Shown in pieces: positions 1-64,000 of a stretch of 64,000 nucleotides of DNA (its first letter is position 1; every line of letters begins with the position of its first letter). Position numbers and translations under genes: made by a program. The stretch is taken from positions 1 to 64,000 of IMG/VR virus record IMGVR_UViG_3300032046_000005, one strand, 5' to 3'. The stretch comes from a virus. Under the pieces are notes generated by a model. It was not told the DNA's origin. It did not search any database and was given only the letters and a program-made list of their open reading frames with translations.

Positions 1-654
1 GACGATTGCAAGCATTATTTGGCGAGTTTGAATTTTTGCAAGGCGTGGAAAATGCCTCGTGATGTGTTAACGGTTGATAATTGCAAGAGGTTCAAGAAAA
101 AATGAGTAAAGAAAAAAATGAAGATGAATTTGGAAAAATGTTGAAAGGAGCAATTTCTTGTGGCATGCAAGGAAATAGAATGCATGTGACATATGAAAAT
201 GGGAATGAAAAAAGGTTTGTGTTTGAAGATGGAAAGTGGAAAGATGAGATGGAGTTGATGATGAAATGAACGTGGAAAGAGATGAATTAGAAGATTATAT
301 CAAGGATTTGGAAGATAAAGTTGAAATAATGAAGAAAATAAAAATTTTACGAGAAGCTTTAATTGATGGAATTCGAGAAATTTTAAGCGAGAATTTGCCT
401 TTGGATGGAAATGTTCATGAAGATGATAAATTACAAAGTTTTACTTTTAATGTAAAAACGAACGATTATAAATTAGAAATTAAAATTGAAAGTGAAATTA
501 AAAAATGAACGAAAGATGTTTTTCTGAATTAGAAAAAGATATTTTTCTTGATATTTTAATGATATTTAGAGAAAAAGTTGAAGATGTTTTTAATAGAAAA
601 TGTATAGAATTTTGGTTAGAACAAAAAAAGGAATTTTTTGGATGGTAATGTAAA

Positions 655-1212
655 ATGAGCAAGACTTTGTATTTTTTTGATATTGATGGATGCACAATGC
701 CTTCTATTTTTCCTAACGATTTGTTCTATAATACTGATATAGAAAAATTAGATATTATCATAAAAGCATATCAAGAAGCGAAAAGATTGTATTGGGATTG
801 GAAATCAAACGGAACTGGATTATATCCCAACTTCGTGGAATTTTATAAGGAAATTAGCAAGGAAAAACCTGTTATAACTTTCATAACTGGACGGCAAAGA
901 GATATTTTTGGTTGGTTAACACGATGGCAATTAAAACCATTAAATGATATTAATAATTATTATGATGTTGAATATTTTCCAAGCGAACTGAATCACACAA
1001 AACAACGATATATTGATTTTAAAAACGTTAGTATTGGGGAATTAGTACCAACCAAACGGTTTGCAGGTATTTTGAACATTTTTGATGATAACAACGATTA
1101 TTTTCAAGATTTAAAGAATCAGTTTCATTTAGCAAAAATGAATTGTTGTTTAATGAAAAGCAACGAAGATTGGGAATTGATGTTAACGAAACTAAAGAAC
1201 GGAGAGATGTGA
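655..1212 (+). CDS. HAD-superfamily phosphatase-like protein
   Basis: N-terminal FFDIDG (DxD), ITGR motif II, IFDD motif IV. Confidence 0.7.
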   Translation: MSKTLYFFDIDGCTMPSIFPNDLFYNTDIEKLDIIIKAYQEAKRLYWDWKSNGTGLYPNFVEFYKEISKEKPVITFITGRQRDIFGWLTRWQLKPLNDINNYYDVEYFPSELNHTKQRYIDFKNVSIGELVPTKRFAGILNIFDDNNDYFQDLKNQFHLAKMNCCLMKSNEDWELMLTKLKNGEM

Positions 1213-1213
1213 A

Positions 1214-1984
1214 ATGAGAACAAAAGGGACATTAGAATGGGCTGATTCAAATATCAATTGTTATTATGGATGTTCAAATGATTGTGTTTACTGCTACTCA
1301 AAAAGAATGGCGTTACAATATGGAAGAATCAAGTTAGAAGATCAGTGGAAAAAAATGATTCCCAACGAGAAAGCGATAAACAAGCAATATAGAAAAAGAG
1401 AAGGAAGAATCATGTTTCCAACTTCACATGATATTACTGAATATTCTTACGATAATTGTATTATTGTACTAAAAAAACTATTAAAAGTAGGTAATGAAAT
1501 ATTGATTACAACAAAACCCAATGACGATTTGATGTTTGATTTAATGGAAACTTTAGATAATTGGAAAAAACAAGTATTGTTCCGGTTTACAATAACATCT
1601 TTTGATGACGATTTGTTAAAGAAATATGAACCAAATGCTCCTGATTATGAATCAAGATATATGAGCATTTATAATGCGTTTGAAAATGGATGGAAAACTA
1701 GCATATCAATTGAACCATTTCTAGATAAAGATCCAACTTATTTAATTACAAGATTTTTTGATATGGATGATGGAGGAGTTGATATCATAACTGATACGAT
1801 ATGGCTTGGTGTCATGAGTGGAATTGTTCCTGAAGAACTAAAAGTTAATTACACGAAAGAAAATCTTGTTTTGATAACCAATAAAATAAAAAAATTACCA
1901 GGAAAAATACGATCTAAGATTCGATTTAAGGATTCAATTTGTAATTTATTACATTTAGAAAGCAATAGAATCATAGAGGTTTGA
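1214..1984 (+). CDS. Radical SAM protein (SPL/DUF5131-like)
   Basis: GCSNDCVYCY CxxxCxxC motif; ITTK and SIEP motifs. Confidence 0.8.
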   Translation: MRTKGTLEWADSNINCYYGCSNDCVYCYSKRMALQYGRIKLEDQWKKMIPNEKAINKQYRKREGRIMFPTSHDITEYSYDNCIIVLKKLLKVGNEILITTKPNDDLMFDLMETLDNWKKQVLFRFTITSFDDDLLKKYEPNAPDYESRYMSIYNAFENGWKTSISIEPFLDKDPTYLITRFFDMDDGGVDIITDTIWLGVMSGIVPEELKVNYTKENLVLITNKIKKLPGKIRSKIRFKDSICNLLHLESNRIIEV

Positions 1985-1987
1985 AAA

Positions 1988-3423
1988 ATGGAAAAATTAA
2001 TTCAATATAGAAAAAAAGACTTGTTAAAGCAAACAGAAGATAAAAAGGGAAAATGTTGTGTATGTGGACACGATTTAGAACATCACATTGACGAAGGAAC
2101 GCATTGGAGATGTCATTCGACTGCAAGTGATTGGTTTCAATGCGAGTGTAATCTTTCAAAAGAACGAGCTGATAACGATATGAATTATTACGACGAGCAA
2201 AGGAGATTGATTTTGATGTTTGAACAAGAAGGATTGATAAAATGAGCGAAAAAGAAAAACTTCCAAAATTACATTATTTTGAAGAAAGAAAAGCAGATCC
2301 TAATGATATATTTTTGAACATATCAATAATGCAAGGATATGTTCCAAAAGAATGTTTGCTTGGTGGACAATTGGTATTTGGTTTAGTAAGTGATGGAAAA
2401 GATCCTTGTAAAGGATGTATGGGACCAAGAGATGTTTGCAAAGGAAGAGTAAAATGAGCAAAGAAAAAGAAACAGATTGCACTTGGTGTAAGTGGTATGG
2501 AGGATTTGACGAAGGAGAAGGAGGATGTTCTGAAAGCTATTGTAGTTGTAATGATACTCAAAACGATTGTAAAGGAAGCGATTTTCCTGAATATGAAAGG
2601 CATTGTCCATATTTTGAAAGTAAATACGATTAAAGATCAAAAGGATTGAGAATATGATGATATGGAGTTTAGATAATGTAATTTTGAAAAAGAACGAGAT
2701 TGATGATATGCTTGATAAAATGGATAATGCAGAAGAAATTGAATTTAATTATCAAAACAAATTTATGATAAAAGGATTATTTAAATTGAGAAAAATGTAT
2801 AATGATAAGAAATTAGACAACGATTATATGTTTATTGAAAGATTAGAAATTGAAAAAATAAACATTAAAGAAATAAATATGAGTAAGTTAGTTAGAAAAC
2901 ACGAATCAAGAAAAGATTGTATTGAATGTAATGAATTTGATAGAACAAAATATATAGATAAATATCCCAAAAAATGCAAGTGTGGAGGATTCATTCATCA
3001 TGAACTTGAATGCAGAGGATGGGATAGAACTTCATTTTCTTGGTCAAGTCATATAATTAAATGTGATAAATGTAATACAATAATGCGGTTTGATATTGAT
3101 ATAGGATGGGAATGGGAAGATGATTATGATAATTATGAACTCCAATATTTTAAAGCATTAAAAAGATTTAAAGAAAAGAGAGATAAAAACGATTAAAAAT
3201 TATAATGAGTTGAAAATGAATGAAAATTCAAATAAATTACAGAAGAAAAGATTTTGATAACGGATTAGAAGAGTTTGCATTTAGAGTATGGATTGAATCA
3301 GAAGATTTGGTAAGAGGATTAACTAACAATGAAAAAGAAGAAATGTTAAAAGATTTGTTGAAAGCAATGCCTATTGATTTGGTTGATATTATATTACAAG
3401 AGAAATTGAAACGACCTGATTGA
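1988..3423 (+). CDS. Run of small Cys-rich and hypothetical ORFs (1988-2245, 2242-2457, ~2454-2633, 2654-3196, 3220-3423)
   Basis: Co-oriented, abutting ORFs, several with CxxC motifs; no recognisable family. Confidence 0.6.
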
Positions 3424-3426
3424 ATA

Positions 3427-5118
3427 ATGTTAAATGATATAAAGCTATATTTTCCAAAACCAACATTTAGACCAAACCAAGAACAAATTTTGAAGGATGC
3501 GTTCAACGAGCTTGAGAAAGGAACGAAAGTAGTGATTATTGAGGGTCCGACTGGATTTGGGAAGTCTCCAGTTAATGTTGCAATTGGGAGAAAGTTCAAG
3601 CCGGCGTTTTACACGACACCACAAGTCAAGTTAGTGGAGCAATTGAACAACGATTTTGGTCAGAAGGGATTAGCGATTGATGGTTGTAGTTCAAGCGATA
3701 TAATGGCATTGTTGGGGAGAAAGAATTATATCTGTAAGTTATCAGGAACGAGTTCAGACGAATGTTATGGAAGAGAAGAAGGATGCTCGAAAGAAGAGAA
3801 ATGCACATATTGGAAACAAAAAATGGCTACTAGAGAAGCAGATATAGCAATTTTGACGTTTGCAATGTTGATCGTGAATACATACTTGCCAGAAACGATG
3901 GGTTTTCCGAAGCGAAAGTTATTGATAATAGATGAATGCCATGGACTTGAAGGACAAGTTGCGAGCATGTTTGCTGGATTCACGATAACTCCAGGAGCTT
4001 TTAGATACGATGGAAACATTTACATGGATTGGGAGATATTTTTGAGAAAAGTTCCAAGATTTGAGAAAGTTAAGAATAAATACATACTTGCAAATGATTA
4101 TAAAGAATTCATAACTGAAATTGGGAACATTTATGAAGACTTTTTTAGAGTTATAACACAACAAAAAGACAAGATTTCGCAAGGTTCGCAAGATAAAGTT
4201 GCAAACAAACTCAAGCAAATCGAATATCTCGAACAATCGATAAAGAACGATAGAAAATGGATAATTAATTTGACAAAGGAACACAATCAAATAACGAGAA
4301 TAGAGTTTAAACCTATTGATGTTGACTACTTTTTACAAGAAAAAATATGGTCTCAAGCTGAACAATATGTGTTAAGTTCAGCTACGATTCCATTTCGATA
4401 CAATGTTGAGAAATGGCTCAAACGATTAGGATTAAAGAACGAATCATATGCATTTTTATCAGCTCCGATGTCGTTCCCGATTGAAAACCGACCGATTTTG
4501 AGAACATTTATGGGGGGAGAAATGACTTATGGAAACGAAAGCATTAACTTTGATTCGAACGTGGAGAAATGCAGAGAAATCATTGAACAACATCCCAACG
4601 AACGGGGAGTAATACATTCGGTTAGTTTTGAAAGAGGAAAGAAAATTGCTAAGGCATTAGATGATGAAAGCATATTTTTACATGAATACCAATACAAAAA
4701 AAAAACAAATAAGAACGAAGAAGAAAACGGAGAAAAAGAAGATATTATAAACGATTGGCAACATTCACACAAGTTAATTTTGATATCGCCATCTGTATTT
4801 GAAGGTGTGGATTTGAAAGACGACATGTGCAGATATCAGATTTTATTTAAGGTTCCATATCCAAATACAGAAGATGGAAGAATCAACTATTTAGTAACCG
4901 AGAAAAAAGATTGGGTATGGTATATGAACGAAACGGCAAAAACAGTAATACAAATGTATGGAAGAGCTGTAAGAAGCGATATTGATCACGCGACATTCTA
5001 TATTGTTGATGGAAGCTTTAATAAGTTATTGAATAATAAAACAGTAAAGTTTCCTAAGTGGTTTCTTGAAGCTTTAGATATTAAAGAACTAACAATTGAC
5101 GATTATTTTAGCAAATAA
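3427..5118 (+). CDS. DinG/XPD/Rad3-family SF2 helicase
   Basis: FRPNQ Q-motif, GPTGFGKS Walker A, Fe-S cysteines, DECH box, SAT, EGVD, QMYGRAVR. Confidence 0.92.
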   Translation: MLNDIKLYFPKPTFRPNQEQILKDAFNELEKGTKVVIIEGPTGFGKSPVNVAIGRKFKPAFYTTPQVKLVEQLNNDFGQKGLAIDGCSSSDIMALLGRKNYICKLSGTSSDECYGREEGCSKEEKCTYWKQKMATREADIAILTFAMLIVNTYLPETMGFPKRKLLIIDECHGLEGQVASMFAGFTITPGAFRYDGNIYMDWEIFLRKVPRFEKVKNKYILANDYKEFITEIGNIYEDFFRVITQQKDKISQGSQDKVANKLKQIEYLEQSIKNDRKWIINLTKEHNQITRIEFKPIDVDYFLQEKIWSQAEQYVLSSATIPFRYNVEKWLKRLGLKNESYAFLSAPMSFPIENRPILRTFMGGEMTYGNESINFDSNVEKCREIIEQHPNERGVIHSVSFERGKKIAKALDDESIFLHEYQYKKKTNKNEEENGEKEDIINDWQHSHKLILISPSVFEGVDLKDDMCRYQILFKVPYPNTEDGRINYLVTEKKDWVWYMNETAKTVIQMYGRAVRSDIDHATFYIVDGSFNKLLNNKTVKFPKWFLEALDIKELTIDDYFSK

Positions 5119-5119
5119 T

Positions 5120-5980
5120 ATGATTGAATATGAAAATAAAATTGTTTTAGGAGATTGTTTAGAAATATTACCTCAACTTCCTAATAAAATATTTGATTTG
5201 ATTATCATAGATTTACCATATAATCTTAAAAAAGATTTTCAAAATGATAATTTTTCTTCTTTTGATTTTAAAAAATTATTAAAAAAATGGATGAAAGAAA
5301 TCATATTAAAATTAAAAGAAAATGGAAGTATTTATATTTTTATGGGTCATGATTATAAAGAATATTTAAGAAGAATGTTATCAAAACATTTAATATTTAA
5401 AAGAGAATTGATTTGGTGGTATAAAGATTATGGAATAAAATGGGGAAAAGGAAATTATCTTTCTGAATTTGATTCTATTCTTTTTTTTGTTAAATCTGAT
5501 AATTATATTTTCAATTCAATCAAAAGGGAACCTTCTAAATCTACATTAAAAAGATGGAGTAAATATGCTGATACTGATGGTTTTATTGATTGGAAATATT
5601 TACCTCCATATCATAAAATAAAATATAAAACAGAAGAAAACTACAATAAAAATGGAAAATGGAATATAAATGTGGGCAAACGAATGGGAAATGTTTTTTG
5701 TATTCCTAGAGTTTCAAGAGGTAATAATCCAGAAAAGAAGTTTGGAAACCATCCAACCCAAAAACCGGAAGCATTGATAGAAAATTTCATAAAAGTAAGT
5801 TCTAATGAAAATGATTTAATAGGAGATTTTTTTATGGGTTCGGGAACAACTTGTGTAGTTGCTAAAAAATTAAGAAGAAAATATTTTGGATGTGAAATCG
5901 AATCAAAATATTGTGAAATAGCAAAAAAAAGATTGAATGATATCAATGTTTATCAAAACATAACTAAATTTTTCAAATAA
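5120..5980 (+). CDS. N4C/N6A DNA methyltransferase (beta class)
   Basis: GDCL, DLPY (variant of DPPY), HPTQKP, DFFMGSGTT; ATG at 5120 preferred over TTG at 5096. Confidence 0.9.
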   Translation: MIEYENKIVLGDCLEILPQLPNKIFDLIIIDLPYNLKKDFQNDNFSSFDFKKLLKKWMKEIILKLKENGSIYIFMGHDYKEYLRRMLSKHLIFKRELIWWYKDYGIKWGKGNYLSEFDSILFFVKSDNYIFNSIKREPSKSTLKRWSKYADTDGFIDWKYLPPYHKIKYKTEENYNKNGKWNINVGKRMGNVFCIPRVSRGNNPEKKFGNHPTQKPEALIENFIKVSSNENDLIGDFFMGSGTTCVVAKKLRRKYFGCEIESKYCEIAKKRLNDINVYQNITKFFK

Positions 5981-5994
5981 AAAAAGTTTATATA
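5981..5994 (+). promoter_or_regulatory. Archaeal BRE-TATA promoter (leaderless transcript)
   Basis: AAAAAG-TTTATATA about 24 nt upstream of ATG 6018. Confidence 0.55.
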
Positions 5995-6017
5995 TACAAA
6001 ACAACTATATATTATAT

Positions 6018-6419
6018 ATGATAAATATGAATAATAAAAAATCATACAAACAAAAATTAGCAAAAGAATGCTTAAATAACAAATGGTATTCAATTGACCT
6101 TAGACTTGATAAATTAACTGAAGATGAAAAAAGAAATGATTTAAAATATCATCTTCATATAATTGGAATATTTAATTGCTGTGCTTTTTGTGATGATGTG
6201 GAATTTAGAAGCCATTTTAACGATAGTATGAAGTGTTTTGATATGTGTGATTTTTGTATAGTAAAAAGAAAATGTATTAGAATGATTAAAAAGATTAATA
6301 AAAATGCAAGTATTAAAAAAGGGAATGTTGAAAAAGTAAAGAAATGTGTAAAGAAAACAATTAAAACATTAGAAAAAATGGCAGGAATAAAAAATGATAA
6401 AAAAAGCAATGGAACTTGA
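6018..6419 (+). CDS. Cys-rich CxFC-family protein (paralog of 7996-8370 and the C-terminus of 22538-24013)
   Basis: KW...CAFC...CDFC pattern shared among three ORFs. Confidence 0.65.
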   Translation: MINMNNKKSYKQKLAKECLNNKWYSIDLRLDKLTEDEKRNDLKYHLHIIGIFNCCAFCDDVEFRSHFNDSMKCFDMCDFCIVKRKCIRMIKKINKNASIKKGNVEKVKKCVKKTIKTLEKMAGIKNDKKSNGT

Positions 6420-6569
6420 AAAGAGAATTGAAAATCTCGAAAAGAATCAAGAAAGACTAGAAGATGTTGTAAAATCAATTATAAACGTTTGCCTGCTTGG
6501 ATTTGATCATTCGATCAAAAACAAGGAAGTAAACAAGTTAAAGACTTTCTTGAACGAAGTGAAAAAGTA

Positions 6570-6992
6570 ATGGATAGACGAGGACATCTAATAGCTTCAG
6601 AATTTATTTTGGTCATGTGCTTATGTGTATATTTGATAATTTCATTAAGGGAATATGGAACTTACGGTGTTTTCATATCAACAATCTGGTCAATTGGAAC
6701 ATATTTATTTGGTTGCATATTACCAGATTTTGATCATCCAAATGTTCAAGAAAAAATGATTGTGATAAAGTGGTTAAAGAACATTACAAAACATAGAGGT
6801 CATTGGCACAGTTTAGTTGCCATGAGCGTGTATGGAGCTTTGATACTTTATGTGATGTGGTTGTTTCAAATCGTGTTTTGGCAATTTCCGGTAATTTCAG
6901 GAATGCTTGGTTTCTTTAGTCATTTGGTGGAAGATGATTTGAACAGATACAAGTTAAAGAGCAAGCCGGAAAGGGGAGTTAAGGTATGGTGA
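6570..6992 (+). CDS. Membrane-bound metal-dependent hydrolase (YdjM/DUF2227-like)
   Basis: RGH, LPDFDH, HRGHWHS and SHLVED motifs between hydrophobic segments. Confidence 0.8.
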   Translation: MDRRGHLIASEFILVMCLCVYLIISLREYGTYGVFISTIWSIGTYLFGCILPDFDHPNVQEKMIVIKWLKNITKHRGHWHSLVAMSVYGALILYVMWLFQIVFWQFPVISGMLGFFSHLVEDDLNRYKLKSKPERGVKVW

Positions 6993-6998
6993 TTTTAA

Positions 6999-7184
6999 AC
7001 GATTGAATACAGTATCGATCAAATAAGTAAAAAAGAATTGTTTAAAGAAAACAGAGAATTGAAAAAAGAAATACAAGAATTACAAAACGAAAATTATAAC
7101 ATCAAAAAACAAATGAAAGAATTACAAAACAGATATGATATTGAAATAGCTAGTAAACCAATTGTAAAAACGAGAGTAATGTAA
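6999..7184 (+). CDS. Small coiled-coil protein with putative ACG start (absent from the ORF track)
   Basis: GGTGA RBS at 6988-6992, 6-nt spacer, ACG ATT GAA TAC; 61 sense codons; the in-frame codon before ACG is TAA. Confidence 0.55.
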   Translation, partial: TIEYSIDQISKKELFKENRELKKEIQELQNENYNIKKQMKELQNRYDIEIASKPIVKTRVM

Positions 7185-7490
7185 TGAGATGTAAAGAATG
7201 TGTTCATTTAACTGAAGACAAGACAATATACAAGAGACCTTGGTGTTTGCTTGATGGTAATGATGTGTTTGATAAGAATCAGATATGTTCAATTGATGTA
7301 AAAAATTACGAAATGAGGAATAAAAATGGTTAAAGTAGTTGTTGAAATTTACACTGATCTTATAGGAAAACTTGAAAAAATAGGACAAAGTGGCAAAGCA
7401 AGTTCAGGATATAGACAAGATTTTCAATTTTGCTTGATAAAAGCAATTGAAGAATTTATAAAGAAATATGAAAATGAAGTGAAATGAAAA

Positions 7491-7988
7491 ATGAACATGA
7501 AAGGTATAAAAACAAAAACAATAAAATTTGAAAACATAAAGTTAGAAAATAAAGAAGCAAGTGTATTGTTTCATGCAATGGAATTGAATTATGAAGAAGG
7601 TTTAAGAATACACTTAAACAATCAACATGGTAATGTGAAATCGTTAATAGGTAGAAAAGTGTTTGATGGATGGATATTCGATGAAATCATGTTTGAGATT
7701 GAAGACAAAGAAGTTGATGATAAAACAAAATTGAAAGAACTTGAAGATAAATTCATAAAATGTGAAAATAAAATCATTTATATGAATAATAAATTTAATG
7801 ATGACATAATTACTTTAGCAAAAAATCAAATTGGTATGAATCAACAAGGTTTATGTGTAAAAGTTGATGATTTGAATAGAAAGTTAATATCACAATTTGA
7901 TGCAATAAAAAATATTAATGCAAATATTGAAAAAATTTTTAATAACATATCAAGTATTGAAGATGATATAGAAGATTTGGAGGATTGA
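7491..7988 (+). CDS. Hypothetical protein with C-terminal coiled coil
   Basis: ORF in operon context; heptad-rich C-terminus. Confidence 0.6.
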   Translation: MNMKGIKTKTIKFENIKLENKEASVLFHAMELNYEEGLRIHLNNQHGNVKSLIGRKVFDGWIFDEIMFEIEDKEVDDKTKLKELEDKFIKCENKIIYMNNKFNDDIITLAKNQIGMNQQGLCVKVDDLNRKLISQFDAIKNINANIEKIFNNISSIEDDIEDLED

Positions 7989-7995
7989 TAGTAAA

Positions 7996-8370
7996 ACGAT
8001 AAATGATAAAGAAACAAAAGAACTGAAGTTGAAACTATACAAGGAAACGCTTGAAAAGAAATGGATTCCTTTTAGCAAAGGATTGCAAGAAGGCAAATGT
8101 GTTTTTTGCGAAAATGCTATGGAAAGAGGTAGAAAGATGTGTGGGAACAACGATTTTTTTTCTTGTAATTATTGTTTGTGTAATCTAGAATTATGTAATG
8201 AATTTAATGACAATGCTTTATATCAAAAAATTGACTCAATGTTAAATAGAATATATGCAGATTTACAATATTTAATATATATGGAAATGTGGAGAAAGTA
8301 TTCTTGGTTAATGATCGAAGGATTGAAAAGAGAAATCAAAAAAACCGAAGATGAATTAATAAATGAATAA
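7996..8370 (+). CDS. Cys-rich CxFC-family protein, putative ACG start
   Basis: In-frame ACG at 7996 extends the TTG 8029 call; gives MINDKETKELKLKLYKETLEKKW, colinear with the N-terminus of 6018. Confidence 0.6.
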   Translation, partial: TINDKETKELKLKLYKETLEKKWIPFSKGLQEGKCVFCENAMERGRKMCGNNDFFSCNYCLCNLELCNEFNDNALYQKIDSMLNRIYADLQYLIYMEMWRKYSWLMIEGLKREIKKTEDELINE

Positions 8371-11018
8371 AAAAAGAAGATGTTATAATTGCAAAAACGA
8401 AGATATTTGTTTTTTTTATAAAGATGTAACAAATTATTTTATTAAAAATTCGCATTTAATACAACAAATTTTTGAAATTGGTTCGTATCAAATAGCGTTA
8501 TTATGTAAAAAATATGAAGAAAGAAAATATGAAGGAGAAAACAATGAGTAAACAACATATAGAAATTAATGGGAAAATATATCCGTTATGGGAACAGTTT
8601 GTTATTAACAAAAACGAATGGATAGGAGGAATCTTACGAGATTATGGAGGAGGATGTATGGGAAGCGATTATTATGAAGGAATAATAACCAATATTATTC
8701 TTGATCCTAATGGAGAAGAAGATGCTTTCTTTAGTGTTGAAAGTAATGATTTTGGTTGTGGATTTAGCGTTAAAGTTGGAGGATTTGTTGGCAAACCTGA
8801 TGGATTAAATGGAGATATTTTCTTTAGTGGATATTGTGGACATACTTGGTCTATTGAAAAAAAGAAAAAAGAAAATGAGGTAAAAAAATAATGACTGAAG
8901 AAACAAAAAATCCAAATTGTCCATCGTGTGGACGAACGCTTGAATCTGATGATACAATATGGGAAAAGAAGAAACGATACGACGATTTTTCGAAGTTGGG
9001 AAAGCCAATTCCAAAAGAACTTGAAGGATTTGAACAAAAGTTGCCAATTCCGGCGAAACATTTGTATTTATGTTTGAATAAGGAATGTCCAAGAAAGTTT
9101 CAAGCGAATCAATATGTAATGGGAATTGATAAGTTGATGATCGAACACGACGAAAAAATAAAAGAACTTGAAGAGCGGTTATTAAAACTTGAAAATATAA
9201 ACAAAAAGTGATAAAATGACTAAATTTGGTATGGTATTTGACACTCTTGAATTACGAGATAAACTTGAAAAGATAAAGGTGTTGATGTCGTTTTCAAAAG
9301 AAGGAAACAATATATTGGATAAATGTGTTGAAATATTGAAGAAAGAAAAAAAAAATGATGGCGTGAATCGTTCGGTTGTGGCTGAAATGATGGTTCGAAT
9401 GCTTTATGAACAATTAAATCAAGATAAAAAAATAATGGAGGAAAAGAAATGATATATTTATCAAAAACAGATGATTGTGTGTTTTGTGAATATGTAAACA
9501 TTTGTAATCCAAGATTTGTAGGAAATGATGATGTTGGAGATTGTAAAAAGAGAGTACTTCAATCTATAAAACTTGCAATCGAAGAAATAAATAGAAATAA
9601 ATTACCATAAAAAAATAAAAAAACTTTAAATAGTAAAAAAAATTAAATATAAATGAGATGATATAAATAATGGGATTTTTTAGAAAAATGATAGAAAAGG
9701 CATATCAACAAGGAATTGTAGATGGACGATTGCTTGAAAATGAATATAAGAAAGGATTTGTAGATGGTTGTGCATTTTCGAAAGAAATAATGTCAAAACT
9801 AACAGATAATAAAGAAATAAAGGAAATAAGAATTGAAAAAGAAATCATTCGAGAAAAAACATATGTACAACCACGACCAATTGAGATACAGCCTTGGATA
9901 CAATGGAAATATAATTATACAGGAACAAGATTGGACACTTTAATAAATAAAGGAGATATAACTACAAATAATAGTAAAAAAATAACAAATTATTCTACTT
10001 GGAAATCACCTAATGATTATGAAATACAATACTTGGTTGATTAAACATGGACAATATAATAATACGACATTGTGTAATAACAAGCAATTCGAATCTTGAT
10101 GTTGATACATATCCTTTTATCGGTTATTTAACAGAAAAATTTGAAAAGTTTATTAATAAATATAATGTAGATTTTATGTGTTATACGATTGGAACAAGTG
10201 GAAAATTTTCAACTGTCGCTGTGAATCATCCATTTGACGATTTTATACCGAAAAATGCTGAAGATATTGTTAGAGGAAGGATTTTAAGAATGCAAGGATT
10301 GCTTCGAAATAAAAACGGAGTAATGAGAAAACAATATCCTCAATTTGAAGAAAAAAATGAAGAATTAATAGAAACAAAAAAATATTTACATGTTAGTGAA
10401 TTTTAAACATGACAAACTTGAAAAAATTTGAGAAAATACAAGAAAAAGAAGCAACAAGAGAAAAACGAATTTTGCCAATGAAAATAGAATCCTTGGCAAA
10501 AATATTACATGAATCAGGACGAGAAGCCGTTTTAACAAATAAAGTTGTTAAGAAAGATGGAGCACCTTTAGGACAAATCAAGTTCATTGAATGGGATCAA
10601 TTAAGCGAAGATGCGAGAAAAGGAAGGAGAATTCAAGCGCAGTATTTGCTCGAACGATTTATAATTAAAAAGAAAAAAATATCAAAATAAAAAAAGGTTT
10701 GAATAAATGAGCGAATTAGAAAAAGATTATCAGGAAATGATAAGAAAAATTAGAGCAGAAATGTGGAAAAACATAAATCTTGAATTTAACGATTTATTGA
10801 AAGAAACAAAAGAACGGAACCAATGGCATGAGAATGGAAAATGTTATAAATGTGGAGGAAACATTTCAATTTCATACAACGAAAAATATCCAAAAAGCAT
10901 GTATGTTGTGATGACTTGTGAAAAATGTGGAAAAGAAATATTCAATGATGCTCCTTTTGATTATTATTTTGCTCCTATTATTAAAAAACTACTAGATATT
11001 GCAGGTGTGAAAAAGTAA
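8363..11018 (+). CDS. Run of small hypothetical and Zn-ribbon ORFs including an RHH-like regulator (9216-9452)
   Basis: Abutting ORFs with CxxC motifs; 9216-9452 has a beta-helix-helix pattern ending NRSVVAEMMV. Confidence 0.55.
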
Positions 11019-11397
11019 TGACTAAAGAAACCGAAGAGAACGAAATTCCTTGGTGCTTAGATTTCATACGAACAACAGGAAAATGCATGTGGTTAGGTGG
11101 ATTTTGTAGAGATTATAATGAAAGTAATAAAAATGAATGTATAGTAAAAAAGGAATTGAAAAAATAATGAAGGAAAACGACAAACGATATTGGTCAAGAG
11201 TAGTTTCGATGGTTATAAACAAAATATTGTTTGATTTGATGAATGGAGATATTAATATTAACAATTTTAATATATCTACAGGAAATTTTTATAATGATGT
11301 TGTATATTTAGAAGAATTAATTGATTATTTAAGAAATTTAAAAAAGAAAATAAGAAAAAAAGCAAAAAAAAAAATTAAACAGTATGGAGGTAATGAA

Positions 11398-11607
11398 ATG
11401 AAACAAGTATGTGAATTGATCGAAACAGGAATATACCAAACTTTCAATGTCAATAAAAAAACAACCGTTAAAGATTTGATGAAAGAGTTGAATCTTGAAG
11501 CATGCGAAACATTGAGCATTTTAGTAAACGGAAAGAAAGTTGATTCTGGTTTCGAAATCGACACGAAAGATGAAGTTGTTATCATTCCAGCAATTAAGGG
11601 AGGATGA
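11398..11607 (+). CDS. Ubiquitin-like beta-grasp protein (SAMP/MoaD/ThiS type)
   Basis: 69 aa; TVKDLMKEL, ILVNGK, DEVVIIPAIKGG with free C-terminal GG; GGAGGT RBS before ATG 11398; in frame with the upstream ORF from 11137. Confidence 0.85.
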   Translation: MKQVCELIETGIYQTFNVNKKTTVKDLMKELNLEACETLSILVNGKKVDSGFEIDTKDEVVIIPAIKGG

Positions 11608-12626
11608 TTTCAAGAATGACTTTAATAACAAGTGATGATATTAAAGAATATAAGAGAAACAGTTGTTGTTCTAGCATGACTGGCAAACAAATCAAGAAAT
11701 ATAAAGATGAAAAAAAGAAAGAAAGTAAAGAAAATATAACGAAAGTGATATCAACTTCAAATATTCGAAATGATGAATTTTATAATTATTTTGAACATCA
11801 TGCATATCCTTGGCAAAGATTTAATACTTCTGATGTATTAGATGCTTTTCTTAATGGAACACAAGCATTTGCTCAGAGATTTGGTTTTGGATTTGTAAGA
11901 CAAGAAACTGAAGAAGAGCAAATGAAAAAAACTAAACTAAACTTAGAACATCAACATTTTTGTAAGAAATGTAGTAAAGAAATAAGTTACTTTCACGCTT
12001 TTGAAATGGGTTTTTCTATTAAAAAGAAGGAATTAAAATTAATTCCTTATTCTAATAAAACTGAATATGAAAAAATGCATCAAAAATTATACAAGCAATT
12101 TCAAGAGAAATTTGATAATTGGTGGACAAATAACACGATTCAGTTTCTATGTTGTGATTGTTATGACTTAGCAATTGGTTTAGAACAAGATCGAAAAGAA
12201 CAATTAGACAAATTTAAACAAACGATAAACGATTTAAAAAAATATGGCTTTGAAACGGTTGATTTAGAGTTTTTCTTGAACGACTTTCGGAATCAACTAG
12301 AAAGCAATTCATTGCCTAACTTTTTTGAATTGCCTGATTTGAAATCAGAAATACTTTATACACGTGGTTGGAGGTCAACTTCGATAATATATGATGATGT
12401 TCCTCAAGAAACATATGGAGGAATTCCTTTAAATATGTCAATTGGATTTTCAAAAGGAGGAATTGTAAGCAAAGAAACTTTACAATTAATTACTGAACAT
12501 GGACATGATACAATAGTTCCATTAGAAGTTTCTCCTAGTATTGGATTTGCCATAGATAAAGGTAATGCTAAAAAAAATAATAATAATGAAGAACATAAAA
12601 ATTTTGTTAGATATAGATATGTTTAA
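11604..12626 (+). CDS. Mosaic protein: CxxC...W...CCxC Zn domain plus tape-measure-like C-terminal motif
   Basis: FCKKC...FDNWW...CCDCY shared with 25533-26348; KGGIV...EHG.DTIVPL similar to the tape measure C-terminus. Confidence 0.6.
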   Translation: MISRMTLITSDDIKEYKRNSCCSSMTGKQIKKYKDEKKKESKENITKVISTSNIRNDEFYNYFEHHAYPWQRFNTSDVLDAFLNGTQAFAQRFGFGFVRQETEEEQMKKTKLNLEHQHFCKKCSKEISYFHAFEMGFSIKKKELKLIPYSNKTEYEKMHQKLYKQFQEKFDNWWTNNTIQFLCCDCYDLAIGLEQDRKEQLDKFKQTINDLKKYGFETVDLEFFLNDFRNQLESNSLPNFFELPDLKSEILYTRGWRSTSIIYDDVPQETYGGIPLNMSIGFSKGGIVSKETLQLITEHGHDTIVPLEVSPSIGFAIDKGNAKKNNNNEEHKNFVRYRYV

Positions 12627-12686
12627 ATGATATAAAAAATTTATAATAACAATAAATAATTAAATAAAACAAAAAAAAGGAAAAAT

Positions 12687-13502
12687 ATGGCATTTAAAAT
12701 AAAATTAAACAACGGAAAAATGATGAAAGGAATCATTGAAACTCTTTCAGCAATAATAGACGAAACAACGATTAAAGTTACACCTGAATTTTTTAAAATT
12801 GAAGCGATGGATCCAAGCCGAATTTGTTTGTTGCAACTCACGATCAAAAAAGAAAACTTTGATGAGTATAAATGCGATAAGGAATCGCTTGTTCCGTTAA
12901 ATTTGAGTGATTTTGATAAGATCTTGAAAAGGTTGAGTGCAAATGAATCTTTAGAACTTGAAGGCGATGAAAAAGATAATAAAATCAAGATAAAAATGCA
13001 GAAAGAAGGAACAAAACGACCAAGATCCTTTAGTTTGGCATTATTAGATATTGATCAAGAAAATGTTCCGTTTGAAAATCTATTCAAGATAGAATATCCT
13101 ACAAGAATAGAAATGAAAACACTTGTTTTAAACGAAGCAATCAAAGATGCGGAAATTTATTCAGAAATTCTAACTCTAAACGCAAAACCTGATGTTTTAC
13201 GATTATCTGCATCTGGGCAAATTGGAGAAATGGAATATCAGATCGATAAAGACGATTTAATTAACTATAAAACTGAAAAAGAAGAAAGTGGTCAATATTC
13301 TCTTACATTTCTAAAGGGAATCATGAGATTGAGTTCAATAACGGAAAACTTTAATATTTCCATGAAAACTGATCATCCGATCAAACTCGTATTCACGTTA
13401 GAAAATGGAGCAGAATTGAATTATTTTCTAGCTCCACGAGTAGAAGAAGCTGAAACATCAGATGAAGAATCAAGTGCATTTGCTGATGATTTCAAAGAAT
13501 AA
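12687..13502 (+). CDS. pcn: Proliferating cell nuclear antigen (archaeal sliding clamp)
   Basis: AMDPSRICLL, YSLTFL, DHPIKL, YFLAPRVE motifs and an acidic tail. Confidence 0.97.
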   Translation: MAFKIKLNNGKMMKGIIETLSAIIDETTIKVTPEFFKIEAMDPSRICLLQLTIKKENFDEYKCDKESLVPLNLSDFDKILKRLSANESLELEGDEKDNKIKIKMQKEGTKRPRSFSLALLDIDQENVPFENLFKIEYPTRIEMKTLVLNEAIKDAEIYSEILTLNAKPDVLRLSASGQIGEMEYQIDKDDLINYKTEKEESGQYSLTFLKGIMRLSSITENFNISMKTDHPIKLVFTLENGAELNYFLAPRVEEAETSDEESSAFADDFKE

Positions 13503-13603
13503 TAAACAATAAACTTTAATAATTAATGGTTCATTAATAATATAATGAACTTTAAAAATCTTTTTTTATGTTTTTATGTATTAAATAAAATTCAGATGAT
13601 TTT

Positions 13604-14887
13604 TTGATGAATGAATCAATTCAAATATCAATGGAATATTTTACTAATCCATATGGATATATTTACGAAATTAGAAATAAAATTAACGGTAAAAGATATA
13701 TTGGGCAAACTACAAGGAAAAACGGATTTAGATGTCATTGGAAACTAAATACATTGTTGAAGAATTATGAAGGGAGCATTCATTTATATAATAGTATAAA
13801 AAAATATGGAATAGAAAATTTTGAAAGAAAAATTATTGATAGAGCATTAAGTAAAGAAGAATTGAATGAAAAAGAAGAATATCACATTCAAAAATATAAT
13901 ACGCTTAATTTTAATTATGGATATAATTTAAGACATGGAGGAACTTCTGGTAAAATAACTGATGAGATAAAAAAGAAAATGAGTGAAGGAGTAAAAAGAT
14001 TTTTTTTAAATGAAGAGAATAGGAAAAAACAAAGAGATCGAGTTCGAAGAGGAGAAAATCATCCATTTTTTGGAAAACATCATTCGGAAGAAACTAAAAA
14101 AAAAATAAGCAATAAATTAAAAGGAACACATATTTCAGAAGAAATTAAACAAAAAATAAGTAAAAATTCAAAAGGGAAATCTAAATCTGAAGAAACAAAG
14201 AAAAGAATGAGTAATGCGCAAAAAGGAAAACCACATTTTTGGAGCAAAGGAAAACGTTTTTCAGAAGAACATAAACAAAAAATATCACAAGCTAAAAAAG
14301 GAAAATGTCGTTCGAATGAAACAAAAGAAAAAATTAGTATGATATTGAAAAAATATTATGAAGAATATAACAAAAAGTATAATTTTACAAGAGAATATTT
14401 ATATGAACAATACAACGTTTTAGAAAAATCTATGGATCAAATTGCAAAAGAAAATAATTGTACTCATAAATTGATTAAAAAAAATCTTATAAAATATGGA
14501 ATAGAAATTAGAAATAAACCATCAAAAAAAACTAAAGAAAAAATCAGTAATTCGTTAAAAGGAAAAAGACGAGGTAAAGAAAATATGTTATATGGTAAAC
14601 ATCTTTCTGATGAACACAGAAAAAAGATTAGTGATTCATTAAAAGGAAAAAAACAAGGTAAAGAAAATCCAAACAATAAATTCTTTTTTATAAAAGAATA
14701 TTTAAATGAACAATATTGGAATTTAAAAAAAACAACAATAGAAATAGGAAAAGAGAATAATTGTAGTGGTAGTGTAATTCAATATTGGATGAAAAAATAT
14801 AATATTTATAAAAGATCAAAATCAGAAACTAAAAAACTATTAGATGAAAAAAGAAAAAGTGATTTAAATAATGGAAAAAACTCTTAG
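13604..14887 (+). CDS. Free-standing GIY-YIG homing endonuclease with NUMOD3 repeats and two HTH repeats
   Basis: YIYEI...RYIGQT, GYN; repeated HSEETKKKIS-like units; YLxEQY...xIxKENNC twice. Confidence 0.9.
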   Translation: MMNESIQISMEYFTNPYGYIYEIRNKINGKRYIGQTTRKNGFRCHWKLNTLLKNYEGSIHLYNSIKKYGIENFERKIIDRALSKEELNEKEEYHIQKYNTLNFNYGYNLRHGGTSGKITDEIKKKMSEGVKRFFLNEENRKKQRDRVRRGENHPFFGKHHSEETKKKISNKLKGTHISEEIKQKISKNSKGKSKSEETKKRMSNAQKGKPHFWSKGKRFSEEHKQKISQAKKGKCRSNETKEKISMILKKYYEEYNKKYNFTREYLYEQYNVLEKSMDQIAKENNCTHKLIKKNLIKYGIEIRNKPSKKTKEKISNSLKGKRRGKENMLYGKHLSDEHRKKISDSLKGKKQGKENPNNKFFFIKEYLNEQYWNLKKTTIEIGKENNCSGSVIQYWMKKYNIYKRSKSETKKLLDEKRKSDLNNGKNS

Positions 14888-17798
14888 AGAAAAAATCATA
14901 GAAAAAGTAAATATTTTAGATGTTTATCCTTACAGTTCAACTCTAAAAAACGATAGAGGGGTATGTGAACTAAAAGGACAAAACACATACTCTCCATCAT
15001 TCGTAGTATATGATAATAGTAGTTGGAATTGTTTTTCGTGCGGACGAGGGGGTTCCGTAATAGATTTATATTCACATCTACACAACATTTCGTATCGTGA
15101 TTCTATTCTTGAACTTGCTCGTGAATACAAGATTGAAATTTCAGAAGAAGAAAAAGAAAAACTTTCAAAACTTGAAGAAATAAAGAAATGTTTCGACTAC
15201 TTCACTACAATTTGCCATAAGAACCTGAAACAATCAGAATACTACGAAAAAATCAAGGAAAAACGGAAGTTTTCTGATGCGTTGATGAACGAGTATCGAA
15301 TAGGATTGTTTGACGAAAGCATTAAAAACGAAATGGAAAGAAAGTTTGACAAACAACTTCTATTTGATGCGGGAATTTTGAACGATAAGGCAAATTGGTA
15401 TTTTGGCAAGCGAATCGTGTTTCCATATCTCAATTTGAGAAAAGAACCAGTATATTTTATATTTAGAAAAATTGACGATTCTCCTGATTTCATGGAAGCC
15501 AAATACGTGAAACTCCATAAAACTTCGTTTGTTCAAGAAGAGTTGTTTGGCATTGACTCAACTGCTAAGTTTAGAGACAAACCGTTGATAATAACAGAAG
15601 GAATTACCGATGCTTTATCGATTATTGATTGTGAATATCCTTGCATATCGCCTGTTACTATTAAATTTAAGAACATGGATACGAGCAATATATTGAACTA
15701 TGCAAAACATTTTGAAAAAGTGATTATCATAAACGATACTGATTTGAACGAAAAAGGACAAGAAGGAGCTGAGAAAAGTTTACAACTTTTACTCAAAAAC
15801 AACATTAATGCGTTTGTATTATTGATTCCAAATCCAGAAAATAGAGAATCGGTTGATTTGAACGATTATATTTCAGAATTTGGAAAAGATAAATTTGAAG
15901 AATTACTAAAAACTGCAAAAGAAGGTTTTTCATATTTTTTGGATAATATAAACAAGGATAGTAAACAAGAAGAAATTATTTTTGCATTATCGCTGATTCC
16001 AGAAAAAGACATCAAGAAAAAATCTGATGTATTTGCTACAATAACAGAAAAAACAAACAAGCGAATGGGAGTTCGAGGATTGAATGCTTTGTATAAAATG
16101 GTAAAAGATCAAGAAAAACAGAAAGAAAAACAAGAGGAAAAATCTTATGATGAAATGTTTGGAGTTGAAAGAGATAAAACATTAATATTTAAAACAAGAA
16201 TAAATAATATTGTAATTGAAAACAGAACAACTGGAGTGTTTAAAATAACTGAAGGAAAAGAATATGATAAAAACGAACAAATTATAAAACATCCAATTAT
16301 TTTAATAAGTAAAATGAAACACCATCTTAACGAATATTTTACTTATGATTTCAAAGGAGAAAGACATGTTACAGAAACAATATCAACCATGATTTCTTGT
16401 ATCAAGAATTATGTTGTTGGAGGAGAAACTACAAAGGAATTAATCCGGATATTAATTGACGATCAAGGAAAAGAATTGCCAGAAAAAAAATGCAAGGTTA
16501 TTCTTGGATTTGATAACGGATGGATTTTACCTTTCATAGAATCTGATTATAGTATATTAACAATTACTGATTTTCAAAGAGATGTATATGAAAAAGCAAA
16601 CAAATTATTAACAGAAAATGTTTTTTCTTTTGAAGAAATACGAGAAAAATTAATACGATTTATTGATTCAATTCAAATGAGAAAAGATAAACTTGTAATG
16701 ATAGTTGGTTGGGCAATGGCTTCCGTGTTCAAATTACCCATTCTTGAGTATTTCAATCTATTTCCAATGCTATTATTAACAGGAGATCCTCAAGCTGGTA
16801 AAACCTATGCTGTGAAACCGTTTGTTGTTGATTTTTACCGGATATGGACAAATTATTTCATTGGAAGTGGATTAGGAACTGCTGCTAGACTTGAAGATAT
16901 ATTGTCAACATCTACATTTCCTATTCAGATTGATGAACTTAAGGAAGTAAAAGATGTATTGATTGAAATATTGAAAGGAACATTGACAGGCATTCAAGAG
17001 TTCATGAGAAAATTGAACGTGATTGAAGGATTTAGAAAACCAGAAGTTGTTCCATTTGCTATTACTACGAACGATCCTCCTACACAGTTTTTAGATCCTG
17101 CCTTGAATTCAAGAATAATAACCATTGACTACGATAAATACGAGAAAATAACTGAAGAATATGAATGGGTTGAATTATACGACGAAATCAAGAGAATAAA
17201 CTTGTTTTATTATTTATACAAGCTTACAGAAAAATGGGATAATGCAATGGTCATAAACTTGATAAAAATCATAGAAAAAGACTGTCCTCATTTTTCGGAC
17301 GATTCACGATTGAGAAAGAAATACATTATTATCATGTTAGGTTTACACATATTTAGACTTACATTTAACATTGATTTGATCGATTATTTGAATCTTGAAT
17401 TGTTTAAAGAATCTGGAAAAATCATGAGTTTGTCGTTATTAGACCAATTCAAATTCTTTTGCAAGAGAGCGATGGAGTTTAGAGACGAATTCGTGGAAAA
17501 ATATACTGATGCGCAAGGAAACGAACGAACATCGGTTGTAAGAGGTTCTGGAACATCGTTCATAACTTGCAAGTTGGAAAAATACGAGTTTGCAGATGGT
17601 AAGTATTATGTTTTCACTCAAGATCATTTGCGGGACTTTAACACGTATGCTCAACCAAGCCAAAAATACAAGATGCGACCATTAGTGACAATGTTGCTCG
17701 ATGCACTAGACGATAAAACAATAATACAATATGACACTTATAGATACAAGGGGAAATCAGAACGCGTGGTGAGAATTAATATAAAATGGTTGGAATAA
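14871..17798 (+). CDS. DnaG-type primase (Zn finger + TOPRIM) fused to a P-loop helicase/ATPase
   Basis: WNCFSCGRGG zinc-binding domain, RIVFP, KY, ITEGITDA and DTD TOPRIM residues; GDPQAGKT Walker A, IQIDE Walker B. Confidence 0.88.
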   Translation: MEKTLREKIIEKVNILDVYPYSSTLKNDRGVCELKGQNTYSPSFVVYDNSSWNCFSCGRGGSVIDLYSHLHNISYRDSILELAREYKIEISEEEKEKLSKLEEIKKCFDYFTTICHKNLKQSEYYEKIKEKRKFSDALMNEYRIGLFDESIKNEMERKFDKQLLFDAGILNDKANWYFGKRIVFPYLNLRKEPVYFIFRKIDDSPDFMEAKYVKLHKTSFVQEELFGIDSTAKFRDKPLIITEGITDALSIIDCEYPCISPVTIKFKNMDTSNILNYAKHFEKVIIINDTDLNEKGQEGAEKSLQLLLKNNINAFVLLIPNPENRESVDLNDYISEFGKDKFEELLKTAKEGFSYFLDNINKDSKQEEIIFALSLIPEKDIKKKSDVFATITEKTNKRMGVRGLNALYKMVKDQEKQKEKQEEKSYDEMFGVERDKTLIFKTRINNIVIENRTTGVFKITEGKEYDKNEQIIKHPIILISKMKHHLNEYFTYDFKGERHVTETISTMISCIKNYVVGGETTKELIRILIDDQGKELPEKKCKVILGFDNGWILPFIESDYSILTITDFQRDVYEKANKLLTENVFSFEEIREKLIRFIDSIQMRKDKLVMIVGWAMASVFKLPILEYFNLFPMLLLTGDPQAGKTYAVKPFVVDFYRIWTNYFIGSGLGTAARLEDILSTSTFPIQIDELKEVKDVLIEILKGTLTGIQEFMRKLNVIEGFRKPEVVPFAITTNDPPTQFLDPALNSRIITIDYDKYEKITEEYEWVELYDEIKRINLFYYLYKLTEKWDNAMVINLIKIIEKDCPHFSDDSRLRKKYIIIMLGLHIFRLTFNIDLIDYLNLELFKESGKIMSLSLLDQFKFFCKRAMEFRDEFVEKYTDAQGNERTSVVRGSGTSFITCKLEKYEFADGKYYVFTQDHLRDFNTYAQPSQKYKMRPLVTMLLDALDDKTIIQYDTYRYKGKSERVVRINIKWLE

Positions 17799-19271
17799 TG
17801 GAAGAATATAGAAATAAAGTTTTTAATATTGATTGCAGAGAAGGTTTGAAATTATTACCTGATTCCTCAATTGATTGTGTTATCACATCACCACCGTATT
17901 GTTATTAAAAATAACGCGGAATGGTTTTTGAGGGATTATAAAATAGAACCATCGATTTGGGATGGAGATCCAAATTGTCAACATGATTGGGATATGAATA
18001 TTATTATAGAAAAAAAAGGTTCTGGATCTATGTATGGAAGAATTGCTAATGAACAAGGAATTGAATGTAAAACCTCTTCTGCATTTAATAATATTTCTAA
18101 AAGAAAAGAAGGATTTTGTTTGAAGTGTGGAGCTTGGAAAGGAGTTTTAGGATTAGAACCTTCGTTTGAATTGTATATTAAACATTTATGTGATATTTAC
18201 GATTTGGTATGGCGCGTCCTAAAACCAAGTGGAATAAATTTCGTAAATTTAGGAGATTCTTACAATGGAACAGGTGGTGGTCATAAGTTTGAAAATAGAG
18301 AATCGTATAAAAAATATAATCCGAATATAAATTATTTTAATGAAGGAAAAAATGACAAATCATTATCTCAAAAATGTTTGTTAATGATTCCATATCGCTT
18401 TGCCATTGAGATGTGCAATCGGGGTTGGATATTACGCAATGTCTTGATTTGGCACAAGAAAAATTGCATGCCCTCAAGTGCAAGAGATAGGTTTACAGTA
18501 GACTTTGAACCAATGTTCTTCTTTACTAAATCAAAAAGATATTGGTTTGACCAAGACGCAGTAAGGGAAAAATCAGATAAAAATAGTGGTTGGGTTAAAC
18601 AAAGAGAAAAAGGAGTTGATAATATAACTCCTTATCAGACAGAAGGAAATGGAAAATGGGCTAAACCTAATATTGAATGCAATCCAAATGGAAGAAATAA
18701 AAGGTGTGTGTGGACAATCAACACGGTTGGAAATCCAGAAGCACATTTTGCTACATTCCCTTTAAATTTAGTGAAGCCAATGATTCTTTCTGGATGTCCA
18801 AAAGAAGTTTGCAAGAAGTGTGGAAAACCAAGAGAAAGAATTATTGAAACTGTTAATCAAGAACAAATATCAAAAGAAAAATACAATTCTAAGTATAATT
18901 CTAATTATGGACAAGAATTACAAGGTTTTGTAAGAAATAATTCTATTAAAAATCAACGAGATTTAAGTAGAATTGAATCTAAAAAATTATTTTTTAACGA
19001 TATTAAAAAACAAAAAGAATATATTAAAAAAATTCACGACAGTAATACTGGAAAACCTAAAATATCTAAAGGTTGGTCAGATTGTGGTTGCAACGAAGGG
19101 TTTAAACATGGAATCATGTTAGATATATTCGCAGGCACGGGAACGACCTTGCTTCAAGCTTGGGAACTTGGAAGAGATTATGTGGGTTTTGAAATTTCAA
19201 AAGAATATTGTAAAATGATCGAAAAACGATTAAAAACTACACAAAATAAAAGAATGGATGATTTTTTTTAA
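17798..19271 (+). CDS. N4C/N6A DNA methyltransferase split into exon 1 (17798-17899) and exon 2 (17922-19271); predicted 483 aa after splicing
   Basis: ATG 17798 overlaps the primase stop and gives MEEYRNKVFNIDC...DCVITSPPY; exon 2 continues WFLRDY..., LGLEP, NLGDSY, HFATFP, DIFAGTGTT. Confidence 0.88.
17900..17921 (+). other. Putative 22-nt bulge-helix-bulge (archaeal tRNA-type) intron
   Basis: CCGU/GCGG 4-bp helix, AUU and AAU bulges, GUUAUU/AAUAAC intron stem; removal restores the frame and SPPY-WFLRDY. Confidence 0.78.
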
Positions 19272-19825
19272 TGAAGTTCAAAACAATACTTATAGATCCG
19301 CCTTGGGAATACGATGATAAACTAGATGACACAAGAAAGAAACCTTACAAAACACTAACAATTTATGATTTAGCCAATCTACCCATCAAGAAACTTGCAA
19401 ACGATGATTGTCACTTGTTCTTATGGACTACAAATTCTTTTCTTGAAGAAGCATTAAAACTTTTGAAATGTTGGAGTTTCAAGTATATATGTGGTATTAC
19501 TTGGTTGAAAAGAACAAATTCAGGCAAGTTGTGGTTTGGAATGGGACATTATTTCAGAATATGCACCGAACATTGCTTGTTTGCACATCGTGGTAATGTG
19601 AAACTTAAAACTAAGAATACAAGAAACATCATTGATGCAAAAAAACCACAAAATCATCATGCTGCCAAACCAATCGAAATGTATGATTTGATCGAGAAGA
19701 ATTGCTATCCTCCATACTTGGAATTGTTTGCTACAAGTAAAAGAAACGGTTGGACATCATTAGGATACGAGATTAATCAGAAAGATATCCAAGACGAATT
19801 GCAAGAATTGATTAATAACTTATAG
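19271..19825 (+). CDS. MT-A70-family adenine methyltransferase
   Basis: DPPW, LFLWTT, GMGHYFR..TEH, H.AKP, LELFA. Confidence 0.92.
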   Translation: MKFKTILIDPPWEYDDKLDDTRKKPYKTLTIYDLANLPIKKLANDDCHLFLWTTNSFLEEALKLLKCWSFKYICGITWLKRTNSGKLWFGMGHYFRICTEHCLFAHRGNVKLKTKNTRNIIDAKKPQNHHAAKPIEMYDLIEKNCYPPYLELFATSKRNGWTSLGYEINQKDIQDELQELINNL

Positions 19826-20174
19826 AAGTATAAGATTTGAAAGATTCGTGAGATAAATTTAAATAGTATTGATTGTTTATAATCTTAATATTTGATGTTT
19901 TTGCATGAATGAAAAAAAAGAATTGGTTGATGTTTGTGTTGAGAAATTCAAAAAAGCAAACGAAGTGTTTGATTTTTACATTAAACCATTGCAAGGAATC
20001 GTGCGAATAAATAAAGAATGTAGAGACTTTTACTTGTCGTATTTAACAAAAACGATCAAGCATTTACAAGATACGATTGATTCCTTGAGATTATTCAAGA
20101 AAGAAATCAAACAAATTGACTCAAATGAAAACAAAAACAACAATGAATTGGTTTCAATTAAATGAATGTGAGAA

Positions 20175-20960
20175 ATGTATAAAATGAGTGATAATGAAAA
20201 AGTAATAAAATATACCATAAAAACAGAATCAAATAAAGACGCGTTATTAACTTGTATTGGAGACATTCATGCGGGACACGAATGTCACGAAAATAAAGAA
20301 GCAAAAGAGTTTTTTAACAAGATAATGGATTGGACTCTTGAAAATAAAGTATGGGTATTTGGAATGGGAGACTACATAGAAGCTGGAACTAAAGAATCGT
20401 GGGGAACTTTCACACAAAAGAAGTTTGCTTCTGAACAATTACGAGACATGATCGAAGCGTTCAAACCAATCACTAAAGAAGGAAGATTGATTGGCATGTT
20501 GGAAGGAAATCACGAGCGAAGGATACGAAACTTGACTGGTTTTGATGTGACTGATACAATGTGCGTTATGTTAAATGTACCATATTTTAGAGCTGGTAAG
20601 TTAGTGGAAATAACTGTAAAAAACGGAAAAAAAGAACAAAAATATCCGTTTTACATATCACATGGAGGAACTTCTGCTATTACAACTGCGGGAAAAATTA
20701 ACGCGATAAAGAGAATGTCAACGATTGCTCCTTTTGCTGAAATTTACTGCATGGCGCATACTCACACGTTATTACATTCCGTGGATGATGGATACGATAA
20801 CACGGGCAACTTGATTCCAAAACATTACATTCTTACAGGTTCGTTCATGGTTCATTGGAATAGTTATGCTCAAGAAAAGGGATATGCTCCGAATAGGATG
20901 GGATCACCTAAAATCAAGTTGCATGTGAACGAACACAGAGTTTCGGTTAGCGAGGCGTGA
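20175..20960 (+). CDS. Calcineurin-like metallophosphoesterase
   Basis: GDIH, GD, GNHE, HGG, AHTH motifs. Confidence 0.9.
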   Translation: MYKMSDNEKVIKYTIKTESNKDALLTCIGDIHAGHECHENKEAKEFFNKIMDWTLENKVWVFGMGDYIEAGTKESWGTFTQKKFASEQLRDMIEAFKPITKEGRLIGMLEGNHERRIRNLTGFDVTDTMCVMLNVPYFRAGKLVEITVKNGKKEQKYPFYISHGGTSAITTAGKINAIKRMSTIAPFAEIYCMAHTHTLLHSVDDGYDNTGNLIPKHYILTGSFMVHWNSYAQEKGYAPNRMGSPKIKLHVNEHRVSVSEA

Positions 20961-21853
20961 ACATGGAAGAGGACAAAATATTATATTTGAATACGAACGA
21001 AGTATATCCAGATCCAAATCAACCTAGAACGATAAAGCCAACTCTGGAAGAAATCGAAGGCATGGCTCAATCAATTATTTCGGTTGGACAAACAAGTCCA
21101 ATAATAGTGCATCCGAAAGACGAAAAAGGATACAAGATACAAGATGGCGAATGTAGATGGAACGCGTGTAAATCGTTGAATGTGAAAGTAAAAGCGATTG
21201 TGAAGAAAATCGAATCGGAAAAAGAATTGATGGAATTACAGTTCATATCGAACGAACAACGATTTGAACATAATTTTCTTGATAGAGAAAAGTTCATTAC
21301 GAAAATGTGGGAATCTGGAAAGTATAATACATATACTGATTTAGCTAAAGTGATAGGAAAAAGCAATGCGATTATTTCTAATAATTTAAAATCATATAAA
21401 ATTAGAAGAGAAATAGAAAAAAATAATATTAATACTTTGTCTTTGTCAACTTCTCTTTTGTTAGAATTTGATAAATATCCTATTGAAACTCAAAAAAATG
21501 TTATTGATATGTATAAACGAGGTATAATTAAAGAAAATGGAATTAGAACAAGTTTATTTGAATTAAACAAATCTAAATTTATAAATAATAAAAAAAATGA
21601 TCCAAAAGAAATGTGGGAAAATATAATTGTTAATATAAATAGATCATTTAATATGAATTTATTATTATATTATAATGATGAAAAAATAACTGATTCTTAT
21701 TTTTTTCTTTTACAAACTGCTTTATTTACTTTATATCAACAATTAAATAATATAATTAAAGAACCAAATTTTCTAGAAGAATATAAAAAAAAAGCTTATG
21801 AAATACTTAAAAATTTTCAGGAAAATATCAATAAAAATTTAAAAAATAATTAA
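20957..21853 (+). CDS. ParB/Srx-domain protein with HTH
   Basis: PDPNQPR, SIISVGQ..PI.V, DGECRW, SNEQR; LAKVIGKS HTH. Confidence 0.85.
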   Translation: MNMEEDKILYLNTNEVYPDPNQPRTIKPTLEEIEGMAQSIISVGQTSPIIVHPKDEKGYKIQDGECRWNACKSLNVKVKAIVKKIESEKELMELQFISNEQRFEHNFLDREKFITKMWESGKYNTYTDLAKVIGKSNAIISNNLKSYKIRREIEKNNINTLSLSTSLLLEFDKYPIETQKNVIDMYKRGIIKENGIRTSLFELNKSKFINNKKNDPKEMWENIIVNINRSFNMNLLLYYNDEKITDSYFFLLQTALFTLYQQLNNIIKEPNFLEEYKKKAYEILKNFQENINKNLKNN

Positions 21854-21857
21854 TAAA

Positions 21858-22463
21858 ATGGCATCAAAAGGACATAAAGTTTCTGAAGAAACAAGAAAAA
21901 AAATATCTGAAACAATGAAAGGACATAAAGTTTCTGAAGAAACAAGAAAAAAAATATCTTTAGGAAATAGAAATAGAAAAGTTTCTGAAGAAACAAGAAA
22001 AAAAATATCTTTAGGACATATAGGAAAACATCTTTCTGATGAACATAAACAAAAAATAAGTGAAAGAAATAGGAACAATAGAAATAGATTAGGAAATCAT
22101 CTTTCTGAAAAACAAAAAGAAGAAAGATTGTGGAAAAAAGAAGAAAGATTAAAGAAAATATCTATAAATAATAATATATTTAAAATTGAATATATAGAAA
22201 AAACATTTCTTAAATTAGGTTTGTTGTTATTAGAATCGGAATATATTTCTAGAGTAACTCCTATGCGATATAGATGTTTGAAATGTGGATATGAAGGAGT
22301 AAAAAAATTAAAGAGTGTTGTTTTAAATCAAGATTGTCCTATATGTGCTCGAAAAAAATCAAATGAGAAAAAAAAAAAAATATGGCAAAAATATCGAGAA
22401 ATTAAAATGAATATGAATCTCGAAAATCAAAGTAATAGTTATTTGCTACATGAAAACCATTAA
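21858..22463 (+). CDS. NUMOD3-repeat and Zn-ribbon protein without an evident nuclease domain
   Basis: KVSEETRKKIS three times, HLSDEHKQKIS; CLKCG...CPIC. Confidence 0.7.
   Translation: MASKGHKVSEETRKKISETMKGHKVSEETRKKISLGNRNRKVSEETRKKISLGHIGKHLSDEHKQKISERNRNNRNRLGNHLSEKQKEERLWKKEERLKKISINNNIFKIEYIEKTFLKLGLLLLESEYISRVTPMRYRCLKCGYEGVKKLKSVVLNQDCPICARKKSNEKKKKIWQKYREIKMNMNLENQSNSYLLHENH
21867..22019 (+). repeat. Three 51-nt tandem repeats encoding NUMOD3 units
   Basis: AAAGTTTCTGAAGAAACAAGAAAAAAAATATCT core at a 51-nt period. Confidence 0.9.
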
Positions 22464-22537
22464 AATATTATGTAGAGTTTTTGGAGTTTCTCTATAAAAA
22501 AACTTCATATAATTAATCAAAAAAAGGAACGAGAAAA

Positions 22538-24013
22538 ATGAGCGTTTGCAAGGAATGTCAAGCCAAATTTCAAGAAATCGTTCAGATTTGCGAGAAGTGT
22601 GGTTCAGATGACATTGAAGTTGTTAGGAAAACGAAGAAAGAGATCGTTCGTTTTGCAGGCGGAGAACATTCGTTCTATGATCAAAATGATGTTGATTCTG
22701 ATTCTGAAGATGAGAATCATTTTCCATATTATACTCCAGTTGATGATTTTTATTCAAATCCAAACGCAAGAAAATCACTTGAACAACTAAAAAAAGAAAC
22801 ACCATTCGTTGCAATAACTTCTCCAAAACAAAACGTAGAATTTTTCACACCAAACAAAACAACTAACGATGGACGCCACGAATTACCAAAACTTGGATAT
22901 GGTGATTTCATTGACGAAGAGTATGGCAAACAGTTAATGAATATTGGCAAACAATGGAGAGAAACAAAAGAACGAATTAAGAAAGAAGAGGAAGAAAAAG
23001 CATATGCTAGAAAAAATCCATTTTTCAAAATACCTGAAAAAGAGAAAAAAATAGGAAGATTAAGAGAATCATTGCTTTCATTAGGAATATCAACAACATT
23101 GAAACATGGACAATGGGAAAGAGTTTACGATAAAAAATGTAATGGAAATGGCATTTTTATAGGAGCTGGTGTTACGATCTATGGAGAAAACGAACAAGAT
23201 ATTGATTTATGTGGAGAAGGAGAATCATTGTTTGGTTTTGTAATGGGATGTTGTCCACAATTAGAACAGATTCCTTCTGAAGGATATTTTTACAACGATT
23301 TTGATAATCCGTTTTATGACAATCAATATGTTCAAGTAGGAAGTCCGACAATAGGAAATGTCTGCTTGGTTGTTTCACGAATTGGAGTTTCATTCAGAGT
23401 TGGAGATAAGTTAAAGTGTGTAGATGGCATGTTTGAAGTTGTTCAACCAGACGATGAGTATCAAATGGTTGCCATGGAAAGCGTGAATGGATACCCAAAT
23501 ACTTGCAAGTATTTCTATGCTAAGTATATTGGAAATGGACATGTTCCGATGTTAAAAAACAATATATTTCCTACTCAACTAACTTTTGAAGAAAGATATC
23601 CAGAATCGAATAAATATACTCCACCTGAACCGTTGAAAAAAATTGATGATTTTTTTAATAAAACGAAAAAGAAAAAAATATTAATAAAAAATATGTATGA
23701 AATTAGCTTATATCGATGGAACCGATTTGTAGAAAGAAAAGTAATTCACATTCCTTGTCCCTTTTGTATCGATTCTGGTTATTATTATCAATCGAATAAA
23801 TATTGTTGTGAATATAAGTGTAGAATTAATCATAAAATTTGTGGAAATAAAAATTCGTTGTATGAAAAATACTCGAAAACAGGTAATAATAGAAAAGCAA
23901 AAAAATATGCAAAAAAAACTATAAAATTGATTAAAAAAGAAATAAAAAAAATCAATAAAAAAGAACTGAAAAACAATAAAGATAAAAAAATTGATCTTAT
24001 AAATTGGATGTGA
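22538..24013 (+). CDS. Mosaic protein: Zn ribbon, capsid decoration-protein paralog domain, CxFC-family domain
   Basis: About 150 aa align with 53862-54353 (GQWERV, DIDLCGE, KLKCVDG, KYFYA). Confidence 0.8.
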   Translation: MSVCKECQAKFQEIVQICEKCGSDDIEVVRKTKKEIVRFAGGEHSFYDQNDVDSDSEDENHFPYYTPVDDFYSNPNARKSLEQLKKETPFVAITSPKQNVEFFTPNKTTNDGRHELPKLGYGDFIDEEYGKQLMNIGKQWRETKERIKKEEEEKAYARKNPFFKIPEKEKKIGRLRESLLSLGISTTLKHGQWERVYDKKCNGNGIFIGAGVTIYGENEQDIDLCGEGESLFGFVMGCCPQLEQIPSEGYFYNDFDNPFYDNQYVQVGSPTIGNVCLVVSRIGVSFRVGDKLKCVDGMFEVVQPDDEYQMVAMESVNGYPNTCKYFYAKYIGNGHVPMLKNNIFPTQLTFEERYPESNKYTPPEPLKKIDDFFNKTKKKKILIKNMYEISLYRWNRFVERKVIHIPCPFCIDSGYYYQSNKYCCEYKCRINHKICGNKNSLYEKYSKTGNNRKAKKYAKKTIKLIKKEIKKINKKELKNNKDKKIDLINWM

Positions 24014-24023
24014 ATTAGTAAAA

Positions 24024-24797
24024 ATGAATAATATATTAGAATTATTTTCTACAGAAGTTGGAAGCAGGATGTGGCGCATGGAACACGAGCATTCTGATTT
24101 TGATCGAAACGTTGTATATGTAACGGATTCTAGAGAATTCTTGTTAGGAGAAAGGATGCAAGGAAAACAAGTTCAAAACAAAGAAGAAAATACCGATTAC
24201 ACGTATTACGAAATAGGAATGTTGATTAGAGGTTTGATGTCTGGAAATGTAAATTATCTATGGACAGTCATGAGTCCAATTTGCTTAGAACAATATAGAA
24301 CTTCGTTTACCGAATTGCGAGATGTTGTTTCAACAAACTTGAGCAAGGATTACTATCGTTCGATTAGTGGATTTGCTTCACATAACATGTATCATTTCAT
24401 TACGGGAGAAACAAAATCAAAAGAAATAAAAGAAATACAAGAAAAACAAAAAACTGGACCACTTGTGTTAGGAGAACAGTTCAAATTAGTTGAAGAACAC
24501 GTGAAAAGACAACAAAAAGCTACACGAGAAATTGATAGAGAATCGTTATTGTTCAAAAAGAAATTGAATGTTATTGGAAGAACGTTGAAGTTTGGAATTA
24601 ACTTGTTATTATGGCATAAGGCAATGTTTGAAAAGGTTGATATTAAAGACGAAAAAGAACTTTATGACTTGAAAAACGAACTTGATAAAGCGTATGTAAA
24701 TTGTACATTACCTGAAAAACCAAATCCAGAACCTTTTGAAAAGTATCTGATTAAATGGAGATTGCATAAACTAAAGAAAGATGGGTTGATTGAATGA
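24024..24797 (+). CDS. Pol-beta-superfamily nucleotidyltransferase (RlaP/Nuc-transf-like)
   Basis: VGSRMW...SDFDR motif; YE; SGNVN. Confidence 0.75.
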   Translation: MNNILELFSTEVGSRMWRMEHEHSDFDRNVVYVTDSREFLLGERMQGKQVQNKEENTDYTYYEIGMLIRGLMSGNVNYLWTVMSPICLEQYRTSFTELRDVVSTNLSKDYYRSISGFASHNMYHFITGETKSKEIKEIQEKQKTGPLVLGEQFKLVEEHVKRQQKATREIDRESLLFKKKLNVIGRTLKFGINLLLWHKAMFEKVDIKDEKELYDLKNELDKAYVNCTLPEKPNPEPFEKYLIKWRLHKLKKDGLIE

Positions 24798-25532
24798 GAT
24801 TGAACAAAGAAGATTTTAACAAACTAGATGAATTAATAAGAAAAATAGGATTTGGAAGCTATTATGATTTGATCGAATGTCTGAAAATGATTCTTGATAA
24901 CATGCATTTGAACGTGTTAAAAGATAAACCTATATTGAATGGTAAAATAAAAGAAGAAATAGATTTGCATGTATTAATTAATTTGATTTTAGAATTGCAA
25001 AGAAGAGATGTGAAAGAATAAAATGTCAAAAGCAAAAAAATTGAATGACGATGAAATATTAGACTTGATAATTAATAGGCTGTCATCAAAAAAAGCAAGT
25101 AATAATAAAATATATCATTATGAAAAGAAAGCGAAAAAACTATATAGAATGTGTAAAAAACCACTATTTTTAAAACTAAAAGAATTATATTTGAAAACAA
25201 AAATAAAGATCACGAATCAATGGAAAATATTAACATTTAGAAAGAAATATTTAACACCAGAAATAAAAAAAGAATTAGATATGTGGGATAAAGTTGACTA
25301 AAGAAGCAAAAGAAGTTAAAGAATGGAAATATACTATAATTGCCGTATGCATGGAATGTGGAGAACAAGAATTCAAAGGACAAAAAAGATATATGACTAA
25401 GATCGAAGAAATTGAAAAAAAGGGAAGAATGAGTAATTATGCAAGAGTTTTTGGTGAATTTAGGTTTGTTTGTAATAAATGTGGAAGAATGATAAAAGTG
25501 AAAACAAAAGAAATAAAGGAGAAATGGGAAAA

Positions 25533-26348
25533 ATGAGCGAAGATGGATGGATTGATTGGAATATGAACAATGAAACAATAAATTGGAGTAGATCTAAACA
25601 TAAAAAAGACAAACATTTATGTTATGAATGTAAAACCAATTTGAATTATGAACATGTATTTGAATATGCTTTTCATGATCATTTATTTAACTTGAAAAAA
25701 CAAGGAATAGATATAATAAACGATGTTGATATTCAATCTGTAAAAAACGATTTTAGAGAAACGTTTGATAACTGGTGGCAATCTGATGTTATAAAATTTT
25801 ATTGTTGTAAATGCTATGAAAATAGTAGTGAAGGTAAAGAAAAAGAAGAACAACGTTGGTTAGAACGAAGAAAACAAATTGAAACAGAAAATCAGGAATA
25901 TTGTTCGATGTTAAAACAAAATTTGAATTTGGAAGATGTTGAGATAATTGCCGGAGGAATGGGTATGGATAACAATTTAGAATCATTTAACGATTATTAT
26001 GCAACTTTAAACAACATGAGAATCAAATTAGAACAAAAAGGATGCAAATCACCTTTTACAATAATTTCGGATCATTCAACAAAATTATATGCAAGCATGG
26101 AATATCACATGTGCCAAATTGCCATGGAATATGATGTAAACATAGAACTTGATTCGATGTATGATATTGCAAAGAATGAAGGTTCAATATTAAAGATTGC
26201 AGTGAACGAACAAGAATTCATTGAATCGAGAAAGTGGATTAAAGAATGGTTGATTGACGATTCAATAATGAAAGGCGAGAACGATTATCGCTTGATGTTA
26301 ACCGATGGAAAGTTTGGAATCGTGACAGGATGGTTGACTTTGACTTAA
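25533..26348 (+). CDS. CxxC...W...CCxC Zn-domain protein
   Basis: LCYEC...FDNWW...FYCCKCY, paralogous to part of 11604-12626. Confidence 0.6.
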   Translation: MSEDGWIDWNMNNETINWSRSKHKKDKHLCYECKTNLNYEHVFEYAFHDHLFNLKKQGIDIINDVDIQSVKNDFRETFDNWWQSDVIKFYCCKCYENSSEGKEKEEQRWLERRKQIETENQEYCSMLKQNLNLEDVEIIAGGMGMDNNLESFNDYYATLNNMRIKLEQKGCKSPFTIISDHSTKLYASMEYHMCQIAMEYDVNIELDSMYDIAKNEGSILKIAVNEQEFIESRKWIKEWLIDDSIMKGENDYRLMLTDGKFGIVTGWLTLT

Positions 26349-26349
26349 T

Positions 26350-27747
26350 ATGCCAAAACTTAGAGTTGGAATAGCATCGATTGGAGGTAAGTTTAGATTG
26401 GTAAATACAATTCTTAACTTTGTCCCCTATCATGAATTTTTCTTGAGTTTGTTCTGTGGCGCTTGTTGGGTTGAAATTAATCAACCTCGTTCGAGATATG
26501 AATGTTGGAATGATAGAAATTCGGAGACAATTAACTATTTATTGATGGTAAGGCAATATCCAAAAGAATTTGACGAGATGAAGCAAGGAGTGTTTGGTTT
26601 AGTGAGTCAAGAGATTTGTAATAGGATTGTAAGAGGGGAGATAAAACCTCAAAATAATCTTGAGAGAGGATTTCTGTTTTATTATTTAAACAAATTGACT
26701 TTCGCTGGAGATGTTAAGAAGATTGGTGATGATGCTCATTATTCAGGCATACAAAATCCTTGCATTAATTCGATACGCGAAACAGACTTGGAGAAAGCGA
26801 AAGAACGATTTGATGATAATGTTCACGCGAATTATGGAGGATTAGGAACTGGAGTTATGGGAAGTAAAGAAGGAAGGTTTCCTCGCAAAAACGATGTCGA
26901 ACAAGCTAAAGATGAATACAAAACAAAAGGATACGCTGGAATGAACCAAAACAGAATTGATTCAAAAGAAATCGAAAAAGCCAAGTCAACTTATCGAGGT
27001 ATTGTACCAGATGGTTCGCTCGTAGGTTTGGAAGATTTTAACGCAGAAAAAACAAAAGCATCATATACTGGAATCAACAACACGAGAGCATTGGGACCGT
27101 CCGGAAACAAGCGAGATCGTGCAAAATGGCAACAAGAGTTTCAAGAGAATGCTGAAAATGCAAATTATCGAGGTATTGCAGAAAAAGATGGTTTAACCGA
27201 AACTACTTCGAAACAATACCAAACAGTTTCACACGAATCAGTATCAGGATATAAGGGAATTAATCCAATCGTGACGAGACCATATACGAATTTTGATCGA
27301 GGTTTACTCACTCCACTACAACCTGAAGCGATCGAACGATTGCGGTTCGTGAACATAACTTGCTACGATTTTAGAAAGGTGTATAAATTGTTCTATAAAG
27401 CATTTTACGAACGAAAAGGACTTTCGAAAGAATGTTTTATATATGGAGATCCTCCTTTTCCAGGAAGCGAGCATTATTATGGAAACTTGTTCAAGAAAGA
27501 AGACCACCAAGATTTAATAGACTTGATGTTAAAAACTCCGTTCAATTTCATGTTAAGTATGGGAGGAGAATGTGAAATGTATCTCAAACAATTGAAAGAT
27601 TGGAACATCGTGCCTCTAAAGGTGAAATATAGCATGGATGCAAACAACCAATACGATCGGAACGAATACCTTATCATGAACTATGAGATAAAGAAATCGG
27701 CAAAAATGACAAATAATTGTCAAGGAAATATTACCAAGTTTTTTTGA
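26350..27747 (+). CDS. Dam-like (D12 class) adenine methyltransferase with a large repeat insertion
   Basis: GGKFRL, FCGA, WND, YGDPPF, EYLIMNY; ~180-aa insert of YxG(I/L/M) repeats. Confidence 0.88.
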   Translation: MPKLRVGIASIGGKFRLVNTILNFVPYHEFFLSLFCGACWVEINQPRSRYECWNDRNSETINYLLMVRQYPKEFDEMKQGVFGLVSQEICNRIVRGEIKPQNNLERGFLFYYLNKLTFAGDVKKIGDDAHYSGIQNPCINSIRETDLEKAKERFDDNVHANYGGLGTGVMGSKEGRFPRKNDVEQAKDEYKTKGYAGMNQNRIDSKEIEKAKSTYRGIVPDGSLVGLEDFNAEKTKASYTGINNTRALGPSGNKRDRAKWQQEFQENAENANYRGIAEKDGLTETTSKQYQTVSHESVSGYKGINPIVTRPYTNFDRGLLTPLQPEAIERLRFVNITCYDFRKVYKLFYKAFYERKGLSKECFIYGDPPFPGSEHYYGNLFKKEDHQDLIDLMLKTPFNFMLSMGGECEMYLKQLKDWNIVPLKVKYSMDANNQYDRNEYLIMNYEIKKSAKMTNNCQGNITKFF

Positions 27748-27756
27748 GATGATGAA

Positions 27757-28485
27757 ATGAACTTAGGAGAACGAATAAAAAATTATTATGAAAACCAATG
27801 GAAGTTCAAGTTGCCCATGCGAATGCCCATAATCGTGAGAATTGATGGTAAAAACTTTCACACTTGGACTAGAAAACACCAATGTGTAAAACCATTTGAT
27901 CGTGAATTGATGAAGATATTTGACGAATCAGCCGTGCATTTATGTTATATGATTCCTGACGTTCAATTTGCTTATTTACAATCGGACGAAATCAATTTAT
28001 TGATTCATAATTACAAAACAATTGAACAAGAAGCTTGGTACGATAATAACTTGCAAAAGATTGTTTCAATCATAGCAAGTACATATAGTAGTTTGTTTAA
28101 TTTTTTATACTTTTCAAAAGACTTTTACGAATTAGCGTTTTTTGATTGTAGAGCGTTTTGTTTGCCAGAAAATGAAGTTGTTAATTATTTTATATGGAGA
28201 CAAAAAGATTGGGAACGAAATTCGATTCAAATGTTGGCAAGACAGTTTTATAGTCATAAGGAATTGAACAACAAAAAACGAGACGAAATTCACGAAATGT
28301 TGTTTCAAAAGAACGTGAATTGGGCAAATCTTTCTACTCAATTGAAAAACGGAAGATGTGTCGTGAAAAGGGATGATAAATGGATTGTTGATCACGAAAT
28401 ACCTATATTTACTCAAGACCGTGAATATGTGGAAAAATACTTGAAAATTGAAGATAATGATTTTAATAAGTTGGTAAATGTTTGA
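27757..28485 (+). CDS. thg1: tRNA(His) guanylyltransferase / Thg1-like 3'-5' polymerase
   Basis: VRIDGKNFH, KPFD, QSDEI, FDCRAF, WRQ.D..RN. Confidence 0.93.
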   Translation: MNLGERIKNYYENQWKFKLPMRMPIIVRIDGKNFHTWTRKHQCVKPFDRELMKIFDESAVHLCYMIPDVQFAYLQSDEINLLIHNYKTIEQEAWYDNNLQKIVSIIASTYSSLFNFLYFSKDFYELAFFDCRAFCLPENEVVNYFIWRQKDWERNSIQMLARQFYSHKELNNKKRDEIHEMLFQKNVNWANLSTQLKNGRCVVKRDDKWIVDHEIPIFTQDREYVEKYLKIEDNDFNKLVNV

Positions 28486-29059
28486 TATGCATTTTAACAG
28501 ATTAGTAAATATTCAGATAAAAGAAATTAAAGAAAAAACAATAATACATTATCCAGAAGTTGAAGATTTGTGTTATAGAGAATATTCCAATCATAAAAAT
28601 GGATGTCCTAATAAACATAAATGCGATTGGTTGAATATACCATCTTTTGATATATTATTAGATTGTGGTAAGTTCAACCATTTTTACTTGGTATATGCTG
28701 AATTTGATTTCAAAATATATTTAGAATTGAGAAAAAAAGAACATCCCAAATGGTCCAAGCAACAATTGAAAAATCCATTATATTGGCAAAATTCAGTCAA
28801 AAAATTGTTATCTAGATATATTGATAACTTATCTTTAATAAAAACTGATTATGTATTGGGTTGTGGTTCAGGATTAAAATTGAAACAACAAAAAAGAGTT
28901 GGATCGATGGAAAATTCTTGTATAAATGTTTTTAGTACTTGTCGATTAAATGATATAAAATTAGAAATACATCCTAAAAATAAGATATATCTGGTTTGTT
29001 TATTATGTTCAAAAAAATCATTAATTCTTAAAACAATTTTAGATTATGTTGAATTATAG
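28478..29059 (+). CDS. DUF2284-like metal-binding protein
   Basis: C...GCPN..C, GCG and SME...INVF.T patterns. Confidence 0.55.
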   Translation: MFDMHFNRLVNIQIKEIKEKTIIHYPEVEDLCYREYSNHKNGCPNKHKCDWLNIPSFDILLDCGKFNHFYLVYAEFDFKIYLELRKKEHPKWSKQQLKNPLYWQNSVKKLLSRYIDNLSLIKTDYVLGCGSGLKLKQQKRVGSMENSCINVFSTCRLNDIKLEIHPKNKIYLVCLLCSKKSLILKTILDYVEL

Positions 29060-29390
29060 AACAAGAGAAGAAATATTCAATAAAACAATGGTCTTAATAC
29101 GAAAATTCTTGTATTTTGTATTAAGATTAGATATTCATAAGAAATATGAAAAATATAAAAAATATGCAAAATATGGTTATATTCCTCTATTATCTTATGA
29201 TCCAATTGGTAAAAATTACAGGTTTAATTGTTATTGTTTAGAATGTCCAAATAATAGTAATGGATTGTGTAGAACATTATTTTATAGAATTCCAAAAAAA
29301 ATTCTTCACGAATTTGATGGAGATAATATTTGCAAGAATTATTGTGGATAATATAATTTAATTTTTTTTTCTACTTTTTTTAATTTTCAT

Positions 29391-29402
29391 AACATTTAAA
29401 TA
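29391..29402 (+). promoter_or_regulatory. Archaeal TATA promoter AACATTTAAATA (identical copies at 33560-33571 and 39243-39254; variants near 9621, 13511, 19854 and 33146)
   Basis: Same 12-mer in three intergenic gaps, each after a T-rich tract and before a gene start. Confidence 0.7.
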
Positions 29403-29423
29403 CTAGCTTTCATTTATCATTAA

Positions 29424-29485
29424 TGTTAAGCATAAGAAGTTCCTACTTACAAAGTCTTGAAAACTGAATTACTTCTCGCTTAACA
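29424..29485 (+). ncRNA. Structured 62-nt leader or small RNA
   Basis: TGTTAAGC (29424-31) pairs with GCTTAACA (29478-85); AGAAGT with ACTTCT; begins about 22 nt after the TATA box. Confidence 0.5.
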
Positions 29486-29486
29486 C

Positions 29487-31412
29487 ATGATTTTTATGAA
29501 ATCAACAATAAGACTTTTTAAAGCAGTTCTAATAAAAAAGGAAGGAACAAAAGAGAACAACAAAAATATTCTCGATAAAACCATTCCTTATGGCTTTATT
29601 CTTTCTCCTGAAGTTGTTTTTAATTATTCTGAAAATGAATTGAACAACATAATAAATGTTGTCAAGAAAGAATTAATAATATCAGGAGAACAAATGAATG
29701 CAAGTTTTCACAAATCTTGGGAAAAAGTAGCAAATGTAAGTATCGAACAACTCGTTCTCGAACAACTCGTTCATTACTTTACTACTTATGGATTTGAAGC
29801 GTTAGGAATTTATAATGAAGAATCGGTTTATGTTCCAAGTGAAAAACTTGAAATTCCAGAAATTGATGTTGAAGGGTTTCGATTTATAATCATTAAGGGA
29901 TACACGAAAGACGAGTTGAAAACAAAACTTAACACTTTTTTGAATTCTGGTATTGCATTGAAAGAAGAAACCATGAACGATGTGTTAGATGTTGCTACAT
30001 ACCTTGAAATCAACGAAAAAGACATCAAAACTGTTAAAAATAGAGAGATAAAAACCAAACTATACGATTATTTCAACTTATTTCCTGAAAATCCTATTGA
30101 ATTTTTACAGTATTGCATATATAAAGCTACAAATCAAACTTTATTGATTAAAAATAGAGAAACAGTATCAAAAATAAAAATCAATGATAATCTCAACATT
30201 CTTTCTTTGTTTTCTAGATACAAGCAACATTATGGATTTGAACGATTGGCTGAAATATTTTATAGGTTTAAACCCATTTTTCTAGCGTTTCGAACAAATA
30301 GCATGTTGAAAGTTCATATGAATAGAATTCGTAGATTAGCCAAAAGATACCACGATCCAATGAAATTGGACTTTCTTAATAATGTAACTTCAGAAATAAA
30401 AAAATATAATACTTTAGATATTATAGAACTAGAAACTGAATTATCAAAAGTTAATACCTTTAGAAAAATAAGATTAGCATATGCTTTGAAATATAGAACT
30501 CAATATCACGATTCAATTCTTTACCAAATCCGAAATGGTAAAGGATATGCAACTGATTTTTCTCAATATACTACAATTTTTTATGAAGAAGTTTTATCCA
30601 TAGTTCTAGATTCAATTATTGAAGACATCAAACATAATGTCAAAGGCAAGAAAATTTATATTCCAGACTTCATGAACTATGCATTACCTTCAACAGAAAA
30701 ACAGTTTGTTGGAAACTTCCCTTCTGGATCGTTTGTTTCAATACCACACGATATGATCGTTGGTATTCATTGGGAAAATGTCAATCATGATAGAATAGAC
30801 TTGGATTTGTCAATGATATCTCCTACAAGCAAAATAGGTTGGGATCGGTTGTATAGAACAAACGATAGAACCATATTATTTTCTGGAGACATGACAGATG
30901 CTCCAACTCCAAAAGGAACTTCAGAATCGTTTTACATTCGAAAACAAGTTCCAAATTCTTTTATCATGTTTGTTAATTATTTCAATTTCAATTCTGATGT
31001 GAAAGTTCCGTTCAAAATTTTTGTGGCAAAAGAACAAGCTAAGGTTGATATTCAAGACTTTGTAGATAGACCATCTCGAAACTTCATGGTTAATCCCAAC
31101 AACATCTTGTTTTCCATTCCTACATCAATTGATAAGAAACAAAAAATAATTGGACTGCTTACAGTACAACCCAACGAATCTCGTTTTCACTTCGTTGAAA
31201 CCTCAATTGGCAATTCAATTACAAGTCGCAATACAACTTACAACAATCACGCTCAAAAATATCTTCAAGATTTTTATAGTAATCCAATCTCTTTGAATGA
31301 TCTCTTACAAAAAGCAGGAGCAGTTATTGTTCCAAACCAAAACGATGCAGATATTGATCTTTCGGTTGAAAAAATCGAAAAAGATACTGTTCTCAAACTA
31401 TTTCAAAAATAA
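29487..31412 (+). CDS. Large protein with C-terminal TerD-like domain
   Basis: GIHW...DLDLS...GW...FSGDMTDAP...SE TerD-type motifs; helical N-terminal region. Confidence 0.65.
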   Translation: MIFMKSTIRLFKAVLIKKEGTKENNKNILDKTIPYGFILSPEVVFNYSENELNNIINVVKKELIISGEQMNASFHKSWEKVANVSIEQLVLEQLVHYFTTYGFEALGIYNEESVYVPSEKLEIPEIDVEGFRFIIIKGYTKDELKTKLNTFLNSGIALKEETMNDVLDVATYLEINEKDIKTVKNREIKTKLYDYFNLFPENPIEFLQYCIYKATNQTLLIKNRETVSKIKINDNLNILSLFSRYKQHYGFERLAEIFYRFKPIFLAFRTNSMLKVHMNRIRRLAKRYHDPMKLDFLNNVTSEIKKYNTLDIIELETELSKVNTFRKIRLAYALKYRTQYHDSILYQIRNGKGYATDFSQYTTIFYEEVLSIVLDSIIEDIKHNVKGKKIYIPDFMNYALPSTEKQFVGNFPSGSFVSIPHDMIVGIHWENVNHDRIDLDLSMISPTSKIGWDRLYRTNDRTILFSGDMTDAPTPKGTSESFYIRKQVPNSFIMFVNYFNFNSDVKVPFKIFVAKEQAKVDIQDFVDRPSRNFMVNPNNILFSIPTSIDKKQKIIGLLTVQPNESRFHFVETSIGNSITSRNTTYNNHAQKYLQDFYSNPISLNDLLQKAGAVIVPNQNDADIDLSVEKIEKDTVLKLFQK

Positions 31413-31436
31413 TTTTTTTCTTTTTTTTAGTTTTTT
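31413..31436 (+). terminator. Oligo-T archaeal-type terminator (similar tracts at ~29362-29388, 33510-33550, 39188-39232)
   Basis: Consecutive T runs immediately after stop codons. Confidence 0.55.
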
Positions 31437-31447
31437 AACATTTATAA

Positions 31448-32317
31448 GTGAATAGTATGAAAATAGGATTGTATGATGTAGATTCGAAAATACCAAATCT
31501 TCCTCTCATGAAATTAAGTGCTTGGCACAAACAAAAAGGAGATCAAGTAGAAAAATATTCTCCTTTATTTCATTTTTCATATGATAAGATTTATGCATCT
31601 AAAGTTTTTTTTGATTCTAATAAAGGTTATTTGAGAAACGATATGATTATAGGAGGTTCTGGATATAATTTAACTCTAAAATTATCTCATGAAATTGAAC
31701 ATATTTATCCTGATTATGATTTATATAATTGTAAGCATGCAATGGGATTTATAACACGTGGTTGTATTAGAAAATGTGGTTTTTGTATTGTTCCTAGAAA
31801 AGAAGGATATATAAGAAAAAATGCTGATTTATCTGAATTTTGTAAAGAACAAGAAAAAGTAATGTTGTTAGATAATAATATTTTAGCATATGAAAATCAC
31901 ATGGAAGAATTAATAAAATTACAAGATTCTAATAAAAAAATAGATTTTAATCAAGGATTAGATATTCGATTAATTAATGAAGAAAATGCAAATATTTTAA
32001 GAAAAATTAAGATATGGAAAAGCATTCGTTTTGCTTTAGATGATCCAAAATTAATTCCTATTGTTGAAAAAAAATTCGTGTTGTTAAAAAATTTAGGATT
32101 TTCAACATCAACTTTCTTTTTTTATGTATTAATTGGATATAATACAACAGAAAAAGAAGATTTTGAACGAGTTGAATTTTTAAAACAATACAAATGCTCT
32201 ATTTTTATCATGCCATATAAAAAAACATTTTATACTCAAAAATTTGCTCGTTGGGTTAATAGAATGTTTTATAAGTATGAAACTTTTCAAGAATATTTAC
32301 AAGGGAAAAGAACCTGA
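31448..32317 (+). CDS. Radical SAM protein (virus-associated type)
   Basis: PNLPLMKLS N-terminus, TRGCIRKCGFC, LLDNN, DFNQGLD. Confidence 0.85.
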   Translation: MNSMKIGLYDVDSKIPNLPLMKLSAWHKQKGDQVEKYSPLFHFSYDKIYASKVFFDSNKGYLRNDMIIGGSGYNLTLKLSHEIEHIYPDYDLYNCKHAMGFITRGCIRKCGFCIVPRKEGYIRKNADLSEFCKEQEKVMLLDNNILAYENHMEELIKLQDSNKKIDFNQGLDIRLINEENANILRKIKIWKSIRFALDDPKLIPIVEKKFVLLKNLGFSTSTFFFYVLIGYNTTEKEDFERVEFLKQYKCSIFIMPYKKTFYTQKFARWVNRMFYKYETFQEYLQGKRT

Positions 32318-32416
32318 TTTTTAACTTGTTATATTTATTCATTTTAATATACATTTTAAAATGTTCTTGACTTAATAAAATAGTTTATTTTCTATGTTTT
32401 CTATTGTTACATAGAG

Positions 32417-32785
32417 ATGAGTTTTGTAGCAAAGAAAATTCAAAACGAGATCCAAACGAGCAATTTAACAAGCGAAATACTTGATATTTTGAATTGTTCA
32501 AAAAATTTGTTTTTCTCAGCAAAAAGCGTTCGTTTTGAATATTTCAAGAGAAATGGAGTGTTGTTGAGAGGAAGATCGAATTCTTATAACAATATTTACA
32601 ACGATCAACGATTACGAACGGTTTTGGGAGTTAAGATTGGGCATGTCACGCGAAAGTTGAATAGATTAGGATACATTGAACGCGTGAATCGAAACGTGTG
32701 GAAAAAAATCAAGATAATCGATCAAAACGATGTAATGTTATATGGTCTAAAAGAACGAGATGATTTAAATGTCGCTTGTAATTAA
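32417..32785 (+). CDS. Winged-helix-like hypothetical protein
   Basis: C-terminal RKLNRLGYIERV...W wing-like pattern. Confidence 0.4.
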   Translation: MSFVAKKIQNEIQTSNLTSEILDILNCSKNLFFSAKSVRFEYFKRNGVLLRGRSNSYNNIYNDQRLRTVLGVKIGHVTRKLNRLGYIERVNRNVWKKIKIIDQNDVMLYGLKERDDLNVACN

Positions 32786-33122
32786 CGATATGATCGAGAA
32801 TAGTAAGGGGAGAAAAAAAGAAATCTTGCTTGAATTAAAGAAGTTGAACTTAGATGCTTGGGTATTCATGCGTTTGAATTGGCGACACTATAAAGAAAAA
32901 TACAACGATCTTCAACAAACTGATATTTGGAAAGATGCTAGAAAATTACTTGTAGAATATTTCACATATGATAACATTTTCACATGTGGAAAATGTGGTA
33001 AAGTGATGGATTACCGATATTGTTCTCTTCATCATAAATTATATGTTGTCGAGGAGTGCTTTACTCCTGAACATGTAATGTTTGTTTGTTCAGGTTGTCA
33101 CGAAAAAATTCATAATAAATGA
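32769..33122 (+). CDS. HNH-like Zn-binding nuclease
   Basis: CGKCG...LHH..Y...CSGCHEKIH. Confidence 0.7.
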   Translation: MSLVINDMIENSKGRKKEILLELKKLNLDAWVFMRLNWRHYKEKYNDLQQTDIWKDARKLLVEYFTYDNIFTCGKCGKVMDYRYCSLHHKLYVVEECFTPEHVMFVCSGCHEKIHNK

Positions 33123-33634
33123 TTTTTGTTTTTTACTTGAAAACATAAATTTATAAACGAATGAAAATATATATATATTAACAAAGTAGTAAAATAAATG
33201 GAGACGATATGACATTATGACAAAAGTATATTTTATTGATGGAAAAAAACTTGATCTTGATTCTTCAGAATGGGAATTAATCTATTCTGATGGTCGATGG
33301 TCGAGTAGAGGAGTTAATCTTTACTTTCGAAAGAAGGATAACAAGTTCATCTTAGAAAATTGGACAAATTGGCAAGGAGAAAATAGTACGATTGAATTAC
33401 TTGATTCAAAAGGAGTACTTGAATTTTTAACGAATGAACCTCATCCTGCAAGAGCAAATGAAACTATTGAACAATTAGGACTTAAAATAGAAGAGTTTTA
33501 AATCTTAACTTATTTTTTTTCTTTTTTTCTTATAAACTAACTTATTTTTTACCAAACAAAACATTTAAATATTATAATACTTTTCATATTATTAACAATA
33601 TTAATATTATTTAAAATATGAAATGAGGTAAAAA

Positions 33635-33778
33635 ATGATAAAACATATTTTAGTAAAGGAAAATATCCATAGAGTAATAAAAGCAGCAGCAGGGAAGTAT
33701 GATTGCACGCTTGGAAAAGTTATAGAGAAATTAATCAATAAAGAAATTGACTTATCAAGTGAGATGAAAAATGCCTGA
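33635..33778 (+). CDS. Small RHH-like regulator (47 aa, below the track cutoff)
   Basis: GAGG RBS; MIKHILVKENIHRVIKAAA...TLGKVIEKLI; first gene after the TATA box at 33564. Confidence 0.5.
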   Translation: MIKHILVKENIHRVIKAAAGKYDCTLGKVIEKLINKEIDLSSEMKNA

Positions 33779-34337
33779 AAAAAAATGGACAGATAACATA
33801 AATTCTAATGTTGCAAAGGAAATTGATGAATATGTAAGAGGTAAATATGAACTTACAGACGATGAAATTAATACTACAATGCCTAAAGTTGTGGAATTTT
33901 ATAACAAGCATCCAGATGATAAAGATGTATATAGAGATTCAAACGGATGCATTTTGTTGATTCAGACGCCAAAGGTTATTGTAAACGATAAAAATGATGT
34001 AGTGAACAAGTTAATGCCTTTTGATTCCGAATATTCGAAAGACCAGAATTTTTTGCTTAAGGATTGCAAGTTTAGAATTAATGGAGATACGAAAACGATT
34101 GGTTTGTTTGCAACAAAAGAAAAATGGACGCTTATTGAAGGAATTTACGATAAAACTGCATTTATAAAAGTTCCTACATTGACAATGCGATATAAAAAGC
34201 TTGGAGAAAAAGACGATAAAATCAAACCAATGGCATTGAGTAAATTCTTGCAACATTACAAGATAAAATCGCTTGATGAGATTCCAAACGAGTGGTTTGT
34301 TTACTATTCTGCTAACATTACTCAGGTGATAAAGTAA
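33771..34337 (+). CDS. Hypothetical protein, possible SSB-like member of the recombination module
   Basis: Position upstream of the Sak4-like and nuclease genes; function is inference only. Confidence 0.4.
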   Translation: MPEKKWTDNINSNVAKEIDEYVRGKYELTDDEINTTMPKVVEFYNKHPDDKDVYRDSNGCILLIQTPKVIVNDKNDVVNKLMPFDSEYSKDQNFLLKDCKFRINGDTKTIGLFATKEKWTLIEGIYDKTAFIKVPTLTMRYKKLGEKDDKIKPMALSKFLQHYKIKSLDEIPNEWFVYYSANITQVIK

Positions 34338-34339
34338 AA

Positions 34340-34846
34340 ATGTCTAAATGGGAAAAAGGATTGACTATCAAGATTGATGACATGTTTGGAGGTTCTAAAG
34401 AAGATAAGAAAGAAGAACCGAAAAAAGAACCTGAGAAATCAGAAAAAGCATCAGATGAAGACATAGAATTGGTAAGATTGGGAATAGTTCCTGAAATAAT
34501 GGATGCGTTTAGAAAAAAATACAATAGAAATGTTTTTTATACTGGAAAACTCACGAAAGGAGCTTTCGAATGGTATTTATTGAATGCAAAAAAAACTGAT
34601 TTGAAATCAATTGAAAGAGAAAAAATACCTTCTGAATTCAAGACATTATTAGAAAAAACATTAGGAGAAGAAAATGCTTACTTGTTAAAACAGATTGAAG
34701 ACGAAAAAGCATATGGTAAAAAGATGCGAGAAGCGTTGATTTGGCTTTATGAATTTATGAGCGACGAGATGAAATGTGGTCTTTCTAATGCTATAACTGA
34801 AGATGATATAAAAAAAGTAACTATAATTAAAGAGATGATTGATTAA
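34340..34846 (+). CDS. Hypothetical protein
   Basis: GGTGA RBS; operon context. Confidence 0.6.
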   Translation: MSKWEKGLTIKIDDMFGGSKEDKKEEPKKEPEKSEKASDEDIELVRLGIVPEIMDAFRKKYNRNVFYTGKLTKGAFEWYLLNAKKTDLKSIEREKIPSEFKTLLEKTLGEENAYLLKQIEDEKAYGKKMREALIWLYEFMSDEMKCGLSNAITEDDIKKVTIIKEMID

Positions 34847-36180
34847 TGGGAGATTTGTTAGAAAGAATGAAACAAAAAGAACAACCAAAAAAAACATCTA
34901 AAGAAATCATTGAAGAACAAATGAAAGTAATGACTATTCCTATTGATGTAAAAGCATTTAATGAAAGAGCTATGAACAAACCAATTTTAGATCCTTTTGC
35001 AAAAGCAAAACAAACTAAACCAACAATTGAAGAAAAAAAAGAACTTAAAGATCGAATTACACTTGCTAATTCAGATGGAATAGATGCAATTCATGTATTT
35101 GAAGGAAAAGAAATATTTATTCGTTATCTTCCTCACAATACTTGCATGGTTTGTAATAAAAACGAAAGATTTGTATGTGGAGAATCAGCAGGATGTCCTG
35201 TATGTGATAAACTTATGACTGAACAAGAATATCAAGAGTTTGAAAAAAAAATTCAATCTGAAAAACCTAAAATGTTAAATGTTTTTGCTGAAAGTAAAAA
35301 AAAAGAAGAAAAGATCGAACAAAAAGATGTTTTTGTTGAGAAAAAAACTATTCTACCACAGCAAACAAGCACATTTGATTTCAAGACACATCCCATCATT
35401 GCATTATTATGGGGATACGATGGAACAAGTAAATCGGAACAAATCATAAAATTTGAACCTAGAAAAGACACGTTGATATTTGATTTGGAAGATAAACTAA
35501 GACCTCAAGCATCAAAATTAAAATTTCCTCAAGAGAATATTATTAATGCTCGAAAATACAACGAAAAATACAACATTAATGGACCAGATACTTTAGATGC
35601 AATTAGAAAAATCATAGATGAAGTTAAGGAATGTAAAAGAACAGATTCTGGAAGATTTAAAAACATAAAATCAGTAGCAATTGATGGAATTTCAGACATT
35701 AGACCTTATGCTGAACTTGAATGGCTTGAAGAACATCCAGAAAGAAAAAGACCAATGAATGCAGGAGATTGGGGAGAAATCAATGATAAGGTTAGGGATA
35801 TTTGTTTTTCGATGATTAACATGGGAATTGTAACAAACACGAACATATTTTTCACGGCACAAATTGGTTATGATTACAACGAGAAAAAAGAAATTCCAGA
35901 ATGTAAACCGTGGATATGGCATAACATACAACACAAGTTCAAGTTTCGAAGAGATGATGATAATCATCGATTTTATGCGTATTGCGAAAAGAGTTATTAC
36001 GATCCTTTTTTTGATATTGATTTAACCGATTTTTCGAGTGAAAGAAACGAAAAACCCTCGCTTTTGAACATGTTGCAAGATCCTGAGTTGCTAGAAAAGC
36101 ATAAACAAAAATCAGTTGAAAGTTTGAAGGAAATCAGTAAAAAAAAACTTGATAATGTGTTTGGAACTCTAAACAAATAA
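34846..36180 (+). CDS. Sak4/AAA_24-like P-loop recombination ATPase with Zn finger
   Basis: LLWGYDGTSKS (degenerate Walker A), IFDLE, VAIDGISD, DWG, FFTAQ. Confidence 0.7.
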   Translation: MGDLLERMKQKEQPKKTSKEIIEEQMKVMTIPIDVKAFNERAMNKPILDPFAKAKQTKPTIEEKKELKDRITLANSDGIDAIHVFEGKEIFIRYLPHNTCMVCNKNERFVCGESAGCPVCDKLMTEQEYQEFEKKIQSEKPKMLNVFAESKKKEEKIEQKDVFVEKKTILPQQTSTFDFKTHPIIALLWGYDGTSKSEQIIKFEPRKDTLIFDLEDKLRPQASKLKFPQENIINARKYNEKYNINGPDTLDAIRKIIDEVKECKRTDSGRFKNIKSVAIDGISDIRPYAELEWLEEHPERKRPMNAGDWGEINDKVRDICFSMINMGIVTNTNIFFTAQIGYDYNEKKEIPECKPWIWHNIQHKFKFRRDDDNHRFYAYCEKSYYDPFFDIDLTDFSSERNEKPSLLNMLQDPELLEKHKQKSVESLKEISKKKLDNVFGTLNK

Positions 36181-36398
36181 ATGTTTTTTTTAATTTTTTT
36201 AATTTTTAATAAGGTAAAAAATATGAAAATATATATAGAAATGAAAAACAATTGTTATGTTTTTACGATTTATAATGATAATTATTATAAAGAAATTTAT
36301 AATTTTATATTAACTGAAGAAGAATTCATAGATTTTTATGTTCAAATTGAAAAAATCCAAGATTTAAGAATTAATAAAATGATAGAGAAATCGAAAAT

Positions 36399-37328
36399 AT
36401 GATTGAAATACAAATACCTAAGAATTTTGATGTGAATGCTTTTGAATGCCTTCATGAAGGATATGAAGCAGATCTTAAGAAAGGAAACAACATCATTGGA
36501 GCTTCTGAAATTCCATATGGTATGAAAAAGATCGTGATAAAGAAATTGAAAAGTATTGATGATGATACTAATTTTGACAATGAAGGAAACGCAAAAATGT
36601 TGGCAGGAAAGATGTTTGAAGATGCCGTTTGTAAACCTAATGTTTTGGCTAATTTGATTGGAAAAATTAATCAACAATTGAACATCAATCCCAAAAGTAT
36701 GGGAATAGGTTTGAAAGTATCAAAATTAGTAGAAATAGAACCTGGATATTTTTTCAGAATAAGTCCAGATATTCTTACTAATTATTATATTATTGAAATA
36801 AAGACAACGGGAATTTATGCAAGGGAATGGATAAAAGAATTAGCATCACATCAAGTGGCACAGTTGAATGCTCAATTGGGAGTTTTCAACATTGATTTAG
36901 GATTCATATTGAAGGTTAATACTCGTTGGGAACAAGCAAACATAAAAGAAACAGACGATTATTGGAAAAAATTATGGGATTCTTACGGATACTTGATTCC
37001 TTGGAGATTTAATAAAGAACTTTACGATAAAATGATTGAACGATTGATAATTGTAATTGATCACATAAAAGAGAAAAGATGGGATGATGTGCCTTGTCCT
37101 GAATTTCCTTGGGAATGTTATTATTGTAATGAAAACATACGAAAGATATGTGGTAAGGAAGAATATCAATGTTCTGCTCCAAAATGTTATAGGAAAATGT
37201 ATGAATATCCTCGCGAATTAGCTAGAACATTTATCGATTTTCCTCAATGTGAAAACTGTTTCGTGAAAGCTAATCCACATTCAAAATATGCAAAATATAA
37301 ATATTTGAATTACAAGGATAATGAATAA
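36399..37328 (+). CDS. Cas4-like PD-(D/E)XK nuclease
   Basis: ASEI, PDIL...IIEIKT, Q-containing helix, WECYYC...C cluster. Confidence 0.78.
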   Translation: MIEIQIPKNFDVNAFECLHEGYEADLKKGNNIIGASEIPYGMKKIVIKKLKSIDDDTNFDNEGNAKMLAGKMFEDAVCKPNVLANLIGKINQQLNINPKSMGIGLKVSKLVEIEPGYFFRISPDILTNYYIIEIKTTGIYAREWIKELASHQVAQLNAQLGVFNIDLGFILKVNTRWEQANIKETDDYWKKLWDSYGYLIPWRFNKELYDKMIERLIIVIDHIKEKRWDDVPCPEFPWECYYCNENIRKICGKEEYQCSAPKCYRKMYEYPRELARTFIDFPQCENCFVKANPHSKYAKYKYLNYKDNE

Positions 37329-37983
37329 ACACATGAACGCAAACAATAAAAATTGTGTTAATATATCAATTTCTACTCAACCAGATATAATTGATCGGAT
37401 TAATAAATATACAACATATAAAACAAACAACAAATATGCAACAGGAGCAAGCGTGCATTTACCAAGATTTCAAACGAATTATTATTCTGATGTTCCTAAA
37501 GGAGATAAATCGGTTGTTTTTACTAGAATAATAGATAAATATCTTAAAAAATTAGAAAAAAAAGATTTCGAAAAATTGTTTTTATCTAGAAGTGAATTGA
37601 TACGAATGGCAATTACGGACGATATGTTACAACCAATGAGAAAACAAGCATTAACGGAATATTTTAAAGAACAAACATCAAATGAATGTTTATTAAAAAA
37701 ATTTCTTGAATTGTTTCCTTTCCCAATAAGAAAAAGAAAAATGAATTATAACAAACACGTGATATTAGGCAATAGATATCATCCTAATGGTTTGTGGAAA
37801 AAAAATCACGATAAACACGATTTAGAAAAGTTTCAAAGGTTTTGCATAATTCGAGACAAGTTAAAAGATCGAGTTTCTGAAACGGTTTTAAGAAACGATT
37901 TTGAAAAGTTTAACAAACTTTATCAAGACGGAAAAATAGACGATTTAAAACTTTACGATCAACAAAATGAGACGATTAAATAA
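37321..37983 (+). CDS. Putative RHH-containing DNA-binding protein
   Basis: NISIS...IDRI and SRSELIRMAI patterns. Confidence 0.45.
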   Translation: MNKHMNANNKNCVNISISTQPDIIDRINKYTTYKTNNKYATGASVHLPRFQTNYYSDVPKGDKSVVFTRIIDKYLKKLEKKDFEKLFLSRSELIRMAITDDMLQPMRKQALTEYFKEQTSNECLLKKFLELFPFPIRKRKMNYNKHVILGNRYHPNGLWKKNHDKHDLEKFQRFCIIRDKLKDRVSETVLRNDFEKFNKLYQDGKIDDLKLYDQQNETIK

Positions 37984-38448
37984 ATGATAGATGAAAAAAA
38001 GAATTACATGAAAGTAATAAAAAAAGAAGGCAATATAATCGTATTTGAACACGATTTAACTGAAAAATATGACATGTTTATTGAATTAGGATATGCGTTT
38101 GTAGAAAACACGAATTTAGATGATAAACATTCTTTTGACTTGATTTGTAATGGAGGAACATATTGTTCGCCTGGATATAACTTTCCAATACCAGATGCTA
38201 AAAAATTAAAGATTACAATAGAAGTTTTGAAATGATAAATAATATTAGAAAGAAGATGAGTAAAATGAACGATTATGAATTTACCATGTCATTTAGAATA
38301 AAATGGACTCCTTTCAAAAGATGTGACGAATGTTATAAAAGAAAAATTACGAGTTCTTTATACGAAATTCACGACAATGGATTGAATGCTCATATTGATG
38401 CATTTGTTTGTTTAAAATGCACAAGAGAAGCAAAAAAAAGAGCAAAAA

Positions 38449-38787
38449 GTGAAAATGAAGATGATTAAAATGGAATTAAGAAAAATAAAAATCATAACTC
38501 TATGCGGATCTTCTCGATTTGAAGATGATTTTCATAGAATAAATTCAGAATTAACGCTTGAAGGAAACATTGTATTATCGCTAGGAGTGTGGAGACATCA
38601 ATATAAAAGAGAATTGTTTAAAGAAGAAACGGATTTGTTAGATTTATTGCATTACATGAGAATAGACATGTCGGATGCTATTTATGTGGTGAATAAAGAT
38701 GGATATATGGGAGAATCAACAAAGAAAGAAATAATGTATGCTAAAATGAAAGGAAAAGAAGTATATTATATGGAGGAAATTGTATAA
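38449..38787 (+). CDS. Nucleoside 2-deoxyribosyltransferase-like (DUF4406-like) protein
   Basis: ITLCGSSRF, H..RIDMSDAIYVVN..GY.GEST..E. Confidence 0.7.
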   Translation: MKMKMIKMELRKIKIITLCGSSRFEDDFHRINSELTLEGNIVLSLGVWRHQYKRELFKEETDLLDLLHYMRIDMSDAIYVVNKDGYMGESTKKEIMYAKMKGKEVYYMEEIV

Positions 38788-38788
38788 T

Positions 38789-39187
38789 ATGGAAGATTTA
38801 AGATTTTACATTATAGTAAGAACTGATGTTGCATTTAGTATTGGAAAACTACTAGTTCACGTAGGACATTTATGCAGTAAATTAGCAAGTGATTTTTTGT
38901 TTGAATTAGAAAAAGACGATGAAACATATTTGGATCTTCTCAAACGATATACAACATGGTATGGAAATGGAACAACTCAAACCAAGATTGTTTTGAAAGA
39001 ATATGGACTTGAAGATGTAATGTATTACTACGAAAAAGCAAAGCAAAAGAAATTTCCTGCATATTGCATAGAAGATGCTGGATTCTACGAAGTTGAAAAA
39101 GGAACAGTTTTAATGGTTGGAATTGGTCCCATTTCGAAAGAAGAAGCAAAAGAAATTGGATTAGATACGTTGAAACTTTACAAATAA
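38789..39187 (+). CDS. pth2: Peptidyl-tRNA hydrolase, archaeal/eukaryotic type
   Basis: IIVRTD...GKL..HVGH, QTKIVLK, EDAG..EV..GT, VGIGP, C-terminal LKLY. Confidence 0.88.
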   Translation: MEDLRFYIIVRTDVAFSIGKLLVHVGHLCSKLASDFLFELEKDDETYLDLLKRYTTWYGNGTTQTKIVLKEYGLEDVMYYYEKAKQKKFPAYCIEDAGFYEVEKGTVLMVGIGPISKEEAKEIGLDTLKLYK

Positions 39188-39532
39188 TTTTTTCAGTTTT
39201 TTCTTTTTTTTTTTAACATTTTAAACTTTTTATAGAAATACAAACATTTAAATATTCACATTCATATATATTTCTTAGTGATTTTGATATGAATTCTAAA
39301 ATGAATACTTATTTGAATGTTATTGTCGAAGAATTATTGTTTGCAGAAGTTCACGATGATAACGAAAATTTGAAATGGCTTCGATGTGAACTTACCATTC
39401 AATTGCAACCAATACTTATTAATAACATGTTTGAAAATGCTCTTCGAATGGTTAATAGTGATATATTTAAGATGAAAATGAAAGAAGATTTACAAAAAAT
39501 AAGAGAAGAATTAAATAAAGAGAAAAAGAAAA

Positions 39533-39799
39533 ATGTTAAATGAACCAAAAAAAATATCGTGTTGTAAGAAATGTGGAAAACCTTTAACTCGTTTAGAATC
39601 GATTGAACGAGGTATGGGTCCAATATGTTTTGGAGAAAATTACAAGAAATCAACTATTAAACGCGAAAAAAAGACATCTTCAAAAAGTAAGAGAAATATA
39701 CGAAGAAAAAAAACTATTGAAAAAAACGATAAAAAACAATTGAATTTAGACATTTTTTTATTTGATGATGAAATAAACAAAAAAAGAAGTGAAACATGA
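39533..39799 (+). CDS. DUF6011-like Zn-finger protein
   Basis: CKKCGKPLT..ESIERGMGPIC. Confidence 0.75.
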   Translation: MLNEPKKISCCKKCGKPLTRLESIERGMGPICFGENYKKSTIKREKKTSSKSKRNIRRKKTIEKNDKKQLNLDIFLFDDEINKKRSET

Positions 39800-39987
39800 A
39801 AATGGTTGGTAATCAAAATTCAGGAAGAAGATCGATCTTCAATAATCCAATTGATGTTCGATTTCAAATGGAAAAAGAAGATGTTGACAAGTTAAATGCA
39901 ATAGCAGAGAAATACACTAAAAACAATCGTTCTGAATTGATAATGAAAACATTAAAGAAGATGATTGATAAATATGAGTCTAGATAA
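39796..39987 (+). CDS. RHH transcriptional regulator
   Basis: VRFQM...KLNAIA...NRSELI. Confidence 0.65.
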   Translation: MKMVGNQNSGRRSIFNNPIDVRFQMEKEDVDKLNAIAEKYTKNNRSELIMKTLKKMIDKYESR

Positions 39988-40266
39988 TTTTTTGAACGAT
40001 GTTTTTGGTAATACGAGTGAAAATGGACGAAATAAACAAAAAATTGAGAAAACAAAACAACAATATAAAAAACAAGTATCAAAATCAATAAGAATATCAG
40101 AAAGCGATTGCAACGATCTTATTATAGCATTAAATTACGCTATTAATTCGATTAAAAATAAAGATGATGTTAAGAAATGTGTTATAAATTCAACAAGATA
40201 TGAATTTTTTCTCCGATGGACAAAGATTCGAGAAAAATTTAAAAAAATAAAAGAAAATAAAAAAAA

Positions 40267-41806
40267 TTAATTTATAATTGTAGATTCTTTCTTTGCTTTT
40301 GCTTCTTTTAATATTGAAACAGCTTCTCCATTTCTTCGTAATGCGGTTAACATTGTTGCTATAGAAACAAACATGTATGGAGTTATAATCCAATTATTTG
40401 CCGACCACATTGCTAAAAATTCAAACAATGCAATTAGAAACGAAAATAATAATGTTCCATAACTGATTTCAACATTTGCATCAATTTTGATTTTTTTTGA
40501 TAAATCCATTTTTCATCTTTTTCGTGCGATTTTATATTAATTGTATATTTTTTTGACTATTATTCTTATTATTTCTTTTTAAGCAATTCAAGTTCTTTTT
40601 CTAGTTTTATGATAGTATCGTTTGATTCTAGTATTCGATTGAACAAATATGCAACAATTGCCATTATATAAAGCGACAACATTACATATCCAATAGTAGA
40701 TGCAACAAGCAAAAAATCTCTTACAACATAAAATATTGAACTTTCACCCACGCCACGAGCCATGTAAAGAGTAATGACATAAAGCATTAATTCTATTGAT
40801 ATATACATCATTGCTAGAGCTAATAATTGAAAATTCTTTTTACTACTTAGTTTATACCAAGTTTTATGCTTTTTTTCTTTTTTTGTTGTTTCTTCTTTTT
40901 TTTCGCTCATTTATTTCACTAAATGTTTTTTACACTATTCATTGCTTTGATTTCTCCATTAATCTTTGCTTTTTCAGTTGTTAAGACGTTGATTTGAGTT
41001 TCTACTGTTTTTGAAAGATCTTTCAAGTTGTTTTTATGAATTTGTTCTTCTGTAAATGTAGATCCTGAAGGAGCTATTTTTATTACATTGTTATTATTAC
41101 ATTTAGTTAAGTCTAATTCGTAATAGACATGAACTCCTTCAATGATGAACATTTGCAAGAGATCAAGTTGTGCTTGAATTTCAGCTTCTGTATTAGGAAC
41201 TAAACATTTAAATACAGCCATCAAGAATTTAATGATTCCAATCATTTGAGAACTTAAAATAACCATTATTACAGCTATGCCAGAAATAACGATTGCATCG
41301 ACATACCAAACAAAAAACCATCCTTCGTTTATTGCTAATATGTTATATACAAAATATCCCCATATGATGAGAATCTGATATACTGTGAGATGTCCATTTG
41401 GTAATTTCTTTAATAAATCCCATAACCGATCCATTTTTGTTTTTAATGTTTCTTTACCATCAACAATCTTGTTGAAAAGATCTACTATACTTACCCATTT
41501 TGATACGGCATCGTTTAGAATTTGTCGTATGAGAGTTTGTTTTGATATGGTTGGAATTGTTGGATTTGTTAGAATATCATAAGTTCGTGTGACAACTGGT
41601 TCTAAATCTCTTAGATCTTCAGCCAATAAACATATTATCGTATAAAGAGTACAAGCAGCAGATATTTTTAACATTATCGATGGATCTAAGTTTAACATCG
41701 TTGATATTGTAATAAGAATCGCAATGTTTGTTGCTAATGTGGTTAAAGCTCCGGAAAAACCAATTTCTCTTTGTTGAATTTTTACTAAACTGTTTTTTAT
41801 AGTCAT
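40267..41806 (-). CDS. Three membrane proteins (40267-40509, 40569-40910, 40919-41806), putative egress/holin-like module
   Basis: Each has paired hydrophobic segments; located at the end of the late arm. Confidence 0.55.
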
Positions 41807-42073
41807 GAATATTCACGTGTGTTTGTAATGTATATAAATATTTTTTTTGTACTATTTCTTTTATTATTTTTTTTGAAAACATTATGATTTTTTCTTTTAA
41901 ATTAACATTATTTTTTGATAACAACTCTTTCAATTTATTTTTAACAACGAGTCTATAAGATGGACCTCTCGCGGCTTTTACTCTAACTTTATTTTCAAAT
42001 ACTCCTCTATTTTTGTTGTTTTTAACTCAATCTTTAAATAATTGCTTGTGTATATATTATTTGACAATCTTAT

Positions 42074-42661
42074 TCACGCGTGCCACAAATATACCGCAAA
42101 AAAATACAATGCGCTTGCTCCCTCATTGGCGTCCTTTCCCCAACTCCCCGCCAGCAAGTCTCCAAGCGTTGCGCTGAACGCGCTTGATGTCGTGTATAAA
42201 TATTGATTTCCTACAACATGAATTAAATCGAAATTTATTCCGTTGAAAATGTTTGTATCAGAATAAGTTTCTCCCGAACCAGCTGCGCCTAAATACAATT
42301 TTCCAGAATTAGAAACAATTCCACTATTAACTGTAACTAAAGTAATTTTCCAATCGTTTCTCGTCTCGGGAACGACGAAGTTAAACTGCATGTACGCGTT
42401 CACGTCGGAACTTGCCACGCTCCACGATTCTGCTCCTGCCATCGCGAACCCCTCCATTCCATACATTAAGGTTGGTGATATATAATTATTCATTAATGTT
42501 AATATAGCAACTATTTTGTCGTAAATAGCGTTTTTACTCGGTGCAATTGCAGTAATAGTATCCCAACTTGCCGCGTATGCCGTATCTGATACTAATTGTG
42601 TGAGTAATTGGGACACTTCTTCAAGTTTTCTTTCCAAGTTTTTTATCCTATTTTCTGACAT
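42074..42661 (-). CDS. Putative tail tip / receptor-binding protein
   Basis: Follows the large tail protein; APSKNAIYDKI tail-fibre-like motif and beta-rich C-terminus; GAGG RBS. Confidence 0.55.
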   Translation of the reverse strand: MSENRIKNLERKLEEVSQLLTQLVSDTAYAASWDTITAIAPSKNAIYDKIVAILTLMNNYISPTLMYGMEGFAMAGAESWSVASSDVNAYMQFNFVVPETRNDWKITLVTVNSGIVSNSGKLYLGAAGSGETYSDTNIFNGINFDLIHVVGNQYLYTTSSAFSATLGDLLAGSWGKDANEGASALYFFAVYLWHA

Positions 42662-42670
42662 TGATTAACC

Positions 42671-45600
42671 TCATTTTAACTCGAATATCAATCCGTTTGA
42701 TGCTATTATCATGCATTGTTCCGATTTGGCTTCTATCTTTATTCTATCGATGGTAAAAGTGTCTTCTGTTATGGACACATCTGTCGTGGTAAACTTGAAT
42801 GTGAACACTTGTCCAGGTTGTATGAAACCAAGATCTCCTATTTCTGGTTGACAGTCGATCGTGGTTATGGCAGTCGTTCGAGCAATGATGGCATCTGCTT
42901 TTGCATTACATAATGCTGTAGTATTAAGTGTTGCATCTCTTACAATCAATAGAATGACTCCATTCTTTTGTTGGTCTTCTAAGTTAATACCATGTTCTGT
43001 TTCTGATTCAATTCCTATTGATCCTCGAACAATAACTTGATTTACTTCAGAACTTAAGAAATAACCATTAGCATCTTCAATAGGATCAAAGTAAGTAGTA
43101 CCATCATATTGTATCGCTACTAATGTATCCAATTCACCATTGTTATAATACAATTCTCCAGTAGGAGTCAAATACCAAGTAAATGTATCAATATCTTTGA
43201 AATTATCAATTAAAGTTCTCCAAGTCTTGTCTCCTGCTAATGTAAGTGTTCCCATTGCTGTTCCTGCTGTTAAAGTTCCCATCGAAATGTAAGCAATACC
43301 GTTCAAATCGTTGTTCATGTCAGTAATGATCTCGTCAGTCCTTCCTGCTTTCGAACCAGAAGGTTTGACTTGATCCATCTCTTTTGCTGGACTTTCTAAC
43401 CTTACCACTCTTAATGTTCTCGCATCATAAGCTTTTACCAAGCCTTCGAAACACACTTGATCAGGCGTTCCTTTTGCCACATGAAGGTTGTCACCTTCCA
43501 CATAATCGTTATCCCAGATCTCTGCAGGAGCGGAAAGGTATGTAGAATTTGCTACATTTTCTTGACAATCTATTCTTACTTTACTTATATTTGCAACTAC
43601 AGTTCTAAATTCTCCTCCTGTAACTCGTATTGTTTCATTGATATATAAATCAAAAGTATCTGTGGTACAATTGAACGCTACTTTAAAATGATCTAAATTT
43701 CCATCAGTTGGAACTACTCCTACAATTTCTATGGCTGCATTAACAAGATTATAATAATAATATTTATCATTGTCTATTTGTAATAATATTGCCATTGTTC
43801 CAACAGAATCGTAAAAAATGATATTTGTCATATCTGAAGCATCTTCATTTCCCCAATAGAATTCATAGGTTTCTACAGTTTGAACTACTGCAAAATTATG
43901 TACAACATAAGGATCACTTGCTCCTCCATCGTGTGTAACTTTCAATACATTTTTCATGTTATCATATTCATCTACAAGTTCACAACTACAAGTATTAGGC
44001 AAATTAATATCATCAATCCAATCTATGTCTCCAGCAATTGTTATAACTTTAGGCGTTTCGTCGTTAAAGGAGTCTGGAGAGTGCTTATAATACATGGCGT
44101 TTCCGTTTGCTGTATAATATCCAATGAGTTGCATTAACATGTTCTTCGCCACATTAATGTAGTTGCTCCTAAGCAACACCTCAGCAACAGGATAATCCTC
44201 TTTTGGATGGTCAACCCACCACTCCACGATGTAAGGCATCATGTCTTGATACTTGTAAAGCGTTCCAGCGTCTGTTATTAAATAAGTATCCGATATGGCA
44301 ATAATCACATCGTCAAAATCTTGCACGGAAATTAACCATAAATTACCTCTCGATTTTGAGATTTGATATACTTTGTCTTCGGTTAAAGAAAAACCTTTTT
44401 CTGTATTAAATCCTATATCATTTGAGGTATCACAATTACGATCTAGCATTAAAATAATATCATACTCTCCTTTCTTAGTGAATGTGTCACCTCCAATTGA
44501 ATAGGTGCAATAATAATAATCGGGATCATAAAAGAGCGTAAAAGATATAACATCTGAATTGTCGTATGTGATCGTTCTCTTATCGATTGTTGCCGGTAAT
44601 TCAGTTCCTGCACCGCAATCGCAAACTTCTATGATAGTTCCACCAGTATTGTTATAGCACCAGATTTCAACGTTCTCGTCTGACCATGCCCATAAAAAAT
44701 ATGTTTCAGTTGCGGATTTTACCATCATTTGGCTTGCATCGTAAGTTCTCCCAGCTGGAGAGCCCATGTCGTTCGAATGTTTGGCAGAAGTAGTGAGATT
44801 TTCTACATTCAAGAAATATTGTTCGTTCCCGTAAAATCTCACGGTATTGTAAACGCATCCAACTTTGATCTTGGGATAATAATGACATATTACATACATT
44901 TCTTCAAATGTTATAGTTCCTCCCCCAGTAACAGTGGGAGATGTATATTTTATCTGCAAACCATCAAGTTGTGCTTGAGTTATTGAAAGACCAGTCCAAT
45001 GTTGATGTGTCCAACCGGTTGAACTACCAAATTCAAACGTTTTCGTTCCTAACCAAGCTCCTGCATATACATTGACTTGGGCATCGTTATTAGAACATTT
45101 GTTTTTGCCATTAATCCATACTTCAATTTCACTAACATTGGTATTGGTTGGAAGCGTGATTGTATTCATATCAAGTATTTCTACTTCATTTGCAGTAGCC
45201 GTATATATAAATTTATTTGTTGGAAAATCGCCAGTTTCTGCAAGACACGACCAATGTGTGGTTGTATCAGGTGATTCGTCCCAAGTAATTGAAGAATCAC
45301 CATTAGGATGGAAATGTGAAGGAGTAACTTCAGTTCCTTTATTGAATTCTAAATTAACCTGAAAAGTGTCTAAATCTGAATCTATTAACGATAAACCCGA
45401 CCAAGTTACAGTATGCCATGCAGCAGTAGCGGTGGGAGTTATCGTTTTTGATGCAGTTGTTCCAGTTGCAGACCCTGTGACATGAATAGTGCCACCTGTA
45501 GAAGTGTCTGCTTTACAATATATATTTGTAGTTATTTCGTAGATTTCTCCAGAATCGTAAGCAGATAAATCGATTTCAGTAAAGTTAAAATTATCGTCTG

Positions 45601-46141
45601 CACCATCAGTTTGGGTATAAATCTCTTCGGTAAAAGAAGGTGCGGCAGGTGCGTCGTCAACTTCAGTATAATGATTAGCTCCAGTAGATGTCCATTCTGT
45701 CGTTACATCGGGAGCTTCTGGAGTCATTGTTGTTTCTTCTAATGTATATCCCCCCGCCTCAAAGTAATTAACGAACATCGTAGTTCCTATTTTAAAAATG
45801 TCGAACACATCACAATCAGCAAAAGATTTCACTTCTGTTATTGAATCGTCGCTTATTAAGAGAGACCAACAAAAACTCGTCCCGCCGTCGTAGTTACAAT
45901 CTATAAAATAGATTTTATCGTTTGTCCGGTCAAACCAACATCTTGCTATATTCTTAGTTCGTGTGATTATTAACGATTCAGTATCGGTCGAGACTATAAA
46001 TTTATATAATTTCGTTTGATCTATAGAATCCACATAGTATAAAGTATCAGAATCAACTTCTATGAATAAATGAGTATTTTCTGGAAGATGGGATAATGTT
46101 AGACCAGTTGATTGATAATTATAATACTTGTAACTTGTCGT
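42671..46141 (-). CDS. Large tail/baseplate hub protein with inserted beta-sandwich domains; putative ACG start at 46141 (track start GTG 46033)
   Basis: T/D/G-rich; duplicated W...W(S/T)GLS...LD.xQ domain; C-terminal hub-like NQVIVRG...IQPGQ; frame open upstream of 46033 with no ATG. Confidence 0.72.
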   Translation of the reverse strand, partial: TTSYKYYNYQSTGLTLSHLPENTHLFIEVDSDTLYYVDSIDQTKLYKFIVSTDTESLIITRTKNIARCWFDRTNDKIYFIDCNYDGGTSFCWSLLISDDSITEVKSFADCDVFDIFKIGTTMFVNYFEAGGYTLEETTMTPEAPDVTTEWTSTGANHYTEVDDAPAAPSFTEEIYTQTDGADDNFNFTEIDLSAYDSGEIYEITTNIYCKADTSTGGTIHVTGSATGTTASKTITPTATAAWHTVTWSGLSLIDSDLDTFQVNLEFNKGTEVTPSHFHPNGDSSITWDESPDTTTHWSCLAETGDFPTNKFIYTATANEVEILDMNTITLPTNTNVSEIEVWINGKNKCSNNDAQVNVYAGAWLGTKTFEFGSSTGWTHQHWTGLSITQAQLDGLQIKYTSPTVTGGGTITFEEMYVICHYYPKIKVGCVYNTVRFYGNEQYFLNVENLTTSAKHSNDMGSPAGRTYDASQMMVKSATETYFLWAWSDENVEIWCYNNTGGTIIEVCDCGAGTELPATIDKRTITYDNSDVISFTLFYDPDYYYCTYSIGGDTFTKKGEYDIILMLDRNCDTSNDIGFNTEKGFSLTEDKVYQISKSRGNLWLISVQDFDDVIIAISDTYLITDAGTLYKYQDMMPYIVEWWVDHPKEDYPVAEVLLRSNYINVAKNMLMQLIGYYTANGNAMYYKHSPDSFNDETPKVITIAGDIDWIDDINLPNTCSCELVDEYDNMKNVLKVTHDGGASDPYVVHNFAVVQTVETYEFYWGNEDASDMTNIIFYDSVGTMAILLQIDNDKYYYYNLVNAAIEIVGVVPTDGNLDHFKVAFNCTTDTFDLYINETIRVTGGEFRTVVANISKVRIDCQENVANSTYLSAPAEIWDNDYVEGDNLHVAKGTPDQVCFEGLVKAYDARTLRVVRLESPAKEMDQVKPSGSKAGRTDEIITDMNNDLNGIAYISMGTLTAGTAMGTLTLAGDKTWRTLIDNFKDIDTFTWYLTPTGELYYNNGELDTLVAIQYDGTTYFDPIEDANGYFLSSEVNQVIVRGSIGIESETEHGINLEDQQKNGVILLIVRDATLNTTALCNAKADAIIARTTAITTIDCQPEIGDLGFIQPGQVFTFKFTTTDVSITEDTFTIDRIKIEAKSEQCMIIASNGLIFELK

Positions 46142-46634
46142 TAAATCGCCTCGATATTATCTTATACAATCCAACCGTAAAAATGCTCATCATGACTATA
46201 AATAAGAAAATTATTATAGAATAAAACAATTGATAATTTGGATGTAAAAACGATAACATAAACTGTGTACCATCTCCTTTTTCGCTTCCAAACATTAAAT
46301 AGAATAAATTATAAATAATCGAAATAAAGGTTCCTATAAAAAAATCGTAGTTTTTTATAACATAAGAAAGTACCATCATGAATAATCCAATAAAACTAAC
46401 AAATAATACACCACTTATATCTATAAATCGCATATCGTTAGGTGAAATAGAACCAACTTTTTCCCAATAAGTATAAAATGCAGTTAGAGTAAATTCGAAA
46501 TGAAGAAATATATTTTTTGTCATAATAATTGCAATTATGTGTCCTATTTCGTGAATAAAACAATATACAAAAAATAATATAATACAAATAAAATTGATTC
46601 TTACTATTCTTAATATTTTCCTAATTTTGTTCAT
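46119..46634 (-). CDS. M50-like membrane zinc metalloprotease
   Basis: IHEIGH within a hydrophobic helix, distal GDG, several TM segments. Confidence 0.72.
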   Translation of the reverse strand: MNKIRKILRIVRINFICIILFFVYCFIHEIGHIIAIIMTKNIFLHFEFTLTAFYTYWEKVGSISPNDMRFIDISGVLFVSFIGLFMMVLSYVIKNYDFFIGTFISIIYNLFYLMFGSEKGDGTQFMLSFLHPNYQLFYSIIIFLFIVMMSIFTVGLYKIISRRFNDKLQVL

Positions 46635-46806
46635 TTTTTTCTTTTTCCTCCGCGCTTTTCAGTCCCAATTCCTGCTCTATTTCTGCTTTTATAGCGTTCC
46701 TTGCGATCTCGCTCAAGTTTACCTCTGGATTTAACCTTCTTAATACTTTTATGTCTTCGTAATCCAATGTCAACGCTATTTTTTTATAATTGCGACCACT
46801 TTTCAT
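46621..46806 (-). CDS. RHH/antitoxin-like regulator
   Basis: IALTLD...VNLSEIARNAI; own TATA-like box (AAACATAAATA, 46840-46830) about 24 nt upstream. Confidence 0.65.
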   Translation of the reverse strand: MKSGRNYKKIALTLDYEDIKVLRRLNPEVNLSEIARNAIKAEIEQELGLKSAEEKEKNEQN

Positions 46807-46854
46807 TATACTATTAATATATTGGTAGGTATTTATGTTTATCGTTTTAAGAAG

Positions 46855-47289
46855 TCACCCGCATTGTTCTAATAGCACGCCATCAATTTTCCAATATTGC
46901 GTTTCTCCTTCTACTTTTCCTCCTCTTTTCAACCCATTCTTAGCGATTGCCATCGTGAGCGAACTTGCGTCTGCTCCAGCATTGTAAAAATGCACCACGT
47001 TAGTTCCTCCTGTATCTCGATATATCGAAACAGTAAAACCTCCTGCGTCGTGCCAATCGATTAAATAGTGTTGAAAGTCGTACCAATCTTGGTGCGATTC
47101 AAGAAATATGCCTTCTGCAAGCACGTTCCAAAACCGTTTTTCTAAATCATAGAACATGTGTCCTCCTCCCCCATAATGTTTAAACGTCGGATCTATGTTA
47201 AGCCAATAGTAGATGTCTTTTACTTTTATTTTCAAGTAATCAGTTCCATCGGTAATCCATAAATATCCTCCAGAAATGTAATCGGTCAT
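46855..47289 (-). CDS. Distal tail-like protein
   Basis: Position directly after the tape measure gene; size. Confidence 0.5.
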   Translation of the reverse strand: MTDYISGGYLWITDGTDYLKIKVKDIYYWLNIDPTFKHYGGGGHMFYDLEKRFWNVLAEGIFLESHQDWYDFQHYLIDWHDAGGFTVSIYRDTGGTNVVHFYNAGADASSLTMAIAKNGLKRGGKVEGETQYWKIDGVLLEQCG

Positions 47290-47290
47290 A

Positions 47291-48253
47291 TTATCTCAAT
47301 CTCTTGAATCGATATTCGTTTCTTTGCATTTCAGCCATTTCTTCTAATAACGCGTTGTTTTGTTCTAATAACCGCAATTGTTGCGATCCTCCGCCTAATT
47401 CTTCGTTTGCTCTTTTATCGTTAAGAGGAATAACTTTTTCTGGTCCAGCTTCTCCTAACATTGCTAATGTGGGTCCTGTTACTAATCCTCCCTTTTGTAA
47501 ATAAGCAAATGTAGGCAATGCTTTTCCTCCAAATGCAGTAATTAGAGTATTCAATGCAGAAATGAATCCGTTAATTATCCATAATATTCCGTTGATTATT
47601 CCTTTGATTGCAACCCAAACCGTGTTAAATACGGTTATTAATCCATTTTTAATCATTATAATAACTCCCCACCAAAAATCCATGCTTAATAATAATCCTA
47701 CAATCATATCAGTTACTTTATTAATTATCGGACTCATTTTATCGAGAGTTTTTATCAACGGATCTAATAAAGGCATTAATGGTATTAATACAGCTCCTAA
47801 AATCTTGAATAATACGGTTAAAGGTATTAATGCAATTTGCATTATCATTCCAACAATTTGTCCTACCAATTGAAATATAGGACTCAATGCAATGAACAAA
47901 TCCATGATTGGTTTCAAAGCCATCATCAAATATGGTAATATAGCTGCTCCCATTATTTCAAACCATGATTTCATGATGTCCCAAATAGCCATCAATGGTT
48001 CTAATGCTATGAGAAGTCCTGAAAAGAGATCTAATAACATTCCCATCGGAGTTATCGACAATCCCATTCCTCCGAGCATTTTGGTTATCCCCTCGGTTCC
48101 TTTTTTTGTTTTTTTATCGCCAAGTTCATCTAAAGTATCATCTAGGGGTGTGAGAGCGTCTGCTAACTTGCCTACTGCAACCGTGATTTCTTCTATTTTT
48201 TCTGCTAAAAAGAAAACTCTTTCGTCTTCAGGACTTATGGTTTCTCCCATCAT
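47291..48253 (-). CDS. Tape measure protein (short)
   Basis: Amphipathic Pro/Leu/Ile repeats; C-terminal GGLVTGPTLAMLGEAGPEKVIPL. Confidence 0.85.
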   Translation of the reverse strand: MMGETISPEDERVFFLAEKIEEITVAVGKLADALTPLDDTLDELGDKKTKKGTEGITKMLGGMGLSITPMGMLLDLFSGLLIALEPLMAIWDIMKSWFEIMGAAILPYLMMALKPIMDLFIALSPIFQLVGQIVGMIMQIALIPLTVLFKILGAVLIPLMPLLDPLIKTLDKMSPIINKVTDMIVGLLLSMDFWWGVIIMIKNGLITVFNTVWVAIKGIINGILWIINGFISALNTLITAFGGKALPTFAYLQKGGLVTGPTLAMLGEAGPEKVIPLNDKRANEELGGGSQQLRLLEQNNALLEEMAEMQRNEYRFKRLR

Positions 48254-48933
48254 TTACCTCTTTTCTTTTTTAATATATTTTGGGATTTGTTGTTCTTTTA
48301 GCCATTTATCGATATCTGTATGTGAATATTGAGTGTTAAGAAATGGTTTTTTTGTAACTCCAACTGGAGTTTGAAAATTCGAAGTTCCATCTTTATTTTG
48401 ATATGGTAAATCAGATCTTCTTAATGCATATGTAGTCCAACAATAATTTAACACATGAAAATATGTTTCGAGATCCATTTCGTTTATTTCTTCAATCGAA
48501 AGATGTAAGATATCTCTCATTAGAAATTCTTGATATGGTTCTGGAACTATGGCAGAATCTGGTTTTTGAATACAGTCGCAAAACACTCTCGCAACGCGTG
48601 TTGCTTCTTTTATTGCATTGGAGAGTTCTTTCCTAAAAAACCTGATCGAAGAGCTTCAGCAAATACTGATATTACTTCAAATATATCGGATTCTAAACCA
48701 ACTTTTTCTCCATCTAGTATCATTGAATTAGAAATTCTCAAGATCATTTTCCAATCTAGATCAAATGGAATCTTTTTTATTTTTTCTTTTGGAATCAAGT
48801 CAGTTATATTTATTTTGTTTTTGATCGCTTCTCGAACTGTTAATTTATCTCGAAAAGTTCTTTTTCCGATCAGTTTTGAAGGCGTTTCAGGTATATTAGA
48901 TTCTTCAATAGCTACCTTTTTTTCTTCAGACAT
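48254..48933 (-). CDS. Tail assembly chaperones G/GT joined by a -1 frameshift
   Basis: T TTT TTA heptamer at 48640-48634; the -1 frame is open (RKELSNAIKEATRVARV) into the 48586-48254 ORF; lies between tube and tape measure. Confidence 0.85.
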
Positions 48934-48964
48934 TTTTTAACCTCTTACTTATTTTGAATAAAAA

Positions 48965-50029
48965 TCACACATCTACATGTTTTATGTAGTTATGAGGACT
49001 TGTAGTTTCGTTTCCTGTCCAACTATACGATAACACGGGATTAGCTCCTGCTACAATTTCGTAAACTGTTTCTGGAGCTTTTCCTCCTTCATCAATTCCT
49101 ATATTTGAAATATTTTTCAAATATGTATTCGTACAAACCAATTGTTTATTTGTTGCGTGCGCTACTGTTAATGGAGCAAGTGTTTTTGTCGAATATCCTA
49201 ACAATGCTTGAGCTATGTTTGTGTCAGTTGTCATTATTCCTTTAAATGTTGCTTTAAAAGGAGGTCTTGGCGCGTCATAACTACTTCCAACAGTAAGTGA
49301 ATTTAACAACCAATTTCGAGTTTTAGGTGTTTCAATTACAATTTCTCCACTCTGTATCGATAATCCTGAAAGATATGTATGTGATATCGTTACATCTTTT
49401 GAAAGAGCTACTTTTGAAGCGATATTATAAGCTTGTCCATCCCATAATGACCATCCCCCATCTGCTCCAGAAACCGCATCATTAAAACTTGCATCGTCAA
49501 GTCCATCGTCCATATCTACTATGTCAGGCGTACTTTCCGTGCATTCTACAAACATCATTGTTGCTTCTTCAATTAATGCTCCAGGTTCAAGAATCCACTT
49601 GTAAGTTGTCAATTCTCCTCCATCAAACAAAAGATTCACATCGTTCGTTCCATCAATATAGCCGTGGTGTTCAATCCATAAATTATTATTTCTATAAGTA
49701 TCTACTGACATGTTAGCTGTTATAACATCATTACTGCCATCCCATGTAGTTGTCAATGTTTTATTCGTAAAAAGCGTTAATAATAAAAACGGATCTCTAT
49801 ACATTGTTCTTATTGTTATTCCATATTCGTCGATCTTATTATCAAATAAGATCTGTGGATCTAGTTTGTTATATAAATGAATTACTTCTTGATCATATGT
49901 CAATAAATCACATTCAAACGATTTCATTGGATTGAATGGAATATGTTTATCAGTTGCTGGAACTCCTCCTTTAAACGTGTCGTTCCATCCCCAGAATGTG
50001 TAACTTCCTACTCCTTTTATATTTCCCAT
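48965..50029 (-). CDS. Major tail tube protein
   Basis: Position between terminator and chaperones; beta-rich T/G/D composition. Confidence 0.7.
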   Translation of the reverse strand: MGNIKGVGSYTFWGWNDTFKGGVPATDKHIPFNPMKSFECDLLTYDQEVIHLYNKLDPQILFDNKIDEYGITIRTMYRDPFLLLTLFTNKTLTTTWDGSNDVITANMSVDTYRNNNLWIEHHGYIDGTNDVNLLFDGGELTTYKWILEPGALIEEATMMFVECTESTPDIVDMDDGLDDASFNDAVSGADGGWSLWDGQAYNIASKVALSKDVTISHTYLSGLSIQSGEIVIETPKTRNWLLNSLTVGSSYDAPRPPFKATFKGIMTTDTNIAQALLGYSTKTLAPLTVAHATNKQLVCTNTYLKNISNIGIDEGGKAPETVYEIVAGANPVLSYSWTGNETTSPHNYIKHVDV

Positions 50030-50107
50030 TTTTTATTTTTTTTTGTTTGATTTTTATATGTTAATTTGTAATATTTAATTTCTAAATCTAATTTTTTTAT
50101 CATAATT

Positions 50108-50470
50108 TTAAGGAATCAAAATAACAGTCATTCGATAAATTTTTTTATTTCGATATATGATTGGTTTTGGATTTTTTATGATTGGTCTATTTGATGATGC
50201 AAGAAAAATTGCTTTTATATCCTTAAATATATTATCTCGATTGGTATTGTTTGATGTGTAAAGTTCTAATTCACAACTTGTTTGTTCGTCATAAATTTTA
50301 ACATTATTGTAAGCATATATGGGTGTTTCATCTATATCTCTTAATGTAATACCTTTATTAATTGATCCTCTTTTTGAAGTTTTTTGTAATACTAATACAT
50401 CAGGAACAGAACCATAATTTGTCCATGTTCCATCTTGTAAGATGGTTTGAACAGATTCAGCGCACGTCAT
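50108..50470 (-). CDS. Tail terminator/completion protein
   Basis: Position and size. Confidence 0.5.
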   Translation of the reverse strand: MTCAESVQTILQDGTWTNYGSVPDVLVLQKTSKRGSINKGITLRDIDETPIYAYNNVKIYDEQTSCELELYTSNNTNRDNIFKDIKAIFLASSNRPIIKNPKPIIYRNKKIYRMTVILIP

Positions 50471-50473
50471 GAT

Positions 50474-50836
50474 TTATCCTATATTTCCAACTAATTTATA
50501 TCCTAATAAAACTCCAATTCGATGCAAGCGATCTCGGTCTCGTTCATGTAAATAATCTTTAGGAACATATGTCATTGTATTTTCGCCACGATTTCTTCCT
50601 TCTTCTTCGTCAATCATTAATGATATTCCTCTTCCACATATATTTCTTAGAATTTTAGCATAAGTCGTGCTTGAAATTTCAGTTCCAGTCGTATTACCCA
50701 TCTCGTCATCCATCAATCCAGACATGTCTTCAAGCATATCGTCAAGTCCTGCTTCAGTTGGATATTCTTTATCATAAACTGCCCAACTTGCATATCCTTC
50801 TTTTTTTGCCCACTCGTCTTTGCTGCAATATACCAT
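50474..50836 (-). CDS. Head-tail adaptor protein
   Basis: N-terminal YCS motif typical of adaptors; position and size. Confidence 0.55.
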   Translation of the reverse strand: MVYCSKDEWAKKEGYASWAVYDKEYPTEAGLDDMLEDMSGLMDDEMGNTTGTEISSTTYAKILRNICGRGISLMIDEEEGRNRGENTMTYVPKDYLHERDRDRLHRIGVLLGYKLVGNIG

Positions 50837-50992
50837 TTTTATTAACTAGAAGCTTTTGCCATTTTTTTTAACTCGAAATATAATGATAATATAATATAAT
50901 TATTTTTTTGAAACTAATATGTTAATTTTTTTTAACTAATAATTTGATTAAAATATTAGTTTATATCATCTTATAACAAAATAAAAAAAGTT

Positions 50993-51397
50993 TTAATTTG
51001 ATTGTTTTTTGATGCCTTTCCCATACAACTTTCTAAAACTTTCAAAATCTGAAATATTGTTTAGAAAGTTATAAAACATCAATCCATTCATGCTTAGATG
51101 TTTTGCTACATCTTTTACATTTACTTTTGGATGTGGTTCTAGATGCATTTTATCTTTCAAATACAAGCATCCCATTGGCAAACCAGCTTTTCCAATTGCT
51201 TCGTCAATCGTAGCACATTCAGGATATATTTTTTTCCGATTTTTGTATTCCTTACATGACATTGTTTTTGTGTCTAAAAACTTGCAGTGTTGGTTATCAA
51301 GTATGATGTTATATCCTTCGATTAACCAACTATGAAAGCAACATCTTCCTCTTAGTTTTGAATTACAGTTTAGGCAAAGATTCTTTTCGTTCTTCAT
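50993..51397 (-). CDS. YkgJ/UPF0153-like Cys-cluster protein
   Basis: CxxC...CC...CKFL...C..Y..R...C. Confidence 0.65.
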   Translation of the reverse strand: MKNEKNLCLNCNSKLRGRCCFHSWLIEGYNIILDNQHCKFLDTKTMSCKEYKNRKKIYPECATIDEAIGKAGLPMGCLYLKDKMHLEPHPKVNVKDVAKHLSMNGLMFYNFLNNISDFESFRKLYGKGIKKQSN

Positions 51398-51974
51398 ATG
51401 TATGCGTTTTCATGTGATTTGCTAATCCAGCAGGTGAACCACATTTTTTCTTGCAAACATTACAAATCATATCCTTACTTTTTTCAATCGTTTTTTCAAG
51501 CGTTTTTTTGAACTGTTCTCTGTCTTTTATAAGTTGTTTTTCAAGTTTTTCAAGTTCATCGTTGATTTTTTGTCGATCTTCTTTAAGTTTTTCTATTTTT
51601 TTTGAATACAAATCTCCTGGAATTAACGCGTGTATTTTAGAACTGATTCTGTTTTTTTTATCATGTTCCAATGGAGAAGGCATTTGTCGTTCGTCGTGAA
51701 AGTATGCCAATGCTGTATGAATTGCTCGTAATTCATCTTCAGTTTTTATTTTCAATTCAATATCCAAGTTTTCTTTTCCAATCTTAACGTTTCCTTTTTC
51801 ATTTTCCCATTTTATCTTCACATTTGAATTAGGATAGTTCTTTTCGTAATAATCAATAACTTTTAACAAGAATTCTTTCGCTTCGATATCAAGTTTTTGT
51901 TCTACATCTTCTCGTTCTTTTTGTTTTACTTCAGAAAGCGATGGGATATATTTGTTCGTTTCGTATTTTTCCAT
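51363..51974 (-). CDS. Coiled-coil protein with C-terminal C2H2 zinc finger
   Basis: CNVCKKKCGSPAGLANHMKTH (Cx2Cx12Hx3H). Confidence 0.7.
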   Translation of the reverse strand: MEKYETNKYIPSLSEVKQKEREDVEQKLDIEAKEFLLKVIDYYEKNYPNSNVKIKWENEKGNVKIGKENLDIELKIKTEDELRAIHTALAYFHDERQMPSPLEHDKKNRISSKIHALIPGDLYSKKIEKLKEDRQKINDELEKLEKQLIKDREQFKKTLEKTIEKSKDMICNVCKKKCGSPAGLANHMKTHTYEERKESLPKL

Positions 51975-52075
51975 GTTATCACTTCATTTTTAAATGTTTT
52001 ATATATAATATGATACTAAATGTTATATCAATATTATATAGTTCATTGTTTCTAAAAAAATTAGTAAAAAAGAAA

Positions 52076-52750
52076 CTATTTCATATAAAAAAGATTATGC
52101 GCTTCTGATTGAGTTCTTCTTGGAATATTGAAATATTCCATATTATTTCGAATAGTTGTTTCGTTTGTGTTTTTTAACTTAGCAATTTCAATAGCAGATT
52201 TTTGATTTTTTTCAAGTGTTCTTTCTTTCATATTTTTTTCTGTTAGCCAATATAATTCAATTAATTCTTTTTTTGTGAAATTTACACATTCATTTTGTTT
52301 CATATATTGTAATTTCTTTGATTCTCTTTGAGTTCTTTCTTTCATGTTAAAATTTTTCATATTTCTTAAAATTGTTTGTTTTGTACAATTTTTAATTTTT
52401 CCTATTTCATTGTTTGTTTTCTGATTAATATCTAAAATATTATGTTCCATATTATATTCAGAAATCCAATATAGTTTGATTAATTCTTCTCTTGAAAATA
52501 AAAAGATTTTTTTCTTTCTATCATTATGACATTTATCACATTTTTCTGTATAATCTTTTATATCTCTAGTATATGGATTAGGATGTTTGTTGAATGTCCA
52601 ACTTGTTCTGACTCTTCTTCCACAAATTTCGCATATTCCTTTTCTTGGATAATTTCTATTTAACCATATATGAATTGAATTATTACCTGCTTTATCTCCT
52701 TTCCAATTATGGTGGTTTTCTCTATATTTATATGACTTTTTCTTAATCAT
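52076..52750 (-). CDS. Free-standing HNH homing endonuclease-like protein with two HTH repeats
   Basis: ENHHNWKG, HIWL, CEICG...CDKCH; ELIxLYW...EI repeats; ATG 52750 preferred. Confidence 0.72.
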   Translation of the reverse strand: MIKKKSYKYRENHHNWKGDKAGNNSIHIWLNRNYPRKGICEICGRRVRTSWTFNKHPNPYTRDIKDYTEKCDKCHNDRKKKIFLFSREELIKLYWISEYNMEHNILDINQKTNNEIGKIKNCTKQTILRNMKNFNMKERTQRESKKLQYMKQNECVNFTKKELIELYWLTEKNMKERTLEKNQKSAIEIAKLKNTNETTIRNNMEYFNIPRRTQSEAHNLFYMK

Positions 52751-52885
52751 ATATATAAAAACAACATCATCTAAGATTAATTTGATGATTATAAAATAAA
52801 AATATAAAAAAAAGAAAAAAAATAAAAAAATTAATTTGGTTCTTTCAAACCAATATTTCAATTAATAGTATTGTTAGAATGCTTC

Positions 52886-53857
52886 CTAAGTTAATGTCAA
52901 AGTGCCCGTCCGTTGTATGGCAGTGCTATATCGTTCAATCAAGCGTCCTGACCATATTAATAACCATTCGTAATATGCATTGTTGGTTCCACCACTATGT
53001 TCCATGTGAATCCTAAAAGGATATCCTTGAACTAATTCTAAGGTTGGTACAATTCCTCTAGATCCTCTAGCTTCTCGTTGTTTTGGAGCAATCATTGCCA
53101 TGCGGTATTTAACTCCTGAGTAATCAATGAAGTTAGGACTTGTTTCCCAATTTTGAATGTATTTCTTTTCGAGTATTCGTTGATGTTCAGTAATACCTAC
53201 TGTTGAAAAGAAATGGTTTTCTAATTCAGCGTATTTTTCTGTAGTTAAGTCTGAGAAAATTGGATATTTTGGCAAGTTATGTCCTGCAGTTAGCAAGGCA
53301 TTTTTCATTGTAACAATTGTTGCTAAATAGTCCCCAGCAGTTTGCATGTCATCGTCTCCATCAATTCCTCCAGCAATCGTTGTTCCTCCATTGAATATTC
53401 CAGTGAACTCTCCTTTACCTTTGAAAGGATCCATAGTTGATACTGGATTTTTCATTTCGTCTCCCCAAGCTAAAAATTGATCTACTTGGTTAACCATCAC
53501 GGGAATAGTTCTCTTGACTGTTTCTTTTATCAAATCTCCATTAATCAATTGATTGTTTTTAAATTTATCAACATCTTGTAAGGAAATCTGAACTTTACAA
53601 GCCAAGTAAAGTAATCCAATTGTGGTCTCGCCGAAACGAGGTACGATTATGTTAGCATCGTGTATTGAACTTGACATCTGTGCTCCATCTGGTTTCTTCC
53701 AATCAAAGTATGTGAGTTTATCTATACCTTCTCCTATGTTTCTTACTAATCCATTCGTATTAAAAAAGTTCCATAATGTCGGTTGTACAAGAACGAATTC
53801 CCATACATACTTTTCTATCGTTTTGGATAGTAATTCATTAAACATTTCGCCTACCAT
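52886..53857 (-). CDS. Major capsid protein (probably HK97 fold)
   Basis: 323 aa after scaffold and decoration genes; GD...GIFN motif in a position typical of HK97-fold proteins. Confidence 0.8.
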   Translation of the reverse strand: MVGEMFNELLSKTIEKYVWEFVLVQPTLWNFFNTNGLVRNIGEGIDKLTYFDWKKPDGAQMSSSIHDANIIVPRFGETTIGLLYLACKVQISLQDVDKFKNNQLINGDLIKETVKRTIPVMVNQVDQFLAWGDEMKNPVSTMDPFKGKGEFTGIFNGGTTIAGGIDGDDDMQTAGDYLATIVTMKNALLTAGHNLPKYPIFSDLTTEKYAELENHFFSTVGITEHQRILEKKYIQNWETSPNFIDYSGVKYRMAMIAPKQREARGSRGIVPTLELVQGYPFRIHMEHSGGTNNAYYEWLLIWSGRLIERYSTAIQRTGTLTLT

Positions 53858-53861
53858 GTGT

Positions 53862-54353
53862 TTAGTTCTTCACCCATCTGGCATAAAAGTATTTTCGAGT
53901 AGCGCTTGCACCTGTTACGGCTTCTAAAGCAATCATTTGAAAGTTATCGTTTGTATCTGCAACGGCAAACACTCCATCAACGCATTTGAGTTTATTCCCT
54001 TTCGCAATTGTAGTATTCGTTTCAGATAAAACAAGAATATCTATTCCTTGTTTTGGAACTCCTACACGAATCCACGAATTATCAGCAAAGGGATGATCAT
54101 AGTCTCTATAAAATATTCCAGTTGCATCAATTGTTTCTACTTGTGGCATATATTGTAATGCAAATCCAAAAATAGCTTCATTTTCTCCACATAAATCGAT
54201 ATCAGATTGTCCTGCTTCGCCATATTCTGTCACAGCCATACCAATTGCTATATCAGAACCAGTACATTGTCTATCAACCACTCTTTCCCATTGTCCCTTA
54301 TAAAGTAAAGTACTAATTGCTAAACCTATAAGAGTCGTTCCTAATGATACCAT
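53862..54353 (-). CDS. Capsid decoration/cement protein
   Basis: Between scaffold and capsid genes; IAKGNKL..VDG and ALEAVTG cement-type patterns. Confidence 0.7.
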   Translation of the reverse strand: MVSLGTTLIGLAISTLLYKGQWERVVDRQCTGSDIAIGMAVTEYGEAGQSDIDLCGENEAIFGFALQYMPQVETIDATGIFYRDYDHPFADNSWIRVGVPKQGIDILVLSETNTTIAKGNKLKCVDGVFAVADTNDNFQMIALEAVTGASATRKYFYARWVKN

Positions 54354-54359
54354 TTTTTA

Positions 54360-55562
54360 TTATGCCTCTAGAAAGTAACGTTTTTTCATATCATCTGCCA
54401 TAGATTTGAAGTCTTCTTCCTTTAATTCCGGTTCGATAAGATCTTCAGTATCTCTTTTGATTGCCATTTCAAATCGTTTTTCTAATTTTTCTAGTTCTTG
54501 AATCGAATCGTTTTTCAACTCTTCTACAGGAATTTGAAAATCGTTAGAAATTCTTTTTACGATTTCTTGTCGTTTAGCTTCTTTTTCTTTAGTTTCTTTT
54601 TCGTCAACTTTAGCCTTGAATGCAAGAAAGTCTTTTTTGAACGAATCTAATTCTTTATCAGCTTTTTCTTTATCAGCTTTTAAGGTTTTTAATTCTTCAT
54701 ATTTTGATTTCAAGAAATCGTATTCTTTAGCGCACACTTCAACAGTGTCACCTTTTTCTTTCTTTTCTCCAGGTTTTTCAGTTTCTGGTTCTTCCTCTTC
54801 TTCTTCCTCTTCTTTTTCAGGTTCTTTTTCTTCTTTAGTCATGTCTTTCTTTTCAGGTTCTTTTTCTTCTTTAATATCGCTTGTATTCGTATTTTCTGAT
54901 CCTTGTTTTTTCATTTTACTTTTCACTTCTTTCGCACACTGCTCCCTAGACTTTTTGGTTTGTTCCATGCATTGGGAAATTCTTCGTTCCATCATTGCCG
55001 TGGAACCATCCGGTTTAGTCTCGGAAGTTTGTGTCATTTCGAAATCCGTTTTACTTTCGCCTTTTGTTTCATTCTTAATAGCGTTTGTTTCGTTTTTACT
55101 CAAATTCGAATCGTCAACAATTCCATCTATTTCATCAAGCAACATGTCATCGGTAAAGTCTTTCTTACCTCTCATTGTCTTGAAAGCTTTAGCAAGTTTT
55201 GCTTTTGCTTGAATTGATTTACTATCTGAATTCAATCCAGCTTCTATGCATTTATCGCCTACTTTACCATCCTTTCCCATCAAACCTTTCGATTTACACC
55301 AAACTCTAAACGAACCTGGTTCTTTTACGGTTTCAGAAGGCAATGTTTCAGATTCAGAATCTTCGGAATTATCTTGTTCGTTCTCGTTAATAATATTGCT
55401 CAAATCTTTAGTTTCGATCACATCATCAGATTGACAATTGCAATCTTCAGTAGTATCTTCTTTCTTGAGATCCAACTTGTATATTTCATCGTCTTTGTCA
55501 ACATAGTAAAGATCGTTCTCTACTTGGTAAAAACGATGTTCTGAGTCTTTTACTTCAGACAT
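54360..55562 (-). CDS. Capsid scaffolding protein
   Basis: Very acidic low-complexity and coiled-coil protein upstream of the capsid gene. Confidence 0.7.
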   Translation of the reverse strand: MSEVKDSEHRFYQVENDLYYVDKDDEIYKLDLKKEDTTEDCNCQSDDVIETKDLSNIINENEQDNSEDSESETLPSETVKEPGSFRVWCKSKGLMGKDGKVGDKCIEAGLNSDSKSIQAKAKLAKAFKTMRGKKDFTDDMLLDEIDGIVDDSNLSKNETNAIKNETKGESKTDFEMTQTSETKPDGSTAMMERRISQCMEQTKKSREQCAKEVKSKMKKQGSENTNTSDIKEEKEPEKKDMTKEEKEPEKEEEEEEEEPETEKPGEKKEKGDTVEVCAKEYDFLKSKYEELKTLKADKEKADKELDSFKKDFLAFKAKVDEKETKEKEAKRQEIVKRISNDFQIPVEELKNDSIQELEKLEKRFEMAIKRDTEDLIEPELKEEDFKSMADDMKKRYFLEA

Positions 55563-55809
55563 TTATTTTTTGTCTTTTGGTTATTTAAAACAAATAGTAT
55601 ATTGTTATAAATAGATAATAATTTGTTTATATCTAATAGATTAATTGATTTTTTTTGTTCTTTTTTTCGTTTGAAATAGATTTTTTCAAGTTACAAAGAT
55701 CTTTTTCAGTTGTATCAAGACTTTTTTCGATTGAATCTCGAATCGTTATTTCTTGTTCGCGCATATAAATATATTAATACTTTTTTTAATCTAATATTTT
55801 TATTATTGA

Positions 55810-56646
55810 TTAATTATTAATGGTTTTTTTTACGCTTACAACACACGGTATGCCATTAGCGGTCGAGCAGCGATCCAAATCGGCGTTGGAGAGCGAAATT
55901 GCGAGGTGATCCAAATAAAGGATTTTCTGAATTCCGTTTTCAACTTCATCCTTAAACCCAATGCTCACATTATAACCACCTCTTTTCGGATTGAGTAAAT
56001 CTGTTACTTCGGCTATGTTTTTAAACATTACAACATCTCCATACATTACTTCTTTTTCATCATCAGGAGACCAGTTTGCAGCATAGCCAATGACTTCTGC
56101 AGCGTGGGCATTTTTTTCTATTGATCCTTTTAATGGAATATAATCAGTTTTTCCAAATACATCTTTGATATTATTCCATTCTTTCTTCAATATTATTTTT
56201 TGTCCGTCTTTTGTGTATTCAAATTCATTTGCTCGTGTAAGAATTCCATGTAAAACTGTGAAGTCCTCGTTCATTTTCTCGTTGAAGTCTTTCGTGATGT
56301 CGTTGAACGTGTCAATTTCAACGAAGTCTTCGGTCATATTATCAACGAAATCTTTTCTTGCACATTCGTCTCTACAAATTTCTTGTAAATCGCTCAAGAA
56401 ATGTGTAAATTCTTTTTGTAAATTTAGATCATTTTTAATTTCATCCCAATCGAGATGAAGTAAAGTATCATTATATACATCTATCGTTTCTCTTAAATCT
56501 TCAAGAAATATTTTGCTTTCTCCTCTCACATGTTCTTTTACTGAATGTTCGATTCCTTTTTTTGATGTTCGCTCATATTCAGAAACAGGATAATCTTCAG
56601 TAAAATCATTAATATTTCCAATGCATTTAGCGATTATCTTTTTCAT
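55810..56646 (-). CDS. Prohead maturation protease (DUF2213-like)
   Basis: LTRA..FEY, His, VSIGF, DHLAI...RC motifs. Confidence 0.75.
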   Translation of the reverse strand: MKKIIAKCIGNINDFTEDYPVSEYERTSKKGIEHSVKEHVRGESKIFLEDLRETIDVYNDTLLHLDWDEIKNDLNLQKEFTHFLSDLQEICRDECARKDFVDNMTEDFVEIDTFNDITKDFNEKMNEDFTVLHGILTRANEFEYTKDGQKIILKKEWNNIKDVFGKTDYIPLKGSIEKNAHAAEVIGYAANWSPDDEKEVMYGDVVMFKNIAEVTDLLNPKRGGYNVSIGFKDEVENGIQKILYLDHLAISLSNADLDRCSTANGIPCVVSVKKTINN

Positions 56647-56821
56647 ATTATTTCATTACACTGTATATATTATGTGAATTATCAGGTTTTTTCTTTATGC
56701 ACGATCTTCCTTCGTAATGAACTCGACCACATTTTCTGCATTCTTTTTTTATTGTTGCTTTTTCCATTTTTACATCTTCATTTTTTTGTTAATTTTTAAA
56801 TGATTTTTAATTACTAATAAT

Positions 56822-56974
56822 TTAATTCTTTTTATCTTCAACATCAACAATTCTTGCAATTCCCATCTTGACTAATTGTTGAGCTTGTTCTTCAGTAATA
56901 TCTTTTTCAATTATTGCTGAATCAAAAAAGATTTTATCGTTTTCTTTAAACTTGATTTCAATTATTCTTTTCAT
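56822..56974 (-). CDS. Small protein (50 aa, below the track cutoff)
   Basis: MKRIIEIK...EEQAQQLVKMGIARIV; overlaps the upstream stop. Confidence 0.45.
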   Translation of the reverse strand: MKRIIEIKFKENDKIFFDSAIIEKDITEEQAQQLVKMGIARIVDVEDKKN

Positions 56975-59360
56975 ATTTTTTCATTCTTTCTCTAAAAAAT
57001 TTACTTATTTCCGGAAAGTATTGGTATTGTTTTTTATTTTCTTTCCAACTTTCCCAAATATATAAAGGTTTTTTTACTTCATAATATCGTTTAAAACTTT
57101 CAGCAAACAATTCTTGAACATCGTTAGCTTCATATCTCAATCCTTCAGCCATATTTTTTTTATATTCGTATTCAAAACTTCCTTTTTTATCATCTGCTTC
57201 TTTTTCCCAAATATCAGCATCATGTAACATTATTTTTTTGTATTTTTTATGAATGCTTTTAAAGATTTCTTGATCGTGCAGAGTTAATCCATACCAAACC
57301 GAATGTCCAAGTTCGTGTCTAGTAGTTGATGGCATTGCTTTTCTGTTTAATATTATATTATTGTTTCCAATCAAATAAACTCCTTCAATATCGTTATATT
57401 TTCTAGTCCAACCAACTTTTTTATATGCTTCTGGAACTTTTCCATTGTCATCTTTCATATTTGGGTCATCAGTTATTTGGTTATAAACTCTTACCTCATT
57501 TACCATTGCTTTTAATCGAAACGGAAAACTTCTGATTGTTTCGTCAATTACTCGAATTTCCCAAGGATCTCTCGTTAAATCTATGTTTTTATCAACCTTC
57601 AAACTTAATTCTGATTTTTGGTAAGGTTCGTCTGAAAAATAACCTTTATACAATATTGCATTCAATTCTTCTGGAGTATAATATTTTGGTTTAGGAGGAT
57701 TTCTAATCTTGTATAAATGTTGCCTTCCTACGGTTGAATTGAACCAATGATATGATTGACAAAATGTGCAAAAATATTTACGTTTCAAATCTTCGGTTAA
57801 ATCGTTAAAATCATTCAATTGCAAAACATTGAATTCATGAAAGTCAATGCGGGGCAATCCCAACACTCCTCCACCAGTTCTAAATCCTTTAATCTTCATT
57901 TCTCTCATTCCTTCTCTTGCTTGAAGCCATTTTTCGACTCTTGAACCAATGTCGGGATTTTGAGTTGGATTAGGAGTTGTTCGTTTCATTTGTCTTACAA
58001 TTTCGTCAAACTTCTTGACTCTTGTAACGGGAACTCGATTCGAAACCGTGTATGGAACTAATGATGCTGTTGTTCCTCCAATCGTTTTAATTTCTGGATG
58101 AAAATATGCGGGACCTAATTTTGATGATGTTACTTTTTCTCCTGCTTGATGTCCTCTAAGATTTTTCCACACCCAACGACCAGGAGAACCGCTTTTAAGA
58201 AGGGATTTCCACGCTTCTTCTGCTACTTCTGGAGATTGGAATTTATATCGATATGTTCTTTGAGGAGTTAACCCTTTTGGGTGAAATTGAACAAGTAATT
58301 CGTTATTGAATTGTCCTCCAGCTTTAACGTTTGTACTTGAAACAGGAGTGAGTTGTTTTGTGTATTTTTCGAGGTTTTCTAGTATTTCTCCTTGAATTTC
58401 AGCGCCAGTTTCTGTATTGGTTAACGAAAATGGAACAGTTATACTTTGAACTGGTCCAACTTCAAATGCTTCCTCGCCAAGTTGTGATCGAATCGATTTA
58501 CCAACGGTCGTTCGTTTAGCTCCAGAAATCATTGCACTAGGAGTTCCTTTCTTCAAACCTCTTATGTCTTCAGTGAAATCGTTTATTGTGTCAAATGTGT
58601 TTGCAATGTCTTCTAATGTTTCGCTTAATGATTTAGGTAAGGGATAATCTTCAACAAAATTATAAGCAATTATTCCTTTTTTGAGATAATAATCATTAAA
58701 TGTTTTTGAAGCAAATGCTTTATCAATAACAAGAGTTGGAATATTCAACAATCTTGCTAAAGTAATATCTCCTCTTCGTAAAAGATCAATATCTTTCCAA
58801 TCTTTTCTGGCTTTTTCTTTTACTGAAATAATTAATGGACTAATTCTTTTTGAACTTTCTATGATATCATACTTATCTCCATAAAATTCTTTCAAAAATA
58901 TATCTTTATCTAATTTTTCAATTTCTTTTATTAGATTTTCAGCAACTCCTTCAAAAGTTTCTGGAGGCAAATCTTTTATATCAACTTGTTTAGATAAAGT
59001 AGGAATTCCTATTGATTGTAAATAACAATCAAAACCTATAACTCCTATATTTGTTTCAAGAGCTTTTTTTAATTGTCTTCCACAAATTTCACATTTTGCG
59101 TGATATTCTTTTTTTATGATAATTTTATTTACTTTTATATTTTGTTTATTCTTTATAAGTTCTTTGTCTTTTTCAACTTTTTCTTTTTTATATTCTTCGA
59201 GTTTAATGATTTTGTTCTGTAATTGATTATGTAAATGTTCTTTACCAACATCAGAATCAAAGTAATGATTAGACTTGCAGATGTTACAAAAATATGTATT
59301 CTTGTTATCTAGAGCAATTTCTCCAATGCTTTCTAGATGTATTGGTTTATAAACTTTCAT
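56958..59360 (-). CDS. Multidomain head-associated protein: Zn fingers, KTSC-like domain, C-terminal zincin protease
   Basis: YFCxxCxSxH...G..H twice; VSSTNV...LLVQF...YRY...SPGRW; HELGH...ELFAESF; ATG 59360 preferred. Confidence 0.72.
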   Translation of the reverse strand: MKVYKPIHLESIGEIALDNKNTYFCNICKSNHYFDSDVGKEHLHNQLQNKIIKLEEYKKEKVEKDKELIKNKQNIKVNKIIIKKEYHAKCEICGRQLKKALETNIGVIGFDCYLQSIGIPTLSKQVDIKDLPPETFEGVAENLIKEIEKLDKDIFLKEFYGDKYDIIESSKRISPLIISVKEKARKDWKDIDLLRRGDITLARLLNIPTLVIDKAFASKTFNDYYLKKGIIAYNFVEDYPLPKSLSETLEDIANTFDTINDFTEDIRGLKKGTPSAMISGAKRTTVGKSIRSQLGEEAFEVGPVQSITVPFSLTNTETGAEIQGEILENLEKYTKQLTPVSSTNVKAGGQFNNELLVQFHPKGLTPQRTYRYKFQSPEVAEEAWKSLLKSGSPGRWVWKNLRGHQAGEKVTSSKLGPAYFHPEIKTIGGTTASLVPYTVSNRVPVTRVKKFDEIVRQMKRTTPNPTQNPDIGSRVEKWLQAREGMREMKIKGFRTGGGVLGLPRIDFHEFNVLQLNDFNDLTEDLKRKYFCTFCQSYHWFNSTVGRQHLYKIRNPPKPKYYTPEELNAILYKGYFSDEPYQKSELSLKVDKNIDLTRDPWEIRVIDETIRSFPFRLKAMVNEVRVYNQITDDPNMKDDNGKVPEAYKKVGWTRKYNDIEGVYLIGNNNIILNRKAMPSTTRHELGHSVWYGLTLHDQEIFKSIHKKYKKIMLHDADIWEKEADDKKGSFEYEYKKNMAEGLRYEANDVQELFAESFKRYYEVKKPLYIWESWKENKKQYQYFPEISKFFRERMKKYEKNN

Positions 59361-60939
59361 TATCTCGTAAATTTCCCACACGAATCATTTTCACTTTCTT
59401 GAAATCTTTCTTATTTTTTGGTTCGAGAATCGTTTGAACCTTGAACTTGCCGTTCACGCGACAACCAACTGCTTTTTTACCTTTTCCAATGTTGAATGTT
59501 CGATATGTACCTTCTTCACATTCAGAAGGATCAAACTGTTGTTTTCGTATGAAGTTTTCAGTTTCGTGAATTTTTATCGTGTCTTTTGCAAATTTATGTT
59601 TGGCTCTTTCCTTTTCTTCCTCATATTCCATTTTCTGATGCTGTTTATGAGTTTCTTTATCAAGTTTTTCAAATTTTTTAGTTAATTTTGGATTATGGAC
59701 AATTTCTTCTTTTGTTTCTCCTTTAATTCCTTGTAATTCGTTCATTTCTCTTTCCAATTTCTTGATTTCGTGAATCAATCGAACTCTTTTTTCTATTTTC
59801 AAGTTTTTAGCTTTTTTGATTCTTTCATAATATTTAGCAAATGGAACGAGTGTTTTTTTCTTATGCGCTATGATATCCATCAAGATCATTATCAGTTCTT
59901 TAAGAACACTCTTAATGTTTGGATCGTTATCAGATAAGTGTCGTAATGTATCAACGCGTTTGTTAACTGCCTCTTGTTTTCTTTTCACGCGATAATTTTT
60001 CCATTCTTGATCTTTTTCTTTCTTTATTGATTCTTTTTTTGGATGTTCTTTATTGTGTTCTGATTCTGCTCGTTCTCGTTCGTATCCGGTTTGTTCGATC
60101 AACTTTTGAACTCCTTTTTCGCGTTCAGAAAGTTCTTTTTCTTTCTTGGTTGGTTTTTTAGGTTGTTTTGGTTCACTTGGTTCTTTCTTAATTACTTTCT
60201 TTTTCTTTACTTTTTCTTCTTTCAAGCCTTCGTAAAACTTTTTCTTGCTTTCTTCTTTTTCTCGTGGCGTTCTTTCCTTTTCCTTGTTTGCTATAAAGTT
60301 CTTAATTGCCTGTGCTTGAGTCTCTCCTTCGTTCATGCACACGTGTGTTCCTCTTATGGTTATCCAGTTGCATTTCGATGCGTCAAAATCTGTTTTTGAT
60401 TCAAAAACATTATTGATTTGCCATAAATTATTTTTTGGTAATTTGATTTTTGAAAATGCTTTAAATATGACTGCATATCTTATACTATCTTTATCTTCAT
60501 CTACTTTTTGAAATTCAATGTTCTTAATATCTTGTTTTGCAAGTTCATGTTCAAATTCTTCTTCATGACCTTTATCAATCCACACATCAATTTCTGTTTC
60601 TTTAAGTTCTTTTTTTTGTTTAACCAACTGTCTTTTTTCTCGTTGTTTTTCGAGTATTTCTCCTGTTTTTTCCCAAGACTGTTTCCATTCTGGTTGATTG
60701 TATTGTTCAAGTGATTTTTGACTCTTGTTCAAATGTTCTCTTCCTTTTTCAGAATCATAAAAATGATTGCTTTTACATATGTTGCAATAATAAGTATTTT
60801 TATTATCTTCCACAAAATCCTCGTCAAGATCCTTGAACACTTCCTCAAGCAAATCGCGCTCGTCAAAATCTGGATGTATTTTCTTTAATTCGTTGTATTT
60901 CCGAATTATCGTTTCGTGTTTGAAATCTGTTTCTAACAT
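59347..60939 (-). CDS. Multidomain, highly charged head-associated protein
   Basis: Same Zn finger as the next gene; WITIRGTHV motif; K/E-rich coils. Confidence 0.65.
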   Translation of the reverse strand: MLETDFKHETIIRKYNELKKIHPDFDERDLLEEVFKDLDEDFVEDNKNTYYCNICKSNHFYDSEKGREHLNKSQKSLEQYNQPEWKQSWEKTGEILEKQREKRQLVKQKKELKETEIDVWIDKGHEEEFEHELAKQDIKNIEFQKVDEDKDSIRYAVIFKAFSKIKLPKNNLWQINNVFESKTDFDASKCNWITIRGTHVCMNEGETQAQAIKNFIANKEKERTPREKEESKKKFYEGLKEEKVKKKKVIKKEPSEPKQPKKPTKKEKELSEREKGVQKLIEQTGYERERAESEHNKEHPKKESIKKEKDQEWKNYRVKRKQEAVNKRVDTLRHLSDNDPNIKSVLKELIMILMDIIAHKKKTLVPFAKYYERIKKAKNLKIEKRVRLIHEIKKLEREMNELQGIKGETKEEIVHNPKLTKKFEKLDKETHKQHQKMEYEEEKERAKHKFAKDTIKIHETENFIRKQQFDPSECEEGTYRTFNIGKGKKAVGCRVNGKFKVQTILEPKNKKDFKKVKMIRVGNLRDNESL

Positions 60940-61013
60940 TATAAGTGTAAAATTTTAACAATAAAATATTTTAATGATAATAAGTAAGAATATTGAAACT
61001 AATATTTTTATCA

Positions 61014-61850
61014 TTAGATTGTTTCATTATTTTTTTCAATTTCTTTCAATCGATTGCATAATGGTTGATTTTTGTTCAATACAGACGAATATACTTGCCA
61101 ATTTCGTTCAGAAGGATTGATTGGAATCATTATAGGACGACCAAACGAGGGAAAATTCAAGAAATCTAACATTTCGTTGAAAGTTGATATTGTATAATTG
61201 TTCAAGTCTTCTAATCTGAATTTCTTGCATCTTGGATCGTTAATTTCTTTACCATATACAAGTTGATAATGTTCTTCAGTTTTTCTCATTGCAGTTTCTC
61301 TTTGTTCTCCAGTCCATTCTACATTAAAGTATAATTCATGTGCTTTTATCATTGTATCGTGATCTCTTTGAACGATTACAACTCTATCGTATTGATTTTC
61401 ATCTGGATCTTTTTTGTTTAAAAGTGCTTGAGGATCAACGTTATATACATTATTCCATTTTTTAGGCAATGGCAATCGGTTTCTTGTAGCGATCAAAGCA
61501 GAAATTTCGGTATTTTTTTTGGTTACGAATTCGATTGGAATGCCAAACATTGATTCATGAATATTGCTCAAAATTTTAATGATCCAACTGATTCCACACC
61601 TTTCTTGACTTACAAAAATTGTGTTGAGTTCATAAGGAAGCTTATTATTTAACTTTGGAAGATATGGTTTAATGTAATCTCTTCTCAAGTATAAATAATT
61701 CTCTTTTGAAATCCAATTATGCAATCTACATTCTAAATTAACACATTCTACATCAAAAAACAATTCTCCATTGCTATCAATTGCTTGTTTCAATAATAGA
61801 GGGTTTAATATTTCTCCACAATTTTTACATTTCATGATATAACACTTCAT
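61014..61850 (-). CDS. Sulfotransferase-like protein with N-terminal Zn ribbon
   Basis: FVSQERCGISW (PAPS-loop-like), IVQRD, RLEDL, LDFL. Confidence 0.55.
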   Translation of the reverse strand: MKCYIMKCKNCGEILNPLLLKQAIDSNGELFFDVECVNLECRLHNWISKENYLYLRRDYIKPYLPKLNNKLPYELNTIFVSQERCGISWIIKILSNIHESMFGIPIEFVTKKNTEISALIATRNRLPLPKKWNNVYNVDPQALLNKKDPDENQYDRVVIVQRDHDTMIKAHELYFNVEWTGEQRETAMRKTEEHYQLVYGKEINDPRCKKFRLEDLNNYTISTFNEMLDFLNFPSFGRPIMIPINPSERNWQVYSSVLNKNQPLCNRLKEIEKNNETI

Positions 61851-62583
61851 AATCTCTTTTCATTTGTTCTGCAGTCAAGTTTCTCCATGTAATTTTATTC
61901 TTATTTTCGTTTTGTTTCATTAGTAAATCACGATCAAAAACTTTTGATCCGGCATAATGAATTATATGCGAATCAAATCGATTAGGAGAAAAATATGTTA
62001 TATGATTAAATTTATAACTTAGATTATAAATCTCAAACCTTAGTTTTCTAATCATATAATTTAAATAATCTTGTTCTGGAGTAACAATACCATTTATTTT
62101 TTGTACATTATTTATTTCTTCTATTGTTGTATTAAAGATTTCTTTATGTTGTCTAGAAGCAACTATAACTCCTGCGTTCATATAACCTGATTTCCAATTT
62201 AAATCACCCAAATGTTTTTGTATGTTTATAATTCGTTCATTTCTGTTTGATTCTGGTATTCCTTCATCTTCAAAAATGCCACCAATTTTATTTTCTGGAA
62301 CAATTTCAAATATATTTGGACAATTAGGAGTAATAATAACATCATAATCCAATCTAAGTATCCTATCGTATTTATCAAAAAGTTCATATATTTGATTCTT
62401 TTCAAACAAATTAATATTAGAATAAGTATCAAATGGTTCTATGTTATATTTCATTTGTGTTATAATTTCTAAATGCAAGTTATATTTTTCACAATACTTT
62501 AAAACTGATGGTTTACAAACTTCCCACTCTTTACTTTCTCCAATTACTATTGGAACAACAACATTAACAGGCTTATTTCTCAT
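61825..62583 (-). CDS. GT-A glycosyltransferase (GT8-like)
   Basis: LDYD, MNAGV, EQDYLN, IIHYAG. Confidence 0.85.
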   Translation of the reverse strand: MRNKPVNVVVPIVIGESKEWEVCKPSVLKYCEKYNLHLEIITQMKYNIEPFDTYSNINLFEKNQIYELFDKYDRILRLDYDVIITPNCPNIFEIVPENKIGGIFEDEGIPESNRNERIINIQKHLGDLNWKSGYMNAGVIVASRQHKEIFNTTIEEINNVQKINGIVTPEQDYLNYMIRKLRFEIYNLSYKFNHITYFSPNRFDSHIIHYAGSKVFDRDLLMKQNENKNKITWRNLTAEQMKRDYEVLYHEM

Positions 62584-62734
62584 GTTTTATCATCATTCAA
62601 ATAAAATTTCCCATCTTTTTCTTTCCAACAAAAATGTTCTGGAGGATATTCTTTATTGATTGCCCGATATAAATCTTCTTTATTCCTTATTATTTTTTCT
62701 AGTTCTTTCAATAACTTTCCTTTTTCATTTTTCA

Positions 62735-63439
62735 TTATTTACTACTCCTCGCTGAAAAGTTTGTAAAATCAATCATGTTTGAACCTTTTTCAACAACTAA
62801 AAAATATTCGTAAAATCTAAAAGGTAATTTATTTGTAAAATTTTTATTTGAAAAATCTCCTCGCTTTAAGAAATAATATTCTGACAACATTTTATGATTT
62901 TTTTCGTTTAATTGAGTTTGTAATTCAATTACATCAGTAAATGAATTAGGATGTCCTTTTTTTTTAGCTAATATTTCAGCATTACGAGCTAATTTATCAT
63001 TTCCGAAATAATTTATATTTTTTCCGGTAATTAATAATTTCCCACCTATTTTCAAAACTCTTAACATTTCAGAAAGCGATTTTTCTTGTTCTAAAGCGTC
63101 AAATGTTGCCATGCATATTACACGATCAAAAAAATCACTATGAAATGGAAGTCTTTCTGCTTCAGTCTTTATTATTTCAACGGTATTATCATTTGAATGT
63201 TTTTTTGCTTCATTTATCATTTTTTCTGAAATATCGATTGCATATACTTTTACATCAAGTTTTGAATAATATTGAAACAATCTTCCAAAACCACATCCGA
63301 CTTCCAAAACTTTACCTTGTATGTTTGTTTGGCTAATCATCCATTCAATAACATCATCATTAGGAACTTCTTTTATATTTTTTACTTTTTCTTTCCAATA
63401 ATCGTAATAATTGTTCCAATATTCTTCTTTACTATTCAT
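62735..63439 (-). CDS. Class I SAM-dependent methyltransferase
   Basis: VLEVGCGFGR, IDIS, LPF...FD, RVLKIGG. Confidence 0.9.
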   Translation of the reverse strand: MNSKEEYWNNYYDYWKEKVKNIKEVPNDDVIEWMISQTNIQGKVLEVGCGFGRLFQYYSKLDVKVYAIDISEKMINEAKKHSNDNTVEIIKTEAERLPFHSDFFDRVICMATFDALEQEKSLSEMLRVLKIGGKLLITGKNINYFGNDKLARNAEILAKKKGHPNSFTDVIELQTQLNEKNHKMLSEYYFLKRGDFSNKNFTNKLPFRFYEYFLVVEKGSNMIDFTNFSARSSK

Positions 63440-64000
63440 GTAAAACCCTTCTTTTTATTGTATTAGAATCAACATCTAAAACAACGATTTCAGTCATACC
63501 ATTATCTGTATTAGAAGCAATTCCTATTTTATCTATTGCTTTTTTAGGAAGCGTATAAAAATCAAAAGTGAAAGTCCACCAATTATCACTACGATAATCC
63601 AAATTTTGCCAAATGTATTCACCAGATTTAGTTTTGATTGCAAGAAAAGGTTGAGTTCCAAATATGTTATTTTCTGATATTACATTTAATCTTGAAGAAT
63701 CAAAAGTAAGACTGAATTTGGGAGGGTTTAAATTGGTCGTGTTTGTGACATTTCTTATTCCTTCATTGGCATTACAATATCTAAATTTAACATCTGGATA
63801 TTCTCCTGATACAATTCGTATCATATTTTGTGTTCTATTAATTTCCTTTTTCATATTTCTATAATCGTGATCAGCAAACGAAATCAAGGTTGGTAAACCT
63901 TCTGAAGCTCGTTTGAATCCATCTCTAAAATCATTAATTGAAATTTCTTTTACTCTCGCTTCCATATTCAAACATCTTGCAATCAAACGATGACAATTTC
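63432..64000 (-). CDS. Partial protein truncated by the window edge, possibly a glycan-locus enzyme
   Basis: Frame open to the window end; no diagnostic motif identified. Confidence 0.45.
   Translation of the reverse strand, partial: NCHRLIARCLNMEARVKEISINDFRDGFKRASEGLPTLISFADHDYRNMKKEINRTQNMIRIVSGEYPDVKFRYCNANEGIRNVTNTTNLNPPKFSLTFDSSRLNVISENNIFGTQPFLAIKTKSGEYIWQNLDYRSDNWWTFTFDFYTLPKKAIDKIGIASNTDNGMTEIVVLDVDSNTIKRRVLHE

Follow-up and report, generated by a model that had tools for sequence, protein, structure and literature searches.

Between positions 6018 and 8370 on the plus strand, the viral DNA described here carries two zinc-finger genes and, lying between them, a small ORF for a coiled-coil protein. 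The first zinc-finger gene (6018–6419) opens with an ordinary ATG. The coiled-coil ORF (6999–7184, 61 codons, with its TAA at 7182–7184) and the second zinc-finger gene (7996–8370, 124 codons) are given here as read from an ACG codon, and the same applies to the largest tail gene of the virus, which is located on the minus strand (42671–46141, 1156 codons). The public gene calls place these three starts downstream, at TTG 7038 (48 aa), TTG 8029 (113 aa) and GTG 46033 (1120 aa), respectively, so that, if the ACG codons are the true starts, the three predicted proteins have lost 13, 11 and 36 residues.

The window, that is, the whole stretch of DNA that was analysed, is the first 64 kb of the 115.6-kb virus record IMGVR_UViG_3300032046_000005, a single record of 115,632 bp with a GC content of 28.8% and no N, which CheckV estimates to be about 71% complete. 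The two ends of the record overlap by 188 bp with one T/C mismatch within the overlap, so the assembly contains population variation. The only tRNAs of the virus are Leu-UAA and Ser-GGA, each with an intron of 60–65 nt in the anticodon loop, and an Rfam search of the window at the gathering threshold returned nothing.

At the second zinc-finger gene, a GGAGG ribosome-binding site (7979–7983) lies 12 nt before ACG 7996, which is followed by INDKETKELKLKLYKETLEKKW. An earlier reading of this DNA, made from the letters and the ORF translations (hereafter, the sequence-only reading), had aligned this peptide without gaps to the ATG-started paralogue at 6018, and the likeness held. The 22-mer after the ACG is identical in 11 of 22 residues to residues 2–23 of the 6018 protein, and its best match among all 65,164 six-frame ORF windows of the genome is precisely the one beginning at residue 2 of that protein; at the DNA level, ACG ATA AAT at 7996 corresponds to ATG ATA AAT at 6018. 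It should be added that the kinship of the zinc-finger proteins is visible only by this N-terminal window test and by profile comparison, the comparison of the whole proteins being not significant (BLASTP E 0.087; nothing with phmmer). A word-index protein search with the 7996 protein gave no homologues. An exhaustive HMMER search of 1.84 billion representatives returned two, P0004 (109 aa, E 7e-11) and P0005 (134 aa, E 5e-5). When these were aligned, Met-1 of P0004, of P0005 and of the 6018 paralogue all fell in the column of ACG 7996, the Ile-2 of the homologues fell on the ATA that follows it, and the residues I.., ..L..LYK.TLE.KWIP after that column were shared by the four proteins. No ATG, GTG or TTG is present upstream of the conserved N-terminus of the 7996 gene, and the assignment of its putative start to ACG 7996 is strongly supported by the alignment.

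A third zinc-finger paralogue is fused into the ORF at 22538–24013, and the sequence-only reading had seen a possible further start in an in-frame ACG (23663–23665, plus strand) placed where the fused domain begins. The ACG is there and the domain border is real, in that hhalign identifies the C-terminus of the 22538 ORF as a member of the zinc-finger family (probability 93%, E 2.8e-7). The codon, however, lies about four residues inside the expected start of the domain, and an ACG would occur by chance within so small a window in about 7% of cases, which is not rare; internal initiation at 23663 is not supported.

The largest tail gene had been described as open for 36 codons upstream of its called GTG, up to an ACG that follows GAGG at the spacing also seen at 42661, and this description proved exact. 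The frame is open from 46156 on the minus strand, GAGG occupies 46152–46149 and is separated by 7 nt from ACG 46141, the same arrangement as GAGG-7 nt-ATG at 42661, and the full ribosome-binding site, GAGGCGAT (46145–46152), has one mismatch to GAGGTGAT. The only database homologue of the tail protein is P0002, which is 43% identical to the ACG-started protein over the first 260 residues and whose residue 2 aligns with residue 5 of that protein; a third member of the family was found on the JGI contig L001, where its ATG overlaps the upstream stop codon as TAATG. When the three proteins are aligned, the Met of L001 comes two columns, and Met-1 of P0002 three columns, after ACG 46141, and the N-terminal stretch K.YNY...LP.NTHL...LYYVDS..D.TKLYK is common to P0002, L001 and the tail extension. 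Within the 36 codons that a start at the GTG leaves out, the invariant positions are K, Y, Y, L, P, N, H, L, L and V. The frame before the first conserved residue reads TAT CGA GGC GAT TTA ACG ACA AGT TAC AAG, with no ATG, GTG or TTG; between the in-frame stop at 46159 and that residue, the sole codons one base from ATG are ACG and AAG, the latter in a very poor start context and the former preceded by GAGGCGAT. A conserved extension with no canonical start in front of it strongly supports the view that translation of the largest tail gene would begin at ACG 46141. The comparison with homologues that the sequence-only reading had proposed thus turned out in favour of the ACG codons at both genes, the extension being conserved in P0002 and L001 (with an ATG in L001) and Met-1 of the homologues of the 7996 protein lying in the ACG column. 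No match was obtained when a phage collection was searched at the DNA level with both regions, nor did IMG/VR yield any relative when scanned with P0004, the tail alignment or the proteins of the tail and 7996 genes.

An additional site, beyond those of the sequence-only reading and outside the window, was found at ACG 91041 on the minus strand, at the head of a trimmed paralogue of the major capsid protein. The 31 codons before the TTG at 90954 align with the N-arm of that capsid protein, in such a register that residue 8 of the paralogue corresponds to residue 10 of the major capsid protein, and the gene has no ATG, GTG or TTG upstream of the conserved N-terminus. GATGAT lies 5 nt before the ACG (GATGAT-TAAAA-ACG), and the context of this codon falls at the 91st percentile of true starts. 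The alignment and the context together give good support to ACG 91041 as the predicted start of the capsid paralogue.

Two further sites are less compelling. For the 61-codon coiled-coil ORF, everything that had been reported (GGTGA upstream, the ACG right after an in-frame TAA, the length) was found at its place: the letters are GGTGA(T), TTTAA, then ACG ATT GAA, and the Shine-Dalgarno-like GGTGAT (6988–6993, plus strand) occupies exactly the consensus position −11 to −6, 5 nt before ACG 6999, and is the best placed of its kind among the ACG sites. No homologues of the encoded protein were found in a word-index protein search. The context score of the ACG is 6.0 vs 4.1 for TTG 7038; this ORF probably starts at ACG 6999, the start context being the sole basis and TTG 7038 and ATT 7002 the alternatives. 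The other site heads a small ribbon-helix-helix-like gene (46621–46845, minus strand), where ACG 46845 is found 9 nt after GGGTGA. An equally natural N-terminus is offered by ATG 46806, with the ribbon-helix-helix-like domain beginning 8 residues after it, and a start at ACG 46845, while possible, is not needed given this ATG. Other ACG codons, at 73375, 88300, 22529, 74272, 91728 and 1199, lie near normal ATG starts and were taken as chance occurrences. As for the suggestion that a stop codon is missing from two in-frame fusions, where CAG or CAA precedes an internal ATG, these codons are indeed present near 11380 and 11919, but there is no sign that a stop is expected there; ATG 11398 is served by a GGAGGT of its own and stands at the head of a ThiS-type ubiquitin-like domain.

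The ACG sites also emerge from a scan of all ORFs of the genome that was performed without regard to ACG and that listed 27 genes in which 9 or more open codons precede the first ATG, GTG or TTG of the frame. The list includes ACG 6999, 7996 and 46141, and in addition 46845 and 91041. Start contexts were scored with a profile for which 88 confident ATG starts were used and in which GGTGAT, at −11 to −6, gives way to an A-rich spacer. The ribosome-binding sites before the five ACG codons 6999, 7996, 46141, 46845 and 91041 are GGTGAT, GGAGG, GAGGCGAT, GGGTGA and GATGAT, 4–12 nt upstream, with context scores of 6.0, 5.0, 0.3, 2.7 and 12.8, and in all five cases the ACG outscores the canonical start downstream. 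Only 21% of the internal in-frame ACG codons (n = 207) reach a score of 0 or more. In the extensions that precede the called starts, 12 of 822 codons are in-frame ACG, vs 5.3 expected, and 11 of these codons have a start-like context, vs 2.5 expected (binomial p 5e-5); the share of ACG among the codons of genes is 0.64%. ACG is the sole codon enriched in the extensions that is not merely part of the purine- and A-rich signal. Gaps of 60–120 nt that bear promoters are common in the genome, and the length of a gap is not decisive by itself. A scan for orphan ribosome-binding sites was swamped by motifs within genes. Altogether, ACG starts would concern 3–5 of the approximately 180 genes of the virus.

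The sequence-only reading had emphasized that its ACG codons all occur as AACGA. This context does recur, but as a special motif it did not stand, as 251 of the 798 plus-strand ACG triplets of the genome (31%) are AACGA (226 further AACGA are on the other strand), and ACG 91041 is in the context AACGG. AACGA is an ordinary product of the A-rich spacer and of the common A at +4, and AA-ATG-A is likewise found at 33 of 139 ATG starts (24%). The associated idea of a motif-specific T-to-C shift, linked to a modification of the DNA, must be abandoned: AATGA is not depleted (366 and 308 occurrences on the two strands, with 126 and 115 of AATGAT), and it serves in normal starts, many of them AAATGA, e.g. 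AAATGAT at 6393.

Some indication of the host comes from the PCNA encoded by the virus (12687–13502). The PCNA proteins of 18 matching archaeal genomes, most of them labelled Promethearchaeota and one Hodarchaeota, with contigs of up to 1.28 Mb, are 49–61% identical to the viral protein (56–61% in 17 of the 18 and 49% in the last). In 400 kb of one of these genomes (31.5% GC), the profile upstream of confident ATG starts is the same as that of the virus, the common elements being T at −6, a GGTGAT-like block at −11 to −6 and the A-rich spacer. Because of the PCNA likeness and of the shared translation signals, the host is most likely a Loki-type Asgard archaeon, an assignment drawn from one acquired gene and from the signals just described.

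A few genes of the same lineage show a similar arrangement. In the thrC of one genome, GAGGAGGT is followed after 7 nt by ACG, and the conserved FHSTN motif has no canonical start ahead of it; this ACG was found in 1 of about 25 thrC genes, and in one species only of the family-level sample, in which the other 21 readable thrC genes have an ATG near the FHSTN motif. A histidine phosphatase gene in the 400-kb sample likewise has a ribosome-binding site and an ACG, with no canonical start before the catalytic RHG motif, although this gene, present in 4 of 61 host-lineage genomes, is too sparsely conserved to serve as a test gene. There was no excess of ACG in the 400-kb sample, and the candidate signature of ACG starts in thrC and in the histidine phosphatase gene appears to be rare in the host lineage.

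As ACG is found where relatives have their first Met, translation most likely starts at ACG in at least three of the viral genes, the largest tail gene among them, and the public calls for these are too short. We consider it fairly probable that the virus uses ACG as a start codon of the weak, near-cognate kind. Among the possibilities put forward by the sequence-only reading, which were genuine ACG initiation, RNA editing and the T-to-C shift, the first is the best supported, since a homologous Met lies in the same column (7996) or two to three columns away (46141) and no canonical start is available. On the evidence from sequence, the most likely assignment is one in which ACG initiation has good support at 46141, 7996 and 91041, is probable at 6999, possible at 46845 and not demonstrable at 23663. 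We infer from this that ribosomes would initiate at the ACG codons with Met as residue 1 and that expression from ACG would be lower. The small ribosomal subunit of the host would be placed by pairing of the 3' end of its 16S rRNA with a Shine-Dalgarno site of the GGTGAT/GGAGG type; the A-rich spacer would then bring the ACG into the P site, where the initiator Met-tRNA would pair with the codon at its first and third positions, and the protein would begin with Met. The ACG-led genes are all inside operons, with four of the ACG codons 2–9 nt after the upstream stop codon and ACG 46141 overlapping the upstream gene by 23 nt; as they lie near or overlap an upstream ORF, translational coupling to that ORF may help the weak start. 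Start selection altered by the virus itself, through an initiator tRNA, aIF1 or aIF1A of its own, was considered and set aside, as neither an initiator tRNA nor a SUI1 (aIF1) or eIF-1a (aIF1A) domain was found in the virus record, itself about 71% complete. With these and a deaminase lacking from the record, the simplest account is that the host initiates in the ordinary way and accepts ACG when a good ribosome-binding site stands before it. Whether Loki-type ribosomes take ACG as a routine fourth start codon, whereby the virus would keep some of its proteins low, is a broader proposal to which we assign about equal chances of being right or wrong.

The exact start codon is ambiguous at 6999, 7996 and 46845, where the codon after the ACG is ATT or ATA, themselves near-cognates. 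It could be argued that initiation occurs at these neighbouring codons (ATT 7002, ATA 7999, ATA 46842, and ATA 91029 at the capsid paralogue) and that the ACG is merely the last triplet of the spacer. ATT and ATA are both accepted starts in NCBI table 11, they follow three of the five ACG codons, vs an Ile second codon in 15 of 139 ATG genes, and one thrC in the order-level sample of the host lineage has GGTGAT and then ATT ATT, with no other start. Against this, neither codon is available before the conserved residues of the tail gene, where the choice is between ACG and AAG; at 7996, the Met of the homologues is in the column of the ACG and their Ile-2 in that of the ATA; and ATT 7002, ATA 7999 and ATA 46842 have context scores below those of the ACG codons. 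We regard initiation at ATT or ATA as unlikely.

Alternatively, the downstream starts (TTG 7038, TTG 8029, GTG 46033 and TTG 90954) may be the ones in use, the ACG being a recent loss of start or a chance occurrence in a population consensus and the proteins being truncated. These starts are the choice of the public gene calls, same-strand gaps of 40–90 nt are not rare in the genome of the virus, and at 6999 the ACG has nothing but its context in its favour. Yet the skipped stretches are conserved at the protein level in homologues or paralogues, and the contexts of 8029, 46033 and 90954, ranked against true starts, fall between the 2nd and the 5th percentile (the 5th for both TTG 8029 and the TTG of the capsid paralogue). 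Moreover, three independent losses of ATG to ACG, one of them in an essential tail gene, would hardly be expected unless ACG works. Use of the downstream codons is, in our opinion, decidedly unlikely.

An artefact of the sequence would explain the data in one of two ways: the true codon is ATG and an SNP or consensus error hides it, or an ATG located upstream is masked by a homopolymer run that is wrong by one base. The population variation revealed by the T/C mismatch in the terminal overlap makes the former conceivable, and at two sites there is indeed an out-of-frame ATG just upstream: ATG 6986 would enter the frame of 6999 if AAA were AA, and ATG 91051 that of 91041 if the run of five A were one of four. 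However, errors would have to strike the middle base of several start codons, always to C; no upstream ATG exists at 7996 or 46141; the context of ATG 91051 is poor (score −2.0); and ACG is also found at the place of the start in independent assemblies from the host lineage. An artefact thus appears very unlikely.

Editing of the mRNA from C to U in the A-rich AACG context of the start codons, as in plant organelles but in an Asgard archaeon or its virus, would fit a genomic ACG aligned with an ATG in the homologues, which is the classic signature of editing, and the A-rich AACG context is common to the sites. A search of the virus record with PF00383 detected no cytidine deaminase domain, and, as shown above, AACGA accounts for too large a share of the ACG triplets to be a specific signal, with AACGG at 91041. 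We know of no mRNA editing in archaea or in their viruses, nor did we find a report of it in the literature, and the probability of this explanation seems to us extremely small. Just as little credence can be given to recoding, whether the tail gene were entered from the gene before it by a +1 frameshift or the 46845 ORF by read-through of a TGA: a +1 shift is what the frame of the upstream gene would require at 46141 and 7996, and at 46845 the upstream gene shares the frame of the ORF, but the frame relations vary across the sites (f0, f2, f2, f0, f1), the upstream frame at 7996 ends in three consecutive stops (TGA TAG TAA), and a +1 fusion of the upstream membrane-protein gene with the tail gene was rejected because the homologous tail proteins start independently and the membrane-protein gene is unrelated to the gene upstream in L001.

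If initiation at ACG is real, standard gene finders truncate or miss genes in the Loki-type Asgard lineage, and the virus would have a simple means of keeping the expression of a tail protein, a capsid paralogue and small regulators low. Our literature search turned up no publication describing ACG starts in archaea or in viruses of archaea.

Several known systems are comparable in part. In plant organelles, start codons are created by C-to-U editing of ACG to AUG. The viral sites resemble these in having a genomic ACG aligned with the ATG of homologues, and differ from them in that no editing enzyme was found in the virus record and no specific motif is present. Bacteria and archaea also start from GUG and UUG and, rarely, from AUU and AUA (NCBI table 11; the AUU of infC is an example), whereas an ACG start is barely functional in E. 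coli. Like these starts, the ACG codons described here are led by a Shine-Dalgarno sequence, are one base from AUG, and have relatives with ATG at the same place; unlike them, the mismatch is at the second position, and ACG is absent from the start lists of gene finders. Near-cognate initiation at ACG is established in eukaryotes and in their viruses, as for VP2 of AAV and C' of Sendai virus. As in those cases, ACG stands where a start is needed, is presumably read by the initiator Met-tRNA with a middle-base mismatch, has a favourable context (A-rich upstream, with A or G at +4) and suits proteins made in low amount. The difference is that the ribosome would be placed by a Shine-Dalgarno sequence in the polycistronic operons of an archaeal virus, with no scanning from a cap; ACG initiation behind a Shine-Dalgarno sequence would, if true, connect these two ways of choosing a start codon concretely and in a form open to testing.

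The small CxxC...CxxC zinc-finger family has three copies, all on the plus strand (6018-6419, 7996-8370 and 23651-24013), the last of which occurs as a C-terminal fusion in a 491-aa protein; just two outside homologs were found among 1.84 billion representative proteins.

Another composite ORF lies at 11137-11607 (plus strand), where the final 69 codons, starting from ATG 11398, correspond to a ubiquitin-like protein of the ThiS/MoaD/SAMP type (Pfam ThiS, E 4.4e-9) with GG at its C-terminal end. The motif GGAGGT precedes ATG 11398, and the 87-codon N-terminal part is in the same frame, with no stop codon between the two. Judging from its sequence, the product could be a ubiquitin-like modifier that an Asgard virus encodes for itself. 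On the minus strand, the 144-aa gene upstream of the small ribbon-helix-helix-like ORF (46621-46845) shares the frame of that ORF, with one TGA (46855-46857) as the only stop between them; readthrough of this codon would fuse the two.

The first 188 bp of the whole 115,632-bp record are repeated at its end (115445-115632), except that base 59 shows a T/C mismatch, so the assembly contains population variation. Circular permutation or terminal redundancy of the record is the probable explanation of the overlap. Outside the window, ARAGORN located adjacent genes for tRNA Leu-UAA and tRNA Ser-GGA (genome positions 79184-79491), each containing one 60-65-nt intron beside the anticodon, and detected no intron-less tRNA in the whole genome.

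As regards the host lineage, one Loki-order thrC (L060), which has no canonical start ahead of the conserved motif, shows an in-frame TGA followed by AGGTGAT CT ATT ATT, and is a candidate for an ATT start. In the virus itself, a GIY-YIG/NUMOD3 homing-endonuclease-like gene (13604-14887, plus strand) is located between the genes for PCNA (12687-13502, plus strand) and a DnaG-type primase. On sequence comparison, the viral PCNA is the best host marker found: it shares 49-61% identity with its cellular counterparts in 18 archaeal genomes (56-61% in 17 of them), the majority of which are labelled Promethearchaeota and one Hodarchaeota.
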